Shown here piece after piece: positions 1 to 64,000 of a stretch of DNA of 64,000 nucleotides (its first letter is position 1; the number at the start of each line of letters is the position of its first letter). A program made the translations under genes and the position numbers. A model generated the notes under the pieces. It made no database searches. It was not told the origin of the DNA and saw only the letters and a list, made by a program, of their open reading frames with translations. Source of the stretch: Eledone cirrhosa (lineage: Eukaryota); assembly GCA_964016885.1 (NCBI GenBank), contig OZ024740.1, forward strand, positions 62,620,001 to 62,684,000, given 5' to 3'.

Positions 1-130
1 AGAAGAAGACATAGCTCAGTTGGGGTATGTAACAGCAGATTTGTATACAAGTCTCTAAATGCTGTGGTTTCTCGAGAAAGGACAAAGAAATTTGACTCGC
101 ATCCTGTATGGTCAATTTATTAATGGTGCA
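1..130 (+). mobile_element. RTE-type LINE RT C-terminal remnant
   Basis: Translation contains RILYGQFING, resembling the RTE motif RLPKxILYGEL..G; heavily degraded. Confidence 0.4.
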
Positions 131-237
131 TATGAAATACATATGCAGTTTTTAGAGATAGAAGCTACATTACACGTGAGAAAGTCTTTATTTTTCTCTT
201 TCGATGCCACTAGAGGAAGAAAAAAGCTCTTTCCCTT

Positions 238-600
238 CTGAGTTCAGATCCCGCCGAGGTTAATTTTGCCTTTCATCCCCGCGGGGTCGATAAAATAAAG
301 TACCAGTAATGCCCTGGTGTAATTGCTGGCATTGTGCCAGAAGTAGAAACAATTATTTAAAAGGATTCTTCAAACTTTTATCTAATCATTTAGGTCTTAC
401 CTATAGAAGCATGACATGTTCGTCCTTTCATTCGGTAGAGGGTTGGACACCATGCTTTTCAGCAAGGAGTTACGTCCCTTTACTTCTGAGTTCAAATCCA
501 TCCGAGGTTAACTTTACCTTTCATCCTTACGGAAATAAAGTACCAGTAATACACTGGCATAATTGCTGGCCTTGTGCCAAAAGTAGAAAAAATTATTATT
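238..600 (+). mobile_element. Two 5'-truncated copies of the main tRNA-derived SINE (238-356, 432-600)
   Basis: B-box-like GAGTTC(A/G)AATCC, central CCTTTCATCC motif and tail GCCTTGTGCCAAAAGTAGAAA, shared with many copies in the window. Confidence 0.85.
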
Positions 601-725
601 GATTTCATATAAGTATACTTATATTCTTTTTATAGACATTTATTAGCTTTTATTAATTGCATTTTTATTTTCCCTATAAATCATGTGCAATGTATATTTT
701 ACCAGCCTCAACCTACTGCTAATTA

Positions 726-2458
726 CACCGTGTAATATAATTGTTGTTCCCCGGTTCTAAGTGTTATTTCCTGATTCATTATATCCCATTATTATTAAAA
801 AAACACTATTATTTAATCAGAAGTTGGGGTTTGTGGTCAGGAGTTTGATATTTCGAAATTTTCATATTTTTCAAGAAAAAACACATTTAAAAAAAATTTA
901 TCAGTTCATATAATTAAATCAACAGAGTATATATTTATTTTATTACACAAGCTTATCAAAAGCAAACAAGTAAAAACAAATAACACTTATAAAGCAACTT
1001 ATACACGTCAGAAATGACTGGATTTCCTGGATTTGCGGTTGTAGTCCAGGTCGCATTCCCGCACCAGCCCCCAGATCGAGTCCCCCATCATGTTTTAATT
1101 GTAGTGGCCCTGGTACCTCCGCTCTATCTCTTTCACATCTTGGTGGAATCGTTCGCCTTGTTCTTCTGAGTAGGCGCCCATATTGTCCTTGAATTTTTCC
1201 AGGTGAGCGTCCAGCATATGGAGTTTAAGCGACATCCTGTATTCCATGGCGCCAAAAGCCTTTATCAGATCCTGCACCAGTTGCTGGTAGTCTTCAGCTC
1301 TGTAGTTGCCCAGGAATCCCTTAACAACTGCCTTGAAACAGTTCCATACTGTTCTCTCAATCCTATTGAGCTTATTGAAGAACTCGGTAGACTCAAACAC
1401 CTTCTTTATCTGAGGTCCAACAAAAATTCCACCTTTGATTTTTGGCCTCAGATAACTTGGGGAAGAACTCAAGAAGGTACTTAAAAGCGGCTGATTCTTG
1501 GTTGAGAGCCTTCACAAACTGCTTCATCAACCCCAACTTAATGTGCAGTGGCGGCATGAGTACAATCCTGGGATCAACCAGTGGCTCCCACATGACGTTC
1601 TGGGTCCCAACTACAAATTCTGTTCGCTGCTCCCAGTTCTTTCTTTTATAGTGGTCAGAGGTGGCTCTGCTGTCCCAAAAGCAGAGGAAGCATTGAAATT
1701 TGATAAAGCCTCCTTGGAGTCCAAGCAGGAAAGCCACCATCTTGAAGTCTCCAATGATTTCCCAATTGTACTGGTTGTATTGCAGAGCTTCCAAGAGGAC
1801 TTTCACACTGTAGTAATCTTCTTTCAGGCAGACTGAATGAGCTAGGGCAGTGTCGGGAACTTGTTTCCATTGTGGAGGAGGACAGCCTTCAAACTTGTGG
1901 TGGAGCTGTCTATAAATAGCCGCCACTCCTTGGGCACAAACGGCACCCAATAACCTCAAACAGTCCATACACGTCATGGCAGAAGCAGAGGCCATCCTTC
2001 AGAAAGCCTGAGAAAGGTTGGTGTCGACTTCTCTGACTTGTCACCTGCACTTCCTCCTTGACCAAGTTCCACTGCTTCATCCTGGAGACGAATGCTTAAA
2101 ACACAACTTATCCTTTATTCAGGGTGCGAAAATCCAGTATCAATAAATCTCTTTAATCCACTTTTTAACAATTTTTATACTTTATTGCACTTTTATAATT
2201 TTCTTTAGGTATTACTCTTTATTTTATAATTTTAATTTAACCTGAAACATATAAAAAAAATCATTTAACATAAGCAAATTAAACTTACGACGTAACATCC
2301 AGCATACAAATAATTCTAGTGAATAGCTTAGAATTTTTACAAACCCAAACTTTTTACTGTTTAATAGCACTTTTTTTTATTTATTTGGGACCTAAGCAAC
2401 ACAAAAAAGTGATTACAAGCCAGGAACAGAGAAGAAAAAATGTTTTCGTTACACGGTG
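726..2458 (-). mobile_element. Chapaev3-type (CMC superfamily) DNA transposon, probably internally deleted
   Basis: 10-bp TIRs CACCGTGTAA (726) / TTACACGGTG (ends 2458); TTA TSD at 723-725 and 2459-2461; transposase inside. Confidence 0.85.
1030..2090 (-). pseudogene. Frameshifted Chapaev3-like transposase
   Basis: Motifs IIGDFKMVAFLLGLQGG, CFLCFWDSR, PPLHIKLGLMKQFVKAL, GIFVGPQI, MSLKLHML and SEEQGERFHQD..ERRYQG, split over ORFs 1393-1995 and 1095-1472. Confidence 0.85.
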
Positions 2459-4330
2459 TTATTCAAAATAAAATCAGTTTAAAACAATGTGAGCATTGTG
2501 AAATTTGAAATTTAAAAATATAATCGTCATAGTGCATAGAACTGTAATGATAGTTATTAACTACACATATTAGTTGAATAAATCAGGTAAAGTACATCTG
2601 GAGACGGACAAAATAGACAGAGATGTCTGCGGAGAATTGAACCATATAGCTCTTGTAGTGAGAGCGTTAAACCGACTTAAATAAAAATGTGTGGTACAAA
2701 CTCTTGTTATATCAGGATAACTTTATGCATGCTTAACTATTCCAAATGCTAGATGATATCAACAAAATTAGCAAGTAATGCAACCACTTCTGGACGTGTA
2801 ATAAATACATCATATCCCACATATTGATTTTTTTTTCTTTTTCTTTTTATTTATTCTATTTTATTTTATTTTTAAAATTCTTTTTATTTTTTATTTTTTA
2901 TTTTTATTTTACATAAAGAAAAACCCACACTGTATCCTCCTGTATCGTATTTAATGTTTCCTTAATGTGAGCCCTGTGTGGCTAATAAGGAAATTACTAT
3001 TAAGGGACAGGAGATAACTAATGAATAAAGAAGATAAGACTGATTCTAAACCTCTACGTTGTGATAAAAATGTCAGTGGAAGATATTTACACCGCCAGTT
3101 GATAGCCAAAAATGTTCGCAAAATACGGCCTTCTTATGAGGCATAAGATTGTTGCCATAAGTATTATTTACAATATTATCTGTGGGAAGGATTGTTCTGA
3201 CGATCATAACGAAAGCACAACAAAACCAGAATGTGTCCATATCTTTAAAAAAATAAAATAATGGATAAAACTTCCAGTGAAAAAATGTAATCCGGCGCAA
3301 ACTCAACATACTTCATACCATTTTATAGGATATAAAACAAAAGCCATGCACAGTTGCTCAACGGATATGAATATTTTATATAAGGTTTTTAAGAAAGACA
3401 GCATCTATGGTAAATTAATTTACAGCTATTGTATGTAGGCTGTAGATTCTCGTTTTTACCTGTTGTCTACTGGGGTATCTAACTACAGATCTTCCTCCAA
3501 AACTTCGAAACGTTGGAGTTTTCCAAGAAAGAACAAAACAAACTGACCCATACCCTACTAGTTCAATTGATTAAGAGTACAGTGAAGATTTTAAAACCAT
3601 TCCATAGATACCTTATTTGAGTTTTCATGTGGCCTCATTTCATGAATGCAAGTATATTTACAACTATACTCATTTATCCACATGAAGTAAGAAGGGACAC
3701 CAGTTCCCCATCATTCCGACCATATAAATATTTCGTCTCTTACACTGAAAGAAAGATTTGGTTCTTTCGCTATCTGCTACATTAAACGTGAAGTACTTAC
3801 TGACTACTGCCGTCAACTATGCTAAATGTATTTCACCTATAAAACCTCTAGAGATGGAAAGTATACTCTAACTTTTCTATAACAATCTGTGAGTCCTTCA
3901 CTGTCAGTATAGATCAAGGAAAAGAATAACTTGAAAAGTTTTGATTTTTTTTGACATCTGTTGATTTTAATGTGAAGTACTGACTACTGGGATTTTTACT
4001 CATTTTGAAAACGGAAAACATCAGGATAATGAAAGCTTCTAGAATCACTATATTCATATAGAAATGTAATAAAGTTTCAATCTTATGGTACATTTCACCA
4101 ATTTATTATTTAATATCAGAAGCATCTCATGTAATTCCCAAATTATCTGCTTTTAGTTATTCAGTTAACCGAATTGTGCAATTAAGTGGAATCAGCTACA
4201 AACACACGCTTAAACTCCCCACACATACACATATGGGAACAAGTGAGAACTACTTAATATATATGGGTATACAGTATAAAGTTTATTCACAACTAAACCG
4301 CACGTTTCGCTACTTCAGTTTTTCCTATCG

Positions 4331-4447
<117 letters not shown>

Positions 4448-4690
4448 ACATTTTCCCTTCTCCCTCAAATAGACTTTAACGCACAAACACACATGTATGT
4501 GTTAACCTAGGTAATAGTAATGAAGTACATAAACACACACACACACATGAAACCAACAAGACTGCTTTGCAACCATGTGTTTATTTTATTCTTCAAGTAT
4601 GTATATATGTATATATGAATGTATATATATATATATGTTTTTACGTGTATATAATTATGAAAATATATATTTATATATGTATGTATACAC

Positions 4691-4696
<6 letters not shown>

Positions 4697-4774
<78 letters not shown>
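4697..4774. repeat. (TA)n microsatellite
   Basis: Seen directly. Confidence 0.98.
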
Positions 4775-4782
<8 letters not shown>

Positions 4783-4979
4783 GGATACTATTTATGGTTA
4801 TGTATATACTAAAACTTTTTTATAGTTATGTATATTTTAAACCCTAAACAGTGAAGGTCAGTAATTTATTACTACCTTATTACCAGTAAGATAAATAGCT
4901 CAATGTAATAACATCAGTTGTTCTACAGAGCAGTTATATAGAATTCACAAGAATCAAAGCTATGTTCAAAGCATTTATT

Positions 4980-5025
4980 CACTTACAATTGTTTCATCTA
5001 ACCTAGGCTTGGAATCTTCGGACCA
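4980..5025 (-). ncRNA. Hammerhead ribozyme-like motif (variant core CCGAAGA), family A
   Basis: Reverse complement of the 6157-6203 motif, with a small change in stem II. Confidence 0.55.
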
Positions 5026-6156
5026 TTTTTCAATGTTTGTACACATAATTGACCTCCTTTCCAACGCAAGAGACATACAGATACATATATATATTGATGT
5101 ACAGTGGAGTGACATATATTATACTATATTATTTCTGTATAGCAATTCAAATTCAAAATCAAAATCAAAATTAAAATTAAAATTAAAACAAAATTAAAAC
5201 AAAATTAAAATACATTCGGCAGTTAACACAGATAATGCAAGAGGATAGTTTGTTAGTCAGATGTAGTAGTTAGTGTATGCGTTAGTTACACGTGGGGCAT
5301 TCAAGTGTGTCTCATTTATATATGATTATTGTGTGGCATGGTGTTACATGTAATACAAGCACTTTAAGCGGGTAAGTAAGAGTATTATGGTGGTTTTAGT
5401 GGTAAGGTATTTTTTGTATATAATAAAAAAGTATGTGTGCAGGAAAATAAAAATAAAAAGGAAAAGCAAAAGAAAGTTCTGGTTTTCGTATCCACCACCA
5501 TTTTCACATTCAGGAAAAGTAATAGATAGTTTTTACATCCATCACATAAGTAACGATGATTCCGTATTGGATGTTTGATGCATTAAATTAAATTATTTTA
5601 GCTTATTGCGGCTCGGTGTTATTTAATCACCGTTACTTATGTGATGGATGTAAAAACAATCTATTACTTTTCCTGAATGTGAAAATGGTGGTGGATACGA
5701 AAACCATAACTTTCTTTTGCTTCTCCTTTTTATTTTTATTTTCCTGCACACATACTATTTTATTATATACAAAAAATACCTTACCACTAAAACCACCATA
5801 ATACTCTTACTTACCCGCTTAAAGTGCTTGTATTACATGTAACACCATGCCACACAATAATCATATATAAATGAGACACACTTGCATGCCCCACGTGTAA
5901 CTAACGCATACACTAACTACTACATCTGACTAACAAACTATCCTCTTGCATTATCTGTGTTAACTGCCGAATGTATTTTAATTTTGTTTTAATTTTGTCT
6001 TAATTTTGATTTTGATTTTGATTTTGAATTTGAATTGCTATACAGAAATAATATAGTATAATATATGTCACTCCACTGTACATCAATATATATATATGTA
6101 TCTGTATGTCTCTTGCGTTGGAAAGGAGGTCAATTATGTGTACAAACATTGAAAAA

Positions 6157-6203
6157 TGGTCCGAAGATTCCAAGCCTAGGTTTGGATGAAACAATTGTAA
6201 GTG
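6157..6203 (+). ncRNA. Hammerhead ribozyme-like motif (variant core CCGAAGA), family A
   Basis: CCGAAGA-U-[UCCAAGCCUAGGUUUGGA hairpin]-U-GAAA-CAAUUG-UA-AGUG followed by AATAAA; stem I is weak. Confidence 0.6.
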
Positions 6204-6400
6204 AATAAATGCTTCGAACATAGCTTTGATTCTTGTGAATTCTATATATATATGTGTGTGTGTATATATGTACCAATATATATACATATGTATACAGTAT
6301 GAAGTGTGCTAGCAGGCAAAGTGTATGACAAAATTATATCTGTATAAATACATAGTGTGTAACCGAGAATGCCCTAACGTGTATAAATATATACACATAT

Positions 6401-7910
6401 CTAATATGTAGCCATGTAAGCATACCGAAAATACGAATTTCCCTGTAAATTGAAAATATGATAAACAACTTTAATCGTTTTTTCGGATCTTATTATTTTA
6501 CCTTCACATTCTTTTACATATTTTATTAGAGGGATCTTTTTAGTATACGGGGTTCTGATTTGCTGCTTATGGACTTTTATTCTTTGTCGGAGTGTCAGCT
6601 CCGTCTGTCCTACATAATGTTCGTGGCAACCTCGGCAGGTTATGACATAAATTAAGTTTTCCGAGTTGCACGAGAAGTTATTCTTAATTTTGAAGATGGA
6701 TCCGTCTTTGAAGTGAAATTCATGGCCATCCAATAGTCCACATTCCGCAATGAGGTTGGTTGTATCTTTTCACACGAGGTTCTGTAATTGTGGTTTGCAG
6801 CTCTGTCCTTGTCAGTATTTTTGTTAATGATTTCGGCTGTTGTTTACTCTTAATAATTGTTTCTACTTTTGGCACATGGCCAGCAATTACCCAGTGCATT
6901 ACTGGTACTTTATTTTATCGACCCCGTAAGGATGAAAGGCAAACTTAACCTCGGCGGAATTTGCACTCAGAATGGAAAGGGCCGTAACTCTATGCGTCAA
7001 AGCATGGCGTCCGACCCTCTAATAATAAAATATTTTTGTAAGTGGTTTTTCATTTTTTTGTCTTTGTAGTATTGATAGGTTTAGTCGTATGTATGTATAA
7101 ATGTTTTGGGAGTTGAATGTTGAGATGTATGGAATTACCTTTTTTCTTTTTTTGGTTTTGTTTTTTCGGAGAACTTGAATATTAATATGTTTTGCTTTTT
7201 GAATGCTATCGTTGATTATATTTAGAGGGTATTTTCTCTTGATGAGTATATCTTTCATCTCCTCTAGTATGTGCTTTTTTACTCTTGTGTTTGAAACTAT
7301 TGTGCAGATTCGTTGGGGCGTGTATGAGCTGGATGAGCAGATGTGAAGAAGAAGTACTGCCGGGAGTCGGTTGGTTTGAAAAAATGTCAGTTTCAAATTT
7401 TGTGTTTCTTTTTGTTATTAGTATGACTAAGAAAAGGAGATTTTTGTTACTAAATTCCATAGTGTTAGAGCTTATATCATTAATGAGGGCTTGAAAATTC
7501 CTTTGTTCATCAAGATTTTCCCTTCACAAAATAAAACAGTCATTTTCTTTTATATATGAGCTGAAGGAATTCCCATAAATTTGTGAAGCTTTTTCGTTGA
7601 TTTTTGTTCATGGTATTCCATGACTAAGTTGGCATATGTTGGCACTACTTTAGTACCTACGGCTGTTCCTGATTTCTGTCGGTAGGATGTTTCGTCGAAT
7701 ATAAAGTAATTGTTTTTAAGGATGAATTCAAGATTTTCTATGATGAAATTTCTGTTAATACAGTCTGGTAGCTCATGTGGGAATGCATTTAGCCAGTATT
7801 AGATAGCTTCGATTCCATAATCGTGAAGAATGTTACTATATAGGTTCACAGCATCAGTTGAAACCATGTAAATATTTTGGTCTACTATATTTGGTAGGCG
7901 GTTGAGAAAG
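6401..7910 (-). pseudogene. Penelope-like retroelement RT + GIY-YIG endonuclease remnant, interrupted by a SINE
   Basis: GIY-YIG motif NLIYVITCRGCHEHYVGQT..LRQRIKVH (6401-6733); RT motifs STDAVNLYSNI, YRQKSGTAVGTKVVPTYANL and FLVILI..TDIF; stops and frameshifts. Confidence 0.9.
6856..7020 (-). mobile_element. Main SINE copy inserted in the Penelope ORF
   Basis: Reverse complement of the SINE consensus. Confidence 0.9.
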
Positions 7911-8062
7911 TCTGTCTTTTTACCCGATGCTGTCATTGACGGCAGTTTGTTCTTTTAACAGCTATTCTTGCGTTGAGTTTTTATGACTTATAATACACTC
8001 ACGCTCTAACTCGGTCTTCGAGAAAACTTTGTTTATACACACACACACACACACACACACAT

Positions 8063-8150
<88 letters not shown>

Positions 8151-9199
8151 TGGTAACATATTTATATAATCACATAGTAAACAAACGGTTACAAGTACAC
8201 CTCTCTTTTACACACAGTTGCTATTTCTTTTAATTTTTTATTTTATTTTCCTCTCTGCCTTCAATGTTAATATTTGCTCTCTTTACTCAAGTACTTCAAC
8301 TACTGATATTGTTAAGCTGATGAGAGATAAAATATTCCACTTGAATAACACATGTATAATTTCCAGAAGATTGGTAGACTTTGTACCAATGGAGAGGAAA
8401 ACTGGTGCCATGCACTGTTATGTACTTTGTCTCACGCGAATACAGCAATCATTATGTCCCGGCTTCGATCACACTGCGTGACGTCTCAGGCGAGTGTCCT
8501 TTACTATATTCTCGAATCAACCCAATCCTACGTGTAGAATTTAGAAGTCCTTTGTAATTCACACTGTGTGACGCTGAATCACCTTAAGAATTGTATTGAG
8601 GCTACACGTATCTTTGGAATACTCAGCCTCATACACGTTAACTCACGAGGAAGCTGTTTATTGATCGAATTACTGCAGGACTCGTCGTAAGCGATGGATG
8701 TCCACCAACAATACTTCGTCTCACAGAACCCTACGTGAGAAATAATAGTAATAATAATAGTAAAATTCTCTCTTAAGTCACGCAGTTTAAAACCACAATC
8801 TACTTGGCCTTTGAGTACCTTTAGCGGAAGTCACTCTGTTGTAAGCGATCGGGCCAGGGCTTCACTTTGAAGATATTTTTCTCCCCCCTGCGAGTCTCAA
8901 TGCCCAATGGTTATGGGCTCTTCCTCCCCACCCCCGGACTAAACATAAAAAACAATAATAAAATAAAACCCTTTAAATAAAGAAAGATATATTGGAACAC
9001 GCAGATCCTGATATCTGTTAGAACACGAAAAGTGTGAAACAACAGAATGTTCACTTTTCGTGTTCTAACATATATGCCTAACATCTTCATAAATTTTTCG
9101 GGGATAGCCGTGGTGGTGGTGATCGTATGTCATTGGCTAATTTTCAACCAATCAGAGTAAGTGTTGATATATATATATATATATATATATATACTATTC

Positions 9200-9490
9200 C
9201 CCCTCTCTCTATATATATCTTACGCTTTCGCTTTACACTCCTCCCCTTCAATAACACATTTCCCCCTCTCTATATATCTCTTCCACTGTTACTTACGCCT
9301 GTTTCTCTCTATCTGTTCCGTCTCTATATATATCTCTCTTACTCTTTCGCTTTGCACTCCTCCCCTTCAATACCATCTCTCCCCCTCTCTATATATTTGT
9401 TACTCTATCGCTGCACGCTCCTCTCCTTCAATATATCAATTACACACGCTTTACACTCCTTTATCCCCAGCGCCCCTATATATACACCCC
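9200..9490. repeat. Degenerate pyrimidine-rich minisatellite
   Basis: Repeated CCCCTCTCTATATAT...CGCTTT(A/G)CACTCCTCCCCTTCAATA units. Confidence 0.6.
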
Positions 9491-9862
9491 CCTCCCGCAT
9501 CTATATTTTAATGTTCCGTTGCACCGTGAATATATGTGTCTATATATATATACATATATATTGTATATACACATTCATGTATGTGTATACACACTCATGT
9601 ATGTATATACACTGGTTTTATGTGTGTATTGTAAATGTGTACTGTTAAAACATGAAACTAACATTCGATTGACACTTTGATTACCTGTACAGGCAATAGT
9701 TATTAGAATGCTGTTGAAGTGTGTATATATTTTTGGGGGACATCCTGTATATACACACATTATATATAATACAATAAACAGATAAATACACACATATATA
9801 TATGAGCTTATTTAATTATAAATATTGTGAATTTTTAACTCAGTTCAATTATATATATAAAT

Positions 9863-9906
9863 GGCTTCTACAGGACTAGAACTGTTTCATTCGAAAGAAA
9901 TCATCA
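9863..9906 (-). ncRNA. Truncated family B hammerhead motif
   Basis: Matches 46705-46748 but lacks the 5' strand of stem I and the first core base. Confidence 0.55.
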
Positions 9907-10516
9907 TAATATTGAGAGGGGGGACTAGATAAAATATTTCAAATCAAATGTGTATAAGTTATAAGTTAAAATGTATAAATAGAGACGATAGTGGAGGTAT
10001 ATCTGTTTAGTGGAACAGTAGACGATAGAATTAAATACAGACGAGAATCTCCCTTTAATGAAACAGCAGACGATAGAATTAAGGCAATTTAAATTTTAAG
10101 CATTTGCATTTCATCGTTACGGGGTCGATAAAATAAAGTACCAGTAATACACTGTCACTATAAGTAGACGACTTTCAAATTGAATTGTTGGTTCCATTTC
10201 TTTAGTATTTTCAATTGTAGTTATCTACTTAAAAAGCGTTACACGGTTAGAGACATAATTGGTAAGTTATATCTTCCCTATTAAACCATTGCATTATTTC
10301 GCCTACAATAGAACAAAAATGAAATGTTCTTTAAAGAAACAGGAATATAACTTTATAAAAAAAAAAGTTGCATCCGCTTCTTTTATCATTGATAATTTTT
10401 TCGTTTTAATATTAATTGTTTTTTGTAGTTGTTTATATTAAAAATCTTACTGTAATATTTACTTAAACGAAGGCAGACATCTAAACTTATAGATTAATCT
10501 TGAGCGAAGGACTAGA

Positions 10517-11086
<570 letters not shown>

Positions 11087-11093
11087 CGTATGA

Positions 11094-11224
11094 TTAGAAC
11101 TGTGTTTATTATTAATATTTTAATGGATTTAATGAAAAATTTTAGGTGTTCATATATATATTCTAAAAATGCGCGAAATCGTGAATCCGCGATAGTTGAA
11201 CCGCCAAGTAGCGAGGTATCACTG
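11094..11224. mobile_element. Tigger/pogo-like terminal fragment
   Basis: Ends in CCGCGATAGTTGAACCGCCAAGTAGCGAGGTATCACTG followed by TA, like a Tigger-type TIR. Confidence 0.5.
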
Positions 11225-11252
11225 TATATATGTTTAAATATATAGTGTAGCT

Positions 11253-11717
11253 GTGATGTATCTCGCGAGTGAATCGAGACCTGTCACTGATTTTGGTGTC
11301 CCCACTGCCGATGTGAATGAGCAACGCTGCACTTGTGAATTGGGTCTTGATGTTGCAGGCAGTTCATATACTTACAATGATGCGGTCCCACAAGCTTGTT
11401 CACATTCCTGTGCTAATAATCTAGATGGGCGTATTAAATTGGATGTGAAAGCAGCTTACCGGATGCGGAATCGGGAGAAGTTGAGACAAAAACAGGCCGA
11501 TTATAGAGCTGTGAATTTTGCTAAATTAACACAAAAACAGGCCAAGTATAGATGTTCAAAACGGTATGAGTTGGCAAACAAGCAGGCCAAGTATAGATCT
11601 GCAACTTCAGCTATTATATCTCAAAAGCAAGCCGAGCGTAGAGCTTCTAAACGTACCGAGTTGGCTAAAGAGCAGACCGAGTACAGATCTGCAAATATCT
11701 TATTGCACAAACAATAA
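11253..11717 (+). other. ORF with tandem 15-aa (45-bp) KQAxYR repeats, probably TE-derived
   Basis: Repeat starts at 11493, 11538, 11583, 11628 and 11673; frame stays open despite divergence. Confidence 0.45.
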
Positions 11718-11743
11718 TTCTGCACAAATGTTGCTCCATTATT

Positions 11744-11924
11744 TTGGCAGTATTGGTAGAGGGTCGGATGCCATGCTTTCCAGCATAGTTACGTCCCTTT
11801 ACGATCTGAGTTCAAATCCTGCCGAGGTTGACTTTGCCTTTCATCCTTACGGGGTAGATAAAATAAAGTACCAGTAATGCACTGGGTAATTGCTGGCCTT
11901 GTGCCTAAAGTAGAAACAATTATT
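11744..11924 (+). mobile_element. Main SINE copy
   Basis: Near full-length match to the consensus. Confidence 0.9.
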
Positions 11925-12106
11925 AGATCTAATGTTGCAACGATACAGTTAAATGTTGTCTGTGTATTTTAAAAAAGATTTGCTTATAATCTTTTCAAAT
12001 TTCATTACGCCAATGATTCAAGCTCAAATTGACATTATCTAAAAAATTGTACAAACAGCGGTGGATTAGCAGTAGTGAACAGATAAATCAGTCAATTTAT
12101 TAAGAT

Positions 12107-12762
12107 TGACTTGGCATCAATCAGCAAGACCTTCATTAGCTGCTCTCCAGCCATCTATTTAAAGCTGTATACATCTATGGTACGAATACACTTGGAGTTC
12201 GCGTCATCAGTCTGGAACCCCTATCTTGCTCAGAACATTGACCTCCTGGAAACTGTTCAGAGACATGCAACCAAGCGCATACCCTCCATCAGACACCTAC
12301 CATACCCTGAATATTTTGCTTCCCTCTGGCAATGGACTTGGTAAACACCCACAAAGTTATTAACCATCCGACCAACAACAACCCCGAACACCTTTTTGAT
12401 CTCCATGTGTCTAACACGTGGACATGCCTACAAAGTCAGAAAACAACACAGCTCCCATGACTTTAGGAAATATTTCTTCATGCTCAGAGTTGCTGAAGGA
12501 TGGAACAAACTTCCTGCATCAGTTGTTAGCTGATGACACACTGCATCCTTTAAAACCATCATACATTCCGAAATACACCAAAACTACACCTGATGTCCCC
12601 CTTCCATACACATGCACATATGTGTATATCATGACTCATGCACTGTTCTTTTTTCCTGACGTTTTTATATTACCCTATGTATTATATATGCACTTTTGAT
12701 GAGTTGTAGTGCACCTCAGCATTGTACACAATATTTTCATTATTATTATCATTATTATTATT
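12107..12762 (+). mobile_element. CR1-like LINE 3' end
   Basis: LKLYTSMVRIHLEFASSVWNPY..LETVQRHATKRIP; downstream WNKLP-like motif; (ATT)n tail. Confidence 0.8.
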
Positions 12763-13955
12763 ACACTCATTGATCCATTTTGCACTAACTCTGCATCAAG
12801 CACCCTCACCTAAATATTAACCAATCAAGGATCCAATACAGCTATCTGTTGGATGAGTATTGTATAGTGCCAAAAACGAAACCAATCAGTTTAGCAGAAA
12901 GTTTCCAGACAAGAAACACGCATATTTTGCTATCCTCAAACACGTTTACACATGGCATGAAATATAACTAATCCGAGATGGCTAGGTTTCATCTTCTAAC
13001 TGGATATACGAAATCCATTATGTCTTGACAACAACATGAGGTAACATTATGTTATTCACAGACACACTTTGTACACTGTTCCATATCAGAATGTATTTCC
13101 TTCGTCACATTCACAAACAGTATTGAAAATATGTTCTTCGGCAAATAAAAATGTTTTGTTCATAATATTTCAACTAGCGATTGCTCTACTCCACGCACGA
13201 CCACCATAAATTAATGACCAGCTCAACACAAGTATTGGTAGAGCGTCAGACACCATGCTTTGCAGTATTGTTATGGTCCTTTGCATTCTAAGTTCAAATC
13301 CTGCCGAGGTTAACTTCGACTTTCATACTTACTAATTCGATAAAATAAAGTACCAGTAATGGACTGCCGTAATGGATTTGTGCCGAAAAATAGAAACACT
13401 ATTAATGTGCAATAAGAGCAAAATATAACGACATTGCTCAATTATTTTATCTAATGTTGTAATAACACAAGGAAATGTTGTTTGTGTATTTTTTTTTATA
13501 TTTGCTCATAGGCTTTTACAATTTCGCTCAGCCAACAACTATTAAAAAGTGAGTTGCTTAAGATAACAATTTAATCACAAATTGTTGTTATCTTTTAATA
13601 CACTCCAACAAGTCATCAAATTATGTACGATAAAAACAAATCTTATTAATTTGCTCAGGGAATATAAAGAAAATGTATATACACTGATAATTGCAATTGT
13701 ATGTAAATATTTTGTTTTTGTATTGTTTATTTTATGTTTTCTATTATGTATAATATATTGATTTAATATTGATTGTTTTTTTGTAGTTGTTTATATTAAA
13801 AGTCTGAAAATATTTTTATACATCTTACACTAATATTTATAAGATAATTTATAATAACAATTACATAATCTAATTACATTACAACGATAATTTATTATTA
13901 ATATATATCCTCTTTAACTAGAGTTATTACAAGCGTTGCCTTAAAAAAATATTAA

Positions 13956-14912
13956 ACTAGACATGAAAAATGCGCAAGCTCAAAAGTGCCACAGAATGTT
14001 ATAATAAACCTTCAAAAGTGTGGGACTAGAGTTGTTGCTAAAAAATATTGTAATCATTATATATCGTACATTCTGTGGCATCCTTTATAAAAATAGCTTA
14101 AACCAACGAAGCCTTTATTTTTACGCTATTTCACTTAGTTAATTCTTAGAGTGTAACATATAAAAATAAATACATCTATGTTTAATGTAATAACAGCTAT
14201 AAATAATTACGTAATATTATTATCATATACTCATAGTAACAAAATAATTGTGTTGAAAATGAATATGATGCTTATATGAACGATCAAATCTATAATGATA
14301 ATTTCTTAAATATACTAATAGTAAAATAATTTAGTTATCTATTGTTACATTTTCATAGAACTATAATATTAACAATCGCATTGCATTATCAAATTTTTAT
14401 CACTACAAACTTTCATATTGGAATTACCTTAAGCCACTTATTATTACTTCGCTTTCGTACTTTTACAGCTGTAGATATTGCGCTGTATCTTATATCTAAT
14501 ATCAATATCTCATGGTAATTTGCATGCAGTGTAAAATAGGTTTATTAATAACTTTAATATGAAATGTATTATACAGGGCTGCGGAGTCGGCCAAAAATTG
14601 ACTGGCTCCAACTCAGGATCCGATATTCCATTATTTCCTAAATTTCAGCTCCGCAGCTCTGTTATTATATTAATTAATTTATTTTATAGTTGTAAATCAT
14701 ATTTTTATATGTTACACTCTAAGAATTAACTAAGTGAAATAGCGTAAAAATAAAGGCTTCGTTGGTTTAACCTATTTTTATAAAGGATGCCACAGAATGT
14801 ACGATATATAATGATTACAATATTTTTTAGCAACAACTCTAGTCCCACACTTTTGAAGGTTTATTATAACATTCTGTGGCACTTTTGAGCTTGCGCATTT
14901 TTCATGTCTAGT
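13956..14912. repeat. Near-perfect 213-bp inverted repeat with ~530-bp spacer
   Basis: 13956-14168 vs 14700-14912, about 1 mismatch by eye; ACTAG/CTAGT ends. Confidence 0.9.
14574..14661. mobile_element. 88-bp hAT-like MITE
   Basis: TIR CAGGGCTGCGGAG / CTCCGCAGCTCTG; 8-bp TSD GTATTATA / TTATTATA. Confidence 0.7.
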
Positions 14913-14939
14913 ATATATATATATAACTTTGATAACTTT

Positions 14940-15240
14940 GTTAGGTTTCAGCCGGTATTAATTACGCCACCTGGATAGCATGGCCTATTCAAGTAGGGAG
15001 TTATTGTTTTCGGAGACATATCCGGGTATAGGGCTTATCCGAAATTTCTGGGAGGAATTTGTCCAAAGACGTTTTGAATTTTATGGGATCTCTTTCTGTT
15101 TTTATTTGTTTTGGTGAGAGCAGGACCAGTGGAGGTGAAATAATTGTGCCGTAACGTTGTTATGAGTTTGATTTTTGTTGTGGGTGGATAGCACGGGACC
15201 CAAGCCTTAGGTGTATTTTAAAGATGATGCCAACATCATT
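14940..15240 (-). mobile_element. CR1-like LINE 3' end
   Basis: Translation FKTSLDKFLPEI.DKP..PGYVSENNNSLLE. Confidence 0.6.
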
Positions 15241-16406
15241 TGGGCAATGATGATGGAATATTTTCCATATCATGCAGATAATGTAGATTTCACGGCGGCG
15301 TTGGAGAGAGTAGATTTTGAGCTTTTCTAGTCGACCCCAATAATCAATGAAAAGTCCAGAGAAAATACTGCAATGGCATTTTATCCGAGGCTATACCAAT
15401 TCTGTCAATTCCCCGCACTAATTATCAATAAAATATTGTTTTTTCTATTAGGTGCAAATCTATTTATCATACAATATATGACGGCGAGTTGATAGAGTAG
15501 TTAGTGAGTCAAATAGAGAATGCGTTGTGATGTTTTTTCAGGCTAGACAACCTGAAAAATACATAAATTCAAATCTAGTCGGAGACAACTTTGCTTTGTA
15601 TTCCCTCGTGGTCGATAAACAAAGTACCAGTTAAGTGCTAATGTCAATCATTCCCACCTGCCCCTCTTTTGTTTCTTTAACTTTCTCAAAAGGCTACATT
15701 GCGTTGTGAGAAACCATTCACAGTATTTGCTATATTAGATAGCAGGCTTTGTAGACATCTTTAGAGAGCCAGAAGAGTAAACCACTCTGCAAGAGCTGGT
15801 ATCTGAAGATAAGGACGACAAATATATTAAATCAGGCAGTATTGGTTTGAAATAGTATGTAGTGATGTTCGCCACTTCATGCTGTGATGTTTACCACAAA
15901 TATTTAAAATAAGATTAAAGTTCAACGGAACCTAAATTTGGATACGTTTTACTTCATTGAAGTGGTAAGAATATAGAAAATTGAAATGAAACGTGTTCTG
16001 TAGAAAAATCAAAATGGTATCTCGGACTCAATTCCCCATGTCTTACTCTTTGCTCTAAGACACCGATTTCCTATCAAATATTTGTTGACACCAATTCAAT
16101 GTAAATATGAACTTTGTTAACCTTATACAACTCTGACACACTGCATCCTAATGATCTAACAAACAGAATAATAAATACTAGCGTATTTTACAATTTCCAA
16201 TTGATTAACTACCCCAAAATAAAAAGAAATGTTCCAATTTGCAGGATTAATCAAACGGAAATCATCAGATTAATGGGACTTGGTTAATAACTTGTCTCAA
16301 AATGCCTAAAGGAACATAAAATATCTCACCGTGTTCCCGATGGAGATAAGTAATAAAACGACATAAAATATCTTGGTTCAAATTCTAATTTAAGAAGACA
16401 ATTTGG

Positions 16407-16606
16407 NNNNNNNNNNNNNNNNNNNNNNNNNNNNNNNNNNNNNNNNNNNNNNNNNNNNNNNNNNNNNNNNNNNNNNNNNNNNNNNNNNNNNNNNNNNNNN
16501 NNNNNNNNNNNNNNNNNNNNNNNNNNNNNNNNNNNNNNNNNNNNNNNNNNNNNNNNNNNNNNNNNNNNNNNNNNNNNNNNNNNNNNNNNNNNNNNNNNNN
16601 NNNNNN
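16407..16606. other. Assembly gap (200 N)
   Basis: N run. Confidence 1.
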
Positions 16607-17863
<1,257 letters not shown>

Positions 17864-17870
17864 AATTTTT

Positions 17871-17894
17871 TTCGGGAGAAATCATCAGGAAGCC

Positions 17895-17897
<3 letters not shown>
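17871..17897 (-). ncRNA. 5' half of the family B hammerhead motif
   Basis: Reverse complement reads GTCGGCTTC-CTGATGA-TTTCTCCCGAA; lies between simple repeats. Confidence 0.55.
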
Positions 17898-17951
<54 letters not shown>

Positions 17952-20384
17952 AGAGAGAGAGAGAGAGAGAGGGGAGGTGGGGTAGTTTGGTGATGAAAAT
18001 TCGTATTAGATTCCTCTTCGTTGAAGGATTCTGGCCAAACGTTAGTCTTCTCTACTCCGCAGCAAAATAATTTATTCCATTTCACGAATTTATTCTAAAG
18101 AGATTTAGCCAATCATTGTAAAAAAAAAAAAGCAGAAGCCTCGTATAACTGATTTCTAATTTTCATCAAGATGATAATTTTTTCTTGGTGTAATTAACGT
18201 ATGTTGCGTCATCTTGAAAGTCGTTGGAGTGTTAGATATTTGTTCCGGGTCTCTGTCTTCTGTCAGTTCAAATGCCACCGAAATCCACTTCACCTTTCAT
18301 CTTTTCCGTGTTTTCTTCCATCTGTCACATTTTGGATATTTCACTGCATCGAAGGAAGGTGGGGGATAAGAAGGTAGCTGTGCCTGCTTATGACTGCATG
18401 GGTATCTAAAACCTGAAACCATGGTGCATACTACCAAGTTATACTCAATTGTGAGTGACGGCTGCAGTAGTTACGTTTTGAGATGACGAAACGAGGCTTC
18501 TAACTGCTGATGTCGTTTCGCGAGGATATTTCCGGAAGACGATTCCATTAATCATATAGTGAAGAAGGCATCGTTAACGAAAACGTAAATTAAGAAATTC
18601 TATTAGCAACACTTGTGCAGGATATACACCGATTTACTGAAAGCAATGAAATATGTTTTGTGGGTATGTATAATTTAACGATAACATAAATATAGTGGAA
18701 ATAAGAAAGCGAATAGAGAACCGGACTTCATACTTTTCTATAGTGGGATTGATTTTGGTTTTTAGAGTCGATGAAATAAACACTAATGATATACCTGAGA
18801 TTGCATGGATAGCCGAGATGCCTTTCGGATGAGAGATTGACTTTTTGTATGCAGATATAGACATTACATTGTGTCTATAGCTAAGATATATAACTCTCAA
18901 ATGTTTCAGTCAACCTAGCTTATTCAACAGATACTGTTGAATAGAAACAACTTCCCGCCCCTAAGTAGTGGTGGCATTGTAGACTTGACAAGTGGTCCGT
19001 TAGCTGACAACAAAGAAAATATTCCAGCTTATTTTTCTTTAAGATGATGCTTCTCAGACAACAAATCTGGGAGACTTTCTGGTGATATACTTAAATCGAT
19101 TGCAGAAGTTACGGTGTCCGAAAAACGTTAAATATTTTATAACTTATGAAATGTTTCAGTATAAGAGGTAATAGAATCCGAATGCAAAACGTAGGATCTC
19201 TATTTTAAGTCCGTAATGTTACACACGAAAACATCCCATATTTGTCAATGTATGTAAATCTACCAACCAAGTTCATTTGTCTAATTTATCTATCATATTG
19301 TTTGGGATCGGATTTACTCAAAGCTCCGATGCAACTCTTCGGCAGAAAAACTGTAATTTGAAGAGCCTTCCGTATCTTAATTCCCAAAGTGACCAGTTTT
19401 TCATCACTGATGGTCTAACATTCTTGGCTGAGACATACCGACTGGACACGGCCGACCAGAAGTCAAAATGCCACAGTACAATGCGTCTAATTGAGCTGAA
19501 GTCACATATTTTGAATTTAAAGAGTTACTCAAGTTTCGTATCCATACAGGGAAGTCGTCTTTGTTAAACAGTTAAAACTGTTTAAAATTACTATGACGCT
19601 GCTTCTAATTAGCACTAGTTGTGAACGAAGACTTTCCTAAGTTGCTTATGGTCAAGACTTACATAAGGAAATCCATAGTGGTCAACTGATCGGTCAATAT
19701 AGGCACAATTGCTACGAATAGACAATGTGCAGAAAATATGATCCTTGAAGACATCATCGTTTGTTTCAAAGCAAAACACACAAATAGGAGAATTGCCGTT
19801 TTATTTATTTCTGCTATTGAAACTCATAATACATGTCATCTTTTATGTCATAATATTTTTATTTATTGTATCTTTGAGAAGTGATTTTCAATTTCATTTA
19901 TTATACAAAAACTCCTTTTATTACTTATATTAGAATTTAAGTTCAAATCCTACCGATGCCAACTTCGCCTTTCAACCTTCTGGGGTCAATAGAATAAAGT
20001 ACCAATCATGTACTGAGCTCGATATAATCGACTTTCCCCTTCCATAAAAGTTTTGACCTTGTGCTTATGTTAGAAACAATTACTTATATAAAACGTTGCT
20101 TGGCCTCATAGATTTCTGAGCAAACTTTGCTCAGGTTCGCACAAAACGCTTTCACCTCCTCTGAGCACTGTTAATTTGGTGAGTGATTATTGCCGTTTAA
20201 TGTCATGTATAAGCCATCCTGTGGGCTTAGTATGCTATGGAAAACCACTGCAATGGATTTCTCAATTAAATAATATCGTGTTTTGTTTGTTGCTCGAAAT
20301 ACTCAATAGAACTACAAACCGAACCAACACGTGGACCTCTACTACTCTTTCTAGCTGATCAGGTGACTGTGTAGAGTCTATATG

Positions 20385-20585
20385 GTCACCTAATCAGCTA
20401 GAAAGAGAAGCCAATTTTCCTTCAAATCACACCCAACGCTTTGAAAAAAGGAGGTGGATAATGTAGTCCTATATAAATATATAAATACGGGATGGCCACA
20501 ACTGGAATACCTTTGATTTTATGTCCGACTGATCAGGGTTGTCATGGAGCTAAGCAATAACAAGATTAACCAAAACAACAAAAAT
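20385..20585 (+). mobile_element. 3' part of a further SINE-like family with an (AAC)n-like tail
   Basis: Related fragments at about 22720-22870 (-), 24110-24180 and 59590-59670 (-). Confidence 0.5.
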
Positions 20586-23500
20586 GTTGGCCATTGTTGT
20601 GGATTTCCTTAGTTCTCACCTTATATTTCAAAAGACTTCAACTTTAAGAAATTTGCGTCTATCAATTTTAGAAAATTGGATAGACGCAAAAAAAAAAAAA
20701 ATAAATAAAAAAAAGTTCCAAATCTGTATACAAGTGAATTATATTGTAGAAGAAAATGTCAATATAATATGAGAAAATAATAGAATCAGATTTGAAAATC
20801 ACTCTTATTCCGTCTAAGAAATATTTGTAAATATAAAAAAAAATTTTTTCTCATTGAAAAAGAAATTCATTGTATTTATTGAATCAAGGATAAAAACAAA
20901 ACACAAAAAAACCTCTCCAATTTCACCATTGTGAAGGAATATCGTAAACAACAGTAGCGCCCTAAAAGTATTTATTATATTCGGAAGCCGCATAGATTCC
21001 ACTGGAAGACAACTAAGAATTGGTTTCATATTTCTTAGAAGAAAATATATTTTTAATCTATAAAACCACTTCTGTGATATTTATTCATTTAACAAAGTAT
21101 ATTCTATTTTCAAAAATTCATAAATGCATCGTTTATATTCTAACTGATTTTGTTGTCAGAAATATCGACGATATATTGAAAATATATATTTTGTTCTTCA
21201 CTACTTTTTTATACTAAATCTTTTTATTAAAATAAATATCTATTTATTTTTGTTTTTCGTAATAACAAATATATAATACATTAAGCATTATTTCTTTTTT
21301 AAATCAACGCTTAGCTATAGGACTTCTGTAAAACAAAATAATTAGTAGGTAATATAAAAATGATATGGCGTTGTGTTTATTGAGAGATTTCTAATATTTT
21401 TGATTTACATAAATTCAAGACAGTTGTATTTTTAAATGAAACAAGATTTGATTAACATAAAACATCATAAGGTCATTCTTTGAACAGTTGTGTTGTGTGC
21501 GTTCATTAATGTAAATTTGTAGAGGGGGGAGAAAGAGAGGAGGGGAGTGTTGTCATGTCGTCCGAGTCACACTGACAGAGTCCTATGACAACAGAAACAT
21601 CTCTAAAGACTGTCGATCTAAACGGGATTTATTTAGAAGTTGAATTCTCCCGCATGTCCTAGTGGTTAGTGCGTTGAACTCACGAGCATAAGGTAGTGGG
21701 TTCGATTTCTGGACCTGGCAGCGCATTGCATTCTTTAGCAAAATACTTTATTTAAAGCTGTTCCTTCTGCCAGAAGTTGCGACTGGTAGATAGTTCACTC
21801 CAATCCAGAAACCCTTCCCTGGTTGACCTCCAACACTTTCTATTTGGTTTTGGTCATGTCAGAAGTGTAGACGTACTCACCACGCTTGGCTAATTGCGGG
21901 TTGGTGAGGATATTTAACTCATAGAATCAGTAATGAAAAGATCAATGGAAACATTATTTCCTTGGTCCAATGGTTTTTTTCCTTTTCCTCTCGCGAAAGT
22001 GGGATCATGTCAGACAGACTATTCTAGAACGTTCTTTATTATGACAAAAACTACAAGGAAGACGGCAACAAGTATTTTTGATCTGTCCACAGCAGATTTG
22101 AGATGGATTAACAATAAATACAGACAATGAGTGTTTCAGAAATCGTTGGCCAGGTAACTCATTTCTGAATTGAAAGACACTAAGTTCGAATCTTACCTGC
22201 TACAAAGTAAACGCTTGAATATGGATAATTGTTGTTCTTTGTGAAAAGATTAATTTTATTTTTTGTTTTCGATTCATTGAAAGGCGGCGGAGAGTATAAC
22301 AATTAACTGTTTCCAAAGAGTTTATTCTCAAAAGTGGCGAATAGGCAAAGTCGTTACGGCTTCGGATTAAAAAATATCACGATATTTGTTCAGATTCCCT
22401 AAGCTTTAATTTTAAACCCCGCCAAGGTTTATTTTGCCATTCCTCCTTTCGAGGTCGATAAATAAAGTACCGATCCAATAATGCCGTCTATTCTTTCTCT
22501 ATCTCATAAAAAAAAAGAAATCAGTTGTGTTTTGACCCAGCTAGCTAGATTTAAAATGCTCAAGACATACCGAATATAAGGATGACGCCCCCACGTTTCC
22601 ATCAAGAGTTAAGAGATCTTTATTATATATTTTATTTATTATTATCAGGCAATGATTTCAACAAGGAGTCTAAATCTGCTTTGTAGTTTCAGTTTTTTGT
22701 CGTAATTTGGTTCAGTGCCTGTCTTGTCTCAACTGACCTATGATCAGTGGCATTCAAATCATGACCGTCTTTATAGAAGTAGGTAAGATAACATTATCTA
22801 AGGTGACCTTTCCTGTTTTGAAGACTGCAAGTTGAGCTTTGAGAAAATCTGGTTGTAATTTGTATAGCAGTCCATCGACAAGCTGTCAATTAGAAGCGAT
22901 GGTTAATAGAAAACACAAAGGAAAAATAAATATTCAGCGTTCGTCTTTGGATATATTTACACTGATGATATTATCGCACTTCGAACAAAAAGAAAATTGT
23001 TGAAATGGAGACAAATTTTCTGTCGAATTCTAGATACAATACTTTAATTTGGTAAAATGTATGTGGGAATGTGTTGTTACTAAAAGTTTTACTAAAATTG
23101 GGAATATAATTAATTTTTTTACAAACATTCTTCTTATTTAATCATTTTCATTTTTGTTTGATTTTTGTGTAGTTGCTTTCATTATCAACTTTTTCTTTGA
23201 GGGGCGTTGTCTCTATGTCTCGTAGCCATTTTAAGAAAATGTAAACAAAAGCATATTAAAAAACACACAGGTTAAAAAAAGTAAGTAAAAAGAAACTCCC
23301 TACATCTGTATTTAAACGCCCATAAGAAACGACAGCAAAATAAATATTCAATTCTTTGAAAAAACTCAAACAATTAAATCCAAACAAGAATGACACGTAA
23401 ACATATTTCGCCAACGCAACATGATCCAATTGAATTAAGGGAAATAACTTGAGGATACTAATAGCATAAATTTAGATTATTAATGAAGTGAAAAAGGAAA

Positions 23501-23944
23501 GAAGAGAAGCCAATACGCATAACAGATCCAGGAAACTGTTTCCGTTGGTCTTTCTATCGGTCGTAATTTCTGGCAGAATTTGAACACAGAGCACAAGAAC
23601 ATTTCGCAAAGTATTTAATCCAAGACTGTAACGACTTTGCCAGTTTATCACCTTGGTGTCTTCAACTGAAGATTGAATCTGTCGTTGCCTCAGTTTTCAG
23701 CGAGTTTTAGTGAATAATATTCTAACTGAAACTTAACTGTTGTAAAGGAGTTTAGATAGGCAGCAAATTGGAAGAGTCATTAGGACGTCGGATATAATGC
23801 TTTGCAGTATTCGTCCAGGCTTTTTGATCTCTGAGTTTAAATCCCACCGAAGTCAACTTCGCTTTTCACCCTTTTGAGGTCGGTAAATAAAATACCAGTT
23901 CAGACTGGGTCGAACCTCTCCCCTGTTTCTCTCTCATTCACTCA

Positions 23945-23975
<31 letters not shown>

Positions 23976-24756
23976 GGAAGAAATTGGTTGTACTAAGAAG
24001 TTAATGGTGTAAAATAAAGTATTTTAAAGAAAGAAGTGATAAGAGTATAGTAGCAAATTTCAATTAATTACGATAACCAAGAGTCAATATAGGAGGCTTC
24101 GACACAATCGAACGACTGGTTGGAAATAGCAACCAAATCTCTCTCAAATCACACCCTACAGTTATGAAAAAGGGACACGTATATAATTCTTTCATTGTTT
24201 GGTCTGGAGGAATGGTAGTGCCTCCAGGACAGGCAGGAAGAAGGCATCTTCAAACCGGAAACCTTATCTGAAAGTATCCCAAAAGTAGGTGGCGGTGTTA
24301 AACTATACTAACTGAGCTATGACATGATTTGAACTCAGAACACAACAAGCTGGAACCGCAAATCATCCAATCCAATGCTCTAACGATTCCAGTACTCTGC
24401 CGCTCTAAATTCGCACTTTATTCATCGATCATGGAAGGACAGGATTTGAACTTAGAATACAAAGAATCGGATTAAATAGTGCAAAGTATTTCGTCTGATC
24501 CTTTACATTTCCGCCAATTTGCTGCCTAAAGCTGTATCCAAAAGGGGCAGGAATGCCGTGGCTCGGACGCTTTTGATCACAAGTCTGTTTGATCAAGTTA
24601 CCCTGACATCGCCACGACGTTCAGAAGAGCACTGTAATATGAATGAACATAAGCGGTTGGCTATAGAACAATATGCGTTAGATTTTTCAAATTAGGATAT
24701 TCTTATGCCTTCTAGGAAATATTATTTAAATGTTTTAAAATTATTTAAATAATATA

Positions 24757-24938
24757 GTGGTGGATTAGCAATATCGGTAGAGGGTCGGACGCCTTGCTTT
24801 GCAGCAACGAGTTACGGTCCTTTGTGGTTTGAGTTCAAATCCCGCCGAGGTTAACTTTGCCTTTCATTCTTACGGGGTCGATAAATAAAGTACACAGGGA
24901 TAATTGCTGGCTTTGTGCCAAAAGTAAAAACAATTATT
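24757..24938 (+). mobile_element. Main SINE copy
   Basis: Consensus match. Confidence 0.88.
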
Positions 24939-27900
24939 TGAATGTTTTTGTTTTTTGAGAAGTAAACGTTTTCGTAAGAAAAATCTCATTAAAGTACTAC
25001 ACTTTTGATAACATAATGGCGTATTGACGCCAACAACCTATACAAATTAAAAACACGTAGAAGCTCTCCAAATAAACATGGAAATATTTGAAACATTCAT
25101 TTAATCTAACACGAAATGTCAAATTTCGGAAATTCAGTAGCAGTTTCCAGAGCCACAGTAAATGACAGATGTACGGTTAGTTGTCACCTTTCCTTAATTG
25201 AATATATTTAATATTATTAGATGGCAAAAATAACTCGAATTCAAGAACTGATTTTTATAACTATCTGTATAAAGCAAGGTTTCTACTGCGCAACTCTCAA
25301 TGAAGGAACGCCATGGAATTCTAACGAGAAGTATCTCTCTTTCTCTTTTTTCCCTCTCCCTCTATAAAACATATTCGATTACTTTATCTTTTTTTTTTCT
25401 TTATTCTTTTTGTTTTTCGATGTTTGACTTTGGTGTTCTTTCTTTTCAGCTACTCTTTCTTTTCTTGGTGTATTGAGCAAACAGAGCGGCGACGCAGAAA
25501 GTTTGTTATATTTTTATGTATGAGCCTATGAATACACTTAACCAGTAATTGACTCATTGAAAACATGTAACCAACATCGCTATTGTTCAATGTGATATGA
25601 AATAAATAAATAACCTTCTTAGATGTATTTTGTTGAAAAGAGGCATGCTGATTGGATGATCCAACAACGTTTCCATTCACTTATTGAAAGAAAGAGAATT
25701 TACTATTATATAATAAAGACATTGATTACATGACGCAAAGTTTGTAGTTGTCATGCGATATACATTTTCGCTAAACGGAACGACAGTATCCTTAATAGTT
25801 ATTGGGGAAATATGCATTGTAGGTTGTAATAAGCAAAAGTAATTTTCTCTAAAACCAAGCAAAATATTTATTAGTTCATGTTAGAGGTTTCTAATTATCT
25901 AAATTATATCACAAGATGACTTCCTCGAAAATAACCTTTCAAATCGGGAGTGGTGAGCCATCACATCTCAGTCCGACAAAATTCTATAGCTATCTAACAT
26001 AATTCACACTTAGTTAATTAGTCACTGTAGTATTCCTTAGAATCGCTATCAATTTCATTGTCGTATATTTTAGATGGAATTTGGATTCTGTTTTTATTTA
26101 GTAGTATATCAAACAATGGCTTTGGATAAATTAAGATGTCTCATAAAGTATATGTTGTCTTCTAGCTACTGCTCTATGTAGTACTTTTATAGATGTGTAA
26201 TGAATACACTATGATAAATATAAACAAATGCTTGCTTATAGACAGAAAAAAGATAGATTGACTTAACCTGGTTTTTATAATATAGGGACCTTTCTCAGAG
26301 GCTACAAACTTTGCTTTTTCTACTCACAGAAAGATATTGAGCCAAGAGCTAATATTTATAGCCAATGGATTAGATGGCTACGCTAAACTGGTCAATCCGA
26401 TTTGCATAAAAGTACTATGTGATTAACATATTCAATTGATTAATTATTAATAGTCAAACAATAGATTTGAGTAACATGAAATGCACCACAGCTATATCTT
26501 GTATTCTAGCAATCGCTGTCTTTTTTTATTTGTGACGAAATCTAGATATGCTTTGGCCTGGGTCAGACTTTGAAATTAAAACAATGAATACACTATGGCA
26601 CGTGCATAAATAATCCTAAGCTGGCTACGAGGCTTCTGAGGGAAGTCCCAACAAGGACCGAAATAATTTTTTGTGTTCACGGAAGGATTAATAAGTAGTC
26701 AATTGTTTGCATTCATCATATTGTATTCATTACATGTACAGATTCAGTGATACGAGAACACAATATATGCTGCGATCTGCAGTAAGGCGTGAGACTTGCA
26801 TTACTGTTATGTTATGAGTGAGAAGTGAGCCTGCATATTTGTCAACTCATTGCTGACGTAATCTTTTTCTGACTTTGAAGTCTGAGCACTTTGTGTTGTA
26901 AGCCAGTTAGATATTTACTAGAGTCACCAAACCTAATATGGTACGTATCAAGATTGTGTTTCATTAAAAAAAAAAAATATTGCTAATGTAATCCCTTCTA
27001 GCATAGACACAATACCACAAATTGGAGAGAGAAAGAGAAAGAAAGAGAGAAAGAGAGAGAGAGAAAGAAAGAGAGAAAGAGAGAAAGAGAGAGAGAGAGT
27101 TAGTCGATGAAATCGGCCCCAGTATTCCCTATTCCCATGATGTTTTATTCTATCGACCCTGTAAGGATGAAAGGCACTAATTATTCAATGGGATATTCTA
27201 GCGGTTCTGCCAATGCACCCCCCTCAAGAATAATAGTTTTTAATTTAGGCACAATGCCAGACATTTTGATGACAATGGAAAGTCTAGTATATCGACCCAG
27301 TACTTAATTTGTACTTTATTTTATCAATCTTGGAAATATGAAAGGAAACTTTGACCTAGGTGGGATTTGAACTCAGAATATATAGAGAAGAAGCAAATAC
27401 CATAAAACCTTTTTACCGACTCTCAAATGATTTTGCTAATTCTCTCCCCTTTTCTGTTATAATGGTATCTAACATAGGTACAAGTCCAGCAATTTTGGCG
27501 GAAGGTAAAGTCGATTAAGTCGACCACATCCTTAAGGATGAAAGGCAAAGCTGACCTAAGCGAGATTCGAACTAAGAGCTTAAAGAAATGCCGCAACATA
27601 TTTCTTCCAGCGCTACTGGTATTTCCAACTCACCGCTCTCATTTCTGCTATTAAAATAATATAGTTGAATTTCCCTGAGATTTTGCTGCTGCTGCTGCTA
27701 CAACCGCCGCCGCCGCCGCTGTTTTTATAAATAGTTGCTGCTTTTATAAATAATTAATAATCTGTTCTCTCTGATAATTCTGTCAGAGAGAACAGATTTA
27801 AAGATGGCTTTAAACTAGCTTCTCTCTTGGATTATTCTAAATTCACTACAACAGGAAGTAGCGCATTACAAATACCGAGATATCTTCAGATCGTAGACCT

Positions 27901-28129
27901 GATCCAAATGCTTGTATCATGGTAGACTCTACTAAAGACAATCGTGGATCAGGTTGTTGTGTTTACATGGGTGACATAAAATCTACTACATAAAAACAAC
28001 TATAGTACCCCGATTAGTTTCCGCTGAGTTTTCGTCCATCGGACGAGTTTTCGTTCAATTTACGTTAGTCCGATTTATTTGCGTTTAGTTTTTGTCTACC
28101 AAACGAGTTTCATTCAATTTTAATCTTCT

Positions 28130-28230
28130 CTATCCACATGGATGGGATGAAGAAAAATCTTGACCTGGTTACAACATTCTCAAAGGATATAGGAATGGAG
28201 TTTGGCCAAGATAAATGCTCATACATGGTA
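28130..28230 (+). mobile_element. R4/Dong-like LINE RT fragment
   Basis: Translation LVTTFSKDIGMEFGQDKC. Confidence 0.55.
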
Positions 28231-28699
28231 GTGCCTCCAGGACATTTTGGGTTAACCTACTATCTGGTGTTTTGGTAGAAAACACATGTCTGGGGTGCTA
28301 CGCACTGGAATCGAACCCAGACCACCATGATTACAAAGTAAACTTCTTGAACATATGACCATAAATGGGCTCATAAAATGAGAAAATGATATCATCATCA
28401 GAATGGGATGCAAATCTATCGCAGATATCTGTTCGGGAAGACGGAATTGAATTCAACACCGCAATCCAATGTTAAGTTAATGTTAAGTTAATGCTGCCAC
28501 AGCCAACATTAAGTTTATAATGATGCCGATACTCCTGACAGGGAGATACGTGTTACGCCAGACCGAAAGAGAAAAGGGGCAAAGAATACACATTACATGT
28601 TGCTTGTAAAACTATCACTTGTTTGCAAATAGTAAAACAGAGCAATATTTAAGGATGCTGCTTAATAATATTGAGTTAGACGTGGAAAAATTAGTCTCG

Positions 28700-29000
28700 T
28701 CATTAGAGTTATTTAGACTTCGCTGCTCCTGTACTGGGTAGCAAATTTGGTGTCAAGCTTCCTCCAGCGTATTTGATTCACTGCTGCTCTTTCGGATCTT
28801 TTCCAAATGATGTCGACGGCCTTAAGATCGACTTGAAATGTCTGTAGCTTTGTGATCTTCAGTCTTACCTATTTCCGTTTGCATCCTGGGGGAGTCCAAG
28901 TCATTGCCGTTTTCGTGTACCGGTGATCGGATAGACAAAGTATGTGGCTAGCCAGGTGGAACCGTCGCCCCCAAACCAAGCCCATAATTCATGTTGATAA
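28700..29000 (-). mobile_element. RTE-like LINE 3' end
   Basis: Translation RRFHLASHIL...KTAMTWTP and ...RWRKL. Confidence 0.55.
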
Positions 29001-29030
29001 AGCAAGTAAATTTAGATACTTCTGTATTAT

Positions 29031-29226
29031 AATAATTGTTTCTACTTTTGGCACAAGACCAGCAATTACCCCAGTGCATTACTGGTACTTTATTTTACCG
29101 ACCCCGTAAGGATGAAAGGCAAAGTCAACCTCGGCGGGATTTGAACGCAGATTATAAAGGGCCGTAACTCTATGCTGCAAAGTATGGTGTCCAACTCTCT
29201 ACCGATACTGCCAATTCACTGCCCCG
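29031..29226 (-). mobile_element. Main SINE copy
   Basis: Full-length reverse complement of the consensus. Confidence 0.9.
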
Positions 29227-29227
29227 T

Positions 29228-31047
29228 ATAATAATAATAATAATAATAATAATGATTTCATTTATTGGCCACAAGGGCCGACATATAGGGGACAGTACAA
29301 AAGACTGGGACAGTAGGGTTTTATAGAAAAATCGAGTAAACAATATGAATAACAATAACAAAGTAACAATAAGATTACAACAAGAAAAAATTCCCCAATA
29401 GGGGGATGACCACCCAGGGTTCGCTCAGGTACCCCACCAATCCTGAACGACCCGACGCTTCGAGAGCACCCTGAAAGGGCACCCCCTCTCCTCCGCAAAT
29501 TTACCTACCTACAGCCGCATGACCAGAGTAGGCCCACTCACACGGGCCATTCTCGCTACATTCACCCACCTTTCATCAAATGTACTGGGGGCAGCACTTC
29601 TCTCTCCACCCTCACCTTCCTTTCCAAGTGAAACTTGAAAAAGTTGATGAGGGATTGGCCGAAGAGAAAAGTGTCTGTCTTCAGTCCTTTCAACCTCGTC
29701 CACCATACAACCTCTTTCGCTACTGCCACCAGACAGAGGAAAATTGCCTGCCCTTCCTGGCCAAAAGAAAGCGGCGGGTCGATCTTCACTATGGACTCGG
29801 CCGATAGCCGGATCCGTTCTACACGCGACAACAGCTGTTCAACATAACTCCACAAGTCAGTAAATGCACGGACACTGGACGAGTACGTGCAGAACGGTTT
29901 CGTCGCTCTGCGCGCATCTCGGGCAGGTCCGTCTGATAGCACTTCCGTGCCTGTAGAGTTTATCTCGAACCGGCAGTGCCCCCCGGTAGCACTGCCAAGC
30001 GAGGGATTTTTGGAAATTATCCATCGTCCCCGGTTCGAAAGTCCTCCGGTACAGACTGGTTAGTTCGACTTCGTTGACTCCCAGAGCCTCTCTGAGTGCG
30101 TCGTCACACTTGCCCACCACTAATTCTCTGTAGAACTCGAGAGTGGAAGTTCCACTGACCGCATTGCCCGCCTGGTAGAGGGCAGTGAGTTCCTGGCAAC
30201 ATTCCAGATGCCAGTCACCCAGTCTCGGTCTCTTCTTGATCCAGGACTGCAGCTCAGTCAAAGAAACGAGCTGCGGAAAGGCCCATATGACAAACGGCGA
30301 CCACACCTGTTCACCGTTTAGGCAGAATATCTGGAGATGCCGCAGCCTCAGCGCATGCCTGCGCATCATTAGCCACGGCATGCCCAGCCCTCCACGTAGA
30401 GGGTGCTGGCAGCAGATGGACCGCCTCACCAGCGGAACCTGACTCTTCCACAAGAATTTGAAGAGGAGCCGCTCCAAGATGGCGAGGCGCGAACGGGGCA
30501 AGGGACGACGGTCAGACGGTAGTGCGTTCGCCACCTCCGCCCGACCTTTCAGCGATAGCTTCATCCCAGCCCATTTCTGGGTGAGACTGGCTACCCTGCC
30601 CGTCACCTCGTCCCAATTCTTATCCACCTGGAGGTCTGGCCCGAACCAAACCCTTAGCAACTTTACCGGTCCGTCCGTCCAGCGCATAACGACGCTGTTG
30701 GATAGCATGGACTTGCCTCTCCAAGTGCCGAGTTGCAAGCCCACCGACTTTTCCGGGTTAAGTTTTGCTCCCGTCAACTTTTCATATTCCTCCAATAAGT
30801 TGCCGACCACCTCGATTTCTGAGTGTCCGACACCATCATGGTGATGTCGCTCGCATAAGCCGACACATCCTTTCCGCGTCCCGGTTCGAGCGGGATGCCC
30901 TGCAACAGCTCCAGCTTCCACAGTAAAGGCTCGAGAGTCAATACGTACAGAAGGGAGGAGAGAGGGCACCCTTGACGGACCGATCGGGAGACCTGAAACG
31001 GTTCCGAGAGATGGCCATTAATTTTCCGAGAGGTGGCCTTATGCACA
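29228..31047 (-). mobile_element. 5'-truncated Tx1/L1-clade LINE
   Basis: VRQGCPLSSLLY, SAYA.DIT, KLNPEKS, SLKGRAEVAN, GGLGMP and CCHC knuckle CPRC..ETVLHVLVQC; AATAAA plus (ATT)n tail; GC-rich. Confidence 0.9.
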
Positions 31048-31094
31048 AGGAAAGTTTATACTTTCAGACGTTCAACCATCTGGCAGGAAGGTAT

Positions 31095-31137
31095 ACGTTG
31101 CTGACGATAGCTAATAAGCTTGAAACTAGTACAGCGT
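31095..31137 (+). ncRNA. Canonical minimal type I hammerhead ribozyme
   Basis: ACGUUG-CUGACGA-U-AGCU-AAUA-AGCU-U-GAAA-CUAG-UA-CAGCGU: 6-bp stem I, intact core, 4-bp stem II, palindromic stem III, GUA cleavage triplet. Confidence 0.85.
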
Positions 31138-31350
31138 TCCTTTGTCAGGGTTGAACAAATGAGCTACGATGGTTGCTAGACACTGTACGGCTTAATTTGG
31201 GATGTTTGTTTACAGACACACCGAGCATTATAATAAATGTTCGGTGAATCCATACGTACATATATATATGTGTGCATGTATGTATATATATATATATATA
31301 TATACATACTACTGTACGTCTGTATACATATATGTATGTACGTATACATA

Positions 31351-31394
<44 letters not shown>

Positions 31395-31396
<2 letters not shown>

Positions 31397-31522
31397 TATT
31401 ACCGGGCTCAATCGAGAGTAACCACAGTAAGTAAGGTACTCAATACATAGCAGAGTATAAATATTTAATATAGAAATAAATGGCTTCTGTAGGACTAGAA
31501 CTGTTTCATTCGGGAGAAATCA
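31395..31522 (-). mobile_element. Family B PLE-like terminal repeat with partial HHR and tail
   Basis: Homologous to 46684-46856; starts at a (TA)n tract. Confidence 0.75.
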
Positions 31523-31913
31523 ACATATTAAAGTGTACTAACCATCCAATAATAACTACAACACCCGGACATGCTCATGCTACAGCATGTTTCGACACAA
31601 AAAGTGAAGATTCCATAATTTAGAAGGCATGACAACAGGTGGACTACAATTTGGTCCGCACTTCTAAAAATATATCAGATAACTAAAAAAACGCACATGT
31701 TGTAGAGAGAAGAACCACGTGTTATATAGCCCACGTCGTGTGAATGGATCAAAAGACCGCTAAAAACAGCAGCTCAGAACCATTCAACTTAAGAAGCTCT
31801 ACTTACATATAGAAATGAATTAAGACAATATATCAAATTAAAAAACGGAGTTAAAGACTCCCCTATAATCCCCTATAATTTAATGAGCTAAAGGATTACA
31901 TTCCGGGCTCTTT

Positions 31914-32052
31914 ATAAATTAGTATATAGAAAAGGGTACACATAGAGGTATGTGTTTTAATCATAGACAATATGTTCATCACCCTGGTGGTTTTCTATCC
32001 CTATGATTAAACACATACCTCTCTGTGTACTTCTCTCTCTATACTGATTTAT
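31914..32052. repeat. Imperfect ~50-bp inverted repeat ending in TA repeat
   Basis: About 31914-31963 vs 32001-32052. Confidence 0.7.
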
Positions 32053-32291
32053 ATATGTATATATATATATATATATTACATATTATATCATTTATTTATG
32101 TTCATACATATATAATACATATATATCTATAAAATATCCATATGTATTATTTACGTATATATATATATATATATAAGATTATGACGGGTTCAATTTGAGG
32201 TAACCACATTAAGTAAGGTACTCAGAGGCCATTTCTATAGTATATATATATACGTGAAATCCTTGGTACATTTAGGTATATTTAAAAAAAG

Positions 32292-32431
32292 GAAAAGAAT
32301 GACTTCACTTGTAGTTCTAAACAATTTAATTTGATTTTATATTATTATGATTTTACAAACCAAATTGTAAAATCATAATATTATAAAATTAGATTAAATT
32401 GTTTAGAACTACAAGTGAAGTCATTCTTTTC
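32292..32431. repeat. ~66-bp-arm palindrome between (TA)n and (CA)n
   Basis: GAAAAGAATGACTTCACTTGTAGTTCTAAACAATTT / AAATTGTTTAGAACTACAAGTGAAGTCATTCTTTTC. Confidence 0.85.
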
Positions 32432-32436
32432 GTTTT

Positions 32437-32535
<99 letters not shown>

Positions 32536-32549
32536 ATCATACACAATCA

Positions 32550-32596
<47 letters not shown>

Positions 32597-32639
32597 CTAT
32601 ATACTTTATAAACAACAATCAAAGTTTAGAACATTTAAT

Positions 32640-32685
32640 CACTTACGATCGTTTCATCCTAGCACAAGGCCGAGTCATCGGAGTA
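32640..32685 (-). ncRNA. Hammerhead ribozyme-like motif (variant core CCGAUGA)
   Basis: Reverse complement reads UACU-CCGAUGA-CUCGGCCUUGUGCUAGGAU-GAAA-CGAUCG-UA-AGUG; downstream sequence resembles family A. Confidence 0.7.
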
Positions 32686-35064
32686 TATAAGAAAGGTTGA
32701 AACACAAATATAATATAAGAAGTTTGTCACAAGAAGGACACATAATATGGGAAGTAAGCATAAGTATCAACATTTATATCAGAAAAGATAGCAAAGGCAG
32801 AAGAAGCAAATGAAAAATCTGAGCATATAAATTCAATAAAATAAAATTAGGACCAGCTAAAAGCGTTAAAAATTCTAAAAACATGCTGCAATAGAGAAGT
32901 TAAGTATAGTGCAAGACATATATCATAATTATTAAAGAAACATATATCATAAGCATTAGAAAAGTTTATAAAGTTAATAAGAGCAGGTGTACAGTTCAAA
33001 TATAGATTTAAAAATATAAAAAATACATCTCCAAAATATATTTTTAATAATGGATATAAAAAGTTTGACTGCGTCATTTAGTCATAAAGATAAACTATTA
33101 TTTTTCAAACCTGAAGCTTTATCACGTTCTGCTTTCCAGTATAGTTACGTCCCTTTACGGTCTGAGTTCAAGTCCCGTCGAGGTTAATTTTACCTTTCAT
33201 CCTTACAGGGTCGATAAAATAAAGCACAAGTAATGTATTGGATAATTGCTGGCTTTTTGCCAAAAGTAGAAACAATTATTTCACATGATATGCCTATGAA
33301 AAAACCTACCAATATTCAAACTAATATGATTGTTTGTATCAGTGGATTAAATAATGATATGCACCCCTATACAGTTCACAAATAATATATCTCACATACA
33401 CGCGCACCATCTATTACTATCCCATTTCCGCAAATGCTTGTTGTAGTGTAGCATGAAGCAATTCCTTTAGCATTGCCGCTAACACTACCGTTTTTTCTCT
33501 CGTACATACACGCATACAACTTTTCCGACTTGATCAACATTTTACATGAAGTACGCACCAGCTTTGATATAATAGATCTAAAACTTTAGGTATATACAAA
33601 GTTATCAGCAAAAACTACTTATTAGCATTTGCTTACATGTGCTTTCCTTAAGAACATTCTTCAGCTCTTTCTCGAAAATTACGAAGCACACTTAAAAGTG
33701 CAAGCACACTTAAAGTAAATGATCTTACACATTTATACCCGTACACATAATCGTACACATAATCAGGTAGAACTGTAGATATTCGGCACAAGTTCACAGT
33801 CGATGGAATCAACCTCATGGAAATAGCTGATAGTTATTTTATCAGTTATTGAAAGATGAAAGACACACGAAATCGCGGTTGGATTTAAACTAAGAAACAA
33901 ATTGGAACGAAACTAATCCATGTGATAGATATAGTCTGACGCTTCTCTAACATTTATGAGATAAATATTGGCTTCTAACATCAGTCCAAGACCACTAATT
34001 TTGTGTGTGGAGTGTAATCAATTAAATTTACGCTATTATTTGATGGGCACTTATATTATAAAGCCCTAGAGGAAAGAAGGAAGCTAAAAACGATTCGTAC
34101 TGGATTTGAATTCAGAACTTAAAGGGTAGTATCAAACTACAGGAAGGTATTTAAGCCTGCGGCATACGAATTATACTATCTACTGTTTGTCTAAAATAAA
34201 TATGGATTTCTAATATTGGCACAAAACCACAATGTTCGGATGTGAGCTTAGTGCATTTTATCGATCTTACAAACATAGATGAAACCAGCTTGCACCACAT
34301 AGAGCGTTTGGGAAGAAAGTGCAATCGACTTCAAGGATAAGAATGTAATACATTTTTAATGCTACCGCAAGCCTATATTACATTGTGATACTACTGTCAT
34401 TTTCCAACTCTATTAATTCTTCCTACACGTCTTTGTAAACAAATACTTGCACTGAAAACGATTATTATACCAAATAATCCATCCGATGCAATAATATCTT
34501 AGAATTACTGTACCATATCGTAATGTAATGATTGTGAATTGCCTCGAAAGGTAATTATATTCTCACCAACCAATTCATCTTTCAAGTTATCCAATCGTTA
34601 ACATTAGTTAAGCTCATGTCTGGAAATGCCAATTAAAGAACGAAGGCGGTGATTGACACTTTACTGTCGACAAATATATTTTGCTTTCATTACAACCTAC
34701 GTATTAAGATGATTACATTTGTTGGATATGTGGTCAAGGGGAACGCTATCACATTTTGTAGCATTCAGAAAAGCGATAGTGAAGTATTTTGGAAAAGAAC
34801 TTTATAGTTATATAAAACGTTTCGACAAAACGAACAATACAGTAGTCCATTGACAGCTATTGCACTCTAGTATGGTAAAAAAGATTCACATATTCATCAA
34901 ATATTTGGGATCACTATGACGATAGGGTTGACGGATAAATTGAGCAAAGAATTCGATTTTGTTTTTTTCACAACTACATTACACAATTGAGACTGTCATT
35001 GATACTTTTGGGTATTAAATGCAGGATACAGTTGACAGAAAATTTGATCAAAGAATTAAATTTT

Positions 35065-35268
35065 AAAATTAGAAATAGAAGCCTTCGCCGTACTTTTGAC
35101 TAAAGAAACTTTAGCCTGATAGTGGGTTTAGAACCCTCAGAGAAACAGAAAAAGATGAGTATTACGTCAATACTCATCTTTTTCTATTTCTCTGAGGGTT
35201 CTAAACCCCATTATCAGGCTAAAGTTTCTTTAGTCAAAAGTATAGCGAATGCTTCTGTTTCTAATTTT
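35065..35268. repeat. ~100-bp-arm palindrome with 5-nt loop
   Basis: 35065-35163 vs 35169-35268. Confidence 0.92.
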
Positions 35269-35399
35269 CAAACTCGTTCGCTGTTTCAAAATATTCTTAC
35301 TTGTAATTAAATTTTAGTTTGTTCACAGTTTTGATGACTAACTACAACATGCCATTGAATCTCTCATTGATATTGTTTGTTATTAAATTCTGTCGGTGC

Positions 35400-36495
35400 G
35401 CTACACAATGAACTCTTAAAACAGAGTGAACAATTTCTGGTCATAGGAGAAAGAAACATTTGTGACTACTTACTATAATAAGCACTCCATCAGATGTATA
35501 GGCAACCATATTGGTCAATAGGATGTTATGGTTTCAAAAATTAGCTTCTGATACTTGGCTTCCTCCATGGGTAGAACAATTAAAATCGTTTAAAATAATG
35601 GTTAAAAACACAAAAGAGGAAGCAAAAGAACTCCATAACACTATCACACAGTCAATCTCTTTTAACATCTGGGTCTGCTACACAGACGGGGAACATTCAG
35701 ACAAGGGAGCGGGTTGTGGAGCTACTTGGTCTTTCAAAAATAATTATAGAGATATGAATTTCAGATTACATCGGGATTACACTATATTTGATGCAGAATA
35801 GTGCGAAATTATATTAGCCATAGATTCAGCTAAGGAACTGCCCTATTTACTGATAGTCTATCGAATCTTGAACTGCTTCAGTCAAGAAAAAAGGGGTCAC
35901 GTTAGGGATATTGAGAAAGCTCTGCTAAAAATAGATAACTACCTCTCAGAAAACAATAAAGAAATAACTGTGATTTAGACAGCGGGCCATACAGATATTA
36001 TAAGAAATAGGAAAGCAGACGAATTAGCAAAAGAGGAAGCACAAAGGGAAATAATATATATATAGACTACATCCCAAATCTTTTGCAGGTAAAATCATTT
36101 AGCAAACATATAATTAGTCAAGAGTGGGAAACATTTTGGGAAGAATCCAGAGATAAGCTCACAAATTTCAATCCCCCACTATCTCAACCAGATTTGACAA
36201 CATTCAAACATTTATCAATTATTGAGTAATGCAAATAAAAAAGACTATGCTGGCTTCGAACTGCATTCTATAAAGAACAGGTCATAGAGATTCACCTCTA
36301 TGTTGTGGTGACTCTCCAGAAACTCTTAGGCACTATTTGTCCCAATTTAGAAAGAGAAGTCATATTGAAACCAATCTTTAAAAGACTACCAAAATTGGAA
36401 GTTCAATATATGCTTAAAGGTCTACCAAATATCAACAAAATCTTTGAGGACATAGAAGCTGCGAAACACCTAGCTGTTTTACAGCGTCCCTTGTT
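35400..36495 (+). mobile_element. I-clade-like LINE 3' region with RNase H
   Basis: VCYTDG..GAGCG, TIFDAE, TDSLS and GH.DI...ADELAKE motifs; terminal CCHC remnant; many stops. Confidence 0.7.
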
Positions 36496-36855
36496 TCGCA
36501 CACACACACATATATATATAACGGTGTATTGGCAGAGTGGTTAAGACGTCGGGTAGAATGCTTTACGATATTCGTCCCACCTCATTGCGTGCTCTGAGTT
36601 CAAATCCCACCGTGGTTAACTTTGCCTTTCCTCCTTTCGGAGTCGATAAAGAAAGTACAGTGAGGTACTCTGGTCGATTCTTCCTCTATAGAAAAAATCA
36701 TCTGTGTTCAGACCTGGAGAGGGTTGGGCTCCGCCAGGTTTAAAAGTGCCCTGGACACGCCGTATGAAGGTACCTCTACGACTCCACAAGGAGTTATAGG
36801 ATCTTTATCCTTTATCTATGCATAATCTGCTTCCCATTGGCCTTCATTATTTCAA

Positions 36856-37243
36856 AGGGCGTTGAATTGGCAGTATCGGTAGAGGGTCGGACGCCATGCT
36901 TTCCAGCATAGTTACGTCCCTTTACGATCCGAGTTCAAATCTCGCCGAGGTTGACTTTGCCTTTCATCCTTACGGGGTCGATAAAATAAAGTACCAATAA
37001 TGTACTGGGTAATTGCTGGCCTTGTGCCTAAAGTAGAAACAATTATTTCAAAGGGCGGTGGATTGGCAGTATCGGTAGAGGGTCTGACGCCATGCTTTGC
37101 AACAAAGAGTTACGTCCCTTTATGTTCTGAGTTTAAATCCCGCCGAGGTTAACTTTGCCTTTCATCCTTATGGGGTCGATAAAATAAAGTACCAGTAATG
37201 TACTGGATAATTGCTGGCCTTGTGTCAAAAGTAGAAACAATTA
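36856..37243 (+). mobile_element. Tandem dimer of the main SINE
   Basis: Two full copies separated and flanked by ATTATTTCAAA. Confidence 0.92.
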
Positions 37244-37819
37244 TTTCAAATTTTTATTTTTGTTTTATTTGTTTTTGCTGTTTCTTTTTCCTCTTTTTAA
37301 TCAATTTATTTTATTACTTATCTCACTAGTTATTTTTCATTACCAACTGTAAGGATTACTCGATACTTCCCCTAGTTTGTCATGGCTTACTAGCTCTACA
37401 TGGACATTAAAATTGATTAAATAGTTAATCAAATAAATAAATATAAAGTAGACGTACCTTGTAAATCAATCAGCAATGGAACAATCCTTTGATCAATTTA
37501 TCCGTCAACTCTATCGAGATATTGATCTCGAATATTTGATGAATATGTGAATCTTTTGTACCATACCAGAGTGCAATAGCTGTCAATGGACTATTGTATT
37601 GTTTGTTTTGTCGAAATGTTTTATATAATTATAAATTTCTTTTCCAAAATACTTCGCTGAATGCTACAACATGTGATATCGTTTCACTTGGCCACAATCA
37701 ATCAAATTTAATTTTCTTAATACGTTGTTGCAGTAAAAGCAAAGAAGAAAAAATACTACTTGTCGCCAATAAAGTGGCATCACTACCACCATTTTTAAAT
37801 TGGTACTGTACAAAATGAA

Positions 37820-38460
37820 CATTTCCAGACATTTTCTCTCCGGCTTGAATGATTTTATTGTTAAGCAAAACATATACCCTCATCAATCATTGACTGTTCA
37901 CAACTGCTGGCTCATCCCTTGCTCACTCGTCTACCATTGTATAGAAAATTTAGAACTCCGGAGAATATGAATAAGTTGCTGTTTCATATTGTTGGTCATT
38001 TTCATCTCTACGTCAAGTAATTGTAACATTATCATAAAAAAAAAGGAATTATCCCGAAAATGGCATCAGGCTTTTCATGCACTAAAACCGAGAGACTTTC
38101 TTGAATAACAGGTTGGTAGTATTTCTCTCACACTGTAGGAATTATTGTGTTTGCAATAAGTAAGGCAATATTGCACGACGCAGTCATACTATTATCTTGC
38201 TGAAAAGTTGCCCTTTGAAATTCCAAGATTAATGTTTTCTTCTTTTGAATATGATAAAAATTTGATCCTTTGACCAGAATGCTCAGAATGTGAAGTATAT
38301 TCCATACACGAAGGTTTCATGTTGTCATTGCTTTAAGATTCATTGGATAGAAGACACAAAGGTAATTGACCGTTCCGTGGGGGTAACCATAAACCCCAAA
38401 GTAAATAATCAATGCTGTTTTGGTAATACATTTTCTTTACAAGAGATATTGGAGTATTGA
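37820..38460 (-). mobile_element. Degraded Tc1/mariner transposase relic
   Basis: TFQQDN and YSPE-like motifs; C-terminal IIQAG. Confidence 0.4.
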
Positions 38461-39730
38461 AAAGCTTGTTCAATAATTACTGAAAATGGCTGAAATTACC
38501 CCAGTGCATTACTGGTGCTTTATTTTATCGACACCCGTAAGGATTAAAGGCAAAGCTAACCTCGGCGGGATTTGAACTAAGAACGTAAATGACCATAACT
38601 CTATGCTGAAAAGCATGGTGTCTGACGCTCTACTGATACTGTCTATCCACCGTAGTTAGTGAATAATTGATTGTACATTCAATAGTCAATTGAAATACAT
38701 AGTCGTTTTAAACTGCGTCAGAAATTTGAGTGTATAGTGCAGATTTATGCAGAGTAAGTGTGACGTATGCATACCTAAGCAAACGTTTATCCATTTCTAC
38801 ATATACTCACACATCCTTTTGTTCAATGACATTTAATAATTTACTGTACATTTAACATTCAACTAAAATATATATAATTCCTAAACTGGATGAGGAATTT
38901 GTGAGGATATGTCAAACGTACTAACTCCCAAAAGGATAGTTCAGACGTATGTACAGGTAAGGATGACGTATATACAGTTGCATACATATTTACAAATTTA
39001 AGCACTCACATAATGTTCAGTGCTGATTGGTAAATTTATAATTAAAAAAAAAACCTTATTGATGATTAATTAGTTATTGTCTATGACAATTTTAGTACTC
39101 ACAATTCTATAACATCCGCTAAAATTTAAAAGCTCCCACCATTTTCTGCACATTTACTTACTGCCCACCCAAATGCTGAGATAGTCCACTGGTGAGTGAT
39201 ATCACCAGTGAGTGATATCAAGTTTGAGAGATCCTGATTTATAGTATTTTTATCGTTCGCATTATGTTAGAGTGGTAAATTGTCAGAGTTGTTAGAACGT
39301 CAGATACGGTATTCGTCATGGCTCTTTTCGCTCTGATTTCAAAACCTGTATTTTATCCCTTTGAGGTTAATAAAGATACAAGTAGATTCTGGTTGCGATT
39401 CTACCTCTATATCTATTTCTCACTTCCTCTCTATCAAATACACTCTTTCCCAGGAAGAAATCGGCTGTATTCAAATTTAGAGAAAGGATCGGTTGTGCCA
39501 GATTTTAAATATCTAAGACTCACTCCATGTCACTATGGCGCCACTATGACGCTATCAAGAGTTACGGGTCCATTCATACCTACATAGAGTAATAGTTTGA
39601 ATCCTGTTAAAGTACTATATTTATGAAAAGGATATTGTTTTCTCTCCCACCAACATTACGAGCAGCAGCAAAGGTACAGAAAATACTACGAACATTATAT
39701 AACCCTATAAAAGCACTATATTTATTGAAG

Positions 39731-40040
39731 GCCCCACTCGGTCACGAATGACCATGGTTTTGCACCTAGAAAGTTTCCCTCCGAGGCACAAGCCTGGACA
39801 AGTAGTCGCCCATGCATTCCAGACTCCCCTCTCCACGCCACCGATGCTGTCCAAGGGAAAGGCAATGGTCGATACAGCTTGGCACCAGTGACATCGCAAC
39901 TCATTTCTACAGCTGAGTAAACTGGAGCAACGTGAAATAAAGTGTCTTGCTCAAGGATGCAACGCATCACCCGATCCGAGAATCGAACTCATAACCTCTC
40001 AATTGCAAGTCCAATGCTCTAACCACTAAGCCATGCGCCT
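39731..40040 (-). mobile_element. tRNA-derived CORE-like SINE (resembles octopus OR SINEs)
   Basis: A box TGGCTTAGTGG, B box GAGTTCGATTC, then CCTTGAGCAAGACACTTTA...CAGCTGTAGAAATGAG; relatives at about 21650-21750 (+) and 43250-43530 (-). Confidence 0.75.
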
Positions 40041-40429
40041 TCACATCACTGGATTAACATAATTGTTAGAGCATCGGATAAACTACTTAGCAGTTTTATA
40101 TCCAATTTTTTATGTTCCCCGTTCGAATCCCAGTGATGTCAGCTTTGCCTTTCATCTTTCCGGTGTCGATAAAATAAAGTACCAATCAAGCATTAGTGTC
40201 GATTTAATCGACTTTACCCCAACATCAATAAAAAAAAATTAAAAAAAAGATTGCTCGCATATATAACCATGCAAAACATATTTTATAAAACTGTTTAGCC
40301 TTACAAAATCAAGAAATTATACTGTTAATATCGTACATTGTTAATTCCATTTAGTTGTAGATATGCTTGATTTGGTGGAGATGGGGATATAGTTTGACGT
40401 GACAACTTTTTGCGAGTTAGTAGAGTTAT

Positions 40430-40900
40430 GATGTTTGTAGAAGAGTTGAACCTTAGTTGTTTATTTCGTTGTTGTTTCCTTCAGATAATGGATTCCCTTA
40501 AGGCTCTACGATGTTTATAATGTTGCTGAACATCAATTTCTGTTGACAAGTCAATGGACGAAATTACGTTATCAAGGGATTCTCATATGAAAGATAGCAA
40601 CGCTTTCCTAGGCAATGGTTTGTTGTTTTCAACATTCTTACTATCACTACTGTCATCAACAAGAATTTCCTCCGTTATGTTTTTCTGTTAACATTTGGTA
40701 AAAATAATCCCCATCGTATTTTCTAGCTTTTATCTGACGTCATCATCTGTTACATTTTTCGATTGCCTCCTGAAGTATGCGATGGAAGTCTCATGACAAA
40801 AGTCCTTCAATTTCTCGTGGTAATAGACGAAGACGAGAGAAAATATAGAAGTATAAAGAACTTGCAGTAACATTAAGAACTACAACCTCGGGTCCACAAT
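40430..40900 (-). mobile_element. Tigger/pogo transposase C-terminal relic
   Basis: Acidic stretch EEILVDDSSDS, then ALRESII...NKQLRF; contains stops. Confidence 0.45.
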
Positions 40901-41153
40901 ATATATTTTAGCAGTTTCATGGAAAACACTGTAAACTATCACTCTAGTCAATTGTTAGGAAACATATTCGACTAGCACACATTCTTCACGGTCCTCAGAT
41001 CTCTTTACAATACTGGCATATGATGTTGTAGCAATTTCCCTGTCTTCAGACAGCTGAATTAGGGTTAAGCAATCTCTGGTTTAGCTTATATTTGATATTC
41101 AGGTGCTTAAATATTTTCAGATTATTTTAGTCAGACCAATCTTTGTGTTTTAG

Positions 41154-42250
41154 TGTGATATTCGGGTATTTTGTAGCATGGAGCTGCATGTTGGATGGAT
41201 CACGACTTTGTACTAGCAACACTGAAACTCTTTGTTAAAAAGGTCTTTATTACAAATAACTCAAAGGCCCAGAGTATTTGTAGAGGTGTTATAAACGTTT
41301 TTCTTGAAATCTGCCCAACTACCATCTACTAGAGCCTCGTGAAAAAATGCAGCTATTGCAGGGATATGAAGTTTGACAATATTCAAACATTTTGGAGCCT
41401 TTGAGTTATTTGTAATAAATACCTTTCTAATAAAGAGTTTCAGTATTGCTAGTACAAGGTGGTGATCCACCCAACATGTAGCTCCATGCTACAAAATACC
41501 CGAATATCACATTTGCGTATTATGAAGAAGTCAATGAGGTGGTCTTGTTTTCATCGTAGATGTATCCAGATGAATTTGTGTTTAGATTTTTGATAGAACA
41601 GTGTGATCCCCATCACTAGGTCTTGTTGTTCATAGTACAACTGTAATCACCGAAGTCCACTATTATTCTTTCTTCGAATATCGTAGTGTCTTAAGCCAGA
41701 CCACGTGTAACAATTACGAACCCCCTTTGGCATTAATGTCACCAGAGAGGATGACTTTGTCATTATGAATACGAAATGTACAACATGAGTACCACTCTGT
41801 AAGTATCACATACCATACCCCAGTGACAAGTAAAGATCAAGATGACTGGTGGAGGCCTCAGGCAAGGTTTTACATCAGAATTTCTTTCCTCTAGTCTTCG
41901 TTAACCAAGATAACTTACAAAACAGTAGGGGTTTAAAATTCAGAGTTTCCCTCTTCTAAATGAACATTCTGAATTGAAACAAAGGTCCATTACTCATAGT
42001 GGTCTTCATGCGCGCTCAGTCATCAGTTCGAGTACTTCTATGTCCCCACACTACAATGCTAGACATCCGTTGGCTAACTACTGGGAGCAAACGTTCTTTT
42101 TTTTATCCTACTGGGTTTCTATCAATTCACCTCCCTAGGGGGCGTGTCGGTTAAGTTGCGTACGACACGATCATGCAACAGGTTCTGCCGGATTCCATGT
42201 TACCAGCTGCACTAATGACATGACATACGCGGAAGGAAGAGAGAGACCGG
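41154..42250 (-). mobile_element. RTE LINE 5'UTR/endonuclease fragment with an inverted duplication
   Basis: DHHLVLAILKL motif; RTE-like 5'UTR GGGAAACTCTGAATTTTAAACC; arms 41154-41268 / 41397-41511. Confidence 0.65.
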
Positions 42251-42370
42251 ATCTCAATTAGATCTCTCAAGAAATTGTGACTTCATATTTAGTGGTAGGG
42301 TGGTGGAAAGAAGGTGTACCGTCATCAAGCGGTGTAGTTGTCAGCAAATCTTGGAGAGAGAGAAAAACAC

Positions 42371-42403
<33 letters not shown>

Positions 42404-42470
42404 AAGAAGGAGGGAAAGAGTAGCATATTTTAAGTATATATCTGTATACATTCATAAACACACACAAACA

Positions 42471-42564
<94 letters not shown>

Positions 42565-43814
42565 GACACACACACATATATCGTTTATTTGTGTAGTGTG
42601 ACAATTGATGCTTTAAACGTTGCATGTTGAAGACAGGAAGCGGTATAAACATTTAAGTTGTTATCTTTCTAGGGTAATTACAAAATTAACTGAAATCAAA
42701 TTTATTATTTATTGAGGTAAAATTGAACGACTAAGAGTACAAATTGTATGTCTGTCTGCCTGTATGTCCTTTCTCTCTAGCCCCTCTCTCATGTATATAC
42801 GTATATATATATATATATATAACTATATATCTATTTATGTGTGTATGTATGTACATATACATATATATATATGTACGTGTATATGTATGTATGTATGTAT
42901 ATGAGTGTATGTGTATATGTGTGCGTGTAAGTGTATATGTATGCATGTGTGTGTGTATATGTGCATGTCTCTCTCTCTCTCTCTCTCTGTATATGTGTGT
43001 GTGTGTTTGTGTGTGTGTGTGTATGTGTGTGTGTCTCTGTAGTTGTGTACAATATCGTTTATTCAGTTGTAGTGTAAAAATCACTACTTTAGATATGCCA
43101 CATAAACGTTGACATCTGTTTGCAGTAATAGAAAAATAAAGAATCAAGAAGCTTTTATCTTTTGCAGTTAATTAAAAACATTCATTTAAATCAGATTTAT
43201 CGTAGATTGACTGAGGAATGAATGAATACGAATGTGTTGGACATGTGTCAGCTGTGACAGCGAGTGTTGCAGTTGGTTCGATCAATAGGACAGCCTGTCT
43301 TATGAAATTAACGTCTACTGACACGCGTAAACTTTACGCAATTTGTATGGAGATTCAGTGAGACACAGTGTGTGACAAGACTGGCTCTTTCAATTACATA
43401 TATATTTTTGTCGGCTGAGTGGATCGGAGCAGCCTGAGATAAAGTTCCATGAAGGCCCACAGCGCGCCATTGGGAATCGAACATACGACGTTACGATCGT
43501 GAGCCAAACACCCTAACGACTAAGCCACGCGTTTTCACAACGAATAAGAGTACAGTACACATAAAAAAATTCTTGGGTGGTTCTCACATATCATTCCTCT
43601 CTCACGGCTACTTTAGGTGGCGAATTGACAGAGTCGTTAAAGCTTTGAATTAAATACCCCGGTATCTATCCTGGCTTTGTGCATTCTGAGTTCAAATATC
43701 GACGAGATAAACTCTGCTTTTCCTCCTTTCATGGTTGATAAGTATTAGTCGAGGCGGAATTGAAGAATCGAACGGAATACTTTATTGTATTTGATCGGGG
43801 TCAATGCATTCATA

Positions 43815-44150
43815 GCGGTGAGTCGTTAGAATGCCGGATAGAATGCTTTATGGTATTGGTTCCGGCTCTTTGCTCACTGAGTTCAAATCCCGCCATAGTA
43901 AACTTTCATCCTGACGAGGTCGATAGAAAAAGTACCAGTTTAGGACTGGGGTCGATTCTTCCTCTATATCTCTTTTGCATTTCCTCTCTCTTATTTTCTA
44001 TCTTTCTCTGGAAGAAATCTGCTGTACTCAGGCCTGGAGTGGAATTGACACCGCCAGGCTTAAAATGCCCAAGATACGCGGTATGTCAATACGGCGCTCC
44101 TATGACTCTATCAGCAGTTACGGGACCATCCATCCATTCATCCATACATA
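43815..44150 (+). mobile_element. SINE variant with alternative 3' tail
   Basis: Same head and central domain as the main SINE; tail shared with 36522-36810 and 39270-39580; ends in (ATCC)/(ATAC) repeats. Confidence 0.65.
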
Positions 44151-44316
44151 CAATGTATTCCTACCTACCAATTTTTCTACCAGGATTTGCAACCGGTAAT
44201 TAGAACCAACAATGGAAAGACGAATGGAAACACAGTTTCCATTGTCAGAGCTGATCATCGGCTCCTTTACTTTCCTCTTTTCCATTTATGTATACTTTTG
44301 ATATTAGGATATTTTA

Positions 44317-44501
44317 GGGCGGTGGATTGGCAGTACCGGTAGAAAGTCGGACGCCTGGCTTTCTAGCATAGTTACGTCCCTTTACAGTATTAGTTCAAAT
44401 CCCGCCGAGGTTAACTTTGCCTTTCATCCTTACGGGGTCGATAAAATAAAGTACCAGTAATGCACTGCGTAATTGCTGGCCTTGTGCCAAAAGTAGAAAC
44501 A
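44317..44501 (+). mobile_element. Full-length main SINE with 15-bp TSD
   Basis: TSD ATATTAGGA(T/C)ATTTT at 44301-44315 and 44502-44516. Confidence 0.93.
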
Positions 44502-45255
44502 ATATTAGGACATTTTGCTTCGTTGAAATATGAACATGAGCGCATTTCATATTTAATGTACACTTTGAGGGCTGCGATATTTAAATAAACTACGAAGACT
44601 CAGTTTAACAGTCTAAAACAGAACGATGCTATGATTGGTTAAGTTTATGGTGCAATTTAGATACCAATTTGAAGACCCACCCTATTTCTTAAGAATGGGA
44701 ACACGTCAACATCACTCATTATTTTCCTATGTGCTAGGTATACCTTGAAAAAAAAACAAAAAAACTTTAGATTTTTAGTTTTACAGCAAAAAAAAAAAAT
44801 GAAAAATAAAAAAAGAGACCGGTGAGAAGATAACAACATTTCAGCGATTTCATAGCGTGATGCGTTTTGAATTCAACTAAAAAGAAAGAATTATAATTTG
44901 ATATTTTTTTCTCCCGCAGATAAAATAAGAACTAATTTCAACAAAGAAACAGACAAAAAAAAACAACAACTAACAAACAAAAAACTATCCATTATTACTA
45001 ATGTGTTTGAAGTAATGCCCCAACGAAACATTTTCTAATGAATCATAATATAATCATATAATATCATCATATAGTATAATAATCTTCTGGTGAATTTTAA
45101 ATATAAAAAAATGTGAGAAGGAAACTAGTTATATAAAGTCCTTTCTCAAATGGCAATTAGCAGGAAGAGATTATACATTTTCCTTTTAATTAGACAAAAG
45201 CAATTACTAATGGTAAAACAAGTGAAACTAATTAGGTCTGTCCAAATGCCTTGTT

Positions 45256-45357
<102 letters not shown>

Positions 45358-45553
45358 GGATACTATTTATGGTTATGTATATATTAAAACTTTTTATAGT
45401 TATGTATATTTTAAACCCTAAACAGTGAAGGTCAGTAATTTATTACTACCTTATTACCAGTAAGATAAATAGCTCAATGTAATAACATCAGTTGTTCTAC
45501 AGAGCAGTTATATAGAATTCACAAGAATCAAAGCTATATTCAAAGCATTTATT

Positions 45554-45600
45554 CACTTACAATTGTTTCATCCAAACCTAGGCTTGGAATCTTCGGACCA
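45554..45600 (-). ncRNA. Family A HHR-like motif
   Basis: Reverse complement of the 6157-6203 motif. Confidence 0.55.
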
Positions 45601-46518
45601 TTTTTCAATGTTTGTACACATAATTGAACTCCTTTCCAACGCAAGAGACATACAGATACATATATATATATATATATTGATGTACGGTGGAGTGACATAT
45701 ATTATACTATACTATTTTTGTACAGCAATTCAAATTCAAAATCAAAATCAAAATCAAAATTAAAATCAAAATCAAAATTAATATACATTCGGCAGATAAC
45801 ACAGATAATGCAAGAGGATAGTTTGATAGTGAGATCTAGTAGGTAGTGTATGCGTTAGTTACATATGGAGCATGCAAGTGTGTCTCATTTCTATACGATT
45901 ATTGTGTGGCATGGTGTTACATGTAATGCAAGCACTTTAAGCAGGTAAGCAAGAGTATTATGGTGGTTGTAGTGGCAAGGTATTTTATGTATAGAACAAA
46001 AAAGTATGTGTGCTGAAAAATAAAAATAAAGAGAAGAAGCAAAAGAAAGGTGGTGGATACGAAAACCATAACTTTCTTTTGCTTCTTCTCTTTATTTTTA
46101 TTTTTCAGCACACATACTTTTTTGTTCTATACATAAAATACCTTACCACTACAACCACCATAATACTCTTGCTTACCCGCTTAAAGTGCTTGCATTACAT
46201 GTAACACCCTGCCACACAATAATCGTATAGAAATGAGACACACTTGCATGCTCCATATATAACTAACGCATACTATACCTACTAGATCTGACTATCAAAC
46301 TATCCTCTTGCATTATCTGTGTTATCTGCCGAATGTATTTTAATTTTGATTTTTATTTTAATTTTGATTTTGATTTTGATTTTAAATTTGAATTGCTGTA
46401 CAAAAATAGTATAGTATAATATATGTCACTCCACTGTACATCAATATATATATATATATGTATCTGTATGTCTCTTGCGTTGGAAAGGAGGTCAATTATA
46501 TGTACAAACACTGAAAAA

Positions 46519-46565
46519 TGCTCCGAAGATTCCAAGCCTAGGTTTGGATGAAACAATTGTAAGTG
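46519..46565 (+). ncRNA. Family A HHR-like motif
   Basis: UGCU-CCGAAGA-...-GAAA-CAAUUG-UA-AGUG; stem I can pair here with two G-U pairs. Confidence 0.65.
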
Positions 46566-46599
46566 AATAAATGCTTTGAACATAACTTTGATTCTTGTG

Positions 46600-46683
<84 letters not shown>

Positions 46684-46690
<7 letters not shown>

Positions 46691-46856
46691 TTTAATATAG
46701 AAATGGCTTCTACAGGACTAGAACTGTTTCATTCGGGAAAAATCATCAGGAAGCCGACCTCCGGAATGAAACAGTTCTAGTCCTGTAGAAGCCATTTCTA
46801 TATTGCTGTGTATTCAGTACCTTACTATGTTTACCTCCGATTGAACCCGGAATAAA
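46684..46856. mobile_element. Family B head-to-head PLE-like mini-element
   Basis: Inverted arms about 46694-46734 / 46764-46804; right-side tail; lies between (TA)n and (CA)n. Confidence 0.8.
46705..46755 (-). ncRNA. Type I hammerhead ribozyme, family B
   Basis: Reverse complement reads GGCUUC-CUGAUGA-UUUUUCCCGAAU-GAAA-CAG-UUCUAGUC-CUG-UA-GAAGCC. Confidence 0.85.
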
Positions 46857-46867
46857 CACACACACAC

Positions 46868-46898
<31 letters not shown>

Positions 46899-46908
46899 TG
46901 TATGTATG

Positions 46909-47528
46909 TCAGGTCACCAGTCAGGTCACCAGTTGGTGCTACTGGTAACATGTATCCCAGTACAACCTGTCTCATGGTCGGGTCATTGGCGACTAAACTG
47001 GCAACCCCACCAAGGTTTCTTGGTGAGGAGGGTGACTTTGGACATCCTGCAGGACTAAAAACAAAACCTGTCAAAGGGCAAAGGAGCTCTTAAGAGTCAA
47101 TGGCCATCCAAAATCACCAGGAGAGATGACCCCTTAGCCTTTGTCAAGGCAGAATTCTAGGAGAAGGAAAACTCTGATATAACACCTGCAACCCTGATGG
47201 TATCCAATGATGTTGACTTGTTCTTCTTTTTGGTAAATATCATCTTGGTTAAGAGAGTGGGACTGGCTTTGTGCAGTACCTTTGCTCACTATAAAAGCTT
47301 CACGGCACAGGCATTGCTTTATATCTGGAGAACTCTCTGCACTTGTCGTCACATGGTACCATGAGCCCAGCAATATGTGTCAATAATTGTCACAAGTGCA
47401 GTGTTTCTACCAGAGTTTTCAAGTCGCTGGCTGGACTAAAACGTCACACTCGTTCAGCGCATCAGTAGGGGTTCTCCTACATGGATATAAAGTAGTGGCC
47501 GTACTCGAAAACGAGTTGGCAGCCACCA
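46909..47528 (+). mobile_element. Non-autonomous RTE-derived element inside (TATG)n
   Basis: RTE-like 5'UTR motif CTAGGAGAAGGAAAACTCTGA; TATG repeats on both sides. Confidence 0.55.
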
Positions 47529-47755
47529 TGTATGTATGTATGTTCTTCTGGTTTTATAATTTCACAAAGTTTTACCAATAGAGAGAGAGAGTCGGTTTCT
47601 AACATAGACACAAGACTCTCTCATTGGAATTTACACAACATCAACTAGGTAGATATGTATGTATGCATGCATGTGTAGATATGGATGTTATTGTATGTGT
47701 GGATGTGTATGTTTTGAGTTGTATGTGTGCATGTGTATATGCTTTGCATCTGTAC

Positions 47756-47786
<31 letters not shown>

Positions 47787-48399
47787 TGTATGTATGTATG
47801 AATGTGTGTGCGTGTGTGTTTGTGTGAGTGTATGTGTGTACGTATGAATGCATATACGTAATCTATATATTTATACACATGTCTATATTATGTATGCATG
47901 TATCTACATGGGTCTCAGCCAAATTGGGATCTTTGTACAATAGTTAGGCCCTTGTGGGGATAATCATCAGACTAGATAATAGCAAGTAGAAATTTTCTAA
48001 TCTTACTTATTTCCCTTCTAAATAACAGATGATGAAATTTGGTAGCGATTTCTTTGTCTCATAAGGATTGAAAGTTTGTGAAAATCGTCTATTCGAATAT
48101 TTCTGAATGTGTTCGTGTGTTTATTTTAACGTTACGTGATTGTATTTTGTAGATTATATAGGCAAATGTTGGAAGATGTATCTATCTATGTGAGAGCGAC
48201 TGTTCGTAAGGAAGAAAAACTGATTGTCGTTGCATGTAGTTTGTGGGTTATAGGGTTATATACAGGGCCGGTTCTAGACCTTGGGGTATTAGAGCAATTC
48301 AGGTTGGATGGGTGCCATATATAACAACAAGCACTTTGTGGTCAGTTTTCCTGCTAAAGGTTCATCTTGCAGGCTCCTTTTAACAATAACCTAGTTTTC

Positions 48400-48745
48400 A
48401 ATCCTCCCCCATCATCCCGTTACGAATGTTTTGGTCTTCTACATTTGCTATACTCCCACTCCCACATTCATTTACATCACTCCTTTCATCCAGTCACTTT
48501 CATCCTTTCACAAAACATTGTCCAACCATCTCATTCCATTTCTCTTCGTAACGTTCATCACTGGCTTCATTCCCATCATTCTCAGCAATTCATTGTTTTT
48601 TTGTTTGTTTTCCTTTCTGAACAATACCACACTCATCCACTGAATCATTATAATTTCTTCTCTTTCCATCCTTTTCTGCTGCTCTACGTTCTAGGTGATT
48701 AGTGTATACCACTCACATCTCGCTTTCTTAAATCATGGCACGTCT
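48400..48745 (-). mobile_element. RTE-like LINE 3' fragment
   Basis: Translation NNELLRMMG...MRWLDNV...RRPK. Confidence 0.5.
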
Positions 48746-50068
48746 CATACACACAGCTTCAGTTTCAATGACAACCCGCTCCTAATTAACTTACTCTCCA
48801 GTTCACCAAACTTCTTCCAACGTTTGTGTATAGGCCTTTTATAAACAAACATTAAAATACACAGTAATTTGCCAAATTTACATATCAAAGTCCATTTAAT
48901 GTACGTAGTTGGAATTGACAGCTTATACATGCAAAATTTAAATGCAAAAAACTGATTTTCTCATTATTAAGTTGGTGTTTGGATCATAAAGGATCCAATT
49001 GTTTAGGTTTGCTCCCTTCGGGATCCTCTTTGGGGTCTCGGGATACGCAAACTTTGTGCATCCATCCCACGACTCCCAGGACAGGTAGAAGGCCTATCGC
49101 TAGTTTTTGCAGCATTAAATGGAGACTGCAATATATTTTTCGAACAGGCCCGTCTATCTAAGGCCTGAACGTGTCCCTTGTTAACCTGCTCGAAGGTCGA
49201 TGCGGTATGGTTCGTTTTTGGTTTCCTCATCATATTGCAGTTTTAGTTTCAGTGGCCTTATGCACGCCAGTTACCAATCTGGTACTTGTCAAACCCACGA
49301 AAACTAGGCTTATTTAGAGGCGGCCTTTACTCGCCTCATCGTAGCCACGTCACTGGGTTGTGAGTGTTTTATTGGGAGCTACAAGTGTAACCTATTGCTT
49401 CATCTCCCCTAGTAGTTTACTGCTGTTTGTCCGGGGTTGCCTATTCATGCGGCAGTTGCCTGCTTATATCGCAACTAACCATAATCTCTGATGGTCGTAT
49501 CGCTATCCGCCACATGTGACCCATTCTCTAGCAGAACAACTCTGCCGAAAATAACAAAGGTTTTTCATAAAATTATGATGTTTCAGGTGGTTTGGTATCA
49601 AAAATGTTAATAACTTTTCAAACTATATTTCACTGCCATGGTCACATTTAAACATTCAACAGTTAAGATTCATGTTTCTACGGTATATTTATCAAATACT
49701 AATGATGGTAAATTTGACAAATATTATATAATTTACTTATATAATATTTAGCCAGTAAGCACTGTGAGAAATGCTTTGAACCCGTTTGAAATAGCATAGG
49801 GTGAGAGAGAAAAAGACAGCATGAATAAAGAGGAAAAGATTTTTTTCAACAATCCACTACCATGTCAGAAGTCAAATCATTGAAATAGGGATGGTCATTG
49901 TGTACATATACACATACTAGTATATAACCACGCACACTCTCACACACACGCACGCACACAAACACACACGCACGCACACACACACACATATATATATGTA
50001 TACACATATATACATGCATAGATCGAACACCATCATTGATAGAACTATACATACACACATACGCATGC

Positions 50069-50128
<60 letters not shown>

Positions 50129-50439
50129 TTGTACAGTACAAACCTCACTTTCGCCAATTGGCGAAATGTATTGACACAATAGCGACATCAATTACATTGT
50201 TAAAACGATTCTTCTGGTGTGTCCTCTTCACACTGTTTGAATGGAAAGAAGACCCAGGGCATTCGTCCTTTCTAGCCCCGATAAATCTGACTGACCCCTT
50301 ATATTTCTTTTCATACGATAAATCTATGTACGAATGGTTGCTTTGGCTAGTGGGGAATATTTTGGGGGTTTAAGTGTTTCATGAGTACATGTTGCCGTAG
50401 GGAGGAGAAGAAGGAATCTGTTAGGTTAATTTCGCTAGA

Positions 50440-50790
50440 AATAACTTCCACCTTTATTCACCGGTTGCCGTCGAGAACTCAGGCGTATGTGGACCCCATA
50501 CTGTCGAGTTCCAACGCAAGATCGGAACGTCAGCGGCTCGTCGGAGAAAATAGCCCCACGAGGTGGGGTGGCTGTTGTCGTTGTCGCTGGCCATACATAG
50601 TCCGTGGGAATGCTGTTGCCGCCTTAACCACCGGGCGCATGCCCATTACCGCCGCGCCCTAGGCCCACAGCTCCACCCCTCGTACTTCCTCTCCCCATTC
50701 TTCTATGACATTAGATCCTTTGCCACCTCCTTCCTTTTCTGTTTTTTTTTAAATATTTTCTTATTTTACATTCCATTCTCTCTTCTCAAT
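50440..50790 (+). mobile_element. Short CRE-like LINE 3' end
   Basis: PVAVE..SGVCGP and VRGNA motifs; 3'UTR homologous to 54200-54340. Confidence 0.7.
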
Positions 50791-51539
50791 CTAAATTTTC
50801 TTTTTACTTTTTCTATTAAATTGTATTTGTTGTTGTTAACACTGTTAATTCTGTCGCCGATAGCAGAGTTTTCATGGTGGAGATGTTGTTACTGCCACGT
50901 TTTGCAATAGTGGTGTTGTTTTCACTGTTTCTGTCGTTGTTGTTTTTGTTGCTGCTGTCGCTATTATTTCTGTTGCGCTAGTTTTCATGGGGAAGAGTGG
51001 TAGGAGAGAATTCAGCGTACCAGATAGAGTTTCACTCTTTGAACTACCTCCAACCCCAATCAATTGTTGGCTCGTCTGCATGGACACCGAAAACAATGTC
51101 GGCATTTTAAAGAATTTTACTTAACGAATTTAAAATGCTTTACTATAATATTCCCGCTGGGAAATTATAAAAAAAAGCACCCATCGGCACCTTTTGAAGA
51201 CGATTCACTGAATTAACCACAGTAACAAAATTATTAAAACAAATCTTTAAACGTAAATTTTTAAAGCAATAATAATAATAATGGTTTCTGACTTACAACA
51301 ATTTTGGTGGAGGAAAAAGTCGATTAAACCAACCCCGTAAGGATGAAGGGCAAAGCTAACCTCAGTGGGTTTGTACTAAGAACGTAAAGAACCGTAACTC
51401 TTTACCGCAAAGTACGTTGTCCGACGTTATTCCGATAATAAATTTCTTTGTGTTTGTCTTCTTGGTTTTTCTGACTTTGGTAAATATAGGTACTGTACTT
51501 AATTATTAAAGTAAATAAATCGCAAATTCAGATTATCTC

Positions 51540-52600
51540 AGCAACTTCGTATCATTCTTCCGCCACGAAAGAAAGTGTGGAGATCAGTCTATGTGAAATT
51601 AATTCAGAAAGAGTCACCCACACAGTGAGTTCGGGAAAAAATGTCACACTTTCTGCCATTGTTAGCCTGCTACGACATCGGTTGCTTGCCTGTCCTCTCG
51701 CCATCTATTTCTCTCTCATTTCTTCTTCCCATTCATATATCTTTCCTCTAAACAATCTTCCTATCTTATTCACTGAAATTTCTTGCTTATCAATTTCATG
51801 GCCCAACCAAATAACCTAATAACTCTGTTTTTACTTCCGCCGGTCATTATTGATCACACCATTCTTTCTACACTCCATTGAAGGGCTTGCGACCACCCTA
51901 AACTCAGTTTTTCACCATTCCTCGAGACAACCGAACGTTTGACTTTCAACAATCTCTTCTCATAATTTATATTATTTGACGTTGTAGCAAATACAATAAT
52001 ATAAATATGATCACTTGGCCAGTTGGGACCATGATATAGTTTCGATTTTCAATAGAAGTAAAACCACTTCAATCACTCTGTTAATGTTCTTGGGAAGAAA
52101 TAAGCGTCACAACATCATATTTCAGTTTTTCTGTAAATCGAAGACCTTAATTCAAAATAACCTATTTTTTCTTATGGTTTCTCTAATTCAGCAGGAAAAC
52201 ATAGAATGTATTTATTCTATTAGCCAATGTTTCCTCTGCCCTATTCATTTGACAGAAATCAGCATACAAACAAAATTTGACTACAAATAAAAACTTAAAT
52301 CGGTTTGCTTGAAATGGATATATGATTTGTAGATATTGGTGTTGATAAATGCTGTCAGAGTTGAGTGCTATGTTAAACTGCATTGCATTTTCAAGATTAA
52401 ATATGGTATACACATTTGCGCCTTTAGTTCTACATGTTTTCAAAAGTTAAGTGCTCATATATTTCATTACTGGAAAAATTGTATATCATAATAATTTTGC
52501 ACAGTCAAACCATTAAAACAAAGATAACAGTGCCTCTAGTCATTTCTAACCACAAGAGTGTAAATGATATATGCAGACATAATGTTTCTTTTTAAGAAGA
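51540..52600 (-). mobile_element. Highly degraded hAT (Buster-like) transposase relic
   Basis: Scattered remnants such as FFPEL..WV; weak. Confidence 0.3.
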
Positions 52601-54104
52601 AAGAAAAAGCACACTTAGGTATATAACAGTAAAAGAATATAATAAACATTATTAGTAGGTAAATCTGTCATGTATTGTTTGCAACCAACTAATTGGAGTT
52701 TTAAAAAATAATCTCAATCTGATGATTATAATTAATACAGTCTGATGAAGATTTCTTCCCGTTTCAACAATAAATTTCATCTGCCAAGTGTCAAGAAACA
52801 TTCTTGTTTGTTTTTAACGGTAGAACGGGAAGGTTGATATAGAATCAAATACCGAGTATCATCGATACAAACGAATGCTACCTTCTATCCCTTAAAATAT
52901 GGTGTTGTATGCCTATGTCAGAAATTATTATCTTAATATATACGTTATGAAATGTGGTGTGCCAGAATAATGTATTAGCTACAATTTATTCTACCAGCGA
53001 GAATAAAACGTTATATATTTTTGTTGAAATTGGCGTTATATGTGCCATGGTTTATATAATTATTTCTACTTTTTAACTTTTATTTTTACTTTTAAAGTCT
53101 CCATAGGCAGCAAGGGCTTATGAAGCTGAACTCCATTTTCTATAATAACGGTTCGTACTCTGGGACCCACTTTGTACAGGGGCTCTGTGAGTTAAAAATT
53201 TCAATTACTTTGTTAAATCATAATATGCACACGCTATTGTGTATCCAGTATCTGTATTAACGAGGGAAAGGAAAAGTGATAAAAAACCGAAAAGTAGAGT
53301 AATAATGGAATTGTAATTACATGCAGTTTCCATAAGCAAAAGATTTCTTTGACTCTTTCGACTGCATTGAAACGAAGTTAAAAACAAAACAAGAATATAT
53401 CAAAATCATTAATTGCAATTCAATCGAGAGCTTGTACGTAAAAAAAAAGGAGGATAGTCGAGAAGGGTTAAGTCTTGAAGGAAAGTAACCTGCGGCAGAA
53501 TGTGTAACAAGGTGACAAAGTAGCAAGAATATATAACACAGAATTTGATACAAATTGATTATTGAGTTAATATAGGGGTGAACATATGCAGGAAAAATTT
53601 AATACAATAAATTGGTATAATTTCACCCAACTTGTAGGAATCTTATAATGAAACGAGACGTCCTTCTGGGAAGAGATATATTTGATATATCTCATATGAA
53701 ATAATACAGCCAATTTTCCACACAATACAATTAGTTAGCACCCGAACGTTTAATTAGGAATATACTCACTTATTTCCTAATGTTTGTTGAGTGAGTTGGG
53801 ATTTGGCCGGAGTATCGCTATTAGCTTTCTCCGATAATGTATTTATATATATATAGAATAGGATGGCAGTATAGTTGCTAGTAAGTTAGGCTTAAAATCG
53901 GAATGAGAATAAGAAAGCAAGAACGGAGGGGGGGGGGTGTGTGTGCCTCATTCGTTGTCTACTGGGGATCTCGGATATTTTAACGCTTTAAAGACAATAT
54001 ATCTACCCCCAGGGCGTTCAATAACTGGGTAAATTATTGAGAAAACGGAGGAGAGAGGGAAGGAACATAGAAATTATAGCGAAAAAACCAACAAATATTT
54101 CAGA

Positions 54105-55390
54105 TATTAATACTCTTTTTATTTATGGAATATATCTTGTAAATAGAGTTTAATAGAATATGAAAAATCCGAAAATATAAAGAAAATAGAAAACTAAAAC
54201 GGAAAAGGGAGGGAATGGCAAGGACTCTAGTGTCACAGAAGAGGGGGGATGGGGAGGGTGATTGGGCTCTAGTCCTAGGTGCAGCGGTAATGGGGCTGCG
54301 CCCCGCGGCCAAGTCCGCAAAAGCATTCCCGTGGACAATGGCCATCGACACCCGCTGCAACAGCCACCGCATCTCGCGAGGCTCTTTCCTCAAAAGGGCC
54401 GCCGACGTTCCGATCTTGCGGGGTCCAAGTACGCCTGAGGTCTCGACGGTGACCGGTTCGAAGAGGAAGCGGCCAGACAATCCCTGGTATTTGTTTATTT
54501 TCCTTTCCTCTGAATTGTAGGCCGCGGTACCGGGGTTTGTGGCCGAAGCGACTAAGTTGGAGGCGGAGAACGTGTCACAACATGTGGTGTCCCAGATTAG
54601 GGATCTATCTTCTTCGAATAGGAAGACGGCAATTCCGTTGGGGCGCTTGCCGTCTCCGAGGTCAAGGCATGCTGGCTCCAGTTGTGATCGAAAGCCAGGT
54701 ACGTCCTGGCTCCTTCTCAATATGTCGTTGAGATCGGCAATCGGGGAATATACCTGCTATGTGGCGGCAAGACAGTGGGTGCAGGCCGAACTTGTCAACG
54801 ATCATCCTGCAACGGCATTTATGTGGCTCACACACGCAGAGGCCGATGCGTTGGGCTACTCCGATACGAGGGCCCCCGTCATCAAGAAGGGTAGCGGTTG
54901 ATAAGGAGGGCACGAATTGAGCAACGCGCCGCTGATGGGGTGAGAAGCGGAGCGGAGGCAGGAGAGGCGGTTTTGGTCCAAGCCAGACTCGATCCGCCTG
55001 AGAGAAGACCAGCATTTGATATCTTCCCAGTTACATTGGACAGTTGTATACTGGGGGACTGAGAGGCCTTCGCCTGTCCAGTCGGCCAGAATCTGTTCAA
55101 GCTCAGCCCACGTCAGGTTCGGTTGTCATGTTAAAAACCTCGCCAACGAGAGCGCGGCTGGAGGAGATTGAGGAGAGGTAGACAGGTAGAGCCAGATCTG
55201 AAGCTGATCGGAGGCCAAAGCCACTGAAATTCGCTGGAAGCTTCGCCTGTTGCCAGCCGGCGCTGGCGAAGCTGACATTGCAGATGAGTTCCGCACAGCG
55301 TCGAATGGGGATGTCGAGTTCCCCGAGAAGATCTGTGTGGGGATGACAAGGTGCACCACACAGCCTGAACATGAATTTAGAGAGGGCGAA
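54105..55390 (-). mobile_element. 5'-truncated CRE-clade (RLE endonuclease) retrotransposon
   Basis: WQQAKLP..GFGLRSA; CCHC motif HKCRC..VDKFGLHPLSC; RLE motifs KRPNG..LIWDTTC..K..KY..PVTVETSG..LLQRVS..GNA. Confidence 0.85.
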
Positions 55391-55853
55391 GTAAGAAGAA
55401 TGGACTATAGAGAGCTGAGAAGTTAGAGTAAAATAAAGTACAATGACCCAGATAAAACTTGTTTAAAAGCGGCATACGTTTTGTGTTTTATTGTTCATTT
55501 AGGTGAAGGTGGAAGTATAAAAATTAGGGTTAGAGTTAGAATTAGGATTAGTGTTAGTATATATATATGTCAGTATATATATGTTAGTATATATATATAC
55601 ATACTTATACACACACACACACATATATATATAAAATGGAAAACGAAGAATCAGTGATGCATCGGAACTCAATTTATTACGTATTACAATTGTTTTTCCG
55701 GCGAACAGCTCGAGGTGCGATCTGTTTGTGGATCGAACCTGACTCTGCAATCGCAAGTTCTTCAGATACGTCTAGTGATTTCGAAGCAAATTCTCTGTCA
55801 GACTACTCAACCGGCATACCGCCTATGGACGCATCCTAGCAACCATACGACAT

Positions 55854-55928
<75 letters not shown>

Positions 55929-55930
55929 GT

Positions 55931-56253
55931 ATAAATATTTCGTATCTCCAAAGAAATACAGTTTTAGGAAGCCGTAGATATGCTAACGCCCTCTGGTGAT
56001 GTCCAGCAGAAGCAAGGGGGACAACGGTCTATGAATTTCAGGCTAAACTGGCGTTCGTCAGGACGGTCTCTCCTGCCGCTTGCGACTGCTGGACTAGAAG
56101 ACAGCTGAGAATATATACTTTTCTCGTCTGTGTAAATGAGATGATTAATCTCATTTACATATGAAGCTGCATAAGTTGGCTCAACTTATAATAGGTGTTT
56201 GCATAGCTACGGCTTCCTAAAACTGTATTTCTTTGAAGATACGAAATATTTAT
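55931..56253. repeat. 60-bp inverted repeat enclosing a degenerate HHR-like motif and two hairpins
   Basis: 55931-55990 vs 56194-56253. Confidence 0.75.
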
Positions 56254-57360
56254 GTGATGACAAGATGGTTGTGACGGTCGCAGGCTGAGATGGGATGTGG
56301 TGTGGGGGTGGTGGATTGTCGGTAGACAGATTGGCGTGTATTTGTGGCTGATTATTGTGTGTGGTGTGGTGTTGTTGTTTATGGTAATGGTGTTTATGGT
56401 GGTGTGGTGGATGTGTTGGTAGTGTCAAATACAATGAGGAGATACATACCTAGACATACTTAGTTTGACAGAAACGTTGTATACATACACATGCGTATAT
56501 ACACACTGACATATATACACATACACACACATACATACGCATATATATATATATAAATATGTATATACATATATATACATATATATATATATATGTATAT
56601 ACATATACATATACATAAACATACGCACACACATATATACACATGTGTGTGTGTGTGTATATATAGAGAGGGGGGAAAGTGTCAGTGGGTATGGCGTAGT
56701 ACATATATAGAGGGAGGGGGTGAGCCAATGGAGATGGCGTTGTACATATAAATACATATATTTGTGTATATATATATATACATGTATATATACTTGTATC
56801 TAGTGGTGGCGGTGGTGGTGTGTGCGACAGTATATTTACAGGATCGAATTTAATGAAGGATCGTAGGTTAAAAGAGACAGAGGGAACATGGGGGAACACG
56901 TTCGTGGGTGTGGGATAGTAGACATATAGCGATGTTCGCGGTGGTGGGGTGGTGGCGATGGGATGATATGATCGACATTATATTTAGAGGATCGGATGCT
57001 ACAATGGATTACAAGGTAAAACCTGACAGAGAGGACAGATAGAACACAATGGTACTAATATGAGGGGTGTGTTGCGATGTCTCTTTTGGTGGGGGTGATG
57101 TATGCGGTATGATATATACAAAATTTGGACTTACAAAGGGTTACATGTTATAAAACAAATGCACTGAGATGAGGGACGGTGAGACAGGGCAAAGGTGGTT
57201 AATATTATGTTGGGCCATGGTTAGTGTGAGGCCATCAGCCGAATGTGCAGAAAAGGTGTTCAACCTGGTGTGTCTGCAATTGATAATTATGTCCGACCTA
57301 TAGTTTATTGCAGATTTTAATTTAATTATCTCAGCCACCTCGGCCAGGAATAACCTGCAG
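56194..57360 (-). mobile_element. Penelope-like element C-terminus plus low-complexity 3' region
   Basis: CRLFLAEVAEIIKLKSAINYRSDIIINCRH matches the PLE C-terminal motif CxLCxxEK..LNxRxE..CRH. Confidence 0.6.
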
Positions 57361-58980
57361 TGGTTTCTGTCATGACAAAATCATGTTTAATTTGTTTATC
57401 TATTAATCGAAAGCTATGTAAACTAAACAAATGGAAAGGGTGGGTCTCATTTACAAAGAAAAAGTGAATATTAACTACAAGTTTCCAATTTATTATAATA
57501 TTGTAATATCATTTTATTTTATAATAATGGAATATGTTATCAACTTGTTTTCACACACACACAAACAACCACGCTACAGAGGTAGAATATAAATTTTAGT
57601 GTACACATACACATAAACACAGACACACACACATAAACAGTCACACAGAGTTATAATAGAAATTTTAGTGTACATACACACACAGCCCCCCCCCCCCCCC
57701 CCCCTGCATATGTATAAATTGAAATATATTTTATACTTTATATCTAGCTATTTATTTCAGAGATGCACCTGGCTGAATTAATACAATGCTGTGTTGCTTT
57801 TGACAAAGACTGTAATTTATATCTTATTATCACAATGTCTAGGAGATACAGAATGAGAAAAAGTGGTGGGTGTGAGTTTTAACTTTTTGATACTAAACCA
57901 CTTAAAACCACCCATAGTTTTACGATGCAAAAACTATTTGCTTTAAAATGTTTAAATCTAGAAAACTTTCCATCATAACTTTATTAAAAACCTTTAAGTT
58001 ATGTTGAAACAACAATTTAATAATGATTTTTGATCTATGCGTAAGGACAGTAACGTTGAAGGGAAAAATATCGATTAAATCGATTCCAGTACTTGTCTGG
58101 TACTTTACTTTATCAACCGATGTACCTTATTATTCTGATAATCCATCACTCCAAAATGCCAACTTAATAGTAAATTAGAAAATCCCTCTAAAATTTTAGT
58201 ATATTTTCACAGTTATTTGGAAATCAAAGGCAGTGTTTTCATTAGAAATCTAGTGGCAAACGGTGTAGCCTACATAGCGGTAAGCAGATTAGAAACCTTG
58301 CTATATATTGGACACGTGCATTCCTCTATGTTTAGGAAATATACCCAACAAGGCACACGATTTCGTTTTCGATTCCATTCTGCGGCACCATGGGAAATCG
58401 TCTTCTGCTATAGCCACAACTTGGCCAATACTCTGTTAATGAATAGAATATGGCTGACGAAAACTAGTCGGAAATTCTTCATACCCCCCCCCCCCCCCCC
58501 CTCACATACGCCTATGCGTACTTAGGTATTTAAACGGTTGTGTGATTGATACAGTAAGGCGTCAGTTTAATAATTATATATATTGTGGTTTTGTGGACAG
58601 GGCATTATGAAAATTAAAATTAAGTAGCTAATTTTGTAAATATCTCATTGCAATAGGATTTATGATAAAAATATTGCAATGAACCAGGTAATAAAATGAA
58701 TAAATAATTATTTATTCATTAATTATAATTAAATCCAATAAAGATCGCTGTTCATTGTTCTGTCCACTAATCATACACAATTAGACACACACTGATAAGT
58801 GATAACGTGGTGCTCTTGTATACGGTTGTACAGAAGAGTATCATTACATCTAGCTGCGTCTTTCACAGAAAATAATTAGCCAGTCATCAAGTATGAACAT
58901 ACTTAAGAAAAAAAAAAAATAATACTATGATAATATATAGTTTCACATTCTTTTAAATGAAGAAATGTCTTTTTTTACAA

Positions 58981-59535
58981 AGAATACTAATAATTGTTTC
59001 TACTTTTGGCAGTATCGGGAGAGCGTCAGACACCAAGCTTTGCAGCATACACTTATGGCCCTTTACGGTTTAAGTTCAAATCCCGCTGAGTTTAACTTTG
59101 CCTTTCATCCTTACGGGGTCGATAAAATATAGTACCAGTAATACACTGGGGTAATCACTGGCCTTGTGCCAAAAGTAGTAACATTATTATTATTATTGGC
59201 AGATTAGCAGTATGGATAGAGCGTTGGACACTATGCTTTACGGCATAGAGTTATGGCCGTTTACGTTCTGAGTTCAAAATTCTATGCTGCAGAGCATGAT
59301 GTCTGACGTTCTACCGATACTGCCACCCCACCGACCTCAGAATACTAACAATTGTTTCTACATTTGGCACAAGGCCAGCAATTATCTCAGTGCATTACTG
59401 GTATTTTATTTTATCGACCCCGTAAGGATGAAAGACAAAGTTAACCTCGGCGGGATTTGAACTTAAACCGTAAAGGGCCATAACTGTATGCTGCAAAGCA
59501 TGGCGTCCGACCCTCTACCGATACTGCCAATCCAA
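58981..59535. mobile_element. Cluster of four main-SINE pieces in both orientations
   Basis: +59007-59187, +59197-59278, -59281-59333, -59350-59535. Confidence 0.85.
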
Positions 59536-60152
59536 TGACTAAACATTATATCCCTTTTACTGTACCTAAGCTGGAAATCAATATTTGTCTTGTTTTGTGG
59601 TGGTTGTGTAGCCCCAGATCAACCTTGATCGAACAGTCCTGTCAGCAAATGTTTCGGTCATGATCAATGTGTACTTAACTGCTTATAAGAGGGTGAGGTG
59701 TAATTGTTTGACTGGTATATCGAGAGGTTCTCCCATTGGTCCGCTGTTATTAATGGGTGCGGTGAGAGCGGTGGATTGGCAGAGTCAGTAGAGCGTCGGA
59801 CAACTGCTTAGTAGTGCTTGTTCCGGTTCTTTACATTCGGGGTCATCCTGAAGTCGATAAATTAAAGTACCAGTCAAGTACTTGGGTCGATGTCATCGAC
59901 TTTCATTTTCTTCTAACATTGCTGACCTCGTGCCAAAATTAGAAACCATTATGGTTTGATTTATCAGGTGTACATGCTATAGTGGTAATTTGTATGTTTA
60001 TGATATTCTCGAGGTAAACATTATTTAGGAGCAAAATATAGGGTAGTGAGGGTAATGGTTTTTACAGATTATCTTCCTTGGAAATGAGCGTCATATTGCT
60101 CTATTACTACTACTCGTGAAGGTATATAGCATTGTGGTGAGGGGTGTTTCAT

Positions 60153-60440
60153 TCTTCTTCTTCTTCTTCTTCTTCTTCTTCTTCTTCTTCGCCCACTTAT
60201 TAATGAGAGGGTCGTGGAGCCGCAGTCTTCAAACACTTCTTCCAGTGGGTCCTGTCAAAAGCAACCGTCTCCAACTGATCCGGCTGCACCTCCAAGCGAG
60301 ACCAGCCAAGCTCATGGACGTTATCCAACCATCTTGCTCGGGGTCTACCCATGGGTCTCCTACCGGTTGGTTTTGCCTGTAAAATATACCTGGAGATTCT
60401 TTCCTAAGACATTCTATCCACATGTCCCTAGTATCGGAGC
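60153..60440 (-). mobile_element. RTE-like LINE 3' end with (GAA)n tail
   Basis: RRPMGRPRARWLDNV...VAFDRTHWK; (TTC)n at 60153-60190. Confidence 0.75.
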
Positions 60441-61832
60441 TGTAGCTAGAGTGACTCGCTGATCTCCGAGCTACGAACTCTATCGAGTAACCCTACTCCA
60501 AAAACTCTTCAGGGGAACCTTATTACAGCCGTGTGTATTCGTCATTTATTTCACTGGCAAATGTGAACTGTATCTGTAATTCAAAGGGCCAGCATTATCA
60601 AACTGTGATGCTGAATCTCCTTGAGAACTATGTCAAGTGTTCACGAGGTGGCCATTCTGTTGTTAGAAAAACTGGAACACCTATCGCCGAAACCGATGGA
60701 TATCCATTCCATTCTACTACTACCTAATTAGCAAGAAGGCAAAATTATGCAAAAGACTATTGAGTAGATTGAAAAATAGCCTCTATCAATTATAGAAGCT
60801 CCATCTCAGCTTTCCAAGAACGAGGAGCAAATTAATCAGAATATTTTTAATCACGACACAGTTAGCCCGAAGGAAGAACAATTTAATAAGATCCTATTAG
60901 CATCAACGTTAACAGCAACATCATTAATGATTGATGTAGATGGGAAGTGATTAATACAACACACACACACACATGACGCATTTCTATTTATACTGCAGAT
61001 ATATAACAGTTAAAACTTAATTTCCTGCCAGTTAACTGTTAAAATAAGCAGTTATTCTTGGACAGATGTTCCAGATTCTGTATTAGCACATTAATCTAGG
61101 AAACAAAATAATCTGATAAGGTCTATCATTTTCATTAAGAACCATAGCATGAAGTTCCAGTACTCGTCGTATTTAAGGTTTCCTGGATTCATCATCAGCA
61201 CCCCGGAACAAATATTGGTGTTAAACCAGGTGACGTATTAAATCTACTTTAAATGAAACATTTCAGACGAGTGGACTATTAACATGCATAGAAATGGAGA
61301 GGGGGAGCAGTAGACTCTACACCCCAGTCTGAGTGGTGTTTTATTTGTGCCCCCACGGACAAAATGGCAAAGGCATTGCCGCGGAGCATGGCCAGCATAG
61401 AAATCCCAGTGAAGAAGTTGGTTACTGGAAGCCGAGCGCGTCGTTTTCATAAATCCTATTTAGACTGTTTGACTGAATGAAAGTATATATATTCATCCGT
61501 TGTTAGGCCTTTTCTTTCTTAGTGTCGGCTATCTTTGAGTGTACGTGTGTCTCCTATAGGGTAGCTAGAAATACGTAAAAATATTATTATCGTGCAGAAC
61601 TTAACTTAACGTCTTGAACTTTGCACCTCACGAGACCGTCTCGCAAATGAAACATTTTGTCTTCTATGGTGCTGAAAAATATCTTCTTTTCTATCAAGTA
61701 ACTGAAAACGCCATGTTTATGCAATCAAATTTAATTCAATTCAATTTAATTCAATTTAATTTAAATTAATCTGTATATATTTTATTAAGTTTTGAGGCAG
61801 TTTTTGAAAGTATTGTGTCAGTATAACGATTT

Positions 61833-62546
61833 TAATGATTTTAATTGATTGGTAGACCAAACAATGCGTATAAAAATTAAACGTAATGTTTAATTCATAA
61901 CCTTTTCAGTCTAGGCGCTCATTAGTGAATATAAGATCTGTCTTGTTTTTTCACACTAGGAACCTTTTAGTGTTGATTAACAGTCAAATTTTGAAAAACA
62001 TAAGCTTTTGTTGCAGTCATCTTAGAAGCTGCGAGAAGTTGAAGGAACTGATTATAAGTATTTTCTTTTTCCTCGCCTAATTGTGAGATTTAGAATGTGA
62101 AAGGTAGTGACCATATATATAACAGAAAAGCTTTTAGCGTTGATTAACGGTTGAACGAACTTTGGTTGAAATTACATCCTTAGTAGATTTCTTCCTTCCA
62201 AAGTTAGTGACGAAGCTGGCAGTGTCAACGCTTGTTAGCTAATACCAAGCGCTTAAAGTCAAGGCACATCCAATGAAGAAATAGAGTTCACATATATAAG
62301 GATATTTTCTTTTTTTTCTTTTCTATCCTTTTTCTCGGAAATTGGAAGATAGAGACTATATATATTTATATACACACACATGACCATATACGCTATGCTT
62401 TTTCAAGCTTCGACCGTTAACCAACGTTAAAAGTTCCAGGTAAAAAAAAAAAGATCATGTATTCACTGATGAGTCTTTGAGACTGAAACATTTACAATTA
62501 GTTTTTATACGCATTGTCTGGGCTTCCAATAAAGTAAAATTATTAA
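61833..62546. repeat. Old head-to-head inverted pair with HHR-like motif
   Basis: About 61833-62002 vs 62394-62546; CTGATGA...GAAAC at 62466-62489. Confidence 0.6.
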
Positions 62547-62643
62547 TTTAATTCAGTTCGTATTTCGGTTAAACCCTAGATATATGCTTAGAAGAAATAC
62601 GAAATATATTAAAGTGAATTAAATTTTATTATATAAATAGGCT

Positions 62644-62860
62644 GGGCGGTGGATTGGCAGTATCGGTAGAGGGCCGGACGCCATTATTTCCAGCATAGAG
62701 TTACGGCCCTTTATGATCTGAGTTCAAATCCTGCCGAGGTTAACTCTGCCTTTCATCCTTACGGGGTCGATAAAATAAAGTACCAGTCGCGCACTGGGGT
62801 CGATTTAATCGACTTTTCCCTCCCCCAAAATTGCTGACCTTGTGCCTATATAAGAAACCA
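62644..62860 (+). mobile_element. Full-length SINE (long-tail variant) with TSD
   Basis: TSD TTATATAAATAGG at 62629-62641 and 62861-62873. Confidence 0.92.
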
Positions 62861-64000
62861 TTATATAAATAGGGCATCTTGAGATGCTTTACATAATTTT
62901 ATCCGTTTCTCTCTTTTACACAAAGAAAAACTATAAACCAATCAGTGAATTGATTTTATTTGACGGAAAGGGGAGCTATTGTGAAAAGGAAAATTAGATA
63001 GAAATCAACTGAGGTGATTGTTCTTCAAAACAAAATTATATTGGAGTTAGTAGATGAAGTCAGTAGAATATATTATAAGCTGGTAAGGAAACTAGAGACT
63101 ATATGTATATATAGACACGTAATTCCTGATGGATTCATATGAGGACCCTCGTGACATTGAGCAATATAAATCTGGCGGAGCTCATAACCACCCTAGGTCT
63201 GATCACAGCTGATTTCTTCCAGAGAAGGAAAGCTAGGGGTGGGGGTGGGGTGGTGGAGGGGGAAGTGAAAAAGAGATATAGATGAAGAATCGACTCCAGT
63301 ACTAGACTGATACTTTTTTATCGATCTAAAGATGAAAAGAAAAGTTGACTTTGGTGGGTTTTGAACTCAGCGCATAATGTCGGAACAAATACTCCGAATC
63401 ATTCCATCCGACGACTCAATTCGCTACCTTCAAATTAGAAAATATTTTAAAGGATAAACAACAGAAGCTTAAAGAATGACAAGAATACTTTTTATCTATC
63501 TCTTTTAAAATGTAGCTCTTAGTAGTGTGCGTTCATTTCTTGAATTAAAGATAAACGAATTTGATAATAATTCACAAGATAGAAAAGGTGACGAGTGTAT
63601 AACAAAAGGAAGGTATAATTCTCAAAGGTTTTCTCCCTTAAGACTGCAGCTGTAGTATTAGTTCTGTGGACTTTACTATATTTCAAGTATCAAGAGCTTC
63701 AGAAAACAATAGTTTCAAAAGAAAAGAAATACAATTACATCATAGAAGCAACCTAGCCATTTAAAAACACACCGAGAAACAGCGTCAGGAATCATGGTGC
63801 AAATAACGCGACACCAAGAAATAAAGGATGAATGTAAAATGAATTTAAACGTGTTTTTGAATGGAAGAAATGACTTTTCCACGAACTAATTGCTTTAGTT
63901 TTAATACACGGTATCAGATCAAATCACATTTCGAAAGCTACAGACACGTTTCAAAAGAGATGATTCTCTATATATTCCCATTGCTCTAATAATTTTCGAA

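What the first reader, a model, noticed from the sequence alone, without database searches (positions are those of the whole stretch)
4775..6246. Ribozyme-bearing, (TA)n-associated palindromic mini-retroelement (fold-back PLE derivative)
Seen: a 1.47-kb non-coding element between TA tracts, made of two ~625-bp inverted arms. Read outward from the centre, each arm ends in a hammerhead-like motif, AATAAA and ~40 nt. Only the left arm continues into a 160-bp tail. Similar architecture (head-to-head arms, HHR near the outer end, often a one-sided tail and microsatellite flanks) recurs with unrelated sequences at 10614-10914, 46684-46856 and 61833-62546. Known: PLE pseudo-LTRs carry minimal type I HHRs and can be inverted. 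Inference: these are multi-family, non-autonomous, retrozyme-like elements mobilised by PLE RT/GIY-YIG, which build palindromes at insertion and prefer TA microsatellites. I do not know of a description of this in cephalopods.
Basis: partly seen in the sequence, partly recalled or inferred. Interest (0 to 1): 0.85.

Follow-up and report, generated by a model that had tools for sequence, protein, structure and literature searches.

The report
Two-armed Hydra-type Penelope retrotransposon insertion
The 1.5-kb palindrome is two cut-short tail ends of a 4.2-kb Penelope-like jumping gene lying head to head, not a separate mini-element; its copies nearly always give the 165-base tail to only one arm and often carry an extra CT repeat at the other end, which likely records both ends of the cut DNA starting reverse transcription.

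Summary
The palindrome, TA flanks, one-sided tail and hammerhead-like motifs are real. They are not a non-autonomous retrozyme-like family. Both arms are 5'-truncated 3' ends of a 4.2-kb element that encodes RT plus a C-terminal GIY-YIG and has the Hydra-clade motifs; arms at other loci run into that ORF. Hydra elements, (TA)n targets, inverted pLTRs and one-sided tails are published, including Hydra-1_Obim from Octopus. What this adds is counts. In 62 loci taken in coordinate order, 41 of 41 classifiable head-to-head pairs join one tailed and one tail-less end; one tail-less/tail-less pair turned up among 150 such ends. In 9 of 41 pairs the arms share no sequence, which rules out simple fold-back. 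(CT)n follows 21 of 51 tail-less ends and 0 of 51 tailed ends, and is absent from one empty site. The best reading is twin priming at the two RT start sites that bound the tail, with stuttering at initiation. The hammerhead has a U4C core; cleavage is untested. The 10614-10914 palindrome is only a passenger in a larger repeat. This scan noted similar two-armed Penelope insertions on other DNA before.

The parts
4598..4774 (.). left (TA)n-rich target tract
   Evidence: TRF array 4598-4779; sequence
4775..4939 (-). 165-nt tail (T): the 5' leader of the next tandem unit, between the two fixed 3' ends; its outer end is the inferred first RT start site
   Evidence: In full-length copies T sits between B4068 and B1, just before the ORF; 47 tailed ends listed, 43 followed by TATA/ATAT
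4940..5628 (-). left arm: 3' UTR/pLTR B3397-4068, starting about 900 nt behind the ORF stop
   Evidence: 95% identical to L033, 79-95% to the 3' ends of 10 long copies
4980..5025 (-). type I hammerhead-like motif, U4C core; this copy has a G.G in stem I and a broken stem II
5625..5628 (.). 4-nt microhomology at the head-to-head junction
5625..6243 (+). right arm: B3464-4068, tail-less end (inferred second RT start site)
6157..6203 (+). type I hammerhead-like motif: U4C core, 7-bp stem II, palindromic loop III, predicted cut after 6199; G.G in stem I
6204..6209 (+). AATAAA (function untested)
6244..6296 (.). right TA/TG-rich tract
45350..46603 (.). second, independent head-to-head insertion of the same family (tailed left arm from B3548, tail-less right arm from B3526)
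46684..46856 (.). short head-to-head insertion of another hammerhead-bearing PLE family ('C') in the same TA tract
   Evidence: 12149 exact 24-mer matches; same anatomy; GIY-YIG end upstream in L214
32615..32702 (-). 3' end of a related family ('D') with the same U4C core and a different palindromic loop III
   Evidence: GIY-YIG at L264 and L273

Best explanation
The element is one insertion made of two 5'-truncated 3' ends of a Hydra-clade Penelope-like retrotransposon joined head to head in a TA tract, likely built when both ends of the cut DNA primed reverse transcription, one at each border of the 165-nt tail. Shown: the parent unit is T (165 nt) + B (4068 nt) with an RT-GIY-YIG ORF of about 820 codons and about 1.6 kb of 3' UTR that ends in the hammerhead region; both arms read as minus-strand copies running inward from the target; one ends at T165, the other at B4068. 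Inferred: the GIY-YIG cuts both strands of (TA)n; an RT dimer holds the tail and uses each start site once; on a single RNA the trailing RT would have to displace the leading cDNA; both cDNAs stop at random and are joined by microhomology or short fill-ins; at the tail-less site the RT often stutters on the template's last UCU and adds (AG)n before elongating. The hammerhead is a passenger of the pLTR here: copies end 44 or 209 nt beyond its predicted cut, so these templates were not cut there (or were re-ligated).
For: Arms continue into the ORF at other loci; Hydra motifs RW(R/K), DKT, CxCX5C, CxxC/CxH around E and N (against PMC8557442). 48 of 62 loci hold head-to-head pairs; 41 of 41 classifiable pairs are tailed/tail-less; 1 tail-less/tail-less pair among 150 tail-less ends listed on C1+C2, where my rough expectation under free choice is about 16. 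Tailed arm reaches further 5' in 16, tail-less in 23 of 39 simple pairs; 9 of 41 pairs have non-overlapping arms (two more, L097 and L112, were dropped because their junction inserts continue into B). Junctions: 22 overlaps, 2 blunt, 17 inserts of 41. Arms of a locus are closer (median 3.3%) than to other loci (6.8%), 27 pairs. (CT)n: 21/51 versus 0/51, Fisher p 7e-8; genome-wide 264 CT-ended versus 239 directly TA-ended; empty repeat copies at L118 hold (AT)4 and (AT)9 and no CT. In vitro a Poseidon PLE cuts and extends both strands, starts at two sites that bound the tail, is predicted dimeric and does not need hammerhead cleavage (PMC11167929).
Against: No biochemistry on this family. Exceptions exist: L286 is tail-less at both ends and family C has one tailed/tailed pair in 14 (L218, by eye). 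8 of 49 pairs could not be classified and 14 of 62 loci were scored single-armed. PMC11167929 saw no difference in start site between strands and reports start sites not homologous to the cut DNA, whereas both ends here sit at TA-like template sequence. Arm-arm distance equals the distance to the nearest other locus (3.3% vs 3.2%; closer in only 10 of 27), so one RNA versus two RNAs of one source is not resolved. Only two usable empty sites (L118, L138). None of 22 long copies has an intact ORF (longest 641 codons from the first ATG). Clade call rests on motifs and by-eye comparison, not a tree.
Confidence: 0.72

Rival explanations
1. A separate non-autonomous, retrozyme-like mini-element of fixed make-up, mobilised in trans by PLE proteins.
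For: Most copies are short and non-coding: only 8 of 115 arm 5' ends lie upstream of B2500. 5' ends are somewhat dense at B3497-3564 (11 of 115), which could mark a short transcript. Retrozymes are argued to derive from pLTRs (bioRxiv 10.64898/2026.07.22.740005).
Against: 5' ends form a continuum from B766 to inside the tail and the centre differs at every locus; arms are up to 95% identical to, and colinear with, ORF-bearing copies; no head-to-tail arrays of short hammerhead units in 62 loci.
Confidence: 0.07
2. The inverted arm is made by fold-back or self-priming: one cDNA (or an antisense RNA, as proposed in PMC3846280) hairpins and copies itself, and the endonuclease trims one end at the TA-like tail border.
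For: Arms share non-majority variants (184 shared against 268 arm-private); junction microhomologies; W1 itself fits (tailed arm is longer at both ends); published model.
Against: A copied-back arm cannot hold sequence absent from its template: 23 of 39 pairs have the tail-less arm reaching further 5', 9 of 41 share no sequence. (CT)n between target and tail-less end points to priming there, not trimming.
Confidence: 0.1
3. Both ends are primed, but on two RNA molecules (for example held together through the palindromic hammerhead loop III) or on a tandem or circular template, not on one linear RNA with strand displacement.
For: Arms longer than one unit exist (L153, L158, L132), which needs a tandem, circular or jumped template; loop III is a perfect palindrome in both U4C families; PMC4209133 proposes circular templates.
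Against: Two templates each offer both start sites, so tailed/tailed and tail-less/tail-less pairs would be expected unless the dimer is asymmetric; only 1 of 115 arm 5' ends lies within 4 nt of the predicted cut.
Confidence: 0.09
4. Assembly or chimeric-read artefact, or a DNA-transposon MITE with terminal inverted repeats.
For: This locus's own junction was not bridged in four other runs.
Against: Arms differ at 1.3% of sites, ends are asymmetric and base-precise across loci; opposite-strand joints of family members occur in independent Illumina reads (X9); no TSD beyond simple repeats at W2 and only an 11-nt AT-rich shared word at W1; link to an RT ORF.
Confidence: 0.02

Closest known systems
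Hydra clade of C-terminal EN+ Penelope-like elements, incl. Hydra-1_Obim of Octopus bimaculoides (Craig et al. 2021, PMC8557442)
   Same: Single RT-GIY-YIG ORF, RW(R/K), DKT, CxCX5C linker, CxxC and CxH around E/N, (TA)n targets, hammerhead near the 3' end.
   Different: Unit is 4.2 kb (Hydra are generally under 3 kb; Hydra-1_Obim 2507 bp with no pLTR seen); 1.6-kb 3' UTR; clear pLTRs; hammerhead core is U4C where Hydra-1_Obim's listed core is canonical; a different protein by eye.
General EN+ PLE insertion anatomy: pLTR, inverted 5'-truncated copy, optional tail (PMC8557442, PMC3846280)
   Same: Head-to-head inverted copy, partial tandems, tail on one end, microhomology joints.
   Different: Tail is 165 nt, not 30-40; the one-tail pattern is near-strict here (41 of 41) where the papers say 'often' or 'optionally'; non-overlapping arms contradict the self-priming model.
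PAc (Poseidon, Anolis) in vitro mechanism (Frangieh et al. 2024, PMC11167929)
   Same: Two RT start sites bounding the tail, AT-rich targets, both strands extended, hammerhead cleavage not needed.
   Different: Different clade; the paper does not pair start sites with ends or mention repeat addition in the parts read; hammerhead there overlaps the ORF start, here it lies about 250 nt before it.
Minimal type I hammerheads of PLEs (Cervera and de la Pena 2014, PMC4209133)
   Same: Long stem II, short stem I, palindromic loop III; that paper also notes opposite-strand pairs 100-700 bp apart in Schistosoma.
   Different: U4C core; no G10.1-C11.1 pair at the base of stem II.
Animal non-LTR retrozymes (as described in bioRxiv 10.64898/2026.07.22.740005)
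   Same: Non-coding, type I hammerhead, PLE-related.
   Different: Retrozymes are head-to-tail arrays of a fixed short unit; these are head-to-head variable truncations of a coding element.
L1 twin priming (recalled, not read here)
   Same: Both target ends prime cDNA and the two cDNAs are joined by microhomology.
   Different: In L1 the second site is variable and segments do not overlap; here both sites are fixed and arms usually overlap.

Membership tests
EN+ Penelope-like element | One ORF with RT and GIY-YIG endonuclease linked to this 3' end | tested here: met
   Pfam GIY-YIG weak (E 0.012, below cut-off); 41 homologues up to E 1e-119. ORF broken in 22 of 22 long copies.
EN+ Penelope-like element | Partial tandems (pLTRs), inverted 5'-truncated copy, tail at one end | tested here: met
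EN+ Penelope-like element | Hammerhead motif in the pLTR | tested here: met
   Motif and stems in 65 parsed arms: U4C core 64 of 65, stem I pairs 64, 55, 63, 65 of 65, stem II of 7 bp or more in 49 of 65 (loop III was partly fixed by how loci were chosen). No Rfam match.
EN+ Penelope-like element | Hammerhead self-cleavage | not testable with these tools
   No RNA run listed
Hydra clade | C-terminal EN, RWK-type motif, DKG changed to DKT | tested here: met
   RWR and DKT in P0043; criteria
Hydra clade | CxCX5C linker; CxxC and CxH flanking conserved E and N; no CCHH | tested here: met
   P0042 and alignment A1; absence of CCHH judged by eye
Hydra clade | (TA)n insertion preference | tested here: met
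   43 of 47 tailed ends and 25 of 51 tail-less ends run straight into TATA/ATAT, 21 of 51 into CT first
Hydra clade | Generally short, under 3 kb (a tendency, not a strict criterion) | tested here: not met
   Unit 4233 nt because of a 1.6-kb 3' UTR
Hydra clade | Groups with Hydra in an RT tree | not tested
   Only by-eye comparison with the paper's Hydra proteins
Naiad/Chlamys | N-terminal GIY-YIG, DKA motif | tested here: not met
   EN is C-terminal, motif is DKT
Neptune/Nematis | CX2-5CxxC linker and CCHH in the EN | tested here: not met
   Linker is CxCX5C
Non-LTR retrozyme | Head-to-tail arrays of a short fixed non-coding unit with a hammerhead in each | tested here: not met
   None in 62 loci; tandems seen are whole 4.2-kb units
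Non-LTR retrozyme | Circular RNA | not testable with these tools
   No RNA run listed
MITE / TIR DNA transposon | Symmetric terminal inverted repeats, fixed length, target duplication | tested here: not met
   Ends asymmetric, length variable, no clear TSD

The most novel reading that the evidence does not exclude
Hydra-type PLE RT works as an asymmetric dimer that clamps both borders of the tail on one RNA, primes each cut DNA end from a different fixed site, and stutters at initiation like its sister enzyme telomerase, writing (CT)n, (CA)n and (TA)n tracts. These tracts then serve as targets for further PLEs, so PLE families would be a major self-feeding source of this genome's compound microsatellites, and the genomic one-tail rule would answer how PLE inverted pLTRs arise.
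Probability: 0.4. Interest if true: 0.68.

Novelty: new member of a known kind. Interest (0 to 1): 0.4.

Why it matters
As a sequence it is one of more than a thousand dead arms of a known clade. Its value is as a natural experiment. How PLEs build inverted pLTRs and one-sided tails is named as open in PMC8557442. The near-strict pairing of one tailed with one tail-less end, and pairs whose arms share no sequence, separate twin priming from self-priming and give a prediction that the published in vitro PLE system can test. The end-specific (CT)n suggests repeat addition by a telomerase-related RT. The U4C hammerhead kept in two diverged families is a small natural variant worth an assay.

Tried and rejected
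Rfam scan: no hammerhead hit, only microsatellite-driven miRNA noise. Pfam on four ORF pieces: no RT family; weak GIY-YIG; one sub-cut-off hit on a low-complexity stretch, disregarded. Naiad and Neptune were my first guesses; rejected on domain order and motifs. Single-strand MFE folds did not give the hammerhead fold, and a co-fold paired the stem II palindrome, not loop III, so folding gives no support for an active ribozyme. Tail fold z -1.66, 9 of 200 shuffles as good: weak. Pile-up of arm 5' ends at the predicted cut: 1 of 115; 8-12 nt upstream of the core: 0 of 115 (one search list). One arm (L094) ends at the predicted cut site: 1 case, not used. No RNA holder listed. This locus's junction was not bridged in X1, X3, X10, X11: inconclusive. 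High contig depth over the tail suggested a tail-only mini family; the tail 28-mer count (1155) matches the hammerhead-side count and 30 loci showed no such family, so dropped; the many RAD reads ending near 4863 and 4945 stay unexplained. Empty-site search over 41 pairs gave two usable cases (L118, L138) and one false one (L086); flanks are mostly ends of other repeats. 10614-10914 as a self-mobile mini-element: rejected, 15 of 15 whole copies among 18 loci share both flanks. 61832-62546: no family found with one 18-mer, not followed further. No tree was built.

Full report
Observation. The element is as described: inverted arms of about 620 nt, TA tracts on both sides, a hammerhead-like motif and AATAAA near each outer end and a tail on the left arm only. 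A second copy with a different centre lies at 45350-46603. A 28-mer from the hammerhead side has 1107 exact matches in the 3.0-Gb genome and its reversed control none; a tail 28-mer has 1155. Exact matches are lower bounds.

Parent element. Thirty best-matching loci showed two fixed 3' ends and variable 5' ends. Eight ran upstream in shared sequence, and three of them reached the end of a GIY-YIG frame. Longer stretches gave RT and GIY-YIG pieces and a near full copy, L033. A search with its 5' part scored 40 of 1861 candidates, all 91-100% identical. In 20 such loci plus five others the order is pLTR - tail - ORF - 3' UTR - optional tail, often with an inverted truncated copy at the head. The unit is tail T (165 nt) plus body B (4068 nt); the ORF runs from about B47 to B2501. 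None of 22 long copies is intact. The window's arms are B3397-4068 plus T, and B3464-4068: pure 3' UTR, 79-95% identical to ten long copies. The window holds no match to the ORF.

Clade. The proteins show RWR, DKT, GLYRDD, a CxCX5C linker, a C-terminal GIY-YIG and CxxC/CxH around E and N, the features that Craig et al. give for Hydra (PMC8557442; passages read). Their supplement lists Hydra-1_Obim from Octopus bimaculoides, 2507 bp, (TA)n, with a hammerhead (supplement searches). By eye its protein has the same motifs but is another family. Named homologues are two octopod proteins. No tree was made.

One tail per insertion. I took the first 60 distinct outside loci from the coordinate-ordered list plus the two window copies. 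48 of 62 hold head-to-head pairs (49 pairs). 41 could be classified and all 41 join a tailed with a tail-less end (one, L131, with a shortened tail); 8 had a broken outer end; 14 loci were scored single, at least two of which (L093, L139) hide a partner arm. Among 150 tail-less ends listed for C1 and C2, one pair is tail-less at both ends (coordinates retyped by hand); with the patterns' recall of 28 of 51 ends, free choice would give roughly 16 pairs (my estimate). In family C, 13 of 14 two-armed loci follow the rule and one is tailed at both ends (by eye; 28 distinct loci, 8 of them copies of one larger repeat, 6 single).

How the arms arise. Both arms are minus-strand copies running inward from the target, so both target ends look like primers. 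Fold-back needs the copied arm to lie within its template. The tailed arm reaches further 5' in 16 and the tail-less arm in 23 of 39 simple pairs, and in 9 of 41 the arms share nothing. This argues against the self-priming model of Arkhipova et al. (PMC3846280; passages) for most pairs. Junctions show overlaps (22), blunt joins (2) or inserts (17). Arms of one locus are closer than average copies (3.3% versus 6.8%, 27 pairs) but not closer than the nearest other locus (3.2%), so same source, but one or two RNAs is open. Frangieh et al. (PMC11167929; parts 1-2 of 4 read) found cutting and extension of both strands, two start sites bounding the tail, a predicted dimer and no need for hammerhead cleavage; they saw no strand difference in start site. 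Using each site once per insertion is my inference.

Added repeats. (CT)n directly follows 21 of 51 tail-less ends and 0 of 51 tailed ends; genome-wide 264 ends carry three or more extra CT units against 239 that run into TA. The template there ends in UCU before AUAUA. At L118 the insertion sits in a local repeat whose empty copies have (AT)4 and (AT)9 and no CT, while the filled site has about 17 CT-like units and about 44 TA units on the tail-less side. At L138 the empty copy has (TA)8 and no CT was added. Families C and D often end in CA, CT or GT runs that echo their last bases (not counted). RT stutter at initiation is the simplest reading; later slippage may lengthen the runs. One informative empty site is thin evidence.

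Hammerhead. 64 of 65 parsed arms have C at position 4; stem I pairs are kept in 55-65 of 65; stem II has 7 or more pairs in 49 of 65. Family D keeps U4C (11 of 12) with a G-U to A-U change in stem I and another perfect palindrome in loop III; outside the ORF its likeness to this family is largely confined to the hammerhead and tail. U4C lowers activity in vitro but supports viroid infectivity (PMC3088659; passages). PLE minimal hammerheads cut weakly (PMC4209133; parts 1-2 of 4 read), and that paper notes opposite-strand pairs. Both motifs in this copy carry a G.G in stem I. Cleavage is untested; MFE folds do not show the fold.

Other sites. 46684-46856 belongs to family C with a GIY-YIG end upstream at L214; family D has GIY-YIG at L264 and L273. 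10614-10914 has fixed spacing because it rides in a larger repeat. 61832-62546 is old and unplaced.

Artefact check. Opposite-strand joints of family members appear in independent raw reads; this locus's junction was not bridged.

Literature. I found no paper that counts the one-tail rule, proposes twin priming for PLEs or reports stutter: searches (listings only unless named above). Subscription papers such as the early Penelope structure papers are not in the library, and bioRxiv supplements were closed, so this is weak evidence of absence. Of the retrozyme preprint I read part 1 of 5. L1 twin priming is recalled. Earlier scan notes on other genomes reached similar anatomy.

Verdict. The counts give a sharper, testable model of PLE integration. 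Interest 0.4.

Noticed in passing
window 10614-10914 and flanks (about 9890 to beyond 11100): The palindrome, its (TC)n(TA)n flanks and a family C remnant about 700 nt upstream travel together in a larger repeat; 434 exact 24-mer matches, many copies 99-100% identical. What moves this larger repeat is unknown.
   Followed up: partly
window 46684-46856; loci L195-L224: Family C has 12149 exact 24-mer matches; most sampled copies keep under 100 nt upstream of the hammerhead. It is the best candidate here for a largely non-autonomous short form.
   Followed up: partly
window 32615-32702; loci L255-L284: Family D shares the U4C core and tail motifs; GIY-YIG 58-70% identical to this family's.
   Followed up: partly
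loci L085-L144, flanks: Beyond the TA runs the flanks are often ends of other repeat families, so elements pile up in each other's TA tracts; W2 and the family C copy share one tract at 46603-46699.
   Followed up: partly
L033:1340-8073: A palindrome with 2.4-kb arms at 99.1% identity, one arm a whole unit; such long near-perfect inverted repeats persist in this genome.
   Followed up: partly
L094:3354: One arm ends at the predicted hammerhead cut site and is followed by unrelated sequence: possibly priming on a cleaved RNA, 1 case.
   Followed up: partly
window 4863 and 4943-4945 (run X9): Many RAD reads end here with diverse loose ends; may be another family sharing part of the tail.
   Followed up: partly
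window 13949-14920: 99% identical 220-nt terminal inverted repeats around a 530-nt spacer; looks like a MITE, unrelated to the finding.
   Followed up: no
window 31913-32053, 32286-32437, 35061-35272, 59006-59530: Further short palindromes, several in TA tracts; may be stumps of other PLE families.
   Followed up: no
window 17870-17888 (-): A tiny family C-like core fragment between TA tracts, next to an (AG)n run.
   Followed up: no
window 6852-7021, 11787-11925, 29037-29236, 33140-33280, 36846-37250, 44370-44503, 59006-59534, 62632-62800: A dispersed repeat of about 170-200 nt with many copies in both orientations, SINE-like.
   Followed up: no
L005 (reverse strand, about 2630-3050): GIY-YIG end of yet another Hydra-like family next to the insertion.
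   Followed up: no
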